A program made the translations under genes and the position numbers. The notes below the pieces were generated by a model. It ran no database searches. It was not told the origin of the DNA and worked only from the letters and a program-made list of their open reading frames with translations. DNA of 64,000 nt from an uncultured delta proteobacterium (lineage in GTDB: Bacteria; Myxococcota; UBA727; VGSZ01), in contig CAVZJB010000010.1 in NCBI GenBank assembly GCA_963775425.1, positions 31,361-95,360 of the forward strand, read 5' to 3'. Position 1 is the stretch's first letter; the number at the start of each line of letters is the position of its first letter. This document shows positions 1 through 64,000 of this stretch, piece by piece.

Positions 1-1
1 G

Positions 2-127
2 GTCCGGCGCCGCATGCTCGAGGAGGCCCTCGCGCGCAGCAACACCATCACCGACGCCGCCAAGCTCCTCGGCGTCACCCGCCAGGCCATCCAGCAGGCG
101 ATCGACGATCTCGAGGAAGCGGAGTGA
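2..127 (+). CDS. 3' end of a gene with a C-terminal Fis-type helix-turn-helix (5' part outside window)
   Basis: Frame 2 reads VRRRMLEEALARSNTITDAAKLLGVTRQAIQQAIDDLEEAE then TGA at 125-127; AAxLLGVxR HTH pattern. Confidence 0.7.
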   Translation, partial: VRRRMLEEALARSNTITDAAKLLGVTRQAIQQAIDDLEEAE

Positions 128-188
128 GCGGGCGGCGCCGAGGCGGGCCCCCAGCGCGAAACGACGACGGCATCGTCGCCGCCGGCGC

Positions 189-270
189 GTAGGGCGCCCC
201 CTCGTGGGGCGCGTCGGGCGCCTCGACGGCGCCGGGTCACTCCGATGCGGGGGGCAAGCCCCCGCCCTAC
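189..270. repeat. Inverted pair of GTAG-family REP-like palindromes
   Basis: GTAGGGCGCCCCCTCGTGGGGCGC at 189-212 and reverse-strand GTAGGGCGGGGGCTTGCCCCCCGC at 247-270; a GTAG tetranucleotide precedes a GC hairpin. Confidence 0.75.
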
Positions 271-425
271 GGGTCGTCGACGTAGCCGAGGACGCGAACG
301 GGTTCGAGACGCGCGCCGGGTGTGACGGTTTCCGTGTGGCACCGCAGCGGCGGGTTCGAAACGCGCGCCCGGTGTGACGATTTCCCAAACGCGCTGCGAA
401 ACGACGACGGCATTGCGGCCGGCGC

Positions 426-506
426 GTAGGGCGCCCCCTCGTGGGGCGCGTCGGGCGCCTCGATGGCGCCGGGTCACTCCGATGCGGGGGCAAGCCCCCG
501 CCCTGC
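426..506. repeat. Second inverted REP-like pair (one GTAG degenerated to GCAG)
   Basis: Same two palindromes as 189-270; the right copy ends CCCTGC. Confidence 0.7.
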
Positions 507-596
507 GGGTCGTCGACGTAGCCGAGGACGCGAACGAAACGCGCGCCCGGTGTGACGACTTTCAAACGGCCCCGCGGAGGATCGGCGACGGGTGAT

Positions 597-718
597 GGGC
601 GACGCGAGAGAGATTGAGGAGACGAGGAGCAAGGAACGAAGAACACGAGGTGCGCGGAAGCGACATCGACTCGGACGCTCGGCCGGCGGCCAGCGGATCG
701 CGGCCGGCGGAGATCGGA
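597..718 (+). repeat. Degenerate direct repeat, left copy (partner at 1748-1878)
   Basis: GGGCGACGCGAGAGA (597-611 = 1748-1762), a purine-rich spacer with ACACGAGG, and CGGCCGGCGGCxAGCGGxTCGCGGCCGGCGGAGATCGGA (680-718 vs 1840-1878). Confidence 0.8.
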
Positions 719-762
719 CCTCGACGCGCGGCGAGGCCGAGCCCCGCCGCGCGCGCCGAGCC

Positions 763-1095
763 TCAGCGAAACTTGTAGAGCATGGCGCAGAAGTGGTCGC
801 AGCGATCCTGGCCGACGTCGCGCTCGGCGGCGGTGACGGCCTCGCTCAGGAACGCGATGTCGAGGATGGCGCTCACCTCGCGCGCGCTCCCGGCGGCGAT
901 GTCGAAGTACCGCGCGCGCTCCTTCGCCGACTGCTTGCGACAGCCCTCGGAGAAATTGAGCGTGATGGATGACGACGCGCGGCGCAGTTGGTCCTTGAGG
1001 TCCGCGAAGCCCGGCGGAAACTGCTTCGCGAGCTGGAAGCACTGGCCGTAGATCTCCAGCGACTTCCCGTAGAGGCGAGTGTCTCGGTAGTCCAT
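763..1095 (-). CDS. Four-helix-bundle protein (23S rRNA-IVP / Avd-like family)
   Basis: 110 aa; LKDQLRRASSSITLNFSEG and RYFDIAAGSAREV family motifs; SD GAAGGAGG upstream. Confidence 0.9.
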   Translation of the reverse strand: MDYRDTRLYGKSLEIYGQCFQLAKQFPPGFADLKDQLRRASSSITLNFSEGCRKQSAKERARYFDIAAGSAREVSAILDIAFLSEAVTAAERDVGQDRCDHFCAMLYKFR

Positions 1096-1182
1096 GTTCG
1101 ATCCTCCTTCGAAGGCCGAGCACGGCGGCCTTCAAAGCCTGCGTGGCCGCCGCGCGCAGGCCGAGAAGGAGGACGAACATGG
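1092..1182 (-). promoter_or_regulatory. Predicted three-way-junction leader that sequesters the SD and ATG of the minus-strand four-helix-bundle gene
   Basis: CCATGTTCG(A)TCCTCCTTC 1092-1110 is complementary to GAAGGAGGACGAACATGG 1165-1182; internal hairpins 1111-1133 and 1137-1161. Confidence 0.7.
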
Positions 1183-1242
1183 CCTCGGGGTCACTCGCCG
1201 TTTCAGGAAGTGCTGTCGGTCGTAGGCCGGTTCTCGACGAGA

Positions 1243-1378
1243 GAGTGCTCGCGCTTCATGGCCTGGCCCGTGTGGTCTTCGCGAACCCCGACGTGGGGCC
1301 CTCAAGCGCTTCGCGCTTTTGACGAGGGCCCCACGTCGGGGATCCGCAAGGAGAGCAGGCCATGAAGCACGAGCACTC
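1243..1378 (+). promoter_or_regulatory. Predicted long rod-like leader hairpin that sequesters the start codon of the plus-strand four-helix-bundle gene
   Basis: 1243-1265 pairs with 1356-1378 (22/23); perfect 18-bp inner stem 1286-1303/1324-1341; apical AAGCGC-TTC-GCGCTT. Confidence 0.75.
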
Positions 1379-1694
1379 CCGCATCTACCTCACCTCGCGC
1401 GCGCTCAACCGCGAGGCCGCCGCGCTCGCCAACCGGCTGCCGCGCGGCTTCAGCAACCTGAAGGACCAGCTGCGCCGCGCGTCGGCCTCGGTGACGTTGA
1501 ACTTCTGCGAGGGGAGCCGGCACGAGTCGCTCGCGGAGCGTGGGCGCTACTTCCGGATCGCGTCCGGGAGCGCCGCCGAGGTGAGCGCCATCGCGGATGT
1601 CGCGGAGGACTTCGGCGTCATCGCGCCCGAGCAGCACGCGGCCATCAAGGACCACTGCAATCACCTGTGCGCGATGCTGCGGCTCTACCGGTGA
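1362..1694 (+). CDS. Four-helix-bundle protein (23S rRNA-IVP / Avd-like family), paralog of 763-1095
   Basis: 110 aa; LKDQLRRASASVTLNFCEG and RYFRIASGSAAEV; SD AAGGAG upstream. Confidence 0.9.
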   Translation: MKHEHSRIYLTSRALNREAAALANRLPRGFSNLKDQLRRASASVTLNFCEGSRHESLAERGRYFRIASGSAAEVSAIADVAEDFGVIAPEQHAAIKDHCNHLCAMLRLYR

Positions 1695-1747
1695 TGGCCG
1701 CTCGGCGGCGGAGCTCTGCGGAGCTTCGCCGCTCTCTCGATCGGGAA

Positions 1748-1878
1748 GGGCGACGCGAGAGATGCGGGAGAGGTCGAGGGCCCGCCAGAACGAGCACACG
1801 AGGACACGAGGGACACGAGGGCGGCCCGGATCGGATCCGCGGCCGGCGGCAAGCGGCTCGCGGCCGGCGGAGATCGGA
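1748..1878 (+). repeat. Degenerate direct repeat, right copy (partner at 597-718)
   Basis: Shares the 15-bp and 39-bp blocks with 597-718; contains three ACACGAGG units. Confidence 0.8.
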
Positions 1879-1946
1879 GCGAGACCGCCCCCAGGCTCAA
1901 CGGGTTCGAGACGCGCGCCCGGTGTGACGATTTGCGAACCGCGGTG

Positions 1947-2024
1947 CGTAGGGCGGGGGCTCGTCCCCCGCATCCTCACGCGCGCCCGCCGACGGAAAAG
2001 CGGGGGACGAGCCCCCGCCCTACG
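1947..2024. repeat. Perfect 25-bp inverted GTAG-REP pair downstream of the tRNA
   Basis: CGTAGGGCGGGGGCTCGTCCCCCGC (1947-1971) and its exact reverse complement (2000-2024). Confidence 0.85.
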
Positions 2025-2063
2025 GGTCGTCGACGTAGCCGACGTCGCGAACGGTTGGAAACG

Positions 2064-2137
2064 CGCGCCCAGGAGGACTCGAACCTCCGACCCTCAGCTT
2101 AGAAGGCTGATGCTCTGTCCAACTGAGCTATGGGCGC
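2064..2137 (-). tRNA. tRNA-Arg (anticodon TCT), CCA not encoded
   Basis: GCGCCCATAGCTCAGTTGGACAGAGCATCAGCCTTCTAAGCTGAGGGTCGGAGGTTCGAGTCCTCCTGGGCGCG folds as a cloverleaf with a GTTCGA T-loop. Confidence 0.97.
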
Positions 2138-2165
2138 ACGGCGCGCATGGTAGCGTCTTTGCCCG

Positions 2166-4004
2166 ATGGCGTCGCCGTTCCCGATGGACTTCGGACCCTA
2201 CGTGCTCGACCGCTTCATCGCGGCGGGTGGCATGGCAGAGGTGTTCCTCGGCCGCAGCAAGGACGGGAGCATCTCCGGGCCCCTCTGCGTGAAGCGGATG
2301 CTCCCCGAGATGATGAGCTCCGCCGAGTACATCACGATGTTCAAGGACGAGGCGCGGCTCAGCCAGCGCCTCCAACACCCGAACGTCGTGCGCGTCTTCG
2401 ACTTCGGCGAGGCCGACGGACGGATGTACATGGCCATGGAGTACGTCGACGGCATGGACGTCGGCTCGCTCCAGCGTCGCCTGCGCCAGCGCGGCGAGAT
2501 GCTCGGCGTCGGCCACGCGCTGCAGATCGGCATCGAGCTGTGCGCCGGGCTCCACTACGCGCACGCCCTCGGCGTCGACCTCGTCCATCGCGACGTCAGC
2601 CCGCAGAACATCCTCATTTCGTCTGCGGGCGCGGTGAAGGTCACCGACTTCGGCATCGCCAAGGCCGTCGGCCGCGAGACGCACACGGCCACCGGGCTCG
2701 TCAAGGGCAAGGTCAGCTACATGGCGCCCGAGCAGGCGCTCGGGCAGGACATCGATCAGCGCGTCGATCAGTTCGCCGCCGGCATCGTCGTCTGGGAGCT
2801 CGTCACCGGCCAGCGCCTCTACGCCGAAAAGACCGACAACCTGAACTTCGAAAAGATCATCCGGCAGCCGCCGCCCCGGCCGTCGCAGACGCGCAAAGGC
2901 GTGCCCCCCGTCGTCGACGGCGCCATCCTCCGCGCGCTCGCCAAGCGCCCGGCCGACCGCTACCCCGACTGCGCCGCCTTCGGCGCCGCGCTCAAGCAGG
3001 CGCTCGCCGTCATCGGCCCCGCCGCCAAGACCGACATCGGCGCCGTCATGGCCCACGTGCTCGGCATCCCGCCCAAGGAGCTGCGCGAGGCCGCCAAGCC
3101 GCGCGCCATCGCCGCGCCGGCGCCGCAGGTGACGCGCCCCGGAGCGCCGGCGCCGCGGGCCCGCGCGCTCCAGGTGACGCCCCTCGAGGACGCGCCCACC
3201 GTCGCCACCCCGCAGTCCAAGGTGCGCCACGACCTGGGCGCGCGCCTGCCCACCAACGCCATGATGCCGCTGCCGGAGCCCGAGCCCACCGCGCCCGGCA
3301 CCCCCGCCACCCCCTCCGTGGCGGCCCAGCCCCGCGTCGTCGACGACGGCGACACCATCTACGACCCGCCGAGCACCCTCGAGGTCCCTCCCGACGACGT
3401 GCCCTCGGTCCCCACCGTGCACGTGCCGCCGCCCGCGCCCGCGCGGACACCCCAGGGCCCCGTCGCGGCTCCCGCGCAGGCGCCGCCCCCGGCGGCGCAG
3501 ATCGTCGCCGTCACGCCGCCACGGGCGCCCGTGGCCGCCCGTCCCGCGCCGATGTCGGCGGCCGCGCTGCCGGTGCCGTCGACCGCGGCGCCCGCGCCTG
3601 CGCCCGCGGAGAGCGGGCGCGGTGTCTCCTTCGTCGCCGTCGCCGGCGCGCTCGTGGTCGGGCTCGCCGCCGGCTTCGGCGTCGCGCACCTCACCGGGCG
3701 CGCGCCCGCAGGCGCGACCGGCTGTCCGCTGTCGTCCCCGCAGGAGGAGGCCCGCACGAAGGCCGCCTCGCTCGTGGAGCAGGCGCGCGACGCCTTCCAA
3801 AACGGCGACGCCGCCGGCGCCGACAGGCTCGCCGAGGAGTCCGAGCGCGCCTCGGGCAGCGCCGCCGCCGAGATGCTGCGCGGCGACGTCGCGCTCGCCC
3901 ACGGGGAGCGGCTGTCCGCCCTCACCCACTACCGCTGCGTCGCGCAGCTCGACCCGGGCGGCGTCGACGCCGCCGCGCTCGTCAAGCGCCTGTCGGGGCC
4001 GTGA
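2166..4004 (+). CDS. Ser/Thr protein kinase with Pro-rich linker, TM helix and C-terminal TPR-like region
   Basis: [17 protein letters not shown] and YMAPE motifs. Confidence 0.93.
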
Positions 4005-4035
4005 CAGCGCGCGCTCCGGTCGCTATGCCCAACGG

Positions 4036-4251
4036 GTGGCGTGGGTGTTCGCGCTCCTGATCCGCGTGTACCAGAGGGTCCTTCGGCCCTTTATGCCGCC
4101 GCTGTGCCGCTTCTACCCCTCGTGCTCCGACTACGCCCTCGAGGCGCTGCGCGTGCACGGGGCCGGCAAGGGCTCGCTCCTCGCGGTCAAGCGCGTCTGC
4201 AAATGTCATCCGTTCCACCCCGGCGGCGTCGACCTGGTCCCGCCCCGATGA
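4036..4251 (+). CDS. yidD: Membrane protein insertion efficiency factor YidD
   Basis: [14 protein letters not shown] and [11 protein letters not shown] motifs; GTG start inferred. Confidence 0.9.
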
Positions 4252-4258
4252 GGGCGCC

Positions 4259-4591
4259 GTGACCCACTACTACGACGACAAGCACCTCCCGATGTTCGGC
4301 GACGTCGCCAAGAACGCGCCGGAGCTCGGGAAGAAGTTCTTCGACTGGTACCACGCCGTCTTCGCCGAGGGCGCGCTCAGCGAGCGCGAAAAGGCACTCA
4401 TCGCGCTCGCCGTCGCGCACGCGGTGCAGTGCCCGTACTGCATCGACGCCTACTCCACCGCGTGCCTCGACAAGGGCTCCACGCTCGATCAGATGACCGA
4501 GGCCGTGCACGTCGCCGCCGCCATCCGCGGCGGCGCCTCGCTCGTTCACGGCGTGCAGATGCGCGAGCACGTCAAGAAGCAGTCGATGTGA
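4259..4591 (+). CDS. AhpD/CMD-family peroxidase-like protein of the type associated with ArsS
   Basis: REKALIALAVAHAVQCPYCIDAY motif; directly upstream of arsS. Confidence 0.85.
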   Translation: MTHYYDDKHLPMFGDVAKNAPELGKKFFDWYHAVFAEGALSEREKALIALAVAHAVQCPYCIDAYSTACLDKGSTLDQMTEAVHVAAAIRGGASLVHGVQMREHVKKQSM

Positions 4592-5559
4592 GCGCCCGGC
4601 TCTCGCTCGTCGCGGAAGGGCACCCGCTGGCGTCGCCGGCGGCGCAGCGCGCCCGCTTGCGCGCGCTGCCGGTGCTGCCCTTCCCGGCCGCGCTCACCGC
4701 GGGCGACGTCGAGATCCTGCAGATGAACCTCGGCAAGCGCTGCAACCAGGCCTGCGCCCACTGCCACGTCGACGCCGGCCCCGACCGCGAGGAGGTGATG
4801 CCCGACGACGTCGTCGACGCGTGCCTCGACGTCCTCGCCCGCGAGCGCATCCCCACCCTCGACGTCACCGGCGGCGCCCCCGAGCTGCACCCGCGCTTTC
4901 GCGACATCGTCGGCCGCGCCGCCGAGACCGCGCGGGTCATCGATCGCTGCAACCTCACCGTCCTCGGCGACGACCTCGCCGCCTTCCTCGCCGCGCACCG
5001 CGTGCACATCGTGGCGTCGCTGCCCTCGTGGCAGGAGGAGCGCACCGACGCACAGCGCGGCGCCGGCGTGTTCGCCCGCAGCGTTCAGGCCCTCAGGCGC
5101 TTGAACGCCCTCGGCTACGGCGACGACCTCGAGCTGACGCTGATGTCGAACCCCACGGGCGCGTTCCTGCCGCCGCCGCAGCGCGTGCTCGAGGAAGACT
5201 TCCGGCGCCACCTGCCCGGTGTCCGCTTCACCCGCTTGCTCGCGCTCACCAACATGCCCATCGCGCGCTTCCTCGTGTGGCTCGAGCGCACCGGCAACAC
5301 CGAGCGCTACGTGCACAAGCTCGCGGGCGCGTTCAACGAAGCCGCGCTGCCCGGCCTCATGTGCAGGAACACCTTGAGCGTCGCGTGGGACGGGCGCCTG
5401 TACGACTGCGATTTCAACCAGATGCTCGACCTCGGTGACGCCGGCAGCATCCTGTCGTTTTCGCGCGAGCGGATGCGCGGCCGGCGCATCGCCACCGACG
5501 TCCACTGCTACGGCTGCACGGCGGGCCAGGGCTCCTCCTGCGGCGGCGCCCTGGCCTGA
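4588..5559 (+). CDS. arsS: Radical SAM protein, ArsS / DUF3641 family
   Basis: CNQACAHC, MCRNTLSV, YDCDFNQML and C-terminal CYGCTAGQGSSCGG; GTG start overlaps the upstream TGA. Confidence 0.85.
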   Translation: MSARLSLVAEGHPLASPAAQRARLRALPVLPFPAALTAGDVEILQMNLGKRCNQACAHCHVDAGPDREEVMPDDVVDACLDVLARERIPTLDVTGGAPELHPRFRDIVGRAAETARVIDRCNLTVLGDDLAAFLAAHRVHIVASLPSWQEERTDAQRGAGVFARSVQALRRLNALGYGDDLELTLMSNPTGAFLPPPQRVLEEDFRRHLPGVRFTRLLALTNMPIARFLVWLERTGNTERYVHKLAGAFNEAALPGLMCRNTLSVAWDGRLYDCDFNQMLDLGDAGSILSFSRERMRGRRIATDVHCYGCTAGQGSSCGGALA

Positions 5560-5662
5560 GCAAGGCCGCTCAGGGAGACCCGCCGGGCGCGCGCGATCCC
5601 GGCGTGACGCAATCTCGCCGGTCGGCGCGCACCGCGAACGGTCCCTTGGTAGTTTGTGGCCG

Positions 5663-7765
5663 ATGGTCGCTGCCCAGGCCGGATCACCGGTGCTGCTCGT
5701 CGGGGATGTCTCAGCGAGGCTCGAGCTGGAGCTCGCCTCGTGCGGACTCGAGTGCGCCGTCGCCCAAAACGCCAACGACGCCGTCGCGCGCATGAAGACC
5801 ACGCGCTTCCCCTACGTGGTGGTCCCGCCGACGCTCGCGGACATGGGCGGCGTCGACTTCATCCATGGCGTGCTCCGGCACTTCGACGCGAGCGTGGTGT
5901 TGTACGGAAACGGCGTCGAGCCGGGCGAGGTCAACGCGCTGTTGCGCACGGGCCGCGTGGCGCACTTTCCCGCGCACGCCGAGGGCCACGTCGTCGCCGA
6001 CTTCCTCGCGCGGCGCGCGGGCACGCCGCAGCCCTCCGTTCCGCAGCAGACGCAGCAACAGCCGACGCCCACGCCGCGGCCGACGGCGCCGCCGCCGCTT
6101 TCGGGGCCCATCCCCGGGGCCGCGCCCGCCTTCAACCTCACGCCCGGCGCCGCCACCCTCTTCGGCGGCGCCGGCGGCTCCTTGTCGAACGTGGCGACGT
6201 CGTTTCCGCCTGCCGCGGCGCCCACGCCGGCGGCGTCGGCGGGCTTTGTCACCACGCCGTCGGGCGGCTTCGCCGCGTTCAACCCCCAAGGCGGCTTCCC
6301 GAACGTCACGCCCTCGGGCGGCGTACCGCGTCCGCCCACCCTCGGGGCCACGCCGGGCGTGGCGCAGCAGGGGCAGGGCCCGCAGTTCGAGCAGGTGGTC
6401 GACGAGCTCGCGCGCACCAACTCCGAAGTGGTGATGTTGCGCGGCAAGCTCGCCGCGGCGGAGCAGGAGAAGGCGACGCTGTCGGTGGAGGTGGAGGCCG
6501 CGCGGCGCAGCGCCATCGCCGACGTCGCGCAGGTGATGGCGCTGTCCGATGAAGGCGACCCCATCGCCGAGGAGATCGAGGAGCTCAAGAACAAGGTCTC
6601 CACCGCCGAAAACGATCGGGAGCTCGCGCGCGCCGAGGTCGACGCGCTGCGCGCCGAGCGCGATCGGCTCGTCGCCGAAGCGGCCCAGAAGGCGGGCGTG
6701 CTCGCGGAGCTCCAGGCGCAGGCGGGCGGCGCGGACGTGGCCCTCAACGAGGCCAAGGCGGAGGCGGCGCGGCTCGCACAGGAGCTCGCGCAAAAGACCG
6801 CCGAGGCCGACGCCGCCAAGAAGGAGCTCGAGGACGAGGGCAAGGCGCTCGAGGAGATGGAGGCCGCGCTGCTCGCAGCGCAGAAGGCGAGGGCCGACGC
6901 CGAGGCGCAGGCGCTCGCGCAGGCCGGCGACGCCGTCAGCGCCGTCGAGAAGGAGAAGGCCGAAGCCGTCGACGCCGCCGAGAAGCTGAAGGCCGAAGCC
7001 GTCGACGCCGTCGAGAAGCGCAGCGCCGAGGCGCTCGAGGCCGCGAACAAGGAGAAGGCCGAGGCCGTCGCGGCGATCGAGCAGCAGCGAGCGGCGCTCG
7101 AGGAGCGCGTCAACCTGCTCGAGGCGCAGCGCGTAGAGCTCGTCTCGGCCGTCGAGAAGGGCGCGCAGGACGCGAGCGCCCACTCCGACGTCGAAGCCGC
7201 GCTGCGCATCGAGGCGGAGAAGCTCAAGACGGACGTGGCGTCGGCGCGCACCGACGCCACCACCGTGCGCCTCGATCTGCAGGAGGCGCTGATGCGCCTC
7301 GACGAGGCCACCACATCCTTGGCGGCCGCCACGCAGGAGCGCGACGCGCTGCGCGCGGAGGCGGGCCCGTTGCGCGAGTGGGCCAACAAGGTCGTGGCCG
7401 AGCACGCGCGCACCGTCGAGGAGACGGAGAAGCTGCGCTCGCAGGCGGAGGCGGCGGACGCGCGGCAGAACACCATCCACGAGCTGCAGACGCGCATCGA
7501 GCAGCTCCAGGTGGAGCGCGACAAGGCGGCCGCGTCGGGCGGCGCGCGCGCCGACGGTGACGTCGAGGTGTTGCTCGCCCGGTCGCGCCAGCTCGCGGAC
7601 CTCGTGCGCGCGCTCGAGCCCTTCATGTGGGGGCTCACCCAGGCCACGGGCTTCTACACCAAGGCCGCCGTCGAGGGCGGCGACGCGCACCTCAAGCTCC
7701 TCCAGCAGTTGCAGGGCGTGCTGTTGCGGTTGCGCGACGAGATCGCGATGCTCGACCTGTCATGA
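5663..7765 (+). CDS. Receiver-like N-terminal domain, Pro-rich linker and long coiled coil
   Basis: Degenerate receiver pattern (VLLVGD...MGGVDFI); Ala/Glu/Lys heptads; host-like codon usage. Confidence 0.7.
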   Translation: MVAAQAGSPVLLVGDVSARLELELASCGLECAVAQNANDAVARMKTTRFPYVVVPPTLADMGGVDFIHGVLRHFDASVVLYGNGVEPGEVNALLRTGRVAHFPAHAEGHVVADFLARRAGTPQPSVPQQTQQQPTPTPRPTAPPPLSGPIPGAAPAFNLTPGAATLFGGAGGSLSNVATSFPPAAAPTPAASAGFVTTPSGGFAAFNPQGGFPNVTPSGGVPRPPTLGATPGVAQQGQGPQFEQVVDELARTNSEVVMLRGKLAAAEQEKATLSVEVEAARRSAIADVAQVMALSDEGDPIAEEIEELKNKVSTAENDRELARAEVDALRAERDRLVAEAAQKAGVLAELQAQAGGADVALNEAKAEAARLAQELAQKTAEADAAKKELEDEGKALEEMEAALLAAQKARADAEAQALAQAGDAVSAVEKEKAEAVDAAEKLKAEAVDAVEKRSAEALEAANKEKAEAVAAIEQQRAALEERVNLLEAQRVELVSAVEKGAQDASAHSDVEAALRIEAEKLKTDVASARTDATTVRLDLQEALMRLDEATTSLAAATQERDALRAEAGPLREWANKVVAEHARTVEETEKLRSQAEAADARQNTIHELQTRIEQLQVERDKAAASGGARADGDVEVLLARSRQLADLVRALEPFMWGLTQATGFYTKAAVEGGDAHLKLLQQLQGVLLRLRDEIAMLDLS

Positions 7766-8886
7766 GCTCCGCCCCCTTCGCGCCCACCACTCCGTCGCTC
7801 GGCCAAGCGGCCCGCGGGCGAGGCGAGGGGCAAAAACGGAAGAACGTCGTCCGCGTCCTCGACGCCTGGTACGCCGCCTGTCAGTCCGACGACCTCGACG
7901 GCAAGCACCCGCTGCCGCGCATGGTGCTCGGTCTGCCGCTGGTGCTCTTCCGCGACGAAGACGGCCGGGCCGCGGCGCTCCTCGATCGCTGCCCGCACAG
8001 GAACGTCCCGTTGTCGCTCGGCAGCGTCGACGGCGGCGAGCTCAAGTGCCGCTACCACGGCTGGCGCTTCGACTGCGACGGCCGCTTGAAGGCGATCCCG
8101 GGTCTCCCCATCGTCAACGCCGCTGCCGAGCTCGACATGCCCGGGCGGCGCTGCCTGTCGTTCCCCGTGATCGAGCGCGACGGCTACGTGTGGGTTTGGG
8201 CGCAGCCGGCGCGGCCGCCGTCGACGGAGCCGTTCGCCCTGGCCCAGTGCCGGTGGCCCGGGTACCTGACGCTGCGCTGGGTGGGCGACGTCGAGGGCAC
8301 GCTGCACAGCACCCTCGAGAACATCCTCGACGTGCCGCACACCTCGTTCCTGCACGGCGGCCTCTTTCGCAAAGAGGAGAAGAAGAACGAGGTCACCGCG
8401 GTGGTGCGCCGCCGCGCCGACGGCGTCGAGGCCGAGTTCATCGGGGAGCCGCGGCCCGAGGGTCTGGCCGGGCGTGTGCTTTCGCCCTCCGGCGGCGTCG
8501 TCGTGCACTTCGACCGCTTCTTTTTGCCGTCGGTGGCGCAGGTGGAGTACCGGCTCGGCGAGGAAAACCACCTGGTGACGACGTCGATCTGTACGCCGGT
8601 CACCGAGACGCGCACCCGGATGTTCACGTGCTTGAGCGTGCGCACCCGCCTGCCCATCCGGCTGCTCGCCCCGTTCGTCATCCCGGTGGCATGGAAGATC
8701 CTGGCCCAGGATCGCTTCATCCTGGGCGCGCAGACCGAGCTGGTGGACCGCTTCCGGACCGAGACCTTCTCGTCGACGCCCATCGATCTGCTCGGTCCCC
8801 ACATCCTCCACCTCTTGAAGAAGGCCGAGGCCGGCGCCCTGCACGAGGCCATCGTGCGCGAGGAGACCCTCCAGCTCCTCACCTAG
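7762..8886 (+). CDS. Rieske non-heme iron oxygenase alpha subunit (VanA-like)
   Basis: DRCPHR...CRYHGW Rieske ligands; ENILDVPHTSFLH mononuclear iron motif. Confidence 0.9.
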   Translation: MSSAPFAPTTPSLGQAARGRGEGQKRKNVVRVLDAWYAACQSDDLDGKHPLPRMVLGLPLVLFRDEDGRAAALLDRCPHRNVPLSLGSVDGGELKCRYHGWRFDCDGRLKAIPGLPIVNAAAELDMPGRRCLSFPVIERDGYVWVWAQPARPPSTEPFALAQCRWPGYLTLRWVGDVEGTLHSTLENILDVPHTSFLHGGLFRKEEKKNEVTAVVRRRADGVEAEFIGEPRPEGLAGRVLSPSGGVVVHFDRFFLPSVAQVEYRLGEENHLVTTSICTPVTETRTRMFTCLSVRTRLPIRLLAPFVIPVAWKILAQDRFILGAQTELVDRFRTETFSSTPIDLLGPHILHLLKKAEAGALHEAIVREETLQLLT

Positions 8887-8931
8887 GCGCAAAGCCGTGA
8901 GCGCTGGGCGGTGGGATCGTAGATTCCCGAG

Positions 8932-9606
8932 GTGGACGTGCACGCCCTCGCCATCCAGGCGCTCGATTGGCTCGGAGCGCTTCCGCCGTGGGCGGCGCTC
9001 GCGTTCTGCGGCTTCATCGCGTTCATCGAGTATCCGGTGCCGCCGCTGCCCCACGACATCGTCGTCGTCGCCGGCGGCATCCTCGCCGCGCGCGGGCTCA
9101 TCGATCCCTACCTGCTCATCGGCGTCGTGACCGTGGGCTCCATGCTCGGCGCCCTCGCCGCCTGGTACCTCGGCCGCCTCGCGGGCGATCACCCGCGGGT
9201 GCGCAAGTTCGTCTTGCGCTTCGTCAGCCAAGCGAGCTTCGATCGCATCGGCCGCCGCTACCAGAAGTGGGGTCGCATGCTCATCGCCGCCAACCGCTTC
9301 CTCCCCGGTGTCCGCACCACGCTGATGTTCGGCGCCGGGATGTTCCGCGTGCCCGCCAAGGACGTCGCCATCTTCGGCGCGCTGTCGGCGTTCCTCTGGA
9401 ACGGCCTGCTCATCGGCGCCGGCGTGCTCCTCGGCGAGAACCTCGACGAGGTGCTCGGCTGGGTGGAGCGGTACAGCCTGGTCGCGTGGATCGTCGTCGG
9501 CGTCGCCGTGGCCGTGTTCGTGGGCCGGCTGTGGTGGCTGGCCCGACGACGACGCGCCGCGCGTCCCCCGCCGGCGGGCACGCCGGCGCCGGGATCATCC
9601 GGATGA
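8932..9606 (+). CDS. DedA family membrane protein
   Basis: GSMLGA...YLGR and RFLPGVR motifs; hydrophobic helices. Confidence 0.88.
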   Translation: MDVHALAIQALDWLGALPPWAALAFCGFIAFIEYPVPPLPHDIVVVAGGILAARGLIDPYLLIGVVTVGSMLGALAAWYLGRLAGDHPRVRKFVLRFVSQASFDRIGRRYQKWGRMLIAANRFLPGVRTTLMFGAGMFRVPAKDVAIFGALSAFLWNGLLIGAGVLLGENLDEVLGWVERYSLVAWIVVGVAVAVFVGRLWWLARRRRAARPPPAGTPAPGSSG

Positions 9607-12506
9607 AGCTCTGCGAGACGTGCGGCGGCTGCTTCGACGACGACTACGACGCCTGCGGCTACGACGGCGGCGCCCTCGTGACCTTCTTTCCCGGCCCGCG
9701 GGTCATCGGCGCGCGCTACCTCCTCGAGCAGCGCGTGGCCGCCGGCGCCATGGGCGTGGTGGTGCGCGCCACGCACCTTCAAGTGGGCTCCACCGTGGCC
9801 GTGAAGCTCATGCGCCCCGAGAACGAGGACACGCACGTGGCGCTCGCGCGCTTCCAGCGCGAGGCGCAGATCCTCGGGCAGATCAAGCACCCGAACGCCG
9901 TGCTCGTCATCGACTTCGGCGTCGAGCAGCGCGGCCACGACAGCGCGCCCTATCTCGTCATGGAGTTCTTGCGCGGCGAGAGCCTCTCGAGCGTCCTCGA
10001 GCGCCGCGGGCCGCTGTCGCTCGACGAGCTCGAGCGCATCCTCGGCCCGCTGTGCGACGCCGTGGAGGAGGCGCACGCCGTCGGCGTCATCCACCGCGAC
10101 ATCAAGCCGGGCAACGTGGTGCTCGAGCGGCTGCGCGACGGCAGCGAGATCGTGAAGGTGCTCGACTTCGGCATCGCGCGCTACCTGTCGTCGTCGCGCG
10201 GCGCCGACGGCCCACGACGCGCCGACGTCGAGCCCGTCGCTGCCGGGGCGACGGCGCCGGAGCCGGTGACGCTCGAGGGCTTCGCGCTCTCCGGCGACGG
10301 TGACGAGATCGACGAGCTCGCGGAGCTCCTCGCCGACGACGACGACGAAGACGAGGCGTGGCTCGCGGAGGTGGTCTCCACGCGGCAGGAGGTGGCGCGC
10401 CCCACCGTGTCCGAGCGCGTCCCCGGGACGCCGCGCCCCGCCGTCGTCGACGGCGGCGCCGTGGGCGGCGGCGGCGCGGCGCGCGATCCCACCACCGAGG
10501 CGGGCATCATGATCGGCACGGTGCCGTACATGGCGCCGGAGCAGATGACGGGGGAGCGCATCTCCGTCCGCACCGACGTGCACGCGGTGGCGGTGCTCGC
10601 GTTTCAATGCCTGGCGGGGCGCCTGCCCTACGAGGGCGAGGACGACGAGATCATCGCCGCCAAGCTCGCCGACGAGCGACCGTCGCTCTTCGACGTCGGT
10701 GTCGACGCGCCCGCGGAGGTCGAAGACGTCCTGCGGCGCTCCTTCGCGCTCGACCCCGCCGAGCGGCCGGCCACGGTGCGCGAGATCGGCGAGGTGCTCA
10801 AACACGCGGTCCACGCCGCGCGCGCGCCCTCCGGCGCTCCGCTCGTGGGCGCGCGGGCCGGCGCGGACGGCGGCTTCGACGCCGTCGCCGAGATCGAGGC
10901 CATCACGCGATCCCTGGCGGGGGCGGAGGCGGCGGCCCACGGCTGGGTCGAGAGCGCCGCCGGCGAGGAGCACTACAAGAAGGCGCGCGACGCGCTGCTC
11001 GCGGTGGACGCGCCGCTCAAGCGGGTGCGCGCGGTGGTGGAGGCCGCGGAGCCGCTCGACGACGACGACGACCGCGCCGCGCTCGTCGACGCGCGGCGCG
11101 CGCTCGAGGCGCAGGTGAGCGCCGTGCGCCGGAGCCTCGCGCGCATCGAGCCGGCGCCGGGGCCGGTGGCGGGCGGCGTGGCCACCGAATACGGCGACTA
11201 CCTCGCGGCGCTGTGGACGCGGCTCGACGCCACCGCGCAGGAGATCGTCGCGGCGCTGAAGGCCGTGACCGGCGAGGACAAGGCGGCGGACACCGGCCCG
11301 TACGTCGCCGTGCAGCTCTTCGCAGAGGCGGACTCGCCGCGCGACCTCACGCTCGCGGACATCACCGATCGACTCCTCGCGCGCGATCCGCTCGACGCCG
11401 TCGACGCCGTCGAGGAGCTCCTGCAAAGCGGCGTGGAGCTGGTGGTGCACGCGCTCGGCCCCGGCGGCGACGACGCGACGGCGGTGCGCCTCGCCCGCGG
11501 CCTCTGGCGCCACGCGGACACCATCCTGTTGCACGAGCTGTCGCCGGCGCGGCGCGCGTTTCGATTGCTGCCGTTCCTCGCGGGGCTCCGCGGCCCTACC
11601 GCGGCGCCGTTCGCGCTGTTGGCGCGGATGTTCGGCGCCGCCGCCCTCGACGACGACGGCGTCAGCCTGGGCCTCGCCGCGCTCGAGCGCGCCGACGATC
11701 GCGCCGTGCTCGCGCGCTGCCTGCTCGTGCACCCGAGCGAGGTCGCGCGCCGACGCGCGGCGGCGTCGCTCGAGCTGTCGGACCTGTGGAACGTCATCGC
11801 GCATCCGTCGACGCCGGTGGCGGTGTGCAGCTTCCTCTTTCAGCACGTGTCCGAGCGCGCGCCCAACGAGTACCTCAAGATCTTCTTCTTCTGCGTGCGC
11901 GAGAGCCTGCGCGCGGCGGCCTCGGGCAAGGACGTGCTCGACGCGCTGGCGCTCGTGTCGAGGTTCTTCCAGATCCCGTGCTTCCACGAGGACATCGTGT
12001 TCGAGCCGCTGCTCGACCTCGACCGCACGCTGCGCGCCCGCTCCGCCGGCTTCGAGGACGCCGCGTACGCCGAGGCCCTCGCCGCGTTCACGGCCGGCGG
12101 CGCGCACGAGAGCAAGCCGCTCGAGCACATGCGCGACATCCCGCTGGCCATCCAGCGAAAGCTCGCGCGCGAGGGGCGCTTCCTCACCTACTTCGTCAGC
12201 CACAGCAACGATCGCGTCGCGCGCGAGACGCTGCCGCACTTGTTTCGTCTCGACGACATCACGCCGTTTTTGCGCATCGCCACCATCCACCGCGTGGTGC
12301 TCACCGAGCTCGCCAAGCGCAAGCGCTTCTTCCGCAAAGAGCCGCCCAAGCTCGCGCTGCTGCAAAACCCCAAGACGCCGGCGATCATCGCGCGCGTGTT
12401 TCTTCCCCTGGTCGCGAGCGAGCAGTTGCGCTTGCTCGCGGGCAACAAGCACATCAACCCCGACGTCCGCCGCCTCATCACCGCCACGCTCGCGCGCGGG
12501 CACTGA
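9603..12506 (+). CDS. Ser/Thr protein kinase with N-terminal Cys motif, long activation-segment insertion and helical C-terminal domain
   Basis: MKLCETC; GAMGVV, HRDIKPGN, DFG and YMAPEQ; ATGA overlap with dedA. Confidence 0.9.
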   Translation: MKLCETCGGCFDDDYDACGYDGGALVTFFPGPRVIGARYLLEQRVAAGAMGVVVRATHLQVGSTVAVKLMRPENEDTHVALARFQREAQILGQIKHPNAVLVIDFGVEQRGHDSAPYLVMEFLRGESLSSVLERRGPLSLDELERILGPLCDAVEEAHAVGVIHRDIKPGNVVLERLRDGSEIVKVLDFGIARYLSSSRGADGPRRADVEPVAAGATAPEPVTLEGFALSGDGDEIDELAELLADDDDEDEAWLAEVVSTRQEVARPTVSERVPGTPRPAVVDGGAVGGGGAARDPTTEAGIMIGTVPYMAPEQMTGERISVRTDVHAVAVLAFQCLAGRLPYEGEDDEIIAAKLADERPSLFDVGVDAPAEVEDVLRRSFALDPAERPATVREIGEVLKHAVHAARAPSGAPLVGARAGADGGFDAVAEIEAITRSLAGAEAAAHGWVESAAGEEHYKKARDALLAVDAPLKRVRAVVEAAEPLDDDDDRAALVDARRALEAQVSAVRRSLARIEPAPGPVAGGVATEYGDYLAALWTRLDATAQEIVAALKAVTGEDKAADTGPYVAVQLFAEADSPRDLTLADITDRLLARDPLDAVDAVEELLQSGVELVVHALGPGGDDATAVRLARGLWRHADTILLHELSPARRAFRLLPFLAGLRGPTAAPFALLARMFGAAALDDDGVSLGLAALERADDRAVLARCLLVHPSEVARRRAAASLELSDLWNVIAHPSTPVAVCSFLFQHVSERAPNEYLKIFFFCVRESLRAAASGKDVLDALALVSRFFQIPCFHEDIVFEPLLDLDRTLRARSAGFEDAAYAEALAAFTAGGAHESKPLEHMRDIPLAIQRKLAREGRFLTYFVSHSNDRVARETLPHLFRLDDITPFLRIATIHRVVLTELAKRKRFFRKEPPKLALLQNPKTPAIIARVFLPLVASEQLRLLAGNKHINPDVRRLITATLARGH

Positions 12507-12578
12507 GCGGCGTCGCCGGCGCCGCCTGCGTGCGCGGAGACGCTTGCGCGGGCGCCGGAACCTGCTCAAAATGAGCGC

Positions 12579-14000
12579 GTGCGCGCACAGAACGACACCG
12601 TCGCCCGCCCTCGCGCCCGGCCCGCCGCCGCCGCTCCCGTCAAGAGCGCGCTCGAGCGCACCCTGGGGGAGGCGGTGCGGGCGGTGCGCATCCTGCGCGG
12701 CGAGGGCGCGCGCACCCTCCGGCTCGACGAGAGCGCGCGCTACGTCCTCGGCAGGCACGACGCGGCCGACATCGTCTTCGACGCGCCCGAGGTCTCGCGG
12801 CTGCACGGCGTCCTGCGCTTCGTCGGCGGCGCCTGGCGCTACGAGGACTACGGCAGCCAGAACGGGTCCACGCTCGTGCGGCTCGACGACATCCGCGCGG
12901 TCCCCGCGCACGCTCCCGTGGAGCTGCGCGCGCTGGACGTCCTGGAGCTCGGCGGCGAGGGCGCGCGCATCGAGCTGCTCCCGGCGAGCGAGGCCGACGA
13001 CGATGACGACGACGGCGCCCGCAGCCTCGACGTCGTCGTGTCCAAGGCCGCGCGCGCCTTCGCCGAGCGCGTGCGGCTGGCGGCGCGCACGCGCGTCCCC
13101 GTGTTCCTCCTCGGACCCTCGGGCGTGGGCAAGACGTTCACCGCGCGGGAGATCCACGACGCGTCGGCGCTGCCGGGCCCGTTCGTCCCCGTGAACTGCG
13201 CAAGGCTGCCGCAGGAGCCCACGGCGCTTCACAGCGAGCTGCTTGGACACGTGAAGGGCGCGTACACCGGGGCCGACGGCGCGCGCACCGGCAAGCTCGT
13301 GTTCGCCGACGGCGGCACGCTGTTCCTCGACGAGGTGGAGAGCCTGCCGGCGCTGGCGCAGGGCTTCCTCCTCGACGTGCTCGAGGGCTCCGGTGACCTG
13401 GCGCCGCTCGGCGCGCAGGCGCCGCGCCTGAAGCCCATCACCTTTCGTCTGGTGGCGGCGTCCAAGCTGCCGCTCGGCAAGAGCGGCTTGCGCGACGACC
13501 TGTGCGAGCGCCTCGCCGAGGGGCACCTGTGGCGCGTGCCCGGGCTCGAGGAGCGGCGAGAGGACATCCCCGGGCTCTTGCGCCGGTTCGCGGCGGAGCA
13601 GGAGAAGATGCTGGGGGCGCGCGTGAGCATCCCGCCCGCGGCCGTGCGCTTCTGTGTCGACGCGCCGTGGCCCGGTCAGATCCGGCAGTTGCGCGCCTCG
13701 GTGGTGGCGCTGTCGCAGCTCGGGCTCGCGCGGTTGTCCGAGCGCGCCGAGCGCACGGGGGGCAAGCGCCCGGAGATCGTGCTGCGCGACGGCGACTTCG
13801 CGGCGCACCTCGCCGAGCGCGAGCTGGTCTTCGGCGACGACGACGCCGTGCGCACCAAGGCCGACCCCCGCGCGCTCACGGCGGCGCAGCTCCGCCGCGC
13901 GCTGGCGAACGCGAGCGGCTCGCGCACGGCCGCCGCCAAGGCCCTCGGCATCTCGCGCAACACGCTCGCGAAGAAGGCGCGCGAGCTCGGCGTGGACTGA
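12579..14000 (+). CDS. FHA-domain sigma54-dependent transcriptional activator
   Basis: FHA GR..SRLH..SQNGS; Walker A GPSGVGKT; GAYTGA; LFLDEV; WPGQIRQL; C-terminal Fis HTH. Confidence 0.9.
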   Translation: MRAQNDTVARPRARPAAAAPVKSALERTLGEAVRAVRILRGEGARTLRLDESARYVLGRHDAADIVFDAPEVSRLHGVLRFVGGAWRYEDYGSQNGSTLVRLDDIRAVPAHAPVELRALDVLELGGEGARIELLPASEADDDDDDGARSLDVVVSKAARAFAERVRLAARTRVPVFLLGPSGVGKTFTAREIHDASALPGPFVPVNCARLPQEPTALHSELLGHVKGAYTGADGARTGKLVFADGGTLFLDEVESLPALAQGFLLDVLEGSGDLAPLGAQAPRLKPITFRLVAASKLPLGKSGLRDDLCERLAEGHLWRVPGLEERREDIPGLLRRFAAEQEKMLGARVSIPPAAVRFCVDAPWPGQIRQLRASVVALSQLGLARLSERAERTGGKRPEIVLRDGDFAAHLAERELVFGDDDAVRTKADPRALTAAQLRRALANASGSRTAAAKALGISRNTLAKKARELGVD

Positions 14001-14087
14001 TGCGCGGAGCGGCGCTCCGCCCGGCGCGCCTCGTGCCATCGGTCGGGGCACCGATTCCGCCGGCGCGGCGGCGGTCGAGCATGCTGG

Positions 14088-15098
14088 ATGCTCTTCGTCG
14101 CAGCCTGCGCCGCGCTCGCGGTCGCTCTTCCTCCGGGCAGCGTCGTGGTCGGGACGTCGAGCATCGACGGCACCGCCACCGACGTCGTCCTCCTCGCGCC
14201 GAGCGGCGAGCGCGAGGTGCTCGGCAGCTTCGCGCATTCGCGCGGTCGCCTCCCGAAGGGAACGCTCGCCGGCGACACGCTGGTGACGACGTCCCAGGTC
14301 CCGGACGGCACGCGCTCCGTCGTCGAGATCACCAGCGCCGACGGCGCGCGCAAGATCGCGGGGACGGGCGCGATCGCCACCCAGGCGCCGCGGCTCGTCG
14401 ACGGCGCCCCGCTCTACGTCGCCGACGTCTCTCCCGGCGCGCCGGCCGCGCGCTTCGAGCTGCGCCGCGGCGACCGCGTGCTCGCGCGCTTCTCCGGCAC
14501 CTGGCTCACGCCCGCGTCGACGCGGGCGCCGCTCTTCCTCGCCGGCGACGCCGGCGGCGTCTGGGGCGCGCTCGCCCTGTCCTGCCCGCCGTCCGGGGCG
14601 GCGTGCTCGCTCGTGGAGCGCGCGCGCTTCGGCAAGGGGCGCTTCCGCGCGCTCGCCGCCGCGGGCGACCTCCTCGTCGTCGAGCGCGACGTCGACGCAG
14701 GCCACGCCGAGGTCATCGGCGTTCGCGCCGGCCAAGGGTCGAACGCGGAGCGCACCGTGCTGTGGCGCGGCCTCCCCGGCATGGACCCGCGCGCCTGCGG
14801 CGACGGCCTCGCGCTCGGCAACGGGAAGAAGCGCGCCGGCGTCGTCGTCGCCCGCGTGGAGCGCGGCAAGCTCGTCGACGTGCGCGAGCTCGACGGCGGG
14901 GTCGCCGGCGTGACCACACCGCTGTCGTGCGGCGTCGTCGACGGCGCCACGCTCGTGGCCGCGTGGCTCGACAAGGGCGCGTCGCTGCCGGGAGAGCTGT
15001 GGCTGTTTTCGACCAACGCCCCGGCCCGGCGGCTGCTCGCGCCTCACGCCGGTGACGCCGTCGAGGTGTACGGCGTCGTCGAGCGAGGTGCGCCGTGA
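14088..15098 (+). CDS. Hypothetical exported protein, beta-rich
   Basis: Signal-like N-terminus; host codon usage; coupled to the next gene. Confidence 0.6.
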   Translation: MLFVAACAALAVALPPGSVVVGTSSIDGTATDVVLLAPSGEREVLGSFAHSRGRLPKGTLAGDTLVTTSQVPDGTRSVVEITSADGARKIAGTGAIATQAPRLVDGAPLYVADVSPGAPAARFELRRGDRVLARFSGTWLTPASTRAPLFLAGDAGGVWGALALSCPPSGAACSLVERARFGKGRFRALAAAGDLLVVERDVDAGHAEVIGVRAGQGSNAERTVLWRGLPGMDPRACGDGLALGNGKKRAGVVVARVERGKLVDVRELDGGVAGVTTPLSCGVVDGATLVAAWLDKGASLPGELWLFSTNAPARRLLAPHAGDAVEVYGVVERGAP

Positions 15099-16708
15099 TC
15101 GCCGCCGTGCTCACGTCGCTGCTCGCGGCGCAGTGCTCGGGCGCCGCCTGCCCGAACCCGTGCACCGCGTGCGCGTTTCAACCGGTGCAGGGCACCGACC
15201 CCGACGCCGCCGGCTACCAGGACCTGTTCCGCGCCGTCGCCCAACGACAGGGCGCCGCGGACCTCCCGAGCGTCGCCACCATCGAGACCGGCCCGGACCG
15301 CGCGCGCGCAGCGTCGGAGTTTCCCTGCCGCCTGCTGCCGGCCATCGGCGCCGTGGAGTCGTCGATCACCGAGTTCTGCTCGGGCAACGGCCGCACCGTC
15401 ATCTCGTTCGACTGCGGCTTCGGCGTCATGCAGGTGACGAGCGGGGCCTCGAGGTATCCAGGCATCCAATCGCGCGCCGACGTCAACATCGCCGCCGGCG
15501 CCGACATCCTCGCGCAGAAGTGGAACGGCGATCAGAGCTTCGGCGGTCACTTCGGCGACAGCGACCCGAGCGTCCTCGAGAGTTGGTACTTCGCCGTGTG
15601 GGCGTACAACGGCTTCGTCTACGGCAACAACCCGAACAACCCCGACCTCCCCGCCAACCGGCCGCCCTTCCGCAGCCCGGGCTCACTGTCGCGCGGCAGC
15701 TATCCGTACCAGGAGCTCGTGTGGGGCTTCCTGCAGTTCCCGCTCGACAAGGGTGGCGTCGCCATGTGGGATCCGGTCGCCGTCAGCTACCCCGACGACG
15801 TCCCCAACCAGCCCGGGCTCTTCAACGTCTCGCTGCCGCTGCCGGCGCCGTCGCACGTCGACAGTTGCGTCGAGCAATGCCCGCCCGCGGGCTGCCCGCC
15901 GGCCGACGAGCGCGAGCTCATCCTCGACGACGCCGACGCCTCCTTCACCGTCGACGGCGACGTCTCCCACGACGACAGCGGCGGCTTCCGCGACGGCTTC
16001 CTCGACGCCGCCGTCGCGCCCGCCGGCGCGCCCACCGTCCACGCGCGCTTCGAGGGCACGGCGCCGTCGTCGGGGACCTTCGAGCTGGGCGGCTTCGTTC
16101 CCCTGGATCCGGCCACGTGCAGCGACGTCCACGTCGTCGTCCACGCGCGCGGCGCCGCGAGGGTCTTCTCTCTCGACGAGGGCGTGAACGGCGGGGTGTT
16201 CCAGACGCTCGGCGACGTCGTGCTCGAGCAGGGACAGCCCGTGGTCGTCGAGGTCGAAAACGACACCACGGATCCCGACGCCACGCACCGCGTGGGCATC
16301 GACGCGTTCCGTTTGTCGTGGAAGGGCGACGGCGACGTCGCCGCCGGCGCCGGCTGCGCCGACGACGTCGACTGCGCGGGCGACGCCCTCTGCCTCGCCG
16401 GCGCATGCGCCGCCGGGTGCAACGACGACGGCGCGGCCGCGTGCGACCCGGGCGCCGCCTGCGACGCCCCGAGCGGCCTGTGCGGCGACGGCGCGGGCGA
16501 AGGCGAAGGCGAAGGCGAGGGCGAGGGCGAGGGCGAGGGCGAGGGCGACATCGTCGTGCAGGTGCCGCCGCCCCGGGGCTGCACGTGCGACACCGGCGGC
16601 GGCGCTCCCTCCGGGGGCCCCTTCGCGCTCGGCGCGGCGCTCGCGCTCCTGTGCGCGACCCGGTTCATGCGCGGCCGCCGGCTCCCCCCGCTCGATCCCC
16701 GCGCGTGA
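15095..16708 (+). CDS. Exported lytic-transglycosylase/lysozyme-like protein with a beta-sandwich domain, Cys-rich region, (GE)n linker and MYXO-CTERM-like tail
   Basis: AIGAVES, GFGVMQV, NIAAGA and AVWAYNG SLT-type motifs; GCTC followed by hydrophobic then basic C-terminus. Confidence 0.72.
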   Translation: MIAAVLTSLLAAQCSGAACPNPCTACAFQPVQGTDPDAAGYQDLFRAVAQRQGAADLPSVATIETGPDRARAASEFPCRLLPAIGAVESSITEFCSGNGRTVISFDCGFGVMQVTSGASRYPGIQSRADVNIAAGADILAQKWNGDQSFGGHFGDSDPSVLESWYFAVWAYNGFVYGNNPNNPDLPANRPPFRSPGSLSRGSYPYQELVWGFLQFPLDKGGVAMWDPVAVSYPDDVPNQPGLFNVSLPLPAPSHVDSCVEQCPPAGCPPADERELILDDADASFTVDGDVSHDDSGGFRDGFLDAAVAPAGAPTVHARFEGTAPSSGTFELGGFVPLDPATCSDVHVVVHARGAARVFSLDEGVNGGVFQTLGDVVLEQGQPVVVEVENDTTDPDATHRVGIDAFRLSWKGDGDVAAGAGCADDVDCAGDALCLAGACAAGCNDDGAAACDPGAACDAPSGLCGDGAGEGEGEGEGEGEGEGEGDIVVQVPPPRGCTCDTGGGAPSGGPFALGAALALLCATRFMRGRRLPPLDPRA

Positions 16709-17280
16709 CGTCGTCCCGGGCGAAGAAGCGCGCGCTGACCGCGCTCGGCGCCGGCGCCGCCTGCGTCGCCGCGGCCTGCCTCCTCGTCGTCGCCGCGCGC
16801 GCCGGCGTGCTCCTGCCCGCCGTCGCCGCCGTCGCCTTCGCCGGCGTCGCCGCGTGGGTGGCCGGCGGGCGCGCGCGGCGACGGCACCTGCCCGGGGAGC
16901 GCGCCCGCCTGTTGCCGCCGCGCCCGAGCGGCCGCTGCCCCACCTGCGGCGCGCCGCTCGCCGCCGCCGCGGGCGCCCACGCGGCGCGCGCGTGCCCGCG
17001 CGGTCACGGCGCGCTCGTCCCCGCCCCCGCCAGCGAGCGGCTCCTCGAGCGCGCCGGGGGCAGCGCCGACGTCGTGCGCGCCGGAGGGTCGCGCGAGACA
17101 CCCGGTCCGGTGTGGCGCAAGCGCGTCCCCTGCCCCGCGTGCGCCGCCGAGATGCGCGTGGCGCTCGCCGACCGCGTCGGCCTCGGCCTCGACATGTGCC
17201 CCGGCTGCGGCGCGCTCTGGCTCGACGCGCCGGTGTGGCGCGAGCTCAGCGTCGACGGCGCGCTCCTGCCCGGACCGTGA
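16705..17280 (+). CDS. Membrane protein with two zf-TFIIB-like zinc ribbons
   Basis: Two TM segments, then CPTC..CPRGHG and CPAC..CPGCGALWLD. Confidence 0.65.
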   Translation: MTSSRAKKRALTALGAGAACVAAACLLVVAARAGVLLPAVAAVAFAGVAAWVAGGRARRRHLPGERARLLPPRPSGRCPTCGAPLAAAAGAHAARACPRGHGALVPAPASERLLERAGGSADVVRAGGSRETPGPVWRKRVPCPACAAEMRVALADRVGLGLDMCPGCGALWLDAPVWRELSVDGALLPGP

Positions 17281-17365
17281 CGACGACGGCCGCGGCGACG
17301 GTGAGGGCGCTGCGCGCGCCGGCGGCTTCGACGACAACGCAGGCCCACCGTCGTACGCTCGGCTC

Positions 17366-19834
17366 ATGCACCACGTCGCGTTCGTGCCCCGCCGGGTATG
17401 CGGGTCGCTCGCCGCCTGCGTCGTCGCGCTCGTCGCCGGCGGGTGCGTGTTCGAGGACGGCGCGCCCGACGGCGCCGTCATCCTGTGCGCCGGCGACGCG
17501 GACTGCCCGAGCGGCTCGCGCTGCGCCGTGGCGTCGCACGTGTGCGCGCAGCCCGGCGAGGTCGTCGACGTCGTCGCGCCGGCGCTCGTCGAGGCGCGCT
17601 TCGACCGCCGCTTCGTCTCCGAGGGCGCCGTCACGCTCACCGTGAGCGCGGACGAGGCGCTTGGCGCTCCGCCCGTCTTGTCGTGGCACGGCGACGATCC
17701 GGGATTCGCGCTCGTCGACTTCGCCGGCACCGACGCCCACTTCACCCTCGCCGACGCCGCCGCGCTCCCCGACGGCGTTTCGTTCACGCTCGCGTCCGTC
17801 ACCCTCGAAGACGCCGTCCACAACAGCGCGGAACGGGCGGCGCCCGTCGACGCCGTCCTGCTCGTCGACCGCACGCCGCCCGTCATCGCCGACCTGCGCG
17901 CCGAGCACGACGACCCCGCCGCGGCCGCGCTCCCGTTCTCGGCGCAACCGGGCACCGACGTCGTGGAGATCTCGTTCCTCGTCGGCGAGGACGTCGAGCC
18001 CGCGGACGCCACGGTGGCCCTCGGCACATGCGCGGTCTCGTCCGTGCCGCCGAGCGGAGGGCGCTTCGCCTTCACCGCCGCCATCACCGGCGGCTGCACC
18101 ACCAACGGCCAAGCCGACGTCATCGTCACCGTCCACGACCGCGCCGGGAACGTCGCCAGCGACGCAGCCCGCATCGACGTCGACCTCGCCGCCCCCGCGG
18201 CCAGCGCGGTGATCACGGTGCGGCGCCCGGGCTCGAGCGAGCCCGTGGCCGGCGCGCTCGCGGGCACCGACGTCGTCATCGACATCGCCTCCGACGAGGC
18301 CCTCGCCGCGGCCCCCGACGTCGCCTTCGACGGCGCCGCCCTCGCGCTCGACCCTGCGACGGTCCGGATCGACGAGGTCACCGCCGCCCGCTGGACGTTC
18401 CACGCGCGCGTGGCCGCCGTCGGCGACGGCGACAGCGCCGCCGTGCACGCCGGCCTCGTCGACCTGGTCGGAAACGCGAGCACCGTCGAGCTCGGCGCCG
18501 TCCCCCTCGCCACGGCAGTGGAGTCACCGTGCGTCGACGGCGGCGCGGGCTGCGTCGACTTCGACGGCGACAGCGATCCCGCGCTGTCCGCTTCCTGCAT
18601 CGGCGGCCGCGACGTCGACGACACCGATCCGCTCGTGCACTTCGGGGCCGAGGAGCTCCCCGGCGACGGCCTCGCCAACGACGGCGGCGACGGCGGCGAC
18701 CTGCCCATCGACGAGACCACCGGTGTCTTCGTCGACTTCGCGGCGCCCGCCGGCGGCGACGGCAGCCGCGCGGCGCCGCTCAACGACCTCGCGGCCGCGC
18801 AGCAGGCGCTCGGCACGCGCCGCTGGCTGTTCTTGCGTGTCGGCGGACCGTATCCGCTCGACGAGGAATTGGCCGCGAGCCTCCTCGGCGGCCTCGACGC
18901 CGACTGGCAGCGATCGGCGCTCACGAACACGCCCACGGCAGGCTCGCCGGCGGACCCGAGCCTCTCCCACGTTGCCTACCAGGCCGGGAGCATCTCGATG
19001 GGCGCCCGCGGCGGCGCCCAGGTCCTCGACGGCGTCGACTTCGACATGGTCTTCGACGTGTTCGCCGACTCACCGTTGGTAGTGCACCGCAGCAACGTTC
19101 ACTCGGGCGGCACCATCGATGCGCAGGCCTCCGTCCTCGCGTCCGCCGCCGTCTTCGAGAAGCTGGGCTTGAGCGGCAACTCCGGGCCTTCGCTGCTGTC
19201 GGGCTGCGACCTCGGAAACACCGTCACCGTCACGTCGGGTCAGCTCCTCGTCGTCGGCGCCCGACCCAACGACTTCGAGACCAGCGGCGACTTCAGCGTT
19301 CGCGCCGCCGCAGGGTCGCGCGTCGCCGTGGTCAACAGCGTGCTCGGCAGCGTGATCTGCGACGGCTGCGCCGCGCTCACGGTGGTCCACTCCACGCTGT
19401 TCGGTCAGACGAACACCTCGTCGGTGCTCTCCATCTCCGCGCCCGCGTCGACGGCGCTCATCGTCGACGACATCTTCACGTTCGTCGACGCCCCCGCGGT
19501 GACGTCGTTCATCGAGCTGAGCGGCGTCCCGGACGGCGGCGTCTCCATCAACAACAACCTGTTCGACGACGTCAATGTCCCGCTCCTCGCCGGAGACAGC
19601 TTCAGCGCCGCTGACGCAGCAGCGCTCAACGCCTGCGGGCCGCAGTGCGCGAACGCCGGCGGCAACTTCGTCGCCGGCCCCGCGCTCGCCGCGGACAAGA
19701 CCCACCTCACCGGCGTGAGCCCCGCCGCCGGCGCGGGCACCGCGGTCCCGGGCGCGCCCGCCGCGGCCGCCGCCGACGTCGACGGAGACTGTCGCCACGG
19801 CGACGCCGTCGCCGTCGGGCCCGACGAGCCCTGA
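17366..19834 (+). CDS. Large putative lipoprotein: Cys-rich N-terminus, Ig-like repeats, probable beta-helix C-terminus
   Basis: VAGGC lipobox-like; DRTPPVI and DRAGN Ig-like motifs; GDGSRAAP (DUF1565-like). Confidence 0.7.
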   Translation: MHHVAFVPRRVCGSLAACVVALVAGGCVFEDGAPDGAVILCAGDADCPSGSRCAVASHVCAQPGEVVDVVAPALVEARFDRRFVSEGAVTLTVSADEALGAPPVLSWHGDDPGFALVDFAGTDAHFTLADAAALPDGVSFTLASVTLEDAVHNSAERAAPVDAVLLVDRTPPVIADLRAEHDDPAAAALPFSAQPGTDVVEISFLVGEDVEPADATVALGTCAVSSVPPSGGRFAFTAAITGGCTTNGQADVIVTVHDRAGNVASDAARIDVDLAAPAASAVITVRRPGSSEPVAGALAGTDVVIDIASDEALAAAPDVAFDGAALALDPATVRIDEVTAARWTFHARVAAVGDGDSAAVHAGLVDLVGNASTVELGAVPLATAVESPCVDGGAGCVDFDGDSDPALSASCIGGRDVDDTDPLVHFGAEELPGDGLANDGGDGGDLPIDETTGVFVDFAAPAGGDGSRAAPLNDLAAAQQALGTRRWLFLRVGGPYPLDEELAASLLGGLDADWQRSALTNTPTAGSPADPSLSHVAYQAGSISMGARGGAQVLDGVDFDMVFDVFADSPLVVHRSNVHSGGTIDAQASVLASAAVFEKLGLSGNSGPSLLSGCDLGNTVTVTSGQLLVVGARPNDFETSGDFSVRAAAGSRVAVVNSVLGSVICDGCAALTVVHSTLFGQTNTSSVLSISAPASTALIVDDIFTFVDAPAVTSFIELSGVPDGGVSINNNLFDDVNVPLLAGDSFSAADAAALNACGPQCANAGGNFVAGPALAADKTHLTGVSPAAGAGTAVPGAPAAAAADVDGDCRHGDAVAVGPDEP

Positions 19835-19874
19835 CCCGGCGGGCGACGACGAGCGCCGCGCCGCCGCGCCGTCG

Positions 19875-20538
19875 TCACGCCGCGGGGCCGCGCACGATCT
19901 TGACGTTGAAGTCCGGCGTCTTCAGCGCGCCGAACATGCGCAGCCACAGCGGGAGGTACATCTCCAGGCCGCGGGACTGGCCGACGTCACCGAGATCGAT
20001 GACGTCCTTCCAGCCGAACCACTGCGTGAGGAATCTCGCGCACCTTGCTCTTGGCGCCGGCGTCGTTGCCGCACATGAACATGGTGTGGTCGCCACCGGC
20101 GAGCTTGCCCGGCTCGATCATCAACCCACAGTTCACGGTATTCAGCGTCTTGACGACGTGGGCGTCGGGGAACGCCTTCTGGATGCGCTCGCCGACGGAG
20201 TCGTCGTTGCACACCGAGAGGGTGGGCGGCATGCCCTTGGAGAAGTCGAGCGAATTCGAGATGTCGACGATGGTCTTGCCCTTGAGGTTGCCCTCGCCCG
20301 CCGCCTTGAGCGCGTCAAGCGACGCGCCGCCGGCGGTGCAGTTGAAGACCACCTCGCCGAACGCGGCGGCGTCGGCGAAGGTACCGGTGGAGGCCTTTGC
20401 CCCCGCCTCCTTCACCCACGCGACGGCCTTCTCGTTCGTGGCCGTGCGCGAGCCCATCTTCACCTCGTGACCGAGCGCGACGAGCTTGTTGCCGATGGCC
20501 TGCCCGACCATTCCCGTTCCCAATACAGCGATCTTCAT
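19875..20538 (-). pseudogene. F420-dependent NADP oxidoreductase family gene with a single-base frameshift near 20033 (real or sequencing error)
   Basis: MKIAVLGTGMVG Rossmann start with SD AAGGAGG; IVDISNSL and VVKTLNT; C-terminus [15 protein letters not shown]...LPLWL is in another frame. Confidence 0.8.
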
Positions 20539-20592
20539 ATCCGCCTCCTTGCCCTTCGTGGGACGGCTCGACTGTCGCCACCCTCCGGCGCG

Positions 20593-20638
20593 TTGACAAG
20601 GGCGCCGGACGCACCGTAGCGTCAACCTGAGGTTGACG
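20593..20638 (+). promoter_or_regulatory. Putative sigma70 promoter and palindromic operator between the divergent genes
   Basis: TTGACA (20593)-N18-TAGCGT; perfect inverted repeat CGTCAACCT-G-AGGTTGACG at 20620-20638. Confidence 0.55.
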
Positions 20639-21532
20639 ATGCGCGCCGCCGCCGAGCTCGACGTGTTCCGCGGCGTGGTGCCGTTCGTCGCCGTCGTCGA
20701 GGAGCTGAGCTTCCGCAGAGCGGCCGTGCGCCTCGGCGTCACCTCCGCCGCCGTCAGCAAGGCCGTGCAGACGCTCGAGGGCGAGCTCGGCGTGAAGCTG
20801 CTCGAGCGCACCTCGCGCGCGGTGTCCGTCACGCGCGAGGGCGTGCTGTTCTATGAGCGCTGCCGCGGCGCCGTCGCCGCCGTCGCCGGCGCGCGCGAGG
20901 AGACGGTGGCCTCGCGGCGCGCGCCGCAGGGCGAGGCCACCGTCTCGTCGCCGTTCATCGTCGCGCCGACGGTGGTCGCCGCGATGGCGCGGCTGCGCGA
21001 GCGCCACCCGCGGCTCACGGTGCGCCTCCAGGTCAGCGATCAGCTCGCCAAGCTCGCCTTCGCCCGCGTCGACGTCGCCGTGCGCATCGGAGCCGCCGAC
21101 GAGAGCCTGGTGGCGCACCCGTTGCGCGGCACGCGCTGGGTGACGGTGGCGTCGCCTGCGTACCTCGCGCGCCGCGGAGTCCCCGCGCGCGCCGCGGACC
21201 TCGCCGCCCACGACTGCCTTGTCTTCCTCGCGCCCAACGGTCGCCCGCGCGCCTGGTCCTTCGCCACCGACGCGCGCGCGGCGGCGCGTCCGCAAGCGGC
21301 GCTGCTCGTCGACCACGGCCCCTCCCTCCTCGACGCCGCGCGCGCGGGGATGGGCGTCGCGCAGGTGCTCGACTTCATGGTCGAGGAAGACCTGCGCGCC
21401 GGGCGCCTCCTCGAAGTGCTCGCCGACGACGCCGTCGCCGGCCCGCCGCTGCGCGCCCTCTCGCTGCCGGGCCGCCGATCGCCGAACGTCCGCGCCATCG
21501 TCGCCGCGCTCGGGGAAGCGTTCACGCGCTGA
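20639..21532 (+). CDS. LysR family transcriptional regulator
   Basis: SFRRAAVRLGVTSAAVSKAVQTLEGELGVKLLERTSR; DVAVRIG. Confidence 0.95.
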   Translation: MRAAAELDVFRGVVPFVAVVEELSFRRAAVRLGVTSAAVSKAVQTLEGELGVKLLERTSRAVSVTREGVLFYERCRGAVAAVAGAREETVASRRAPQGEATVSSPFIVAPTVVAAMARLRERHPRLTVRLQVSDQLAKLAFARVDVAVRIGAADESLVAHPLRGTRWVTVASPAYLARRGVPARAADLAAHDCLVFLAPNGRPRAWSFATDARAAARPQAALLVDHGPSLLDAARAGMGVAQVLDFMVEEDLRAGRLLEVLADDAVAGPPLRALSLPGRRSPNVRAIVAALGEAFTR

Positions 21533-21570
21533 GCTCCGTTCCCACCGCCGCGGCGGCGGTGACGCCGCGC

Positions 21571-22761
21571 TCAGCCGTCGACCTGGTCGGTGGCGAGCTT
21601 CAGCGCGCCGCTCGCGGTGCGGTCGAAGTAAAGGACGTGGCTGTTGTCGTCGACGTCGCGCCAGGCGGCGACCTCGTAGCTCTTGCCGTCCGTGGAGCGC
21701 GTGAAGTTGCCGACGGCGAGCGTGCCCTGCGCGCGCGGGCCGATGCCGACCGCGCCGCGCGCGTCGGCCTGGAATTGGAAGCCGGTGGGCCAGAGCACCT
21801 CGAGCGCCGCGGTGGCCACCTCGCGCTGGGCCGGGGTCAGGGCCGTGCTGCCGAAGTCAATCTCGCGGAGGTCACCGCCGCTCGAGCGCATCTCGCCCTG
21901 GTTGATGACGACGTCGCCGGGCCACCCTTGCGGCGGCTGCCCCGCGGCCGCGCGCTCGACGGCCTCGCTCATGCCGTCCTCGACCGTGGGCGCATCGAGG
22001 GCGAAGAACCGCGCGTGGAGCCGGTCGCGACCGAAGAACGGATCAAAGCGGAGATCGGCGCCGTCCCACAGCCGCGCCGACGCCAGGCCGTTGCCGCTCG
22101 CGTCGAAGACCTCGAGGTGCTCGTCGTGCCCGTCCGTCGTCGTGTAGAGCACGAACGCGTCCACGCCGCCGACCTTGCCTTGGTGCAGCGACGTCGTGCA
22201 GCCCGCCGAAGCGCCGCGCGCGAAGGAGTCCCAGGCCGCGACCACCGCCGCCGGCACGCGGCTGCGATCCGCGTGGCCGGGCCGCACGTCGAGGACCGTG
22301 CCGCCCGGGATGCCGGCGTTGTGAAAACCGCCGGCGCGGAAGTCGAACGTCGCCACGCCGGCCTTCACCGCGGCGACGGGGTCGACCGGCGTCCCGCGCC
22401 CGCGCACGCGGAGCATGGCGAGCTCGGTGAGCGCCCCGAGCGCGGGGTCGGCCTGCTTGATGGCGGCCACCTCCGCGTTGGACAACCAGACGCCGTCGCG
22501 GCCCTCGTTGTTGGCGTTGAAGGCGCCCCAGGTGCGTTCGCTGTCGCTGGTGGCGCGCTCGACGAGCGCGTCCACATGGACGCGGGTGCCCTTGCCGCCG
22601 TCTCGCCGGATCTCCTGGTCGGCCCGCTGCAGGACGGGGTCGAGCTTCTTGGCCTCGACCCTGGACACGAGCGTGTTGCCGCCTGCGCCGGCCTCCGCTC
22701 TCTCGCGGAGGATGTCTCGCAGGGCAAGCTTGGCGTCTTTGGTGTGCACGCGGTTCGGCAT
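21571..22761 (-). CDS. Hypothetical protein
   Basis: 396-aa ORF from MPNRVHTK with GGAG SD; host codon usage. Confidence 0.7.
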   Translation of the reverse strand: MPNRVHTKDAKLALRDILRERAEAGAGGNTLVSRVEAKKLDPVLQRADQEIRRDGGKGTRVHVDALVERATSDSERTWGAFNANNEGRDGVWLSNAEVAAIKQADPALGALTELAMLRVRGRGTPVDPVAAVKAGVATFDFRAGGFHNAGIPGGTVLDVRPGHADRSRVPAAVVAAWDSFARGASAGCTTSLHQGKVGGVDAFVLYTTTDGHDEHLEVFDASGNGLASARLWDGADLRFDPFFGRDRLHARFFALDAPTVEDGMSEAVERAAAGQPPQGWPGDVVINQGEMRSSGGDLREIDFGSTALTPAQREVATAALEVLWPTGFQFQADARGAVGIGPRAQGTLAVGNFTRSTDGKSYEVAAWRDVDDNSHVLYFDRTASGALKLATDQVDG

Positions 22762-22859
22762 GGGTGTCTCCGCCTCGAGCCTACCGCACCGTGGCGAGCG
22801 CGTGCCGCCGCGCATCGTTGGCAGCTCCCGTGCGGCGACGTACAGAGCGGGGAGCCGAG

Positions 22860-24122
22860 ATGAAGATCCTGCTCGTCGCCAGCACGTTCCCCGCGTCTGA
22901 AGGAGACGCCGCGCCGGCGTTCGTGAAGGACCTCGTCATCGCGCTCAAGCGCGCGCACCCGGAGCTCGAGATCGACGTGCTCGCGCCGCAGGTCCTCGAT
23001 CGCACGGCGACGTTCACGAGGCGCGGGCAGTACGACGAGTACCGCTTCCCCTACTTCCTGCCGCGCTCCGGGCAGAAGCTCGCCGGCCGCGGCATCGTGC
23101 CCGCGCTCGAGCAGAACCGCGCGCTGCTCCTTCAGGTGCCGTTCCTGTTCGCGGGCGAAGGCCTCGCCCTGTGGCGGCACGTCAAGCGCCACAAGCCCGA
23201 CGTCATCTACGCGCATTGGTTCACGCCGCAGGGCGTGATGGCCGCGCTCGTCTCGAGCGTCACCGGCGTGCCGTGGGTGCTCACGAGCCACGCCAACGAC
23301 GTGCGCGTCTGGAGCAAGCTCCCCGTCGTTGGGCGCGGCATCGTGCGCCGGCTGCTGCCGCGCGCGCGCCGGCTGACCGCGGTGAGCGCCGCCACGCGCG
23401 ACAAGATGCGCGCGTTCTTCTCCGACGCCGAGTGGGCGGCGCTGGCGGCGCGGGTCGAGATCCTGCCCATGGGCGTCGACGTCGCGTCGCTGGGCCGGGC
23501 GCGGACGGAGACGCCTGCGGCGTTGAAGGCACGCCACGAGCTCGCCGGCCGCTGGGTCATCACCTTCGTGGGACGCCTCGCGGAGAAGAAGGGCGTCTCG
23601 TTCCTGCTCGAGGCCGTGGCGCGGCTCCCGCACAAGGAGCGGGTGGCGCTCGTGGTCGCCGGCGACGGCCCCCTGCGCGCGACGCTGGAGGCGCAGGCGA
23701 AGGCGCTCGGCCTCGCCGGGATCGTCCGATTCGTCGGTTTTGTAACCGGCGAAACGAAGCTAGACCTGCTCCACCTCGCCGACGTCGTCGTGGTGCCGTC
23801 CATCGAGACCGCCTCCGGCGACAGCGAGGGCTTCCCCGTCGTCATCATGGAGGCGCTCGCGGCCGGAAAGCTCTGTATCGCGTCCGACGCCACCGGCGCC
23901 GAGGGCGTGCTCGTCGACGGCGAGACGGGCTTCGTGGTGCCGCAGAAGGACGCGGCGGCGCTGGCGGCCAAGCTCGAGCACGCGCTCGCCCTCGACGAGG
24001 CCACGCGGGAGGCCATCGCCGCCCGCGGCCGCGCCGCGGTGCAAGCGCTCGACTGGGCGGAGATCGCGCGCCGCACGTACGACTTCCTGCTCGCGCCGCT
24101 CGGTCGAGCTACGGGCGGGTGA
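22860..24122 (+). CDS. Glycosyltransferase family 4
   Basis: FVGRLAEKKG and EGFPVVIMEALAAG motifs. Confidence 0.93.
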   Translation: MKILLVASTFPASEGDAAPAFVKDLVIALKRAHPELEIDVLAPQVLDRTATFTRRGQYDEYRFPYFLPRSGQKLAGRGIVPALEQNRALLLQVPFLFAGEGLALWRHVKRHKPDVIYAHWFTPQGVMAALVSSVTGVPWVLTSHANDVRVWSKLPVVGRGIVRRLLPRARRLTAVSAATRDKMRAFFSDAEWAALAARVEILPMGVDVASLGRARTETPAALKARHELAGRWVITFVGRLAEKKGVSFLLEAVARLPHKERVALVVAGDGPLRATLEAQAKALGLAGIVRFVGFVTGETKLDLLHLADVVVVPSIETASGDSEGFPVVIMEALAAGKLCIASDATGAEGVLVDGETGFVVPQKDAAALAAKLEHALALDEATREAIAARGRAAVQALDWAEIARRTYDFLLAPLGRATGG

Positions 24123-25275
24123 AGCGGGTGGCGAGCTCGGCGACGAGGGCGTCGTGGGCGCGCGCCAGCGCCGGCAGCCGGGCCTCGATCCGCGAAAACA
24201 GCCGGCGCGGATCTTCGTGGAGCTCGAGCACCTGCGCGCGCACCTTGCCGACGTCGAAGCGCCGCGCGTCGTGGACCCACTCGGAGATGCCGAGGTCCTC
24301 GTACGCGCCGTAGCCCTTGCGCTCGTACGACAGGTGGATCGCCGGCCACCCGGCCAGGAGAGACGCGATGGCGCCGTGCAGCCGGACCGACACCACCACG
24401 CCCGGCGTGTGTCGCGGCAGGAGCGCGCCGAGGTCGCCGGCGTCGGGGAGGCGGAGCGCGCGCAGGAACTGGCGATCGCTGCGCGGGCCGTCGACGTCCG
24501 CCTGCACCGCCCACAGGGGCGAAGGCACGGTGGACCCGAGCTCGCGCAGGCGATCGTGGTAGCCGGGCGCCCTTGGCAGCTCGCGACCGACGACGACGGT
24601 GGGCCCGCCCGCGCCGCCGCTCGGCATCGGGATGCCCGCGAGGGACTCGGCGAGCCGCAGCACGGCGAGGTCGGGACAGCGACGCACGTCGGTGACGCCG
24701 GCGAGCTCGGCGAGGGTCTCGTCGTCGCGGGCGTACACGACGTCGATGCGGGACAGCGCGCGACGCGCCAGCTCCCCCACCGGGCCGCGCAGCGGACCGA
24801 TGCTCTGCGGCAGGTAGATCGACGGCACGCGCGCGCGGCCGGCGGCGAGGAGCTGCGGCATGTGGTTGAGGAGCACGCCGCCCTGTCGCACCACCGAGTC
24901 CGCGACGAGGTAGCCGCCGCCCACGGCGACGACGCCGTCGACGCCCTCGAGCATCGCGCCGACCTCGCCGGCGAGCCTCGCCGTGATGGACGGGACGGCG
25001 GCCTTGAGCGGCGCGCGGTCGACGAGCTCCGCGGCGCCGGCGCGCAGCGCTTCGAGCGCGGCGCCCGCCAGGCGGCGCGAGGGGCGCGCCCCACGCGGCT
25101 CGCCGGGGACGGCGCGCACGTCTGCGAGGTCGGCGAAGGAGGCCGCGTCGAGGGCCAGGATCCGACAGGCGCGCGCATCGAGCCCCGCCTGCTCGAGGAC
25201 GCGGAGCGTGAGGTCGACGAGCAGGCCGTCGCCCGCGTTCTTCCGGCTGAAGGCGTGCAGGACGGCCAGCGTCAT
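24109..25275 (-). CDS. Polysaccharide pyruvyl transferase family protein
   Basis: NAGD, GGGY, QSIGP and SVRLHGAI motifs. Confidence 0.85.
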   Translation of the reverse strand: MTLAVLHAFSRKNAGDGLLVDLTLRVLEQAGLDARACRILALDAASFADLADVRAVPGEPRGARPSRRLAGAALEALRAGAAELVDRAPLKAAVPSITARLAGEVGAMLEGVDGVVAVGGGYLVADSVVRQGGVLLNHMPQLLAAGRARVPSIYLPQSIGPLRGPVGELARRALSRIDVVYARDDETLAELAGVTDVRRCPDLAVLRLAESLAGIPMPSGGAGGPTVVVGRELPRAPGYHDRLRELGSTVPSPLWAVQADVDGPRSDRQFLRALRLPDAGDLGALLPRHTPGVVVSVRLHGAIASLLAGWPAIHLSYERKGYGAYEDLGISEWVHDARRFDVGKVRAQVLELHEDPRRLFSRIEARLPALARAHDALVAELATRFTRP

Positions 25276-26858
25276 CGCGGCGGGGTCCAGGTCGGCGTGT
25301 GGCGCGGGAGGACGGGCACGGCGTCGTCGCCGCGGCCGCACCAGTAGATCCACGTGCCGGGCAGCGCGCGCTTGATGTGGCGCGCACAGCCCTCTGTCAT
25401 CCGTGCCTCCGTGAAGCGCGCCGTGCTCCACTTGCCGTCGACGACCCAGAAGCTGTCGGGTCCGGCCATGATGTCGGTCAGGAGCTTCTGCCACCCGGGG
25501 TCGCGCCCGACGCTGCAGCGCAGCTCGACCGGCGGCTGCAGGATCGCCTGCAGCTCCTCCTTGGCCGTCGCGTGGTACTTCCTGTAGTAGCTGAGCACGC
25601 TGCACGCCTGACCGTCGAGCGCGATGGTGACGTCGTGATCGGGCGTCCCGACGGCGCCATGGACCAAGCGCATCGCGCGGAGCACCGAAGCCCTGCGCGA
25701 GAGGGTGCCGGGGCCTTTGCAGCGGAATTCCTCGAGCTGGACGGGCGCCGCCTGCGCCAGGACCAGCGCCGTGACGACGACGACGGCGCCCGCGCTGCCA
25801 CGGCGCCGGCGCACGAGGGCGTCGACGGCGTTCAGCCCGAAGGCGGCGAGCGCCAACGCGTAGACCAGCATGAACAGGTTGGTGCGGAACACGCCGTACG
25901 GCCACTGCCCCGCCATGTTGAAGACGAGGAAGACGCCCCACGGCAGCGCGAACAACAGGGGCCACAGCGACGCCGGGCGCCCACGGCGCACGCCTGCCAG
26001 CAAGGCGCCGAGGCCGACGAGGCCGAGCACGATCGAAAACGGCTCGACCCGCGGCTGCATCCCCCACCACAGGCGCAGCCCGCCCGGGAACGAGAGCAGG
26101 TGCGCGGTCTTTCGCACGGTCCACCAGACGTGACCGAGGAAGCTCTTACCGACGTAGAACACGCCATAGGCGTGGCCCCAGTACGCGGGGTGCGGGTCCG
26201 CATCGCGCAGCCGGAGCGCGAAGACCACGGCGAGCGCGGCGAGCGTGGCGACGACGCCGGCCACGGCCACGCCGACGTCGACGCGCCGCTTCTCCTTGAG
26301 CGCGTGCCAGCCCACCGCGAGGAACAACCCCGGATAGAGGAACACCGTGCTCCACGAAAACGGCGGCGACATCGCCGCCAGCAGCGCGAGGCCGACGAGC
26401 GTGATCGTGCGCGGGCGCAGGAGGTAGCTCACCGCCAGGAGCAACAGCGCCGTGTGCAGGCAGGACTCGAGCGCGTAGGGCTTGAACTCCTTCGCGAAGG
26501 CGACCGCCGCCGGGTGAACGGCGAGCGCGAACGTCGCCGCGACGGCGATCCACGGCTGCACCACGCGCCGCAGCAACAGGAAGAACAGCGGCAACTGCAA
26601 GAGCGCCGCCGCCATCGAGAGAGCGCGCAGCGTGACCTCGGTGTTGTGCACCGAGATGATGACGCGGGTGAGCCACATGTAGCCCGGCGGGCGGATCCAC
26701 CCGACCTGGCCCTCGACGAGCTTGTTGGCCCACCACGCCTCGTCGGCCCACAGCTCGCAGCTCGACATGCCGCGCAGCCGCAGGAACGCGCCCAGCGCGA
26801 TGACGACGAGCGCGGCCGCGGCGACGGGAGACAGGGGCCAGCGCGCGCGCGCGGACAT
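25272..26858 (-). CDS. GT-C / PMT-like (family 39-like) membrane glycosyltransferase
   Basis: LWADEAW after the first TM; RPPGY; EFKPYA; many TM helices. Confidence 0.78.
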   Translation of the reverse strand: MSARARWPLSPVAAAALVVIALGAFLRLRGMSSCELWADEAWWANKLVEGQVGWIRPPGYMWLTRVIISVHNTEVTLRALSMAAALLQLPLFFLLLRRVVQPWIAVAATFALAVHPAAVAFAKEFKPYALESCLHTALLLLAVSYLLRPRTITLVGLALLAAMSPPFSWSTVFLYPGLFLAVGWHALKEKRRVDVGVAVAGVVATLAALAVVFALRLRDADPHPAYWGHAYGVFYVGKSFLGHVWWTVRKTAHLLSFPGGLRLWWGMQPRVEPFSIVLGLVGLGALLAGVRRGRPASLWPLLFALPWGVFLVFNMAGQWPYGVFRTNLFMLVYALALAAFGLNAVDALVRRRRGSAGAVVVVTALVLAQAAPVQLEEFRCKGPGTLSRRASVLRAMRLVHGAVGTPDHDVTIALDGQACSVLSYYRKYHATAKEELQAILQPPVELRCSVGRDPGWQKLLTDIMAGPDSFWVVDGKWSTARFTEARMTEGCARHIKRALPGTWIYWCGRGDDAVPVLPRHTPTWTPPR

Positions 26859-26864
26859 GGCCGC

Positions 26865-27593
26865 TCACTCCCCGTTCGCGGGCTTTTGGGCGACGGCGAC
26901 GACGCCGAGCGGCAGCAGATGCCCCCGATCGACGCTGCCGTCGATGCGCGGCAACAGCATGGCCCACGGCGCGTTGGCGGCCAGGGCCACGGCGCCGACC
27001 CCGGGCAGCCCGATGGTGGCGCCGAGCGCCAGGACGCTCACCTGGTGATGCAGGAGCGACAAGATGCCGCCGTACGTCGACAGCGCGAGCACGTCGAAGC
27101 CGGCGCGCTCGAGCAGCGCGCGCACGCCCTCCTGGGTGTAGCGGAAGTAGTCGTGCGGCAGCTCGTGGCGGCGCGCGAGGTGCGGGACGGACAACAACAG
27201 CTTTCCGCCGGGGCGGAGCTTGCGTTTCATCTGCGCGAGCGCGCGCTCTGGCTCGGGGACGTGCTCGAGCACCTGGCTGCAGTAGAGCGTGTCGTAGGCG
27301 TCGTCCTCGACGGCGCTCATGTCGAGCACGTCGCCTTCGTGGGTGGGCCGAAACGTGCCGCGCGGCGCGCGCTCGAGGGACTCGTAGCGGACGCCGGCGG
27401 CCTCGAGCACCTTCTGCCAGCCGCCGCGGCCGGCGCCGACGTCGAGGGTGCGGCCCGCGGCGTGCGCGCGGATCATCTCGACGCAGCACCGGTAGTGGCT
27501 GTACGTGCCGGCGGAGAACCAGCGGTTCCAGCGGTCGTCCACATGGGGGTGCCGATCCAGGAAGCGTTCGCGTGCGTTCTTCAGCGCCTGCAC
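26865..27593 (-). CDS. Class I SAM-dependent methyltransferase
   Basis: LDVGAG, VLEHVPEP, LRPGG and PHDYFRYT; GTG start after GGAGG. Confidence 0.88.
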   Translation of the reverse strand: MQALKNARERFLDRHPHVDDRWNRWFSAGTYSHYRCCVEMIRAHAAGRTLDVGAGRGGWQKVLEAAGVRYESLERAPRGTFRPTHEGDVLDMSAVEDDAYDTLYCSQVLEHVPEPERALAQMKRKLRPGGKLLLSVPHLARRHELPHDYFRYTQEGVRALLERAGFDVLALSTYGGILSLLHHQVSVLALGATIGLPGVGAVALAANAPWAMLLPRIDGSVDRGHLLPLGVVAVAQKPANGE

Positions 27594-27606
27594 ATGCACC
27601 TCCCGC

Positions 27607-28374
27607 TCACAGCCGGACGAGCGCCAGCGAGCCCGCCGACGGATCTCGGCGGAGGGGGATCTCCGCCTTCTTGAGGAAGTCGTCGGTGGCCTTTCGGCAA
27701 CCGGACCAGTCGAAGTAGTCGTCGAGGACGATGGCGCCGCCCGGCGACAGGCGCGGGGCGATGCGCTCGAGGCAGGTCATCACGGGGTCGTACCAGTCGA
27801 CGTCGATGTGGGCGAGGCTGACGGGCTCGTCGACGACGAGCGTGTCCTGCACGAGGCCCGCGTGCATCTCGATGCCGTGGGCCTCCGGCGGCGCGAAGCC
27901 GTAGCGCTCGAAGCTCCTGCGCACGCGCTGGAAGAGGTCCGTCTCGTAGCCGTAGTAGCGCTGGCCCTTGAGGCCGCGCGACTTGCCCGACGCGATGACC
28001 TGGTACCGGTCATGGACGTCTTGATCGTCCTTGGCGCCGGGCGGCGGGATCATGCCGAACACGTCGTAGACGCGCAGCGGGCGGCTCCGCGCCTTGGCGG
28101 ACGCGAGCAGGATGGCGGAGCCGCCGAGGGCGCACCCCGCTTCGATGACGACGCCCGGTATGGACTCTTCCTCGACGCGGCGCAGCGCGTGGCCGAGCTT
28201 GTCGAGCTTGGCGGACGACAGGTACGTGAGGCCGTCGGCGCGAACGCGGCGGGCGACGCCGGCGAGATCGGGAGGGAGCGTGCTCTTGTAGAACAGCTCG
28301 TTGATGCGGCCGACGATGCGCCTCGCGCGGATGACGCGACGTCGGACGCGGGCGCGCACGCCGAAGGACAGCAT
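27607..28374 (-). CDS. TylF/MycF/NovP-family O-methyltransferase
   Basis: IEAGCALGGS, YDVF, AHIDVDWY and GGAIVLDDY. Confidence 0.88.
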   Translation of the reverse strand: MLSFGVRARVRRRVIRARRIVGRINELFYKSTLPPDLAGVARRVRADGLTYLSSAKLDKLGHALRRVEEESIPGVVIEAGCALGGSAILLASAKARSRPLRVYDVFGMIPPPGAKDDQDVHDRYQVIASGKSRGLKGQRYYGYETDLFQRVRRSFERYGFAPPEAHGIEMHAGLVQDTLVVDEPVSLAHIDVDWYDPVMTCLERIAPRLSPGGAIVLDDYFDWSGCRKATDDFLKKAEIPLRRDPSAGSLALVRL

Positions 28375-28378
28375 GGCG

Positions 28379-29392
28379 TCAGACGAGCCCGCGGCGCTTG
28401 AGCCAGGCCCAGGAGCCGCCGCCGCCGAGGAAGGAGAAGGACAGGCTGACGACGCGGTCGATGGTGACCGCCGCGAGGACCTGGGCGTAGTTGAGCCCGG
28501 CGGCGACGCCGATGGCGGTGCCGACGAGCTCGCGGACGCCGAGGCCGCCGGGCGTGAGGTTGACGGGCGCCGTGACGAGGATGGCCGCCGCGAGCAACAG
28601 GGCCTCGAGGAGGTGCACGGGCATGGACAGCGCGTGGAAGCACACGGTGAAGCGCAGCCCGAGGAGGATGGGCGTGGACATCGACGTGGCCACGAGCACG
28701 AGCAGGGCCCGCTTGTTCGCCTTGATGTCGTTCCAGCCGCTGACGAGGTCGTGGACGCGCCGCGCGAAGAAGCTCTGACCGAGGGGCACGCGCTGCAGCG
28801 GGAGCACCATGAAGACGACGGCGGCGGCGACGACGACGGCGAACGCGACGACCGCGGTGGTGCGCACCTGTCCGGCCACCGCCGGGACGAGCGGCAACAG
28901 CAGCAGGCCGAGCACGCCGCCGGTGCCCACGGCGAGCACCACCAAGGAGGTCATGACGGCGACGTAGCGCGTGTACGAGAGCGCGCGGTGCCTCTTGAGC
29001 ACGCGCGCGCGGAGCAGCGTGCCGGCCTGCATCGGCAGGTAGTTGAGCAGCGTGGCCGCCTGCGTCAGCGCCATGGACTCGGTGAAGCCGACGCGCACCC
29101 CGAGGCTCCTCGTCACGGTGCTCAGCTCGATGCCACGGATGGGCGCAGCCGCCGCGCACAACGCCAACATCAGGCTCACGTCGAGCAGGTCGAGGTCGAT
29201 GACCTGCGCGAGCTCGCCGCGGCGCCGATAGAGCGCCCAGCCGATGCCGACCACGAGCAGGAGCTCCACCAGGACCGTGAGCGCGCGCTTCCACGCGGCA
29301 CGCGGGCGCGCGTTGCTCCCCGAGGGCGCGGCAGCGCTGCCGGGGTTCGCGCCCGCGCTCTCCGCCTCCGACGGTGCCTCCGGCCCGCTCAT
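28379..29392 (-). CDS. Lysylphosphatidylglycerol synthase TM / flippase-like protein
   Basis: NYLPMQAG..R and TPGGLGVRE motifs; multi-TM. Confidence 0.82.
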   Translation of the reverse strand: MSGPEAPSEAESAGANPGSAAAPSGSNARPRAAWKRALTVLVELLLVVGIGWALYRRRGELAQVIDLDLLDVSLMLALCAAAAPIRGIELSTVTRSLGVRVGFTESMALTQAATLLNYLPMQAGTLLRARVLKRHRALSYTRYVAVMTSLVVLAVGTGGVLGLLLLPLVPAVAGQVRTTAVVAFAVVVAAAVVFMVLPLQRVPLGQSFFARRVHDLVSGWNDIKANKRALLVLVATSMSTPILLGLRFTVCFHALSMPVHLLEALLLAAAILVTAPVNLTPGGLGVRELVGTAIGVAAGLNYAQVLAAVTIDRVVSLSFSFLGGGGSWAWLKRRGLV

Positions 29393-29490
29393 GGACCGTC
29401 GATGGCAGAGCGTGGCGAGGAGGACAACTGCGGGCCGCCGGCGGCGCCGTTGTCGTTGACGGCCCAGCAGGCCGCTGGGAGGCTGGGCGC

Positions 29491-31233
29491 GTGACGGCGC
29501 GCGCCAACGCCCCCGTTCCTGTCATCGTCCCCGCGACGGTGGGCCTCGCGGCCGTCGTGGCCCTGGTCGCCCGCGCCCGGCTCGCCGCCACGCTCAACGG
29601 GCACTGGGACGAATACAACTTCCTGCGCTTCGTCTACGAGGCCGCGCGTGGCGAGCTGAGCACGCGGCTGCAGACGTTCCACGTGCACCTCTTCGGGTGG
29701 CTCACCCACGTGCGCGGCACCGAGCTCGATCGAATCCTGGCCGCGCGCCACGCCGTCTTCGCCCTGCAGCTCGCCGGCGCGGCGGCGCTCGTGTGGCTCG
29801 GCCGCCGCCTGTTGTCGACGACGGCGGGCCTGTATGCGGTGCTCCTCACGTCGAGCTTCTCGTTCGTCCTGCGGCACGGGACCGAGTTTCGCTACGACGG
29901 CATCCTCTCGCCCCTCTTTCTCGTCGCGAGCGCGCTGATCATCGAAGCGGCGACCGGAGCGAGCGGCCGCGCGGGATCTCGCGTGCGCTTGCTTCTGGCC
30001 GGCGCGCTCACGGGCCTCTCGCTGCTCGTCTCCGTCAAGGCGGCGTTCTTCCTTCCGACGCTTGGGCTGCTCGCCGTCCTCCACCCGGCGGCGGACGAGC
30101 CGCCTCGCCTCGACCTCGCGCGCCAAAGCCCGTTGCGCTCGCTGCTCGTGTTCGCGGCCGGCCTCGTCGTCGTCGCGGGCGCCCTGTATGCGTTCCACGC
30201 CGCGTCGCTGGCGCCAGCGCCGGTGGACCGCGAGGCGTGGGTGGACCGCATGGCGACGACGATGATCGTCCCGCGCGGTCACTTCTTCCCACGCTGGAGG
30301 GCCACCATCCCGTCCTTCCGCTTCGACGTCGCGGCGTGGTCGTTGTTGGCCATCGGCTTCGTCGTCGTCGTCGCGCGCGCCGTGATGGAGCGCGGCGTCG
30401 AACGAAGGCGCGCCCTCAGCGTGCTGGCGCTCGCGCTGCCCATCTTCACCGTGCTCGTGTACCGAAACGCGTGGCCCTACTTCTGGGTCACCATCCTGCC
30501 CGGCGCCTCGCTCCTCGCCGGGGCCGTCGTGGACGTCGTCACCCGGCGGCTCGAGGGACGGCGCGTCGCGCTCGCCCTCGCCGTCGCCGCGCTGGTGGCG
30601 CCGCTTCTGTGGAACCTCGAGCGCTTCGTGGCGAGCAACGGCGACGACGAAAACGAGGCCCAGCGCTCCGTGCTCGCCGCCGTCCACGAGGTGTTCCCCA
30701 CGCCTGTGCGCTACGTGGATCGCTGCGGCATGGTCTCGTCGTTCCCGAAGGTGGGCCCGTTCATGAGCACGCTGTCGGTGGCGCGGTACCGCAAGGCGAA
30801 GGTGTTCCAGGAGCTGCTCGACGAGACGCCGCCGGTGTTCGTCCTCGCCAACATCCGCGCGCTGGACCTGTCGCGCTCGGCGCACATGAAGAACCGCTAT
30901 CACCTCGACCCCGACGACTTCCTGGCGCTGCGGGCGCGCTACGTCCATCACTGGGGGCCTCTGTGGGTCGCCGGCGCCCACGTCGACGCCGGCGCCGTCG
31001 GCCCCGTCGAGATCGCGCTGCCGATCACGGGCGCGTACACCGTGGAGGCCCAGGCGCCCGTCACCGTCGACGGCGCCCCTCACACCCCCGGCGACGTCGT
31101 CACCCTGGCGGCGGGGGCGCACACGCTCGAGGCCACCGGCGGCGCCGTCACGCTGCGCTTCGGCGATCACCTGCGCGTCCCGGCCGCCGCGCCCAGCAGG
31201 GCGCCGCTGTTTCGCAGCGGCTTCTCGCGCTGA
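29491..31233 (+). CDS. Multi-TM GT-C-like membrane protein
   Basis: WDE after TM1; EFRYD; many TM helices; GTG start with GGAGG. Confidence 0.68.
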   Translation: MTARANAPVPVIVPATVGLAAVVALVARARLAATLNGHWDEYNFLRFVYEAARGELSTRLQTFHVHLFGWLTHVRGTELDRILAARHAVFALQLAGAAALVWLGRRLLSTTAGLYAVLLTSSFSFVLRHGTEFRYDGILSPLFLVASALIIEAATGASGRAGSRVRLLLAGALTGLSLLVSVKAAFFLPTLGLLAVLHPAADEPPRLDLARQSPLRSLLVFAAGLVVVAGALYAFHAASLAPAPVDREAWVDRMATTMIVPRGHFFPRWRATIPSFRFDVAAWSLLAIGFVVVVARAVMERGVERRRALSVLALALPIFTVLVYRNAWPYFWVTILPGASLLAGAVVDVVTRRLEGRRVALALAVAALVAPLLWNLERFVASNGDDENEAQRSVLAAVHEVFPTPVRYVDRCGMVSSFPKVGPFMSTLSVARYRKAKVFQELLDETPPVFVLANIRALDLSRSAHMKNRYHLDPDDFLALRARYVHHWGPLWVAGAHVDAGAVGPVEIALPITGAYTVEAQAPVTVDGAPHTPGDVVTLAAGAHTLEATGGAVTLRFGDHLRVPAAAPSRAPLFRSGFSR

Positions 31234-31296
31234 TGCATTCGCGCGTTGACCTCTACGCCGGTTGATTGTTTGATCGCGGCGATTGCGGGGGACTCC

Positions 31297-32283
31297 ATGA
31301 GGATCGCAATGTCGTGCGCGCTCGCCTGCACCGTCATCGCGTCGGCGTGCATTCAATCGTCCGGGTTCGAGCCGCCGCCGCCGGCGGAGAACGTCATTGC
31401 CGTGGACGGCGGCGGGCCCCAGGACTTCGACTTCACGTCGGCGACCGTCAAGCCCGACGGCAGCGAGTACGTCGACGGCCGGCGGGTGCTCCTGCAGGCG
31501 GGCCTCGGGCAGCTCGTCATCGTCATTCAGGTGGGCTCGCTCGACGCCGCGGCCCAGGCCGTCGAGCCCTTCGGCGCCGCCAGCGTGCTCGCCACCGACG
31601 GCCCGGACGCGGCCACGTCGTACGTCGGCGTCAGCGGCACGCTCACGGTGCACGCCGATGACGCGGCCCCCGGCTCGCGCATCTCGGTGGATCTGACCGA
31701 CGTCACGCTGCAGCAGGCCTGCGACGGCAGCACCCGGGTGATCGCGCACGCCAACATCACCGCCAAGGCCGTCGTGGAGACCCTGCCCGACGGCCTGGTC
31801 GGCGTCGGCGGCTTCTTCCGCGCCGACGAGGTCGCCGGCGGTTTCTACGATCCGTTCCCCTACATCGGCCTCGCCCACACCACCGTCGTCAACAACGCGC
31901 AGGGCGTCCCGCTGTACGACGCGGGGACCGACGAGGCGTGCATCGCGTTGAACCCGCGGCCGAGCTTCCACGACTTCGCGATCGCCGTGGACCCCGGCGA
32001 GGTGCCCGCGGGCGGCGGCGACATCAACCTCGCGAACGCGCCGCACACCCGCGTGCTCGTGAGCGAGGTCTCGCCCACCGGCGCCACCGTCCACTTCGCC
32101 CGCGCCGTGCAGGGCACCCTCCACGTCGACGGCGACGTCACGCTCGACGACGGCGCCGTCATGACCGCCACGCTTAGCGACCTGAGCTTCCGCTACGAGG
32201 CCGGCAACACCTTCACGAACGACCCGCCGCTCACCGTCGCCGCCGCGACCCTCAAGGCCATCCTCGGCAAGCCCGCCCCATGA
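31297..32283 (+). CDS. Putative lipoprotein with two similar beta-rich domains
   Basis: IASAC lipobox; repeated GTLxV...LxDV/L pattern. Confidence 0.65.
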   Translation: MRIAMSCALACTVIASACIQSSGFEPPPPAENVIAVDGGGPQDFDFTSATVKPDGSEYVDGRRVLLQAGLGQLVIVIQVGSLDAAAQAVEPFGAASVLATDGPDAATSYVGVSGTLTVHADDAAPGSRISVDLTDVTLQQACDGSTRVIAHANITAKAVVETLPDGLVGVGGFFRADEVAGGFYDPFPYIGLAHTTVVNNAQGVPLYDAGTDEACIALNPRPSFHDFAIAVDPGEVPAGGGDINLANAPHTRVLVSEVSPTGATVHFARAVQGTLHVDGDVTLDDGAVMTATLSDLSFRYEAGNTFTNDPPLTVAAATLKAILGKPAP

Positions 32284-33494
32284 GCGCGCTGGTCCCGCTC
32301 CTGCTCGCCCTGGCCGTCGCCGCCCCCGCCCCCGCGCCGCCCGCCGGCGACGCCGGCAACGCCAAGCGCATCGCCGTCGCCGCCTTTCGCGCCGAGGGAG
32401 GCGCGTCCCAGGAGCTCGCGGGCAGCGTCGCCGACGTGCTCGCCGTGGAGCTCGAGAAGTTCCAGGGCGTCGAGCTGCTCACCCGCAACGACGTGCGCGC
32501 GGTGCTCTCGCGCGAAGCGGAGAACCAGCTCCTCGGCTGCGACGATCCGCGCTGCTACGTCGACGTCACGCGCCTGCTCCCCACGCGCCGCCTGCTCACG
32601 GGCACGGTGAACAAGATCGGCAGCGCGCTCGTGGTGGAGGCGGCGCTGGTGGACCTCGTCGACGTTCGCGTCACCGCCCGTGCGTCCGCCACCGTCGCCG
32701 GCGGCGCGGACGAGGTCGCCGCGGCGCTCGAGAGCGTCGCGGTCGGCCTCATGAACGGCGATCCCACGCTCCTGCCCGCCAACGCCTCGGTGAAGGGCGA
32801 GGTGAGCGCGGAGATGCTCGATCGGGTGCGCCTGGCGGAGCGTCCCCGAGGCACCACCTTCACCGCGTTCGGCGGCGCCGTGTATTCGACCACCTTCGCG
32901 CTCGGTAAGCCCTCGGACCCCGCCTATCCCGGTGGGCTCGGCAAGCTCTCCGTCGGCGTGCCGGTCTTGCCGTGGTTGTCCGCCGTCGCGTTCGTCGACG
33001 GGGGCTACTACACTGGCAGCTTCGTCAACCTCGCCACCATCCAGTTCCTCGACGGCAGCGACATCACGAGCAGCAACGGCTCGTTCGTCGCCGACTACGG
33101 CATCGGGCTCGCCGAGGCCGGGGCGGGCGTGAAGCTGCAGCCCCGCACCGGCGTCGCGCGCCCATACCTCAGCGCGGCGCTCGCCGGCGGCGTGCTGTCG
33201 CTCGACGCCTCCGACCTCGTCTATCACCCCGACAAGGGGGAGCCCGACCTGCCGGCGAGCCTGGGCGCGCCCGTGCCCTTTCGCAAGTCGATCGCGGCGG
33301 GCGGCGGCCTCGATCTCGCCGCCGGTGTCGACATCTCCGTCCTCGAGCATGTCGCGGTGGCCGTCGAGCTCGGCGCGTACGGCAGGCTCCACGGCCTCGA
33401 GAAGATCTTCCTGCTCGACAACGTCGAGAAACACGAAGCGCTGGCGCCGCTCGCAGGTGCCACGCTGCTCCTCGGCGTCGCGTACGAGATGTAG
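32280..33494 (+). CDS. Exported protein: TolB-N/CsgG-like alpha/beta domain plus probable outer-membrane beta-barrel
   Basis: Signal peptide; IAVAAF...LLGCDDPRC...GTVNKIG; alternating beta-strands ending LGVAYEM. Confidence 0.6.
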   Translation: MSALVPLLLALAVAAPAPAPPAGDAGNAKRIAVAAFRAEGGASQELAGSVADVLAVELEKFQGVELLTRNDVRAVLSREAENQLLGCDDPRCYVDVTRLLPTRRLLTGTVNKIGSALVVEAALVDLVDVRVTARASATVAGGADEVAAALESVAVGLMNGDPTLLPANASVKGEVSAEMLDRVRLAERPRGTTFTAFGGAVYSTTFALGKPSDPAYPGGLGKLSVGVPVLPWLSAVAFVDGGYYTGSFVNLATIQFLDGSDITSSNGSFVADYGIGLAEAGAGVKLQPRTGVARPYLSAALAGGVLSLDASDLVYHPDKGEPDLPASLGAPVPFRKSIAAGGGLDLAAGVDISVLEHVAVAVELGAYGRLHGLEKIFLLDNVEKHEALAPLAGATLLLGVAYEM

Positions 33495-34421
33495 CTACGG
33501 GCCGGTCTTCGGCGGCGACACCAGCGTCGGCTCACCGATGCGCAGCTCGAGCCCCTCGCGCGCGCCGAACACCACCAGGTCGCGGCGGCCCTTGAGCGCG
33601 CGCTCCTTGCAGAACGCGATCTTGCGGTCGACGTCGGCGTCGGAGTGCATCGGGTCGTGGTGGAAGATGGCGAGCTGTTTGACGTCGCCCTGCAGCGCGA
33701 GGTCCACCACCGTGCTCGCGCGCGGGTGACCCCAGCCGATCTTGCCGGTGTACTCCTCGTCGAAGTACTGCCCGTCCGCGACGAGCAGGTCGGCGCCGCG
33801 CACGAACTCCAGGAGCGCCGCGGGGATCTTCCGCGGCGCGTCGAGGTCGGCGATCACGTGCGCCTCGTCGTGCATGGCGAGGTCGATCTCGTTGTCGGTG
33901 GCGAACACCACCTTCACGCCGTCCTTCTCGAAGGAGTACGCCCAGCTCCGCCCCGGGTGCTCCTGCTCGAAGATCCTCACGCGCACGCCGTCGATGAGGC
34001 GGCGGCCGGCGTCGATGTGGGACGCGACGATGTTGGCCTTGAGCTCCGCGAAGTCGACGGGGAAGTACTCCACCGATCGCATCTGCCCGCTCAGCAGCTC
34101 GTAGGTGCGGCGGTCGCCCTCGGCGGTGCCGTAGACGTGGAAGGTGTTCTTGGAGAGGTACGCCGGCGTGAAGAAGGGGAAGCCCTGGATGTGGTCCCAG
34201 TGCGTGTGACTGAAGAAGAGGTGGCCGGTGATGGCGTCGGGCGAGCGCCGCAGCAGATCGATGCCGAGCTCGCGCAGGCCGCTGCCGCCGTCGCAGATAA
34301 AGAGGCTGCCGTCGACGCGGATCTCGACGCAGGAGGTGTTGCCCCCGTACTTCTTGGAGGCGTTGCCCGGCGTCGGGATGGACCCGCGCGTGCCCCAGAA
34401 CCGAACGAAGAACACCGCCAT
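33495..34421 (-). CDS. MBL-fold metallo-hydrolase
   Basis: FWGTRGSIP, GGNTSC, HTHWDHIQG and FHHDP. Confidence 0.92.
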   Translation of the reverse strand: MAVFFVRFWGTRGSIPTPGNASKKYGGNTSCVEIRVDGSLFICDGGSGLRELGIDLLRRSPDAITGHLFFSHTHWDHIQGFPFFTPAYLSKNTFHVYGTAEGDRRTYELLSGQMRSVEYFPVDFAELKANIVASHIDAGRRLIDGVRVRIFEQEHPGRSWAYSFEKDGVKVVFATDNEIDLAMHDEAHVIADLDAPRKIPAALLEFVRGADLLVADGQYFDEEYTGKIGWGHPRASTVVDLALQGDVKQLAIFHHDPMHSDADVDRKIAFCKERALKGRRDLVVFGAREGLELRIGEPTLVSPPKTGP

Positions 34422-34427
34422 GGCCGG

Positions 34428-34832
34428 CTAAGACCCCGTCCCCGAGGAGGCGCCCCGGCCCTCGTGGTAGACAAAGACGACCGTGCCGAGCTGCAGGTTG
34501 TCCCCGTCGTGCAGGAGCGCCGAGTGGACCTTCACGCCGTTCAAGTAGACGCCGTTTCGGCTCTCCAGGTCCACCACCGTCCACGACGCCGCCCCCGCCC
34601 CCGTGCGCCGCAAGGCGATGTGGCGGCGGGACAGATCCGTGGAATTGATGGGGATGTCGGCGTCGATGGCGCGGCCGACCACCACCTCGTCCCGAAACAG
34701 CTCGTAGGTCTTCGGCGCCCCCGGGCCCGTGATCATCTGCAGGCTCGAAGGTTGCTGCTCGAGGGACAACGGCATCAACGAGACGTTGATCGGGTTGGTA
34801 CTCTCGTCTGTCCAGTCGTCGTTCTTCGGCAT
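34428..34832 (-). CDS. FHA domain protein
   Basis: GR...SRRH...DLESRNGVYLNG. Confidence 0.9.
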   Translation of the reverse strand: MPKNDDWTDESTNPINVSLMPLSLEQQPSSLQMITGPGAPKTYELFRDEVVVGRAIDADIPINSTDLSRRHIALRRTGAGAASWTVVDLESRNGVYLNGVKVHSALLHDGDNLQLGTVVFVYHEGRGASSGTGS

Positions 34833-34929
34833 CGAGGCGGGTGATCCGCCGCCAGAATAGCGCGCCGCTCGCCGAACCCCTCATTTTAGGCTCTTTTCGA
34901 GCGATCACGGGGTCTGCTACCCCTGCGGC

Positions 34930-35775
34930 ATGGGGATGGTGGACGACCTGCGCCGCGCGTTGATCTCCCGCGTCGACGCGCGGATCTTGAAGCGAATCGA
35001 CGCTCTGCCGCGCAAGAACCTCAACGAATTCGGCGTCGATCCCTTCGGGTACGACCCCGAAGCCGTCAAGCTCATCGCGCCCTTCCTCATGTTCTTGAAG
35101 GAGCGCTGGTTCCGCTGCGAGGTGCACGGCATCGACAACGTCCCCGGCGACGGCCGCTTCCTCCTCATCGGCAACCACTCCGGCCAGCTCCCCTTCGACG
35201 CCGCCATGGTGGGCACCACGGTGCTCGCCGACGCGCCCCGCCCGCGCCTCGTGCGCTCCATGGTCGAGCGCTGGAGCGCCGAGCTGCCCTTCGTCTCGTC
35301 GCTCTTCGTCCGCTCCGGGCAGGTCGTCGGCGACCCTACAGTGTGCGCACGCCTGCTCGAGGCCGAGGAGGCCGTGATGGTCTTCCCCGAGGGGCAGCGG
35401 GGCATCAACAAGCTCTTCGCCCAGCGCTACCAGCTCGGCAGCTTCGGCACGGGCTTCATGCGGCTCGCGCTCGAGACCAAGTCGCCCATCGTGCCCGTGG
35501 CGGTGATCGGCGCCGAGGAGCAGGCGCCGGCGGTGGCGGACATCAAGCCGCTCGCGCGCCTGCTCGGCTTCCCCGCCGTGCCCATCATCTTCCCGCAGCT
35601 CGTGCCCTTGCCGCTGCCGGTGAAGTACCGCATCTGGTTCGGCGAGCCCATGGAGTTCAAGGGGCACCACGACGACGATGACGACGTCGTCGCGGGCCAC
35701 GTCAAGAAGGTCAAGCACACCATCCAACGCATGATCGCCCACGGCCTCGAGCGGCGCCGCTCGCTGTTCTTCTGA
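34930..35775 (+). CDS. Lysophospholipid acyltransferase family protein
   Basis: NHSGQLPFD and VFPEG motifs. Confidence 0.9.
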   Translation: MGMVDDLRRALISRVDARILKRIDALPRKNLNEFGVDPFGYDPEAVKLIAPFLMFLKERWFRCEVHGIDNVPGDGRFLLIGNHSGQLPFDAAMVGTTVLADAPRPRLVRSMVERWSAELPFVSSLFVRSGQVVGDPTVCARLLEAEEAVMVFPEGQRGINKLFAQRYQLGSFGTGFMRLALETKSPIVPVAVIGAEEQAPAVADIKPLARLLGFPAVPIIFPQLVPLPLPVKYRIWFGEPMEFKGHHDDDDDVVAGHVKKVKHTIQRMIAHGLERRRSLFF

Positions 35776-35776
35776 C

Positions 35777-36724
35777 ATGGCAAACGAACGACGCTCCCCG
35801 ACACGACTGAAGCGCGAGCGCGCGCTCGTCACCAGCGCCGCCGGCGGCCTCGGCCGCCTGGTGTGCCGGCGGCTGCACCGCAGCTTCGACGTCATCGCCG
35901 TCGACACCCAGCCCTTCCCCGACCGGCCGAAGGACGTCGAGCACCACCAGGTCGACCTGCGCCGCAAGGCGGCCACGCAGCTTTTGAAGAAGAAGCGCCC
36001 CGACGTCGTGGTGCACATCGGGGGCATCCACGGTCCGCCGCGGGGAGGGCGGCAGGCGCACCGGCTCGTCGAGGGCACGGTTCAGCTCCTGAAGCTGGTG
36101 GAGCAGACGCGGGTGCGCAAGCTGGTGCTGTTGAGCTCGGCGACGCTCTACGGCCCGTCGTCGACGTCGGCCAGCTTCATGTCCGAGGAGGCCCCGCTGC
36201 TCGGGGCCGGCGCCGTCCCCGACCTCGCCGACGACATCTCCCTCGACATGATGGTGCAGAGCTTCTTCTGGAAGCGGCCGGAGACCGAGACCGTCATCCT
36301 GCGCCCCGTCCACGTCGTGGGGCCGCACCTCGACAACCTCGCCACGCGCTACCTGCGCGCGCACCGGGTGCCCAGGCTCCTCGGCTTCGACCCGATGATC
36401 CAGCTCGTCCACGAGGAGGACGTCGTCGAGGCCATCGAGCGGGCGTTGGCCCCCGGGGTGCGCGGCGTCTTCAACGTCGTGGGGCCGTCGCAGGCGCCGC
36501 TGTCGCGGCTGCTCGCCGCGCGGCACACGTCGTCGGTGCCGCTGCCGGGGCCGCTTCTGCGCGCGGCCCTGGAGCGCGCCACGTCATGGCGCCTGAGCGC
36601 CGTCGACGCCGGCGAGCTCGCGTTTTTGCGCTACTCCTTCCTCGTCGACGGCGAGCGCGCGCACAGCGAGCTCGGCTTCGTGCCCAAGCGCTCGATCAAG
36701 ACCACGCTCGAGGACCTGCAGTAG
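35777..36724 (+). CDS. NAD-dependent epimerase/dehydratase family protein
   Basis: ALVTSAAGGLG, LSSATLYG, QLVHEEDV and GVFNV. Confidence 0.85.
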   Translation: MANERRSPTRLKRERALVTSAAGGLGRLVCRRLHRSFDVIAVDTQPFPDRPKDVEHHQVDLRRKAATQLLKKKRPDVVVHIGGIHGPPRGGRQAHRLVEGTVQLLKLVEQTRVRKLVLLSSATLYGPSSTSASFMSEEAPLLGAGAVPDLADDISLDMMVQSFFWKRPETETVILRPVHVVGPHLDNLATRYLRAHRVPRLLGFDPMIQLVHEEDVVEAIERALAPGVRGVFNVVGPSQAPLSRLLAARHTSSVPLPGPLLRAALERATSWRLSAVDAGELAFLRYSFLVDGERAHSELGFVPKRSIKTTLEDLQ

Positions 36725-36738
36725 TTCGATTCGGAGCC

Positions 36739-37470
36739 CTACGACAACGCCGCGGCGACGACGGCGGGCGCGTCGCTCATGATGCCGTCGGCGCCGAGGG
36801 CGAGGAGCGCGCGGGCGGCGGCGACGTCGTTGATGACCCAGTAGTCGACGGCGACGCCGGCCGCGTGGCACTTGTCGACGAACGCTTGCGTGTCGAAGCG
36901 GAGGCGGCCGATCTGCCGCGGCACCTGGGCGCGGGCGCCGTGCACGAAGAACCGCCCGCTGATCCGCGCGAGCGCGCGCGGGCCGACGGCGAGCGCGGCG
37001 ACCTCGTTCCTGGCCAGGCCGGTGGGGCCGCGATAGCCGAGGCGGCGCACGCGGGAGAGCGCGTCGCCGTGGAAGCTCGCGAGCAGCACGCGGGGGGCGT
37101 CGGCGCCGATGACGTCGACGATGGCCTGCTCCATGCGCGGCTCGCGCTGCTTGATGTCGACGTTCACGGGGACGTCGCGGAAGGCGTCGAGGACCTCGCG
37201 CAGCAGCGGGACGCGCTCGCCGCCGCCGAGGTCGAGCGTGCGCAGCTCGTCGAGCGAGGCGCTCTTGATCTCGAGCGGCGCGCGTCCGGCCGGGCGGAGC
37301 ACCGGGTCGTGCGCGACGACGACGAAGCCGTCGCGGGTGCGGTGTGCGTCGGTCTCGAGGGCGGTGGCGCCGTCGGCGAGCGCGCGCGAAAACGACGCCA
37401 TGGTGTTCTCGGGGAGCCCCGTGGCCGGCGCGCCGCGGTGTCCGAACAGGAGCGGTCGCGCCCAGAGCAC
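36739..37470 (-). CDS. Glycerophosphodiester phosphodiesterase
   Basis: GHRGA, PENT, ETD..TRDG..VVAHD and GADGIMSD. Confidence 0.92.
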   Translation of the reverse strand: MLWARPLLFGHRGAPATGLPENTMASFSRALADGATALETDAHRTRDGFVVVAHDPVLRPAGRAPLEIKSASLDELRTLDLGGGERVPLLREVLDAFRDVPVNVDIKQREPRMEQAIVDVIGADAPRVLLASFHGDALSRVRRLGYRGPTGLARNEVAALAVGPRALARISGRFFVHGARAQVPRQIGRLRFDTQAFVDKCHAAGVAVDYWVINDVAAARALLALGADGIMSDAPAVVAAALS

Positions 37471-37583
37471 GCGGCCGCTTTAACCGACGCGCCGCCCGAG
37501 GTGTACCCCGGAGCGTTCGAGCCGGCGGGGCGCGACGTCGAACGCGGCTCGCGCGAGCGCCTCGCACGGTCTAGCGTGGCGGC

Positions 37584-38441
37584 GTGGGGCGGGCGGCGAC
37601 CCTGGTGCTCGCGTGCGCGCTGTCGTCGACGACGGCGTGCGCCACGCTCCGGCAGGGCGCCGAGGACGTGGCCGGCTTCGGCGTCGGGCTGAACGCGAGC
37701 GACCCGCACCGCTTCGCTGCCGAGGACGGCGTCGGGGCCGCGTGCTCCGACGGCTCGCTCGTGTGGATCGTCCCCGTCGACGGCGGCGTGGTCCTCGTCG
37801 ACGCCGGCTTCGACGAGAGCGGCGCCGCCGTCCGCGCCGCGCTCCACCGCCGCCGCGTGCTCGCGGTGCTCCTCACGCACGCCCACCCCGACCACATCGC
37901 CGCCGCCGGCGCCTTCGCCGCTCCCGTCTACGTCGGCCGCGCCGACGTCCCTCTGCTGTCCGGCAGGCACGCCGTGAAGGACCTCGCCGTCGCGCTCGCG
38001 AGCGCCCTGCTCGCGCCGCCCGTGCCGCGTACGGTCATCCCCGTCGACGACGGCTTCACCCTCGTCGTCGGTGGCCGCACCTTCCGCGCCGTCGCCGTGC
38101 CCGGCCACACCCCGGGCAGCACCGCGTGGCTCCGCGGCGGGCTGCTGTTCACCGGCGACGCCGCGGTCTCTCCGCGCGGCCGCGCCGTCGTGCCGCCGCC
38201 GGAGCCCTACAGCGAAGACCCCGCGCGCGCGCGCGCCTCGCTCCGCCGCCTCGCCGATCGCGCCGCCGGCCTCGGCGTCACGGAGATCCTCGACGGCCAC
38301 TACGGCCGCGTCGCCGTCACGCCCGCGCTGTGGGCCGCGTCCCTCGCGCGCGTGCACGCCGCCGACGCCGGCGACGAGGTGGACGACGGCGGCAGGCCCT
38401 GGGGCTGCGCGCTCAAAACAGCTTCGGCCGCATCTTTTTGA
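37584..38441 (+). CDS. MBL-fold metallo-hydrolase, probably a lipoprotein
   Basis: LVDAG, THAHPDH, PGHTPG and LFTGD. Confidence 0.85.
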   Translation: MGRAATLVLACALSSTTACATLRQGAEDVAGFGVGLNASDPHRFAAEDGVGAACSDGSLVWIVPVDGGVVLVDAGFDESGAAVRAALHRRRVLAVLLTHAHPDHIAAAGAFAAPVYVGRADVPLLSGRHAVKDLAVALASALLAPPVPRTVIPVDDGFTLVVGGRTFRAVAVPGHTPGSTAWLRGGLLFTGDAAVSPRGRAVVPPPEPYSEDPARARASLRRLADRAAGLGVTEILDGHYGRVAVTPALWAASLARVHAADAGDEVDDGGRPWGCALKTASAASF

Positions 38442-41121
38442 TCTCGACCTTGTTGTCGTTGCCGCCGCGGCCCTTCCGCTTCTTCTCGTTGGGGTCCTTC
38501 TCGAGCTGGCTGTCGAGCAGGGCCGTCACCTTGGAGAAGTTGTTCATGTAGACGATGTTGCCGGGCTCGAGGTCGATGGCGATCTTGAGCTGCTCCATGG
38601 CCTCGACGTGCCGCTTCAAGCGGATGGAGAGCACGACGCCGAGGCGGTTGCGCAGCGCGGCCGCCCTGGGGTTGATGGAGACCGCCTCCTCGAGGAGCTT
38701 CACGGCCTTGTCGTAGTTGCCCTTGCCCTCGGCCTCGCTCGCCGCCTCGAAGAGCTGAAGCTCGCGCGACTTGCCGCCGCCGGGCGGCTTGGCGGCCACG
38801 CCGTGGGCGTCGAGCTCCTTCAAGAAGTCGGCGTACGTGGGGATGCTCGGGTCGTACATCACCGCGAGCTTGGCGTTCATGCGCGCGCTCGACAGTCGGC
38901 CCTCGGTGTGGTCCTTCACCGCCTGCTCGAAGATCTTCTCGGCCTTGCGCGCCTGCTCGAAGGGCACCGTGCTGCCCGCCGAGGGGCGGGGGCCCGCGAG
39001 CCCGCGCGCTTGCGTGGGCGGACGCGCGACGCCCGCCGGCTGCCCGGGCTTTTGCAGGCTCTGCCCCGGCAGCCCCGGGATGGCGGGCGAGGAGCGCTGC
39101 AGCGATTGGCCGGGGAGGCCGGGGATCGGCGGCGGCTTCGCCTCCACGACCTGCGGCGTCGGGCTCCGGGCCGGGACCACGGAGACGGCCGGCGGCGGCG
39201 GCGGGTCCTTGTTGGGCGGCGGCTCGGTGGGCGCCTCTCCCGTCGGCAGCGGCCTGAGCGCGTCGGACGGCAGGTCGGGCAGCGACGCCGTCTGCGCGGA
39301 GCTCAGGCCGGGCAGCGCCGCCGTGCGCAGCTCGACGTCGAAGCCCTCCTCCTCGTCGTCGATCTCCTCGACCTGGCTTTGACCAATCTCGTCGGCGTCG
39401 GCCGTCTGGCTGTCGTCGTCGCCGGCGGTCTCCCACGCGTCGTCCTCGTCGGCCTCGTCGGCCTCGTCGGCGTGCGGGGGGAGCTCGTCTTGCTCGGGCT
39501 CGTCGCCTCGCCCGCCGGGCAACGGGCCGGTGAGCTCGTCGGAGGGGATCCCCGGATCGCCCGTGGCGTCGTCGTGGATGCTCGGCCGCGCGGTGATCAG
39601 GTCCGCGACGTCGCCGAGGCCCGGGCGCGCCGCGGTCTCCAGCACCTCGTCGGGCTCGTCGTCCCCCTCGAGGGAGTCGGGCTCCTCGAGCGCCCGCGCC
39701 TCCGCGACCGCCCCGGCGGGGCCGGGGGCGTCGCCGAGGCCGGTGGGGTCGCGCAGCGCCGCCGGCAGCTCCTCGTCGCCGTCGGTGCGCGCGGGCCGCC
39801 GCGGACCCGTGGACATGCTGCTGTCGAAGAAGCCGCCGACGTCGTCGTCCCCGCCGGGGGGCAGGAACTCGTCCTGATCGAGCAGCTCGGGCTGGTCCTC
39901 GGCGGGCGCTTCGCGCGAGCGCTCCCTCGCGGTCTCCTTGGCCTCCTTGGCCTCCTTGGCCTCCTTGGCCTCCTTGGCCGCCGTCACCGGCTCCCCGTCC
40001 CCGGAGGCGTCGCGCGGCAACGGCGGGGGCGACGCGCTCGAGCGCTGCGAGCGCCCGGCGTCGGACGGCTCCGAGGGCGGGGCGTCGGCGAGCGACGGCG
40101 GCCGGGGCCGCGCCTCGGGCGTCGCGCGCGCAAAGACGTTGGAGATGTTGTTGGGGTTGGTCTCGGAGAACGCGTTTCCGCGTCCCTCGTCGAGGACGAT
40201 GCCGTCGGCGCGCTCGTTGTCCTCCTCGACGCGCACCGACGCGAAGCCCGGCAGCCGGCTCTTCTTGAGCGCCGCCTCGGCGCTCTTGATGATGGTGGGC
40301 TCGGCCGCCGAGGCGCGGCTCCCGCGGATCTGCGCGCGCGTCTCGACGACGTCGTCGAGGGCGGCAGCGGCGGCGACGGCGCTCTTTTCGCCGTCCCCGC
40401 TCCCGCGCTCCTTCTTGGCGTCCTTGCGCCCGCCGTCGTCCGCGTCGGGGAAGCCGGAGAACGCCGCCACCACCGTGCGCTCGCCTCCCGCGGCGTCGGG
40501 GCGGGGGGCGGAGACGGCGCTCTCGCTGCGCGAGATCATCGACGACGACGACGCCGAGCCGGACGTCTTCTTGCGCTTCTTGGTCGTGCGCAGACGGATG
40601 ATGCCCTTGTCGGCGAGCATGGAGACGGCGACCTTGAACTCGCTGTCCTCCATGGCGCTCTTCTTCTTGATGCGCCCGATGGATCGCTTGCCGTTGATGA
40701 AGCCGAGGACGTGCTGCTCGAAGGGCGACATCTTGAGGCTGCCCTGCACGGCCGTGGGCGAGACCTCGGGGACGGCGTCGGGGTGCAGCAGCGCGGCGGT
40801 GCTGCCGCCGATGTAGAAGCGCGCCTGGGTGACCTCGCGCGTCAGGCCGCCGGCGTCGCGCGAGGAGAAGTCGCTGTACTCGCCCTGGCCGTTGCCGAGG
40901 ATGATGGCGTCCTCGCCGAACTCCGAGGAGCCCGCGCCGCCGCCGCCGCCGGAGGTGCTGCGGCGCGGGAGCTTGGCCTCGCAATCGGCCGGCGGAAGCG
41001 ACCGCGCGGGATCGTCGTCGGTGATGTCATCCCCGAGGAAGCTCGTGTCGAGGATGTACTCGCAGCCCGGGCAGATGAACGCCCCCGGCTGCACACTCCT
41101 ACCGCACTTCGGACATTCCAT
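38413..41121 (-). CDS. Zinc-ribbon protein with long acidic/Pro-rich linker and C-terminal TPR
   Basis: MECPKC...CPGC; C-terminal TPR helices; EAK x4 repeat. Confidence 0.78.
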   Translation of the reverse strand: MECPKCGRSVQPGAFICPGCEYILDTSFLGDDITDDDPARSLPPADCEAKLPRRSTSGGGGGAGSSEFGEDAIILGNGQGEYSDFSSRDAGGLTREVTQARFYIGGSTAALLHPDAVPEVSPTAVQGSLKMSPFEQHVLGFINGKRSIGRIKKKSAMEDSEFKVAVSMLADKGIIRLRTTKKRKKTSGSASSSSMISRSESAVSAPRPDAAGGERTVVAAFSGFPDADDGGRKDAKKERGSGDGEKSAVAAAAALDDVVETRAQIRGSRASAAEPTIIKSAEAALKKSRLPGFASVRVEEDNERADGIVLDEGRGNAFSETNPNNISNVFARATPEARPRPPSLADAPPSEPSDAGRSQRSSASPPPLPRDASGDGEPVTAAKEAKEAKEAKEAKETARERSREAPAEDQPELLDQDEFLPPGGDDDVGGFFDSSMSTGPRRPARTDGDEELPAALRDPTGLGDAPGPAGAVAEARALEEPDSLEGDDEPDEVLETAARPGLGDVADLITARPSIHDDATGDPGIPSDELTGPLPGGRGDEPEQDELPPHADEADEADEDDAWETAGDDDSQTADADEIGQSQVEEIDDEEEGFDVELRTAALPGLSSAQTASLPDLPSDALRPLPTGEAPTEPPPNKDPPPPPAVSVVPARSPTPQVVEAKPPPIPGLPGQSLQRSSPAIPGLPGQSLQKPGQPAGVARPPTQARGLAGPRPSAGSTVPFEQARKAEKIFEQAVKDHTEGRLSSARMNAKLAVMYDPSIPTYADFLKELDAHGVAAKPPGGGKSRELQLFEAASEAEGKGNYDKAVKLLEEAVSINPRAAALRNRLGVVLSIRLKRHVEAMEQLKIAIDLEPGNIVYMNNFSKVTALLDSQLEKDPNEKKRKGRGGNDNKVEIKKMRPKLF

Positions 41122-41141
41122 GACGACCCGGCACCCGTAGC

Positions 41142-41822
41142 CTACACGTATGGGGTCGGGTCGGGCACCCCGGCGTCGACGAAGCCGCGCCGCCGGATAC
41201 GACAACTGTCGCATGCGCCGCACGCGCGGGGCCCCCCGGGCGCGTGCCGGGGGTCGTAGCAGGACCACGTCAGGCCGTAGTCCACGCCGAGGCGGATCCC
41301 CTCGCGGATGATCTCCGCCTTGGTCATGGCCATCAGGGGAGCGCGCACGTGGAAGGATTCCCCCTCCACGCCCACCTTGGTGGCGAGGTTGGCCAGGCGC
41401 TCGAACGCCTCGATGAACTCCGGCCGGCAGTCGGGGTAGCCCGAGTAGTCGACGGCGTTGGCCCCGATGAAGATCTCGCGCGCCCCGATGATCTCGGCGA
41501 ACGCCAGCGCGAACGACAGGAAGATGGTGTTGCGCGCGGGGACGTAGGTGACGGGGATGCCGTCGGTGCCCTCGCGCGGCACCGCGATGTCGTCGGTGGT
41601 GAGGGCGGACCCGCCGAAGGCGCGCAGATCGACCTCGACCACGCGGTGGCTCGTGGCGCCGAGCGCCTTGGCGACGACGCGGGCGGCGTCGAGCTCGACG
41701 ACGTGGCGTTGGCTGTAGTCGAAGGACAGCGCGTGGCACTCGAGGCCGCGGGAGCGCGCGACGGCGAGGGCGGTGGCGGAGTCGAGGCCGCCGGACACGA
41801 GCACCACGGCCGACGAGGTCAA
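41142..41822 (-). CDS. queC: 7-cyano-7-deazaguanine synthase
   Basis: [22 protein letters not shown] and TWSCY..CGACDSC; TTG start overlaps the upstream stop. Confidence 0.95.
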
Positions 41823-42901
41823 GCCGCGCCGCCTCCCGACATGGCGTCGGCGACCTCGATGGCCATGTTCTTGTACGTGTCGCGCACGAAGCTCAGGTAG
41901 CTCTCGTCGTCGACGCCGGAGGCGCGGGCGAGGGCCGTGATGCCGTCGAGGGTCTTGTCCCACGTCTCCTTGACGGTCTCGAGCGTCCAGAAGCCCGTGA
42001 GGATGGGCGTGGGGCGGATGTCGGCGGCGTCCTTCTCGAGGTCGATCCAGTCGTCCATCACCTGCACGAAGAGCGACACCGAGACCATCCACTCGCGGGC
42101 TGCGTCGCCGGCGAAGCGCCACACGGGGAAGAAGAGCCCGTCGATGGTGCCGAGGACGCCGGCCATGCGCCAGCAACAGCCCGAGGGATCCGACACGCCG
42201 GTCATGGCCTTGACCTCGCTGTCGACGTACTCGTGCAGCCGCCTCACGGCGCGATCGTAGACGCGCTTGTCCTCGCCCTCGATGCCCTCGCCCATCTCGA
42301 CGAACAGCGCGCGCAGGAACCGGAAGGCGCCGGCGTTTTCGTCGCCGTCCTCGGGCGTCCAGGAGCCGTCGAGGACGCCGCGCATGCGCTGCCCGCGCGA
42401 GGGGCCGTCGAGGACGCCCATGCAGTGGTCGAAGACGTGGTCCACGGCCGCGATGAACGCTGCGATCTGGACGATGCGCCGGTGGGTGTCCTCGTCGAGG
42501 AGCTTGCCGGCGAGCTTGACGCCCACCCCCGCCCACGACGCCAGCGTCGGCGGCAGGAGCCCGAGCGCGGTGCCCGCCCAGCGCAGGGCGCCCACCGCGA
42601 ACGGCGGCTTGGGCGACGAGAACAGCACCGTGTACGGCGCCGTCGCGTAGAGGTTGCACGTGAGGAAGCGCAGCTTCCGGTCGACGCGCCCCTCGAGCGC
42701 CTCCGGCCAGTGCTTCTCGTACAGCGGCTTCACCCAGCGATCGTGGTTCTTGAACGTGATGGTGCGGATGGCCTCGGGGAAGGCGCGCACCGCCGCCACC
42801 GGCTCTCCCATGAGCTCCTTGAGCGCAGCGATGCGCTCCGGCTCCGTCATGCGGGATGCCGCGGTGTCCTGCACCTCACGGCGGGCGGCCGTCGACGTCA
42901 T
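41819..42901 (-). CDS. Hypothetical protein, possibly class I isoprenoid-synthase-like helical fold
   Basis: Asp-rich DHVFD and [12 protein letters not shown] motifs in a helical protein. Confidence 0.55.
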
Positions 42902-43005
42902 GCCAACGCGATGGCGCCTCGCGGCGGCGAGCGCAACCCCCGGTCACGCCGATGCGGGCCGCCCCATGCGGGGCGACCCTCGCGACGCGGGGGCGAGCCC
43001 CGGCC

Positions 43006-45120
43006 CTACTCGCCGTTGCCCGCGGGCGGGGAGAGCTCGTCGACGAGGTGCTTCGCCCCGTAGACCTTGTCGAGCGCGTGGAGGATGCCGCTCGAGGCCA
43101 CCGAGACCGCACGCGCGATCTTGTCCGAGTAGACGAAACGGTTGGGCAGCGACTGGATGTTGCCGTCGAAGATGAGCCCCACCACCCGGCCGTTGGCGTT
43201 CCACACCGGGCTGCCGGAGTTGCCGCCGATGATGTCGTTCGTCGACACGAAGTTGAGCGGCACGGAGAAGTCCACGGCGCCCATCTTGTCCTTCCAGCGC
43301 TGGGCGATGTCGTACGGCGGCTTGTCGTGGTGGCGCTTGTTCTTGGTGTAGAGGTCGCCGAAGCCCGTGGCCCAACGGATCTTCCTGCCGTCCTCGACGT
43401 AGCCCTTCACGTTGCCGGTGGAGATGCGCAGCGTGAACGTGGCGTCGGGGTACACGCTGGTGCCGTAGACCTTGTTCATGGCCTCGGCGATGCGGCCGTT
43501 GTAGGTGCGCTCCGCCGCCTCCACCTCGTCCTCGTACTGCTTGCGGATGTCCCGGGCGCGCTTGTCCCACGAGCGCACGAACTCGATGAGCGGGTCCTTG
43601 GCCTCGTCGAGGGCCTTCTTGCCGTCGCCCTTCTTGATGCGCTCGTAGATGGCCTTGCGCACGGCGACGTCGTCGAGCTTGGTGCCGTTGACCACCTCCT
43701 CGGCGCGCGCCCGCGGCTCCTTGCCCTGAAGCGCCTTCTTCACGTCGCGGTCGGCCTTGGTGAGGACGGTGCGCATGTTGTCGAGGCCGAACGCGATCTT
43801 CTCCACCTCGAGGCTCTTTTCGATGGGCGCGTCGGAGAACAGGTGCAGCTCCACGCTCGGGAGGTTGCTGTCACGGTACTCGCGCAGCCGGTCCTCGCTC
43901 TTCTTGGGCATCTCGTCGGCGAGGCGCACGAGGTCGCGGGCGATGCCGAACAGGTGCCCGCTCGGCCCCAGGCGGTACTCGGTGACGTAGAGGGCCTTGG
44001 CGTAGCTGCGGTAGTCCTTGTACGCCTTCTCGAGCTTGGGGAACGCCTCGAGGAGCCGGTCCTTCTCGGCCTTGTCCGTGAGCGCGTTGACCTTGACGAT
44101 GAGCTCGTCCTGGCGCTTCTTGTATTGCGCCATCAGGTCCTTGTCCTTGAGGCCGCCCTCGTAGCCCTTGATGGCCTTGATGGTGTTTTCGACGCCGAAG
44201 ACGTCGTGGCTGCCGGCGCGCTTCTCGGCCTCGCCCTTCGCCATGTACTTCTTGAGGATGCCGTCGAGGGCGACGTAGCGATCGATGATGAGCGGATAGG
44301 TGACGTCGCGCAGGAGCTCGAGCTTGGCGAGCACCGAGAAGCGGTCGGTGGAGCCCGGGTGACCGGAGACGAACACGGTCTCACCGTCCTGCGGTCCGCG
44401 CGCGGAGAACGTGAAGAACTCGGGCGTCGTCGCCGGCTTGTCGCCCGCGTAGACACGGAAGAAGGAGACGTCGAGGTCCTCGCGCGGGTAGGTGAAGTTG
44501 TCGGGGTCGCCGCCGAAGAACGCGGTCTGGAACTCGGGCGCGAACACCAAGCGCACGTCGGTGTACTTCTTGTATTGGTACAGGTTGTACATGCCGCCGC
44601 CGTACAGGGTGACGACGTCGCAGCGCGCCTTGGTCTCGTCGGCGCAGGCCTTCTCGATCCGGGCCATCTCCGCCTTGCGCGCGGTGTTCTTGTCGGCGTC
44701 GCTCTTTTTGTCCTTGGCCGCCGCTTCGACCTTGTCGGTGACGTCGCTGATCTTCTGCAGGACGTTGAGCTCGAGGTCGGGGCACTTGCGCTCGTCGGCG
44801 CCGCCGTTGGCGATGAAGCCGGTGTTCAGGTAGTCGGGCGCGCCCTTCTCCTCGGAGAGCTTGGAGATGCAGTCCTGCGCCACGTGGTGGTTGGTCATCA
44901 CGAGGCCGTCCTTGGAGACGAACGACCCGGAGCCGCCGTTGTTGAAGCGGACGCTCGCGTGCATGGCCTTTTGGAGCAGCGGCTGCGTGAGCTTCACGCC
45001 GTGCGCCTTGAAAACGGCGTCGACGGGAAAGAGGTTCAACGGCCACATGCCCTCGTCGGCGCGGGCGGACAGCCCGGCGGTGACGGCGAATGCGGCGGCG
45101 ACGAAGGCGAGGCGCTTCAT
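43006..45120 (-). CDS. S46 family peptidase (DPP7/DPP11-like)
   Basis: Signal peptide then DEGMW; TNHHV; YPDATFTLR; DIIGGNSGSP; GLIFDGN. Confidence 0.95.
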   Translation of the reverse strand: MKRLAFVAAAFAVTAGLSARADEGMWPLNLFPVDAVFKAHGVKLTQPLLQKAMHASVRFNNGGSGSFVSKDGLVMTNHHVAQDCISKLSEEKGAPDYLNTGFIANGGADERKCPDLELNVLQKISDVTDKVEAAAKDKKSDADKNTARKAEMARIEKACADETKARCDVVTLYGGGMYNLYQYKKYTDVRLVFAPEFQTAFFGGDPDNFTYPREDLDVSFFRVYAGDKPATTPEFFTFSARGPQDGETVFVSGHPGSTDRFSVLAKLELLRDVTYPLIIDRYVALDGILKKYMAKGEAEKRAGSHDVFGVENTIKAIKGYEGGLKDKDLMAQYKKRQDELIVKVNALTDKAEKDRLLEAFPKLEKAYKDYRSYAKALYVTEYRLGPSGHLFGIARDLVRLADEMPKKSEDRLREYRDSNLPSVELHLFSDAPIEKSLEVEKIAFGLDNMRTVLTKADRDVKKALQGKEPRARAEEVVNGTKLDDVAVRKAIYERIKKGDGKKALDEAKDPLIEFVRSWDKRARDIRKQYEDEVEAAERTYNGRIAEAMNKVYGTSVYPDATFTLRISTGNVKGYVEDGRKIRWATGFGDLYTKNKRHHDKPPYDIAQRWKDKMGAVDFSVPLNFVSTNDIIGGNSGSPVWNANGRVVGLIFDGNIQSLPNRFVYSDKIARAVSVASSGILHALDKVYGAKHLVDELSPPAGNGE

Positions 45121-45247
45121 GAAAAACTCCGGGTTCCCGCGCGTGCACCCGCGCGCGGAGACGCGCGGGCGGTTGATCGGGCGTTGTGCGGCGGTAGCCT
45201 GCAACAGGATGCGGCTCCGACGGAAGCCCCTCGCGCCGAGCGCACGG

Positions 45248-45718
45248 ATGGACGGTGCCGTCGCGAGGCGCGCGTTCTCCCCCGAGGACGCGCCCACGGG
45301 CGACGTCGCCGTCGTCCTGGGGGCCAAGCCCGGCCCCCTCCTCAGGCAGCGCATGGACGCGGCGTGCGCGCTCGTCGCCCAGGGCAAGGCCCGGCGCCTC
45401 GTGTTGAGCGGGCTCCACGAGGAGATGCCGTACATGAGCGCGCGCGCGCGCACGGTCCTCGACGACGGCGACATCCTCGTCGACGACGGCGCCACGCGCA
45501 CGCTCGAGAACCTGCGGCGCGCGCGCGACCTCTTCGGCCTTCACCGGGTGCTGGTGGTCACCCAGCGCTTCCACATGGGCCGAGCGCTCTTCCTCGCCGA
45601 CGCCCTCGGCCTCGACGCCGTCGGCGTGCTCGCGACGGGCGGGCCGCGCACGCTGTCGGGGCGGCTGCGCGAGAGGGTCGCCCGCGTGCGCGCGCTCGTC
45701 GACGTGGCGCTCCTCTAG
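45248..45718 (+). CDS. SanA/YdcF (DUF218) family protein
   Basis: VVLGA, LVLSG, RTLEN, VTQRFHMGRA and LRE; start codon uncertain. Confidence 0.8.
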   Translation: MDGAVARRAFSPEDAPTGDVAVVLGAKPGPLLRQRMDAACALVAQGKARRLVLSGLHEEMPYMSARARTVLDDGDILVDDGATRTLENLRRARDLFGLHRVLVVTQRFHMGRALFLADALGLDAVGVLATGGPRTLSGRLRERVARVRALVDVALL

Positions 45719-45743
45719 CTCGGCGCGACCCTTCCGCCTCGTG

Positions 45744-46703
45744 TCAGGCGAGGCGGGCGAGGTGGACGGCGAAGCGGTGAGCGCCGTCGTAGTAGCTGAT
45801 CACGCGGGAGAAGCCGGCGGCGGCGAGGATGGCGTCGACGCGGGCGAGGTCGTACTTGGCGCTGGTCTCGATGTGCACTCGCTCGCCGGCGGCGAAGTCG
45901 ACGGCGGCGTCGAGGGCCTCGATGCGCACGGACTGCGCGCGCGTGGCCTCGAGGTAGATCTCGATGTTGGACCCGGCCTCGTCCCACTCGGCGACGTGCC
46001 GGAAGCCGTCGACGTCGAAGGCGGCGCCGAGCTCGCGGTTGAGCCTCACCAGCGTGTTCTTGCTGAAGCGCGCGGTGACGCCGGAGGCGTCGTCGTACGC
46101 GGCGCGCAGGACCTCGGGGTCCTTCTTGAGGTCGGTGCCGAGCACGAGCACGGCGTCCCTGCGCAGGTGGCGGCGCGCGGCGGCGAGCATCCGGGCGGCT
46201 TCGTCGTCACGCAGGTTGCCGATGGAGCTGCCGATGTGCAGCAGCACCTGCCGGTCGGCGAGGGCGGCGACGTGCGGACCGGCCGCGTCGTGCGTGCCGG
46301 CCACGGTGCGCACGTCGACGGTGGGCAGCGTGTCGGCGATGCGCTCGGCCGCCTGCGACACCGCGCCGCCGGCGATGTCGCACGCGAGGAACACGCAGGA
46401 TCCCTGCGCGCGCACCACGGCGTCGAGGAGGATCTCCGTCTTCTCGGCCGTCCCCGCGCCGAGCTCCGCGACCGCGACGCGCGGCACGCCCTCGCGCATC
46501 TGCGCCACCATGGCGTCGCCGTGGCGGGAGAAGATCTCTGCCTCCGCGCGCGTCGGGTAGTACTCGGGGAGCAGCGTGATCTCGTCGTAGATGGCGCAGC
46601 CGGCCTCGTCGTACAGGAGCCACGTCGGCAACGACTTGGGTGAAGAGAACAGACCGGCCGCAACCGCATCCGCGAGCATGTTCTTCGGCGTTCCGTCGGC
46701 CAT
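45744..46703 (-). CDS. egtD: L-histidine N-alpha-methyltransferase
   Basis: LPEYYPTRAE, ELGAG..KT, GSSIGN, AYDD..GVTA.F and IETSAKY. Confidence 0.92.
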   Translation of the reverse strand: MADGTPKNMLADAVAAGLFSSPKSLPTWLLYDEAGCAIYDEITLLPEYYPTRAEAEIFSRHGDAMVAQMREGVPRVAVAELGAGTAEKTEILLDAVVRAQGSCVFLACDIAGGAVSQAAERIADTLPTVDVRTVAGTHDAAGPHVAALADRQVLLHIGSSIGNLRDDEAARMLAAARRHLRRDAVLVLGTDLKKDPEVLRAAYDDASGVTARFSKNTLVRLNRELGAAFDVDGFRHVAEWDEAGSNIEIYLEATRAQSVRIEALDAAVDFAAGERVHIETSAKYDLARVDAILAAAGFSRVISYYDGAHRFAVHLARLA

Positions 46704-46758
46704 CTGTTCCCCTCCTGGTCTCTGTGTGATCGCCGTGGTGCGATCGTCGTGGTGATCG

Positions 46759-48057
46759 TCAGCGGGCCAGGCGCGCGCCCGCCATCTGGAAGCGCGTACT
46801 TGGATGCCAGAAGTTGCGGTACGTCGCGCGCAGGTGATCCCGCGGCGTCAGACAGCTCCCGCCGCGCAGGACCATCTGCTGCGCCATGAACTTGCCGTTG
46901 TACTCGCCGAGCGCGCCCGCCGGCGCCGCGTAGCCCGGGTACGGCTCGTAGCTCGAGCGCGTCCACTCCCAGACGTCGCCGAAGAAGCCGCCGCCCGCCG
47001 CCGGCACGAGCGCGCCGGCGCCGCCGTCGGCGAAATTCTCCGTGCGGTCGTCGCGGGGCGCCCGTGCGGCCGCGTGCTCCCACTCCGCCTCCGTGGGCAG
47101 CCGCGCGCCGAGGAAGCGGGCGACGGCGTCGGCCTCCCAGAAGCTCAGGTGGCTCGCGGGCTCGTCGTCGCTCGGCCTGCGCCAGCCGCGCAGCGTGAAG
47201 ACCCGGTAGCCCTCGTCGTCGACGTGGGCGTAGCCGGGCGCGCGCCAGCCCTCGGCGCGCACGGTGTCCCAGCCCTCGGACAGCCACAGGGACGGCGTGT
47301 CGTAGCCGCCGGCCTCGATGAACGCCTTCACCTCGCCGACGCTCACCGGGCGCGACGCGATCGCGAAGTCCTCCAGGAACACGTTGTGCCGCGGGCGCTC
47401 GTTGTCGAACGCGAACCCGCCGCCGCCCTCGACCGACGCCGCCCCGATCTCGACGACGCCGCCCGCTTGCTCGAGCCACGCGCCCGCGGCCGGCGGCGCC
47501 GTCGAAGCCGGCGACGCCGTCGAGGCCGTCGAAGCCGTCGAAGCCGTCGAGGCCGTCGAAGCCGGAGCGTCGTCGGGCTTGTACGCGGGGCCGAGCGGGT
47601 TTTCGGCGAAGGCGTGCAGGATGTCGGTGAGGATGAGCTCCTGGTGCTGCTCCTCGTGCGCGAGCCCCACCTCGACCACCGCCGGGTCCGCCCCGCGCGC
47701 GTCGGCGATGGTGTCGAGCACCTCGAGCATGCGCCCGTCCACCGCGCGGCGGTACGCGCCGATCTCCTCGGCGCCGGGGCGCGACATCAGCCCGCGCTTG
47801 GGCCGCGCGACGCGCTCGCCGACGGCCTCGTAGTACGAGTTGAAGAGGTAGCCGTAGCGCGCGTCGACGGGGTCGATGCCGGCGGGCGCGAGCACGAAGG
47901 TCTCGAAGAACCAGGTGGTGTGCGCGCGGTGCCACTTCACCGGGCTCGCGAACGGCATGGACTGAAGCTGCTGGTCCTCGGGCGACAGCGGCGCCGCGAG
48001 CGCCTCCGTCGCCGCCCGCACGCGCGCGTAACGCGCGCGCGGCGTCTCTTCATCCAT
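46759..48057 (-). CDS. egtB: Ergothioneine biosynthesis sulfoxide synthase
   Basis: SPVKWHRAHTTWFFETF, FNSYY, HEEQHQEL, RLPTEAEWE and YNGKFM. Confidence 0.93.
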   Translation of the reverse strand: MDEETPRARYARVRAATEALAAPLSPEDQQLQSMPFASPVKWHRAHTTWFFETFVLAPAGIDPVDARYGYLFNSYYEAVGERVARPKRGLMSRPGAEEIGAYRRAVDGRMLEVLDTIADARGADPAVVEVGLAHEEQHQELILTDILHAFAENPLGPAYKPDDAPASTASTASTASTASTASPASTAPPAAGAWLEQAGGVVEIGAASVEGGGGFAFDNERPRHNVFLEDFAIASRPVSVGEVKAFIEAGGYDTPSLWLSEGWDTVRAEGWRAPGYAHVDDEGYRVFTLRGWRRPSDDEPASHLSFWEADAVARFLGARLPTEAEWEHAAARAPRDDRTENFADGGAGALVPAAGGGFFGDVWEWTRSSYEPYPGYAAPAGALGEYNGKFMAQQMVLRGGSCLTPRDHLRATYRNFWHPSTRFQMAGARLAR

Positions 48058-48161
48058 GGGACGCGCGCCGGGCATGGGCCGCGATACAACGCACATCCCC
48101 ATCGGGAAACCCAAACCGCCCCTCTCCGCGGCGTCGGGGGCCTCGTGCTATGTCCCGCCGC

Positions 48162-49644
48162 ATGGCCCACCCGCTGCTGTACGAAGTGAACACCCGCCAG
48201 TGGCTCTCCGAGCTGAGCCGCCGACATGGGCGCGACATCGACCTGTACGCCGTCCCCGAGGACGAGCTCGACGCGCTCGAGCAGAAGGGCTTCACGCACC
48301 TGTGGATGATGGGCGTGTGGCCCACGGGCCCGCGCTCGCGCAACGAAGCGCTCCACCACCCCGACCTCAGGAAGGCCTACGACGAGGCGCTCCCCGGCTG
48401 GACCGACGAGGACGTGCTCGGCTCGCCCTACGCCGTGGGCGCCATGCACGTCTCGCCGCTCCTCGGCGGCGACGCGGGCCTGCAGGCGCTGCGCCGGCGC
48501 CTCGACGAGCGCGGCATCAAGCTCATCCTCGACTTCGTGCCGAACCACCTCGGCCTCGACCACGCGTGGGTGATCTCGCGGCCGAACCTCTTCGTCGGTG
48601 CGCCGCAGCAATTCCCCGACTCCTTCGCGCTCAAGCTCCCCACGGGCACGCGCTTCGTCGCCTACGGAAAAGATCCGTACTTCCCCGGTTGGACCGACAC
48701 CGTCCAGCTCGACTACCGGCGCGCCGACACGCGGCAGGCCATGCGCGACCAGCTCCGGAGCGTGGCCGACAAGTGCGACGGCGTCCGCTGCGACATGGCC
48801 ATGCTGGTGCTCGCCGACGTCTTCCAGAACACCTGGCGCCACGTCCCCGTCGACGTCGAGGCCGCGGCCGGCGAGTTCTGGCACGACGCCGTCTCCCTCG
48901 TGAAGAAGGACCACGCGTCTTTCACCTTCCTCGCCGAGGCCTACTGGGACCTCGAGGGGCGGCTTTGCAATCTCGGCTTCGACTACGCGTACGACAAGAG
49001 GCTCTACGACTTCGTCGTCCACGACCGGCCGTGAGGACATCCAGCCGCACCTGCTCGGCCTCGGCGCCGCCAACGCCCGGCGCGCGCACTTCCTCGAAAA
49101 CCACGACGAGCCGCGCATCGCCGCCACCATCGACCTCGACCAACACCGCGCCGCCGCCGTCCTCGTCCTCGGCCTGCCCGGCATGCGCTTCCTCCACGAA
49201 GGACAGCTCGAGGGCGCGCGCAAGTTCGCGCGCGTTCAGCTCGCGCGCCGCGCCGTGGAGCCGGTCGACGACGACATCCGCGCCATGTACGCGGCGCTCC
49301 TGCCCGCGTTCGCCGAGAGCTCCGTCGGCATCGGCGAAGGGCGCATCCTGGCCCCGCAGCGCGCCTGGGAGGACAACGCTACGGCGCAGAGCTTCACCGT
49401 CGTCGAGTGGCAGGAGCCCGGGCGCGACGACCGCTTCGACCTCGTCGTCGTCAACATGGCCGAGCACCGCTCCCAGTGCCGCGTGCCCCTCGCCGCCCGG
49501 GGGCTCGCCGGCGGCACGTGGCACCTCGTCGATCGCATCGGCTCCGAGAAGTGGGTGCGCGACGGCGACGACCTCGCGCAAAAGGGCCTGTTCCTCGACG
49601 TCGCCGGCCGCGGCGCGCAGCTCTTCTCGTTCCACCGCGCGTGA
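48162..49644 (+). pseudogene. GH13 alpha-amylase family gene split by a single extra base at ~49032 (real or sequencing error)
   Basis: LDFVPNH, DGVRCDMA and AEAYW in the first frame; EDIQPHL...FLENHDEPR resumes one base later and runs to 49644. Confidence 0.82.
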
Positions 49645-49688
49645 GCCGCGTCGAGGACGCGCGCCTTCGACCCGGGTAGACTCGCGGC

Positions 49689-50015
49689 GTGAAGGTCGGC
49701 GACGGCAAGCTTCTGCGACGCGCCGAGGCGTTCGGCGAGCTGGTGATCGACGACGGCGACGGCCGGCCGTCACCGCCCGAGGTGCGCGCGCGGCTCACCG
49801 CGGAGGCGCCCGTCCCGCCGGGCAGCGAGCGTGTCGGGAGGGCGCCGCCGCTCGCCGGCGTGAAGACCACGTCGGTGCTCGGGGCGCGGCTCGAGGCGCT
49901 CGGCGGGGACGGCGAGCGCCGAGCGAGGGCGCGCTCCGCCACGCCGGAGCCCGACCCGCGCGCCAACGCGCCTCTCACTGCAAGGTGCAGGCGCTCGGCT
50001 CCCCGACGCAAGTGA
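49689..50015 (+). CDS. Possible small hypothetical protein
   Basis: Fills the intergenic gap with plausible codon usage; no motif; overlaps the convergent gene. Confidence 0.25.
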   Translation: MKVGDGKLLRRAEAFGELVIDDGDGRPSPPEVRARLTAEAPVPPGSERVGRAPPLAGVKTTSVLGARLEALGGDGERRARARSATPEPDPRANAPLTARCRRSAPRRK

Positions 50016-52041
50016 AGCCCGCCTCGATGGCGCACGTGTCCGAGCAGCCGTCGCCCGCGCCGGTGCCGCCGTCGTCGCAGCCCTCGCCGGGGCGGATGAG
50101 CCCGTCGCCACAGACGGTCGAGCACGTCCCGCCGCCCGGCGGGCAGGCGAAGCCCGGCTCGACGTTGCACTGCGTATCGCAGCCGTCGCCGGCGCCGGCG
50201 TTGCCGTCGTCGCACGCCTCCGCGCCCTCGACGACGCCGTCGCCACAGTTGACGGCGGGGACGCAGTCGGGCTCGTCGACGAGGCCGTCGCAATCGTCGT
50301 CGACGCTGTTGCCGCACAGCTCCCCGGCGGGGTTGGGCGGACCGGGCGCGGCGTCGCACACCGAGTGCGTGCCGTCCGTCGCGCAGCTCAGGGTGCCGTC
50401 ACGCTGGCAGACGCCGAAGCCCGCACTGCAGGAGCCGCCGACGTCGCAGCACTCGTCGATGAGTGTGTCCCCGTCGTTGTCGATGCCGTCGCCGCAGATC
50501 TCCTGCGCCTGACAGGTGCCGCTCACGCAGTCGCTTCCGGTCCCGCAGAGGTTGCCGCAGGCGCCGCAGTTGTGCGGATCGCGCTGGAGGTCGAAGCACG
50601 CGGTGCCGCCGCAGTCGGTGAGCGCACCGCAGCCGCACGCGGTGCCGTCGCACACGCCGGTGCAGCAGTCCGACGTCACCGAGCAAGGCGCCTCGAGCGC
50701 GGCGCAGCTCGCGGTTCGGCAGATGTCACCGTCGCACACCTGGGAGCAGCAATCCGCGTCGCCGGCGCACGCGTCGCCGTCGGCGCCGCACGTGCCCGCG
50801 TCGACACAAAGGCCGGACCCGAAGTCGCACGCGAGGCCCGCGCAGCAAGCGGCCGGGTCGGCGGTGCAGGCGTCGCCCGACGACAAGCAGCTCGACTCGG
50901 CCTCACAGGTGCCGCCGGCGTTGCAGGTGAAGCCGCCGCAGCAGGGGTCGGCCTGGGTGCAGGACTCGCCGGCGTTTCCGCAGTCGCAGGCGTCGCCGAC
51001 GCCGTCGCTGTCGGCGTCGGCCTGGCCGGCGTTCGGCGCGTCGGGGCAGTTGTCGAGCGAGTGGGGGACGCCGTCGCCGTCCTCGTCGACGACGGCGCCG
51101 AGGTCGGGGACGGCGGCGTCGGAGCCGACCTCGTCGAGGCGGGCCTGCAGGGCGGCGGCGACCTGATCGACGTCGACGGCGGCCTCGGCGGCGTCGAGCT
51201 TGGCGACGATCTGTGGGTCGATGGCGCCGTCGTCGGCGAGATCGAGGGCGATGGTGTTGACGAGCTCCTGCAGCGACGCGTCCACCGGGTGGCCGTCGCC
51301 GACGCCGCCGGCGTCGATGACGGCGGCCTCGGCGATCACGGCGCTGAGCGCGAGCACGTAGGCGTCGGCGTCGGGGCCGACGAGCGCGTCGCTCGTTCCG
51401 GGGGCGTGCGGGGTGCCCACGCCGACGCCGAGGCCGGCGACCAGCTCGCTCTCCGCCTGCTCGGTGGCGGCGGCCAGGGAGCCGCCTTGCGCGTACAGGA
51501 CGCGCGCGCGCTCGGCCGACAGGTGCGTGACGAGGTTGACGTACGCCGCCTGGCTCTGCTCGTCGCTGACCTCGTAGAGCGCGCGCAGCGTGAGCGGCGC
51601 CAGCGAGAGGTCGCCGGTGATCTCGTTGTAGTAGAAGCCCTCGCCCTCGATGGAGACCACGCCGCGGTGCCGCAGCGACACGCTGAAGTCGCCCGCGTCG
51701 TCGACGGTGGAGGTCTCGAAGGTCTGGCCCGTGGGCGCGCCGCTCGCGTCGAGGGCGGAGACGGTGATGGACGAGCCGATCACGAAGGGCCCCTTGGCGA
51801 ACGCGCCCGCGACGTCGACGGCGCCGGGGACGTCGGCGGTCTTTTCGCAGACGCCGCCGACGCAGGTGAAGCCGTCGACGCACGCGTGGGTGTCGCTGCA
51901 GCGGAGCCCCTCGAGGCCGGGGGTCTCCGAAAAGACGCAGCCGCTCGGGGACGCGACGGCGAGGGCTGACACCACCATGCACGCAGCGGCGCTGAACCAG
52001 GGACGGCCGCGGCGCGGCGCGTCGAGCGTTGTCGAGGTCAC
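49975..52041 (-). CDS. Cys-rich putative lipoprotein (TSP3-like, MopE-like and myxococcal Cys-rich repeats)
   Basis: DNCPDAPNAGQAD, EICGDGIDNDGD and CGDGVVEGAEACDDGN; GTG start overlaps the upstream stop. Confidence 0.8.
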   Translation of the reverse strand: MTSTTLDAPRRGRPWFSAAACMVVSALAVASPSGCVFSETPGLEGLRCSDTHACVDGFTCVGGVCEKTADVPGAVDVAGAFAKGPFVIGSSITVSALDASGAPTGQTFETSTVDDAGDFSVSLRHRGVVSIEGEGFYYNEITGDLSLAPLTLRALYEVSDEQSQAAYVNLVTHLSAERARVLYAQGGSLAAATEQAESELVAGLGVGVGTPHAPGTSDALVGPDADAYVLALSAVIAEAAVIDAGGVGDGHPVDASLQELVNTIALDLADDGAIDPQIVAKLDAAEAAVDVDQVAAALQARLDEVGSDAAVPDLGAVVDEDGDGVPHSLDNCPDAPNAGQADADSDGVGDACDCGNAGESCTQADPCCGGFTCNAGGTCEAESSCLSSGDACTADPAACCAGLACDFGSGLCVDAGTCGADGDACAGDADCCSQVCDGDICRTASCAALEAPCSVTSDCCTGVCDGTACGCGALTDCGGTACFDLQRDPHNCGACGNLCGTGSDCVSGTCQAQEICGDGIDNDGDTLIDECCDVGGSCSAGFGVCQRDGTLSCATDGTHSVCDAAPGPPNPAGELCGNSVDDDCDGLVDEPDCVPAVNCGDGVVEGAEACDDGNAGAGDGCDTQCNVEPGFACPPGGGTCSTVCGDGLIRPGEGCDDGGTGAGDGCSDTCAIEAGFTCVGEPSACTLQ

Positions 52042-52973
52042 GGGCCCTCCACGAAGAAGGACGCCAAAGCGAGCGCGGCGCCGCCGGCGGCGAGGACCGC
52101 GCCCGCGCCGTAGAGCACGTTGGCGGTGAGCGCGCTTTCGTCGCGACGCGAGAGCGCCGCCACGCGATCGTCCTGGAACTTCGCCGCCAGCGCCGCCTGC
52201 TGCGCGCCTTGCGCCGTGACGCCGAAGTAGCCGCCGGTGGCCGCGGCCGCGCCGCCGACCACCGCGGCCGCGCCGCCGCCCGCGAGCATCCACAGGCTCG
52301 GCCCGCCGTCCTGCGGCGCCGGCGCAGCGGCGACCGTGGCGGGCGCCGGGGCGGGCAGCTCGAGGTCGAGCACCAGGACGCGCACGCGCGCCCCCGATGA
52401 CGGCGGCGACGACGACGGCGGCGATGGCGACGGCGGCGGCGGCGACGACGGCGACGGCGACGACGGCGACGGCGACGACGGCGACGGGGGCGCGGACGCG
52501 TCGGGTGCAGGGGCGCCGGCGGCCGGCGGCGGGGGGGCGCTCGCGGCGGCAGCGTCGGCGACGAGCGCGTCGACCTTGGCGTCGATGTGCGGGATCATGG
52601 CGTCTACGTCGGCGCCGAGGAGCACCACGCGCCCCGACGACGAGCCCTTGGCGGAGTCGAACAGGTTGAGGGTGAGCGCGAGCTGCGAGCCGAGCGGCGC
52701 GATCTGGCCGAACACCACGTAGCGCGCGCCCATGGCTCCGGCGAGCTCCGCCAGGCACGAGCCCGCCTCCGTGCAGCCGAGGGTGGCCTTGTCGGCCTCG
52801 AGCTCGACGACGCGCCGGAGGTCCGCGCTCGACACGACGTCGAACACCTTGTGGCGCGCCACGGACACGGTCACCAGCTCGCCGAGCGCGCGGGCCTCTG
52901 CCGGCCCCACGTGGGCGGGCCCCTGCGGCGACGCCGCGAGCGTCGAAGCCACGAGCACGATCGCGAGCACCAT
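52038..52973 (-). CDS. Exported/membrane protein with TolB-N/CsgG-like domain, Pro/Ser linker and C-terminal hydrophobic segments
   Basis: Signal peptide; LGCTEAGSCLAELAGAMGARYVVFG, similar to 32280-33494. Confidence 0.65.
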   Translation of the reverse strand: MVLAIVLVASTLAASPQGPAHVGPAEARALGELVTVSVARHKVFDVVSSADLRRVVELEADKATLGCTEAGSCLAELAGAMGARYVVFGQIAPLGSQLALTLNLFDSAKGSSSGRVVLLGADVDAMIPHIDAKVDALVADAAAASAPPPPAAGAPAPDASAPPSPSSPSPSSPSPSSPPPPSPSPPSSSPPSSGARVRVLVLDLELPAPAPATVAAAPAPQDGGPSLWMLAGGGAAAVVGGAAAATGGYFGVTAQGAQQAALAAKFQDDRVAALSRRDESALTANVLYGAGAVLAAGGAALALASFFVEGP

Positions 52974-53095
52974 GAGACCTCCCCGGGCGACAGTGTACCG
53001 CGGCCGGGCCGCGCGGGCGCCGCCCGCCGTGCGTTCGCCGTCACGCAGGGGCCGCGGCCTTGCGCGGCGAGCATGGAGGCGGCACCGTCTGCGGC

Positions 53096-54369
<1,274 letters not shown>

Positions 54370-54385
<16 letters not shown>

Positions 54386-54403
54386 GCTGTGGAGCGTGTG
54401 AGC
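54370..54403. repeat. Perfect 16-bp tandem duplication spanning the dehydrogenase stop codon
   Basis: GCTGTGGAGCGTGTGA x2 followed by GC. Confidence 0.85.
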
Positions 54404-54700
54404 GCGGGACACGGCACTGAGGCTCGTACGGGCCGACGCGGGGGTGGTCACCGGTGAACTGCAGCCCGATTGGTGTTCCGCCGGTCTCCGGAGCGCGGTA
54501 CGGCACCGAGGTTGTCGGCGACTGGGATGACGACGTGCGCGACGTGCGCGACGTGCGCGACAAGATGGGCGCGGGCGCAGCCCTTCAGCAAGACACGGCG
54601 CAAGCGCTACCCCAACTCGCGGAGGCCGCGTGACATGGGCCGATCGGCACCCATGCCCCAGGCCCTGAATGGTTACCGCCGCACCGTCACGCATCAGTTG

Positions 54701-55843
54701 TTACCGCCGTCGCTGTAAGGCGAGCTTTGCAAGGAGTTCACGCACGGGCTGAAGCAAGACATCTGTCACAGGCGACGCCACCGAGCACCGCTCGACGGAG
54801 GCTCTAAGGTACGTCCGACATGCTTCCGCCTCTACGCGGCCCTCAATGAGTTGCCGAACGAGCACGAGACATCCGCGCGCCTCAACAGCATCGGCGCTGT
54901 CAAAGTCGAGAGACGAGAGGAGCAATCGTCCCGCAAGTTCCGTGTTGCCGTCTGCAAGCGCAATTCGGCCGGCCAACTGCTCAACGAGGTGACGCGCGAA
55001 CGATCGCGAAGGTGCGTTCCTCCGAACGTCACCGACGATCTCCAAGGGCCGTTCCGCGTCGCCGGTTGATATCCAGAGCATCTCGGCTAGGTCCGCTTTG
55101 TACAGAGCAGGTTCTCGAGAGAGGCGCACCGCGCTCTCTCCTGCTTCGATCGCCTCTCCTACTAGGCCATCGCCATCACCGGCTCCGTCCGGGGTCGGCT
55201 CGTCCCAGCCGTCGCCGTTCATGCTGAGGACCCAGGCTATTGCTCCTACCTCCAGTGCGACCGTCGCCAGAGCCACGATGGCAGCACCGAATACCTCTGC
55301 GCATAGTGTGGGCCCCATCGCCCTGCATGCGTTGATAACCTGGGCTGCTGCGCCGCCGCCCGCCGCCTCGCCGCCAACGCTCGATTCACCGTACGCGTCG
55401 CCATAGCCGCTATGCACCTGGCCACGACGGCCAAACGCGCAACCGCTCCCGTCGCTGCCGCAATCCGGGCGGTCGGTGCTTTCGCCGTCGGTAGTGCAGG
55501 TGTCGAAGCTTCCCTCACAATCTTCCGTCGGTGGTGCGTCACGGTGCACACCAGGAACCTCTTCCTCGGTAAGCAGTGGGGTCATCATCAGCCCAGTCGA
55601 ATCGACGTAAGCGAGCGGACTCCCGCCTGCGTACCCATAGGCCTGCGCCCCGAAGTGCGCAGCGCCAGTCTCCATGAGCAGCCGCTCGGGTGCTGTGAAC
55701 TGTCCGAGCTCGGGGAAGGTTCGTTCAGACGCATCGTACCGTAGCGCGACGAGGTCGCCCGACGCGGGTCGGCGTCGTGCGACGTGAGCGCCTGAGGCGA
55801 GCTCTGCGGCCTCCACGAGTTCGAGGGTAGCGCCGTCAGCGGC
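54701..55843 (-). pseudogene. Orphan Rhs C-terminal cassette 2, apparently fused to a helical immunity-like segment
   Basis: PELGQFTAPE...AYGYAGGSPLAYVDSTGL Rhs-core end; AAAQVINACRAMGP hydrophobic block shared with the main Rhs; no convincing start. Confidence 0.7.
55693..55843 (-). repeat. 151-bp direct repeat heading orphan cassette 2 (partner 56923-57073)
   Basis: 145/151 identical by hand alignment, offset 1230 bp. Confidence 0.93.
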
Positions 55844-55862
55844 CGCGTAGTGGGCGTCAGAG

Positions 55863-56234
55863 CTACTCCGGCGGAAAAGACTTCGACGCTTTGTCCGCAA
55901 CGCGCGCTCTTCTTCGCTCGGCGTATTGTCGCTTCGCAGTCGCAGCTGCCCGGCGGTATCCACAAGCGACTGCATTGCGATAGTGGAGTCGCCATACATG
56001 TGGGAGTTCTGGCAACAGTTGAACGAGTTGGCGGGTCAACCTGTAGGCCACAAAGCTGGAACGCTCTGAACGTGCCAAGAACTCGATCGCGAAACCACGC
56101 TCCTTCCGGCTTCGCGCGCAGAACAAGGCGCGGCGCGCTGTCTCGCGGCAGACAGCGGCGTCGACGCCAGACGCCGCTTGCTGAATGGCGAGATCGAACA
56201 TCTTCTCAAACTTCGTATGTCGGACGTTTTTCAT
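55863..56234 (-). CDS. Putative immunity protein of orphan cassette 1 (helical, TPR-like)
   Basis: TAATG coupling to the toxin stop; ETARRAL.CARS, AYR.TR.LV and CGY...AATAKR.YAE shared with 57256-57705. Confidence 0.75.
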   Translation of the reverse strand: MKNVRHTKFEKMFDLAIQQAASGVDAAVCRETARRALFCARSRKERGFAIEFLARSERSSFVAYRLTRQLVQLLPELPHVWRLHYRNAVACGYRRAAATAKRQYAERRRARVADKASKSFPPE

Positions 56235-57073
56235 TATGCGCATTCTTCGATGCAGTACTCATCGGAAAATCCCATTGCCCTACACTCCGCCATGCACTGC
56301 GCCCAGATCCTCCACGCTGGTCCCGGGCCCGTCGGCTCGTCGCTGTTCGGCTCTGGCTCCTCCTCCGTCGTGGGATCTTCCCCCGGTGGAGGGGACTTTC
56401 CCGGTGGAGCGCCACTGTCGCTGCTAAGACTGCCCACCACGGCGAGCGCGAGCACCAACGGCAGTGTGGATACGATTGCCGCGATGGCAGACCCAAAGAC
56501 GGCTGCGCATGCAGGTCCGAGCGCTCTACATGCGGCGACGATCTGAGCCGCTGCGTCTTCATCCGCTACCCAATCCCCGTCGCCCCCTCCCACTACGTAG
56601 CCAGATAGCTGTGACGACCCATTGCCCTGCGGATACAGGCCGACAGAGCCGTAGGCAATGAGCATGACCTTTCTGTCCTCTTCCTGAGTGCTAGCGCCTG
56701 TCGTTCCGCCGTTCATGCATGCGTCTTGGTTTGTCGCGTGTGTGCAGTCTTTCGCGCTTTCTGCGTCCCACCCGCTTCCTGAGGGAGCCGGCGTCATCGT
56801 GACGACGTGATTGTCCATTCTCCCGTCTGGATCGATGTAGCCGAACGGCGCCCCAGCGGCGTAGCCGTAGGCCTGCGCGCCGAAGTGCTGGTACGCGGTC
56901 CCCATGGCGAGGGGGTCGGGTCCTGTGAACTGTCCGAGCTCGGGGAAGGTTCGTTCAGACGCGTCGTACCGTAGCGCGACGAGGTCGCCCGACGCGGGTT
57001 GGCGTCGTGCGACGTGAGCGCTTGAGGCGAGCTCCGGGGCCTCCACGAGGTCGAGGGTAGCGCCGTCAGCGGC
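56234..57073 (-). pseudogene. Orphan Rhs C-terminal toxin cassette 1
   Basis: PELGQFTGPDP...YIDPDGR, then a C-terminal domain homologous to the main Rhs with a different tip; only a weak TTG start at 57091. Confidence 0.82.
56923..57073 (-). repeat. 151-bp direct repeat heading orphan cassette 1 (partner 55693-55843)
   Basis: 145/151 identical by hand alignment. Confidence 0.93.
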
Positions 57074-57255
57074 GCCGTGGGGATCGTGCAACAGCGGGGC
57101 GCAGGCTTCGCCGACGAGCGCGGGGCCGGCCTTCTGGCAGGCGCGCTCGGAGGCCGTGCGGTGAGCGCGAGCCCGCGCGCACAGCGCGGACCCGGCGAGG
57201 CAGACTCGAGCGGCGTGCGGCGCGGCGCGGGCCGTGCTTGTCGACGTGAGCGACG

Positions 57256-57705
57256 TCAGCGCGAATGGCCCTCTCGACCCGAGAAGAGAACTGCCTGACG
57301 GATGCGAGACATCTCCGCAAAATTATGAACACCGATTCGTTTACCGATTCGCATTAAATCGTCTCGGCTCATGGCCTCCCAGGCCTTCATTGCTTCGGCA
57401 TAGCGCCGTTTTGCTGTCGCGGCCACAGCAGTGTATCCACAGTCTCTCGCCTTGCGAAAATGTAGAGCCCAAACGTCCGGCCATTCCGGTCGCAACGCCA
57501 CTAACTCTCGCGTAACGCGGTAGGCAGCAAAATTGGACGGTTCGATGCGCGCCAACAGCGCGAGAGCGCTGAACCGATCTTTCTTGCTCCGTGCACAATC
57601 AAGCGCTCGCCGTGCTGTTTCAAGCGCTAGGTCAGAATACCCCCCCGCCCCCTGGTATATGGCAAGGCGATATAGCATGTTCGAAGATGTTGTTCGTTCT
57701 ACCAT
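57256..57705 (-). CDS. Putative immunity protein of the main Rhs toxin (helical, TPR-like)
   Basis: Starts 9 bp after the Rhs stop; lower GC; paralog of 55863-56234. Confidence 0.75.
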   Translation of the reverse strand: MVERTTSSNMLYRLAIYQGAGGYSDLALETARRALDCARSKKDRFSALALLARIEPSNFAAYRVTRELVALRPEWPDVWALHFRKARDCGYTAVAATAKRRYAEAMKAWEAMSRDDLMRIGKRIGVHNFAEMSRIRQAVLFSGREGHSR

Positions 57706-57714
57706 GGACTTCAG

Positions 57715-60700
57715 CTACAAAAATTGAGCGCAAAAGGCGTGACAGTACGCTTTACTGTTACGTGTGCCGGCAAGGCAACGTGCCATACATGTTACGTACG
57801 GGTGTATTGGTTTCGGATTCGACGGTGTCTCTGGCTCGGGATCAGGGCTGGGATCGGGAACCGGACCCTCCTCCGTCCCGGGCGGAGCGCCGCTGTCGCT
57901 GCCCAGACTGCCCACGACCGCGAGCGCGACTACCAGTGGCAGTGTGGCAACGATTGCCGCGATGACAGGGCCAAACACGGCTGCGCATGCAGGTCCGAGC
58001 GCTCTGCATGCTGCGACGATCTGAGCCGCCGCGTCTCCATCTAATACCCAATCCCCGTCGCCGGCCCAGTCGCCCCAGCCGAAGCCGGCGCCGTCGCCGC
58101 CCCCGGCGCCCGAGCCGAACAGGCCTAAGGACGAGCCGTATTCCCGGCGCAATGCTGCTCGGTCTTCCTCCTGAGTACTACTGCCGGTGGATCCACCATT
58201 CATGCAAGCATCTTGGTTCTCCGCATGTGTGCAGTCCTTGGCTGGCCCGTCCCATCCAGTTCCGCTGGGCGACGGCGCCATCACGAGTTTGCTGTCATCC
58301 ATTCTCCCGTCCGGATCGACGTTGCGGAAGGGGCTGCTCGCGACATAGCCGTACGCCTGCGCTCCGAAGTGCTGGTACGCGGTCCCCATGGCGAGGGGGT
58401 CGGGTCCGGTGAACTGTCCGAGGTCGGGGATGTAGTCGCGCCAGCCCTCGTTGTAGACGCCGCCGGCGTCGACGTACTGACCAGGGTACCGCCAGTTCCA
58501 GATCGGGTTTGGGCTGGCCGCAGAGTCGATCACCTCGTCACCGCCGGAGTAGCTGGACGCGCCCCAGGCGTCTGAAATGTAGCGCTTGAGGCGCGCTCCG
58601 CTCGTCGTCGAGATCTTCCGCACGAGGCCCATGCGATCCGTGTGGAGGTGGAACGCGGTTGGCCCGTAGTTCGGGTTGACGAGGGTCCCCACCTGCGCCA
58701 CCGGCGATCCTCCGAAGAGGACGTTGTCACCCGTCCACGCAAGCGAACCAGCGGCGAGCGTCTCTTCGAGAGGGAGGCGCCCTTCGGCATAACGGAAGCG
58801 GCCCACCGCCGAGCCCGCAGGATAGGCGAGGGCCACGCGGCGCTTCTCCGCGTCGTAGCTCGAGGTGTACGTGCCTGCCGAGGTCGTCACCGTCGTCGTC
58901 TCAAGCTCGGGGCCGTAGCCGAACGTCGTCGTTCCGCTCATTCCTCCGGTCCACGTGATGCTCCGAAGGAGCCCAGCGACGTCGCCGGTGGACCCGTCCC
59001 AGGTGTAGTCGAGCGACGCCGACACGCTCCCGCCGGTGCGGCCCGCCACGCGCTCCCAGTCGGTCGAGTCGTAGCTGTAGGACCCATGTGAGTCGCTCGC
59101 CTTCGTCCCGTCTGCCGCGTAGCTGATTGTCTCTGTCGTCCCATCGTCGACCCAGGAGCTCAGCAGATCCCTGACGTCCTTGTAGACGTAGCTGCGGGTC
59201 TTATTGCCGGTCGTCGTGTGGCTGAGCCAGGTGTCCGATGACGACACGTCGCGCTCCTTGACCAAGTCGCCGTCGCCATCATAGCCGTCGCCGACGTAGG
59301 TCGTGTAGTACTTCACGTCGGACCATGTCGACCCGCTGTATTTGTCGAGGATCTCCGCGGTGCGCCCGAGGAGATCGCGCGTGATGGTCCGCGCGTTCGA
59401 GGAGCTCCCCTGCCAATACCAGCCCGAGACCGCGCCGGACGGCTCGTACGTGGCGTTCGTCAGACTGAAGCTCCCCTGCGACGTCGACACCCCTGTGGGT
59501 CGCTCCTTGTCGTTCCCGTAGCTGTAGGTCGCCACCATGCCCGAAGGATACGTGATCGAGACGAGCTCTTGCGTGCCCGAGTTGTCGTATGTGAAGTCGA
59601 TCGGCACCAGGCTCGACGCGCTGAACGATGACAGCGGGCCATCGTGCTGCACGACGCTGATGACGCGGCCAAGGGCGTCGTACCGGTAAAACGTCGCGTT
59701 GCCGTACTGGCGGTCCTCCACGTACGCCAACCGGCCGCGGTTGAACGCGCTGTCGAGCGTGTACGACTTGCCTGGAGGCGACGCGCTCTCGTACGTCGAG
59801 TTGTCCTTCTCGTCCCACTTGTAGAGCCGCAGCGTTGTCGAGGTCAGCGCGTCCTCCACGATGACGGGTCGGCCCAGACCGTCGTAGCCCGTGACGATGT
59901 CCGCGCGGGCCGTGCCGTCCTTGTCGTTGACGATCCGCTCGGAGACGTGGCCGGTGTCGAGGTACGCGTACTCGACGCTCTGACCCGCCGATGAGCGGTC
60001 CTCCGCGATCAGCCTCCGCAATGCGTCGTACGTGTATGTCGATGCGGGCGTGGTCTGTGAATGCTGCGAGTTGTAGTTCTCGTAGAGGAGGCCGTCTTGC
60101 GTGTGCGTGAAGTCCTGCACGGCGCTTGCCCCCGCGACGCTCGTCCCACGCGCCACCTCGATGAGGCGGCCGGTCTCGTTGCCGGTCTCGCCATAGGTGT
60201 TCACCTCGACGTCGCCGTCCGCCTCCGTGACGTAGTCGAGGCGGTCGTCGTTGGCGGCCAGGTACGCGTAGCTGGTCGTCACCTCGCTGAAAGGGCTCGA
60301 CCGGACCTCGTCGTCCACCGAGCTCACGCGGTCTTGCCCCGCGGCGCCGGTGTCGAGGTTCCGGTCCCGGCTCGAGCGCAAGACGAGGCCCGTCCCGTTC
60401 AGCACCTGCCGGTTCGTCACCCGTCCGTAGGGGTCCTTGCCGCTGTTCCGTGTGTTTACGGTCTTCCACAGCAGTGTCCCCGTCGAGTCGTAGTGCTCCG
60501 CGCCCACGATGGCGAGCGCCTTGGTGGCGTCCGAAGAAGTGCCGTCCCGTGGAAAGCGCACGAAGTTGCCCTCGGGGATCGAATCGGACACGCCGTTGCC
60601 GACCCCGCGCTCGTAGGCCGGGCCCCAGGCGAGCTCGTTGGTGTACGTCGTTGACGTCGTGCCTCCGCCGGTGACCGTCATGACGCGCCGGAGCTCGTAG

Positions 60701-63174
60701 GGCTTCGTGTCCGACGTCGCTGTCGTGGTCTCGGTGAACGAGATCGGATCGCCCGTGTCCTGCGGGACCTCCCAACAGATCGCGTGGCCGTCGTCCTCGT
60801 CGTAGGCGTCGCTCGAGCAAGCCTGCCAGTCGACCCGTGACTCGCTCGGCGGGCTCGTCGTCGTGTCGCGATAGTCGATCACCTCCGAGACGCGGTCGTT
60901 GTCGTACGTCTCTCCGGAGGTCACCGGGAAGACGTTCGACAGGTCCGTGTACGCCACGAGCGCGCCATCGTCGCCGTAGCGACGAATGCCGGTGATGGCG
61001 CCGCGGCCGGTGTTGCTGTTGGAGTCGGCGTCACGCTCGTAGACGACGCACGAGCTGCGCTGGGTGGTGTCGTCGGAGGACTGCGCGGCGCGAGTGACGC
61101 GGGTGACGAGCATGTCGGGGAGCGCCGTGAAGAGGCTCGTCGAGCTCGAGCCTTCGTTGACATTTCCTCCGAGGCCGTCTCCGTCGCTGTCGTAGTCGTA
61201 TGACGTGACGTCGAAGGAGCCGCCCGTGAAGCTCGTGGTCAACGTGTCGCACCCCGCATCCGGCTCTGACTCGGCGGCGAACGGGTTCGGGTCCGTGTCG
61301 GGATCCGCCTGCTCGGGGAACGTCACCGAGTCGTTGGGCCCGAGCGCGTCGTCGACGTCGTACTTCGCGGTCGCCCTGAGGCGTCCGAGGGAGTCGTAGT
61401 AGCGCCGCTCGATGCTGCGCGGCGTCGTGTGCGCATCCCAGGTGGCGACATTGCCCGTGAGCGTGCACGTCGGTGGATCGACCAGGGTCTGGTCAGGCAC
61501 CAGCTCGCACACGAGGACGGGCCCGCGGGTGAGCACCGAAGGATCGGCATAGTCCATCGCGTGCCACACGCCGTCCACGCCCTTCGCGGAGCTCCGTCCG
61601 AGCGTGTAGCCGTCCGTCGTCGTCGCGTACGCGCCGTCGACGCCGCAAGAGCCCGTCGTGCAACCCGTCACGTTGCCGTTGGTGTCGAGGTCGAACGTTT
61701 GGCTCGTACCGTTCACGGTGAAGGCCATCGACGAAGACCAGGGCGTGCTCGACGAGGAGATCGTGTGCCGATCCCACGAGTGGGTCGCCACATTCCCGGA
61801 GGTATCCCAGGTGTAGCTCGCGATCGGACGGATCTGCACGCTGCCGCTCGTGGTGACCAACGGCCGTTGGACGTACGTGAGCTCCCAGGGCGTCGACGCG
61901 TAGTTGAAGTACGCGAGCTTGCAGGCATGCGAGCTCGAGGACAGGCAATACCGGCTGTCGCGCAGGTACACGAGCGAAGTCGGGTGGGATCCCGATTGGA
62001 CGACGAGCCCGAGCTCCGTCACCGAGCGCCCGTCGACGCGATCCGTCCCCGAGTTGATGCCGCGCAGCTTGTACTCGTACCGCAACTGCGCGCCGCTCGG
62101 GGCCGACTCGGCCGAATAGTAGGGCTCGATGCTCGGTCCGTGCTGGTTTCCGTCGAGGACCACGCCGATCTTCACGAGCAACCCACGGTCGGCGTAGCAG
62201 TATCCAGAAGGTTGGCCCTGGAACCCGGGCATCGCCGAGCAGACGGCGCTCGGCACCTCCTCCGGCCCGGTCCCTACGTCGTCGCCCTCATAGAGAAGGC
62301 GGATGAACCGGTTCGGCGCTGCTCCTTGATAGATGCGCGTGAGCCGGAGATGCGTCGAGTACGTCGTGGCGGCTCCATCCACCGGCGGATCGGTGACCAC
62401 CGGATGGAGCGCAGTCGGCGAGTCGGGAAGTGTAAACTCGAGGACGTCGCCCCACGCCGTCAACAGACGCCAGACCTCGGGCGCGCTCGCGCTCTGTTCG
62501 AGGAGCGCGTGGGTCCCCGGTTCGCTCTGCCAGACGTACGTGTCGATCTGCGTGAACGTCACCGTCCGTCGCAGGCTCTCCCAGATGATCTCCTGCGGCG
62601 ACGCGTAGTCGTCGCCGTCGAGGATGAGGCGGTCGCCGTACGTGTGCCGGAACCCGGGCCCGAGCACGCGCGCGTAAGGGAGCTCCGCGTCCGTCGCGTC
62701 GCAAGTGCCGCTGTCGCACGCGCGCCCATCGCCGCAGTCGGCGTTGCTGCTGCACGTAGACGCGGTGAGATCGGCGTAGTCTGCCTTCGCCCTGGTGCTG
62801 TCGTAGAGCACCGCGAAGTCGAGCGCCCCCATGTCCGTCTGCACGTGAGCGACCGAGTAGGGGCCCGACTGGACTTGTCTCGACGCCGCGCTCACCGAGC
62901 GCCCGATCACGTTGGCACCCTCGACACAGGCGCCACAGCCGTCGTCGACGCTGCCGTTGCCGTCGTCGTCGACGCCGTTGCAGCAGATCTCCTTCGGACG
63001 GCACGGCAAATCGTCGACCTGTGTGTTGCAGTCGTCGTCTACGCCGTTCGCGCAAATCTCGTAGGAGAGGCACTGCGCCTTCGCCCCCGACGCGGCGATG
63101 GCCGCGACGGCGAGAATGACGAGGGCATCAATGGCGAGGGCGGACCGCCTGGCGGCGTGGGTGGCGCGGTTCAT
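57715..63174 (-). CDS. Rhs/YD-repeat protein with signal peptide, N-terminal Cys-rich repeats and polymorphic C-terminal domain
   Basis: YD repeats (YYDSLGR, YTYDALRR, YRYDALGR); core HTDRMG..WRYPGQY..RDYIPDLGQFTGPDP..NVDPDGR; EICANGVDDDC repeats. Confidence 0.93.
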   Translation of the reverse strand: MNRATHAARRSALAIDALVILAVAAIAASGAKAQCLSYEICANGVDDDCNTQVDDLPCRPKEICCNGVDDDGNGSVDDGCGACVEGANVIGRSVSAASRQVQSGPYSVAHVQTDMGALDFAVLYDSTRAKADYADLTASTCSSNADCGDGRACDSGTCDATDAELPYARVLGPGFRHTYGDRLILDGDDYASPQEIIWESLRRTVTFTQIDTYVWQSEPGTHALLEQSASAPEVWRLLTAWGDVLEFTLPDSPTALHPVVTDPPVDGAATTYSTHLRLTRIYQGAAPNRFIRLLYEGDDVGTGPEEVPSAVCSAMPGFQGQPSGYCYADRGLLVKIGVVLDGNQHGPSIEPYYSAESAPSGAQLRYEYKLRGINSGTDRVDGRSVTELGLVVQSGSHPTSLVYLRDSRYCLSSSSHACKLAYFNYASTPWELTYVQRPLVTTSGSVQIRPIASYTWDTSGNVATHSWDRHTISSSSTPWSSSMAFTVNGTSQTFDLDTNGNVTGCTTGSCGVDGAYATTTDGYTLGRSSAKGVDGVWHAMDYADPSVLTRGPVLVCELVPDQTLVDPPTCTLTGNVATWDAHTTPRSIERRYYDSLGRLRATAKYDVDDALGPNDSVTFPEQADPDTDPNPFAAESEPDAGCDTLTTSFTGGSFDVTSYDYDSDGDGLGGNVNEGSSSTSLFTALPDMLVTRVTRAAQSSDDTTQRSSCVVYERDADSNSNTGRGAITGIRRYGDDGALVAYTDLSNVFPVTSGETYDNDRVSEVIDYRDTTTSPPSESRVDWQACSSDAYDEDDGHAICWEVPQDTGDPISFTETTTATSDTKPYELRRVMTVTGGGTTSTTYTNELAWGPAYERGVGNGVSDSIPEGNFVRFPRDGTSSDATKALAIVGAEHYDSTGTLLWKTVNTRNSGKDPYGRVTNRQVLNGTGLVLRSSRDRNLDTGAAGQDRVSSVDDEVRSSPFSEVTTSYAYLAANDDRLDYVTEADGDVEVNTYGETGNETGRLIEVARGTSVAGASAVQDFTHTQDGLLYENYNSQHSQTTPASTYTYDALRRLIAEDRSSAGQSVEYAYLDTGHVSERIVNDKDGTARADIVTGYDGLGRPVIVEDALTSTTLRLYKWDEKDNSTYESASPPGKSYTLDSAFNRGRLAYVEDRQYGNATFYRYDALGRVISVVQHDGPLSSFSASSLVPIDFTYDNSGTQELVSITYPSGMVATYSYGNDKERPTGVSTSQGSFSLTNATYEPSGAVSGWYWQGSSSNARTITRDLLGRTAEILDKYSGSTWSDVKYYTTYVGDGYDGDGDLVKERDVSSSDTWLSHTTTGNKTRSYVYKDVRDLLSSWVDDGTTETISYAADGTKASDSHGSYSYDSTDWERVAGRTGGSVSASLDYTWDGSTGDVAGLLRSITWTGGMSGTTTFGYGPELETTTVTTSAGTYTSSYDAEKRRVALAYPAGSAVGRFRYAEGRLPLEETLAAGSLAWTGDNVLFGGSPVAQVGTLVNPNYGPTAFHLHTDRMGLVRKISTTSGARLKRYISDAWGASSYSGGDEVIDSAASPNPIWNWRYPGQYVDAGGVYNEGWRDYIPDLGQFTGPDPLAMGTAYQHFGAQAYGYVASSPFRNVDPDGRMDDSKLVMAPSPSGTGWDGPAKDCTHAENQDACMNGGSTGSSTQEEDRAALRREYGSSLGLFGSGAGGGDGAGFGWGDWAGDGDWVLDGDAAAQIVAACRALGPACAAVFGPVIAAIVATLPLVVALAVVGSLGSDSGAPPGTEEGPVPDPSPDPEPETPSNPKPIHPYVTCMARCLAGTRNSKAYCHAFCAQFL

Positions 63175-63698
63175 GGCGTCACCTGCGCATTCACCGTCGG
63201 GATCGGCGTCGCGGCCGGCGCGTCGGCGTCGGTGGCGCCGGCGATGTCGAAGAACGGATCGCAGAGCGTCACCGGCGGGGCGAGCTTGGTGGGGTCGTTG
63301 AGCGCCGCGTCGACGTCCTCCGGCGCCATGTCGTCGACGAGGAGCATCGGGGGGGCCGGGGAACGGTCTTCGACGTCGAGCAGCCGGCAGCGGCCATCGT
63401 CAGGCCCGCAGTCCGCGTCGGAGCTGCAGGCGGGTGTGCACAGCGGCGTCAGCGTGTCCCGCATCCAGAACACGGTGCCCGGCGGACAGCCGAAGTTGTC
63501 GCTTGCGTCAGTCGAACCTACAGGGGGGGGGGCATTCTGCCGCGTCGCATTCGCGGCGAGATGGTCCTTGTACGCCTGCATCAGCCGAGCGGGGTCGCGC
63601 GCCCGCGCCGGCGCGCTCTGCGCGCGCGTGACGACGGCGAGGCCGACGACGACGGTGGTGACCGCGCCGGCGACGACGAGAAGACCGCTTGGCTTCAT
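63171..63698 (-). CDS. Small exported Cys-rich protein coupled to the Rhs gene
   Basis: N-terminal hydrophobic segment; CTPACSSDADC; ATGA overlap with the Rhs start. Confidence 0.7.
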   Translation of the reverse strand: MKPSGLLVVAGAVTTVVVGLAVVTRAQSAPARARDPARLMQAYKDHLAANATRQNAPPPVGSTDASDNFGCPPGTVFWMRDTLTPLCTPACSSDADCGPDDGRCRLLDVEDRSPAPPMLLVDDMAPEDVDAALNDPTKLAPPVTLCDPFFDIAGATDADAPAATPIPTVNAQVTP

Positions 63699-63768
63699 GA
63701 GGCTCCCGTTGAAGGCGATCGTTGTCGCCCGAGCATGCGAGCTCCGTCAAGGTGCGAACGATGATTCG

Positions 63769-63837
63769 CTCACGATTCTGGAGCGATTTCCATGCGGAAC
63801 GGTCGGATTCTGCAACTCCTGTTGCACCTCACGATTC
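63769..63837. promoter_or_regulatory. Candidate regulatory region upstream of the Rhs operon
   Basis: CTCACGATTC direct repeat (63769-63778, 63828-63837) around the palindrome TGCAAC-TCCT-GTTGCA (63811-63826). Confidence 0.45.
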
Positions 63838-64000
63838 ATGCCGGCCGACGACCGAACCGCGGCGAGTCGGTAGGGCCCGCGGGCGTCGGCGCCGCCGGTG
63901 CGCCCGGCTCGCGCTCGATCGCTCCACCGGGGCGAGGGCCCGGACCGTTCGTCCCCCGCGCCTTCTTCCGCTGCCTCGTGAGCTCCACGCGCACCGGCGG

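Follow-up and report, generated by a model that had tools for sequence, protein, structure and literature searches.

Paired four-helix-bundle genes preceded by long leader hairpins in a dispersed multicopy unit of an uncultured Myxococcota genome

The window analysed here is a stretch of 64,000 nucleotides from an uncultured delta proteobacterium of the Myxococcota (assembly GCA_963775425.1, contig CAVZJB010000010.1, positions 31,361 to 95,360), and the locus of interest lies near its start. Two genes, each encoding a 110-aa four-helix-bundle protein, face away from each other there: gene A on the minus strand (763..1095) and gene B on the plus strand (1362..1694), separated by a 266-bp spacer (1096-1361). 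The initial annotation had described two paralogues facing apart with 52 of 110 residues identical, and both the ORF calls and an ungapped BLASTP alignment (52/110 identities, 47%, no gaps) confirm this. Its assignment of both proteins to a four-helix-bundle family also holds, as each matches PF05635 (A, E 1.4e-19 and 70.7 bits; B, E 1.9e-18 and 67.0 bits; cut-off 33.8 bits) and TIGR02436 (70.2 and 62.9 bits; cut-off 24) above the cut-offs. The AlphaFold model of the gene A protein (pLDDT 97.6) has the shape of an up-down four-helix bundle of ~110 residues, with predicted helices at 7-24, 31-53, 57-83 and 89-109. Judged on this model, its closest solved structures are XCC0516 (2GSC; TM 0.90-0.93, 24-26% identity) and BT_0352 (2RLD; TM 0.81-0.87). 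We know of no function for either protein, nor of any leader structure described for them. Neither the A nor the B protein matched any family (0) among the PADLOC anti-phage defence profiles.

The spacer was expected to be highly structured, and it is. Folding of 1080-1400 yielded -191.9 kcal/mol on the plus strand (shuffles -137.3 ± 6.0, z -9.1) and -201.4 kcal/mol on the minus strand (shuffles -135.9 ± 4.5, z -14.7), and none of the 100 shuffles per strand folded as well. In hairpin A (1092..1182, minus strand), the arm 1092-1110, which holds the SD and start codon of gene A (as their complement on the plus strand), pairs with 1165-1182 in 9+9 bp (1092-1100 and 1102-1110) with a 1-nt bulge at 1101. 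This pairing is as originally annotated; the two small hairpins placed inside it are not, since the MFE structure continues as one inner stem (~1114-1163), although the sequence can also be read as two 7-bp hairpins. Hairpin B (1236..1385, plus strand) has outer arms (1236-1265 / 1356-1385) that are 87% complementary over 30 nt and take in the ATG of gene B together with its first 8 codons, as well as a near-perfect inner stem of 21 nt (1283-1303 / 1324-1344, 95% complementary). The reported pairing of 22 of 23 positions between 1243-1265 and 1356-1378 was recovered exactly, the sole mismatch being 1252/1369. The AUG of gene B is fully paired, its SD (~1348-1355) is paired only in part, and its leader carries no CUCC arm. 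Neither hairpin encloses an ORF, as both close upstream, and the sole 5'/3' pairing around gene B joins 1370-1386 to 1760-1776 (17 nt, 88%).

On the plus strand, a mirrored gene-A start (1179..1322) comprises a GGAGGA box followed by an ATG at 1179 and a 47-codon frame. From its sequence, this frame probably represents hairpin A's 5' arm, which is non-coding, rather than a gene; at its counterpart in another genome (G004), the mirrored arm, read off the sequence, opens only ~11 codons. A scan of 560-2200 returned 0 promoter-like or terminator-like sites. A recurrent TTGA(A/G)GG motif before the 3' inner arm (f1 and f4 copies) was considered as a -35 box and rejected for lack of a credible -10 partner.

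The module sits between the end of a regulator gene and an adjoining tRNA-Arg(TCT) (2063..2137, minus strand). It is flanked by a repeat, F, in direct rather than inverted orientation: the left copy (580..731, plus strand) repeats 1738-1878 and shows weak 7-nt periodicity at 680-710, and the right copy (1738..1878, plus strand) carries 8-9-nt periodic ACACGAGG units at 1790-1821 and 7-nt units at 1839-1870. REP-like sequences form the borders, with two tandem units of a hairpin repeat on the left (156..557) and one unit on the right (1899..2062) that abuts the tRNA 3' end and contains a 100% complementary inverted pair (1947-1971 / 2000-2024). Neither terminal inverted repeats nor target-site duplications were seen at ~573 or ~1899, where the borders are blurred by the REP-like arrays on both sides. 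In an Rfam search of 1-2300, the tRNA-Arg was the sole match, with none to rRNA.

This ~1.3-kb unit is a dispersed repeat in the source genome (G000), with three intact pairs and five rearranged or decayed copies. The eight copies and remnants lie on seven contigs, are 94-99% identical (82% for one remnant), have differing neighbouring ORFs and include deletion derivatives. Besides the copy in the window, two of these copies or remnants adjoin tRNA genes, namely tRNA-Arg(CCT) and tRNA-Arg(ACG). Leader DNA occurs solely inside module copies in this genome, and a search of 41 relatives found nothing credible beyond it (four matches, E 1e-4 to 1e-3). The hairpins occupy the middle of the repeated unit, not its ends. 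Sequence changes among the copies are mostly synonymous: the five intact copies of gene A differ by 4 synonymous and 1 nonsynonymous changes and those of gene B by 6 and 1, together 10 synonymous versus 2 nonsynonymous. Both proteins are under purifying selection by these counts. None of the three RVT_1 genes of the genome (C18:1734-2438, C18:106826-107443 and C4:17304-17933) lies less than 100 kb from a module, the nearest module to them being at C18:265 kb. The initial annotation did not recognise the locus as a member of such a dispersed set of copies with repeats on their flanks.

Close homologues in nine other genomes, spanning six GTDB families, are likewise preceded by a hairpin in which an upstream ACCUCC-type arm pairs with the SD and often also with the AUG. 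Stem sequences differ among genomes. The common layout has an ACCUCC-type arm, an inner stem, GGAGGU and, 7-12 nt further on, the start codon. Thirteen hairpin segments show it, namely those of 12 genes in 9 of 10 genomes with the hairpin and that of the metagenome contig L095. Single-protein searches for loci returned one in genome contigs (L064, too short) and one in metagenome contigs (L095, a copy of the G004 type that has the same hairpin). The G004 and L095 hairpins have the layout of hairpin A with another spacer sequence and a matching upstream arm. In the AT-richer genomes G080 and G076, the SDs of two divergent genes form both arms of a single spacer palindrome, which has a GC stem between A- and T-runs at its apex. 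An apical stem, GAGGCCC...GGGCCUC, is conserved in several lineages. The four-helix-bundle genes are found repeatedly in pairs, whether divergent, convergent or fused, with 6-7-nt periodic arrays on either side, and hairpins registered on the SD/start are also found at single genes and convergent pairs, where no partner gene serves as the other arm. A tree of 44 proteins was too poorly resolved to trace the A/B pairs of different families to one ancient duplication.

Duplex energy with the upstream sequence was non-discriminating because values of -35 to -45 kcal/mol arise at any position in a G+C-rich background, and helix-length metrics were used instead. The helix metric covered -18..+3, counted Watson-Crick and G-U pairs with at most two mismatches and took 672 random positions in the same loci as background. 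Values of at least 19 were found in 14 of 45 genes outside the source genome, compared to a background 95th percentile of 17, and all positives fall in the closer subfamily of the tree. By the same metric, the hairpin is absent from a distant 22-gene clade, three G017 genes, three G013 paralogues and two G004 paralogues. The start-sequestering arms sought in homologues are thus kept in the close subfamily and missing from the distant clade and some paralogues, so that the hairpin is a feature of a subfamily rather than of all PF05635 and is not required by the protein family as such.

Formal pair counts were limited to five hairpins of one genus (g45), since MAFFT misaligned the 3' arms across all lineages. 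In these, 91.6% of cells were paired over 34 pairs, versus 84.1% in shuffles, and 10 of the 34 pairs had changed on both sides, versus 3.7 in shuffles. Neither the observed paired fraction nor the number of both-side changes was reached in any of 500 shuffles, and slid controls were 39-50% paired. Across lineages, SD/start probes paired with their own upstream arm at a mean of -36.1 kcal/mol versus -26.2 (sd 6.4) with the arms of other genomes, and the own arm was the best partner for 10 of 15 probes. The suggestion that start sequestration is selected is therefore supported, as close homologues in other genomes keep the SD/start hairpin with different arm sequences and compensatory changes. 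A covariance model of the g45 hairpin detected 14 sense-strand copies in three genomes, all of them directly followed by a four-helix-bundle ORF (11 in the homologue list, 2 cut by contig ends and 1 internally deleted). Protein and structured leader hence form a module, as had been proposed. The model did not detect the G000 and G004 hairpins, and homology of the hairpins across families therefore rests on layout, not on the model. Leader stems are almost pure Watson-Crick, and sense and antisense strands fold equally well overall (47 versus 34 G-U pairs; summed energies of -1041 versus -1037 kcal/mol), with the antisense strand giving the better fold in hairpin B. A palindrome acting at the DNA level would look alike in this respect.

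All four mechanisms put forward initially (translation held off by default, RNase III-type processing, autoregulatory binding and an ssDNA hairpin) are retained as candidates. We favour, at about even confidence, the interpretation that the module is a selfish multicopy cassette, kin to ORF-bearing rRNA IVS, whose leader hairpin keeps translation off by default in an IS200-like manner, with release possibly by RNase III or an internal start. The locus would then be one copy of a dispersed, non-autonomous cassette with two diverged genes of the IVS-protein / Avd fold, each behind a long leader hairpin that holds the SD and/or AUG in its 3' arm and whose 5' arm would duplicate the anti-SD (ACCUCC...) in cis. 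In a transcript carrying both arms, the translation start would be buried in a ~20-35-bp helix, and we propose that the gene is consequently silent by default. It could be opened by transcription starting inside the hairpin, by helix cleavage (RNase III-type, as in IVS stems) or by an unwinding factor. That the helix acts in RNA and blocks translation is what we infer from these structures, and so are the ways of opening it. Counting against such a lock, helices of 30+ bp greatly exceed the usual regulatory RBS hairpins in stability. The lack of promoter- or terminator-like sites in 560-2200, the absence of the hairpin in the distant clade and the part-paired SD of gene B also count against it.

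The palindromes may instead act in DNA, as cruciforms or single-strand hairpins that signal recombination, replication or transposition and so move or copy the cassette, with inclusion of the SD being a by-product of inverted duplication of the gene starts. Near-perfect Watson-Crick arms with no strand bias speak for such signals, and so does the multicopy dispersal with deletion derivatives. So do the REP-like borders, in a genome with 188 REP-like cores where two of the three Y1-transposase (RAYT-like) genes are flanked by such cores. The G080/G076 palindrome could simply be the centre of an inverted gene pair, and PMC4990558 describes IVS elements with PF05635 proteins as hairpin-bounded. 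We nonetheless consider action in DNA unlikely. Neither the leader DNA search in G000 nor the g45 covariance model found a hairpin without a four-helix-bundle ORF, and the hairpins are always registered on the SD/start, including at single genes and convergent pairs. Moreover, those of G000 are mid-unit rather than terminal, and the unit borders, though blurred by REP-like arrays, showed neither terminal inverted repeats nor target duplications. A role as transcription terminators or insulators (attenuators) against outside or divergent-partner transcription, with SD pairing secondary, would suit the apex in G080/G076, where a GC stem with A- and T-runs has the form of a bidirectional intrinsic terminator, and PMC4513863 places one at the same position in IS200. 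However, stems in G+C-rich lineages, including the window, have no T-run after them, the scan found 0 such sites in 560-2200, and termination leaves unexplained why the arm always matches the anti-SD, all of which makes this role quite unlikely.

Compatible with a translational lock, though in itself very unlikely, is that the encoded four-helix-bundle oligomer binds the hairpin, for autoregulation or as its real substrate. Avd, which has the same fold as the gene A model (4DWL and the 8UB7 complex, TM 0.79-0.81), is part of an RNA-protein complex that also contains the reverse transcriptase of the DGR; the apical stem conserved across several lineages and the strict coupling of gene and hairpin also speak for binding, whereas sequence identity to Avd is only 9-10%. 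The arms could, finally, be a functionless, neutral relic of nested inverted duplications, as each 5' arm mirrors its own gene start, and an SD and ATG are even retained in that of hairpin A. Yet the arms are still complementary although the genes are now 47% identical, and complementarity persists across six families with compensatory changes. A relic is thus already disfavoured and, in our view, extremely improbable.

We know of no function assigned over decades to the rRNA IVS ORF, and Avd, an RNA-associated cofactor, is to our knowledge the only family member with a role. With this locus, the PF05635 family acquires a nucleic-acid partner that is conserved and co-varies. Members of the family are also seen to recur as two paralogues (or a fusion) and, in free-living bacteria with large genomes, to behave as multicopy units outside rRNA. 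A "hypothetical four-helix-bundle protein" thereby becomes a testable system (translation block, RNase III substrate, protein binding, mobility), and similar "hypothetical" genes, in their hundreds, would be marked as components of a selfish element. More speculatively, and with considerable doubt on our part, hairpin and four-helix-bundle cassettes could constitute one widespread, undescribed class of selfish elements, with rRNA IVS being the best-known landing site. An Avd-like hetero-oligomer of two paralogues, or its fused form, might bind its own anti-SD hairpin and the 6-7-nt arrays for copying or retention, with the lock silencing the genes until the element RNA is processed.

Our search of the full-text literature (main texts) found neither leader hairpins nor paired genes described for stand-alone members of the family. 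Several known systems share parts of this arrangement. Avd has the four-helix-bundle fold in common with the module; it sits beside the reverse transcriptase in DGRs, whereas no reverse transcriptase is found near the module. XCC0516, the closest structural match, is described in PMC4990558 as a homopentameric ring. MITEs, mobile insertion cassettes and REP-RAYT systems are likewise dispersed as near-identical copies in unrelated contexts without their own transposase, and the module further resembles REP-RAYT in lying among REP-like repeats, with RAYT-like genes at other places in the genome. It may differ from MITEs and mobile insertion cassettes, as neither terminal inverted repeats nor target-site duplications were seen at its blurred borders and the flank repeats F are direct.

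The ORF-bearing 23S rRNA IVS of Coxiella burnetii and Leptospira (S23p ORF) share with the module both the protein family, PF05635, and a long near-perfect helix tied to the translation start of the ORF. PMC4990558 places a putative SD of the Coxiella IVS within a stem removed by RNase III, reports short 7-nt tandem repeats beside the start and regards the element as selfish. Periodic 7-nt arrays flank the Myxococcota cassettes too, and the module helices (~20-35 bp) are long enough for RNase III. Unlike the IVS, the module lies outside rRNA, its genes are paired, its SD is a strong GGAGG box and its helix is wholly upstream of the ORF, whereas the IVS stem of terminal inverted repeats encloses the ORF. 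The module proteins are under purifying selection, while the Coxiella ORF is reported as decaying (PMC4990558). Protein toxicity was considered as a reason for the lock and finds no support in the same paper, where E. coli is reported to grow no more slowly with Coxiella S23p (PMC4990558).

IS200, like the module, is a multicopy element with a ~70-90-nt leader hairpin that buries a near-consensus SD. As described in PMC4513863, its left end carries a bidirectional terminator, which guards against impinging transcription, and a ~70-nt 5'UTR stem-loop, which sequesters the near-consensus SD of tnpA, blocks 30S binding and holds translation at a very low level. The SD lies in the 3' arm in the module leaders as well, except that in gene B it is the AUG rather than the SD that is fully paired. 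The cassette has no transposase, unlike IS200: its ORFs are PF05635 only, and Y1_Tnp genes are found elsewhere in the genome. Its stems are longer and more perfect than those of IS200, and its protein is a four-helix bundle. The G080/G076 spacer, with its terminator-like form and SD sequestration, combines both IS200 features in one palindrome.

The window holds two open reading frames of 110 residues each, gene A at 763-1095 on the minus strand and gene B at 1362-1694 on the plus strand. Profile matches to PF05635 (E 1.4e-19 and 1.9e-18, respectively) and to TIGR02436 ('four helix bundle protein') make both products members of this family, and they are identical at 52 of 110 positions without gaps, just as the initial annotation had counted. 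The predicted model of the gene A protein (65 aligned homologues as input) has four helices with a pLDDT of 97.6. It superposes on XCC0516 (2GSC) with a TM of 0.90-0.93 and on BT_0352 (2RLD) with 0.81-0.87; for Avd, by itself (4DWL) or within the DGR ribonucleoprotein (8UB7), the TM is 0.79-0.81 at 9-10% identity.

The 266-bp spacer between the genes contains two hairpins. The arms of hairpin A are precisely those proposed in the initial annotation: 1165-1182 and its pairing partner 1092-1110, which is complementary to the GGAGGA box and ATG of gene A. The annotation's second proposal, that the ATG and first codons of gene B are paired upstream, was likewise recovered: hairpin B joins 1236-1265 to 1356-1385, which covers the ATG and eight codons, and the inner stem (1283-1303/1324-1344) is near-perfect. 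Folding of 1080-1400 was far more stable than in shuffled sequences (about -137 ± 5 kcal/mol) on both the plus strand (-191.9 kcal/mol, z -9.1) and the minus strand (-201.4 kcal/mol, z -14.7). The mirror arm of hairpin A (1179-1322, plus strand) has a GGAGGA box of its own and an ATG opening a 47-codon frame, probably non-coding, that extends through the 5' arm of hairpin B.

By protein search, 7 of 41 near genomes contain relatives, as do 82 of 401 across the phylum at E <= 1e-12. When the 125 nt before each start were folded, a common layout emerged: a 5' arm opening with ACCUCC (or G/UCCUCC), an inner stem, often GAGGCCC...GGGCCUC, and a 3' arm ending in GGAGGU, followed after 7-12 nt by the start codon. 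It is present at gene A of the window's own assembly (G000), in the relatives G004, G013, G127 and G084, on the metagenome contig L095, at both genes of G063 and of G096, and at three genes of G040. The helix extends across the AUG in G000, G004 and the 'b' genes of one genus, g45. In the AT-richer G080 and G076, just 72-81 nt separate the divergent genes, and this spacer is a single palindrome with the two Shine-Dalgarno (SD) boxes as its arms and an apex shaped like a bidirectional intrinsic terminator.

We scored the helix covering -18 to +3 as Watson-Crick and GU pairs with up to two mismatches. Gene B scored 23-24 and gene A, because of a 1-nt bulge, 16; 14 of 45 genes outside G000 reached at least 19, against a 95th percentile of 17 for 672 random positions at the same loci. 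By this metric no hairpin was found in a distant clade of 22 genes, nor in three G017 genes, three G013 paralogues and two G004 loci (L059 and L063), all scoring 9-17; G017 retains just an 8-bp stem abutting the SD. The five g45 hairpins share 34 consensus pairs, with 91.6% of cells paired versus 84.1% in shuffles and 10 pairs changed on both sides versus 3.7. None of 500 shuffles reached either observed value, and slid controls were 39-50% paired. In duplexes across lineages, SD/start probes bound their own upstream arm at -36.1 kcal/mol versus -26.2 for foreign arms, the own arm being the best partner in 10 of 15 cases. The expectation that homologues carry covarying, start-pairing arms therefore held in several lineages, with compensatory changes in g45, but not in the distant clade or in some paralogues.

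Hairpin and four-helix-bundle gene go together as a unit. Searching with a covariance model built on the g45 hairpin gave 14 copies on the sense strand, all in G063, G084 and G096 (leaving aside one partial match, G063:C63), and no match in G000 or G004; the opposite strand at the same sites also scored, but lower. A four-helix-bundle frame directly follows all 14 copies: 11 are in the phylum-wide protein match list, two run off a contig end and one has an internal deletion.

PF05635 has 13 matches in the 8.26-Mb assembly G000, and a BLAST search with window 1-2300 showed that about 573-1899, with bordering repeats, recurs there at 94.7-98.8% identity. Gene pairs are intact on three contigs (C10, the window's own, C16 and C18). 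C13 has a rearranged double copy, C6 a copy with an internal deletion in gene B as well as a lone, degenerate gene B (82% identity), C2 a copy without gene A (795 joined to 1120) and C11 a remnant (815 joined to 1791). Junctions show microhomology of only 1-3 nt, every site has different neighbouring frames, and leader DNA was not found in G000 outside module copies or in any of 40 relatives. Intact copies differ by four synonymous and one nonsynonymous change in gene A and by six and one in gene B; as these differences are mostly synonymous, both proteins are kept by selection. In sum, the analysis shows a multicopy unit in which a protein gene under selection has its translation start, without exception, inside a helix that is itself under selection. 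A more distant PF05635-like gene with an N-terminal extension (E 7e-5, below the cut-off) occurs twice on G000:C14, at 474-734 and 2945-3205; these two copies are nearly identical and lie 2.47 kb apart.

Direct repeats with weak 7-9-nt periodicity flank the module at 580-731 and 1738-1878. Elsewhere, 7-nt-period arrays flank the cassettes (TCGGNNN type in G063, G084, G096, G080 and G076; TCGAAAA in G013), as do 6-nt-period arrays in G013 (a second type) and G040, in direct orientation wherever both sides are visible. Two arrays beside G013 four-helix-bundle genes are very long, with about 30 copies of a 7-nt unit (L037:1927-2192) and about 69 of a 6-nt unit (L045:1946-2461). Outside the window's flanking repeats lie REP-like hairpin repeats (156-557 and 1899-2062), whose core (2000-2024) has 188 matches in G000; cores occur within 1.5 kb of two of the three Y1_Tnp (RAYT-like) frames there (C18:21969-23243 and C3:259095-260156), the classic REP-RAYT arrangement. 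The last 8-10 nt of each REP-like unit repeat, without a mismatch, the complement of the 3' end of tRNA-Arg (2053-2070, 301-318, 353-370, 531-548 and 1903-1920). Module copies or remnants adjoin three tRNA-Arg genes (TCT on C10, CCT on C16, ACG on C11), and tRNA-Arg 3' ends may be a preferred target.

Pairs are divergent in G000, G080 (three) and G076 (one), and convergent in G063, G096, G188 (two) and G040, where 15 pairs account for 30 of 34 matches. The G040 pairs (e.g., L044, L060 and L062), from another family, combine two distinct four-helix-bundle subfamilies, with an anti-SD/SD hairpin at each gene and hexamer arrays upstream. At G262:C11:544506-548014, four four-helix-bundle genes form a tandem array spaced by about 1,060 bp. 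Among 1.84 billion representative proteins there were 3,200 matches at E <= 1e-3, and the best 150 include many of 245-282 residues that are matched in two stretches; all seven fused public proteins tested (P0017, P0029, P0034, P0038, P0046, P0054 and P0123; 252-275 aa) have two PF05635 domains. From such fusions we infer that the two paralogues may work together.

In RNA, the cis anti-SD arm would hide the SD or AUG, and read-through or full-length transcripts would be left untranslated. This proposed lock would follow the same logic as that described for IS200, where a terminator at the left end acts against transcription running in from outside, and a stem-loop in the 5'UTR hides a near-consensus SD and keeps the 30S subunit from binding (PMC4513863). 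Were transcripts instead to begin inside the hairpin, the outcome would be classic protection from outside transcription, the fold-back inhibition known from IS10. Natural substrates of RNase III include helices of 20-35 bp. The enzyme excises the stems of intervening sequences carrying a PF05635-family protein, and in the Coxiella intervening sequence the putative SD is located inside the excised stem (PMC4990558); by analogy, cleavage of the leader helix could free the start site, or destroy it. The hairpins may also act at the DNA level: overall, the antisense strand folds just as well as the sense strand, and a consensus scan of 560-2200 found no promoter or terminator site by which to favour one of these mechanisms.

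The module is not a 23S intervening sequence, as it is not in rRNA and its stem does not enclose the frame, nor a DGR, with no reverse transcriptase closer than 100 kb. PADLOC matched no family, and a full-text literature search found no description of such a cassette. It can best be seen as a variant on two known themes: like the intervening sequences of rRNA it is a hairpin cassette bearing a reading frame, and like small mobile elements it has an SD-sequestering leader.
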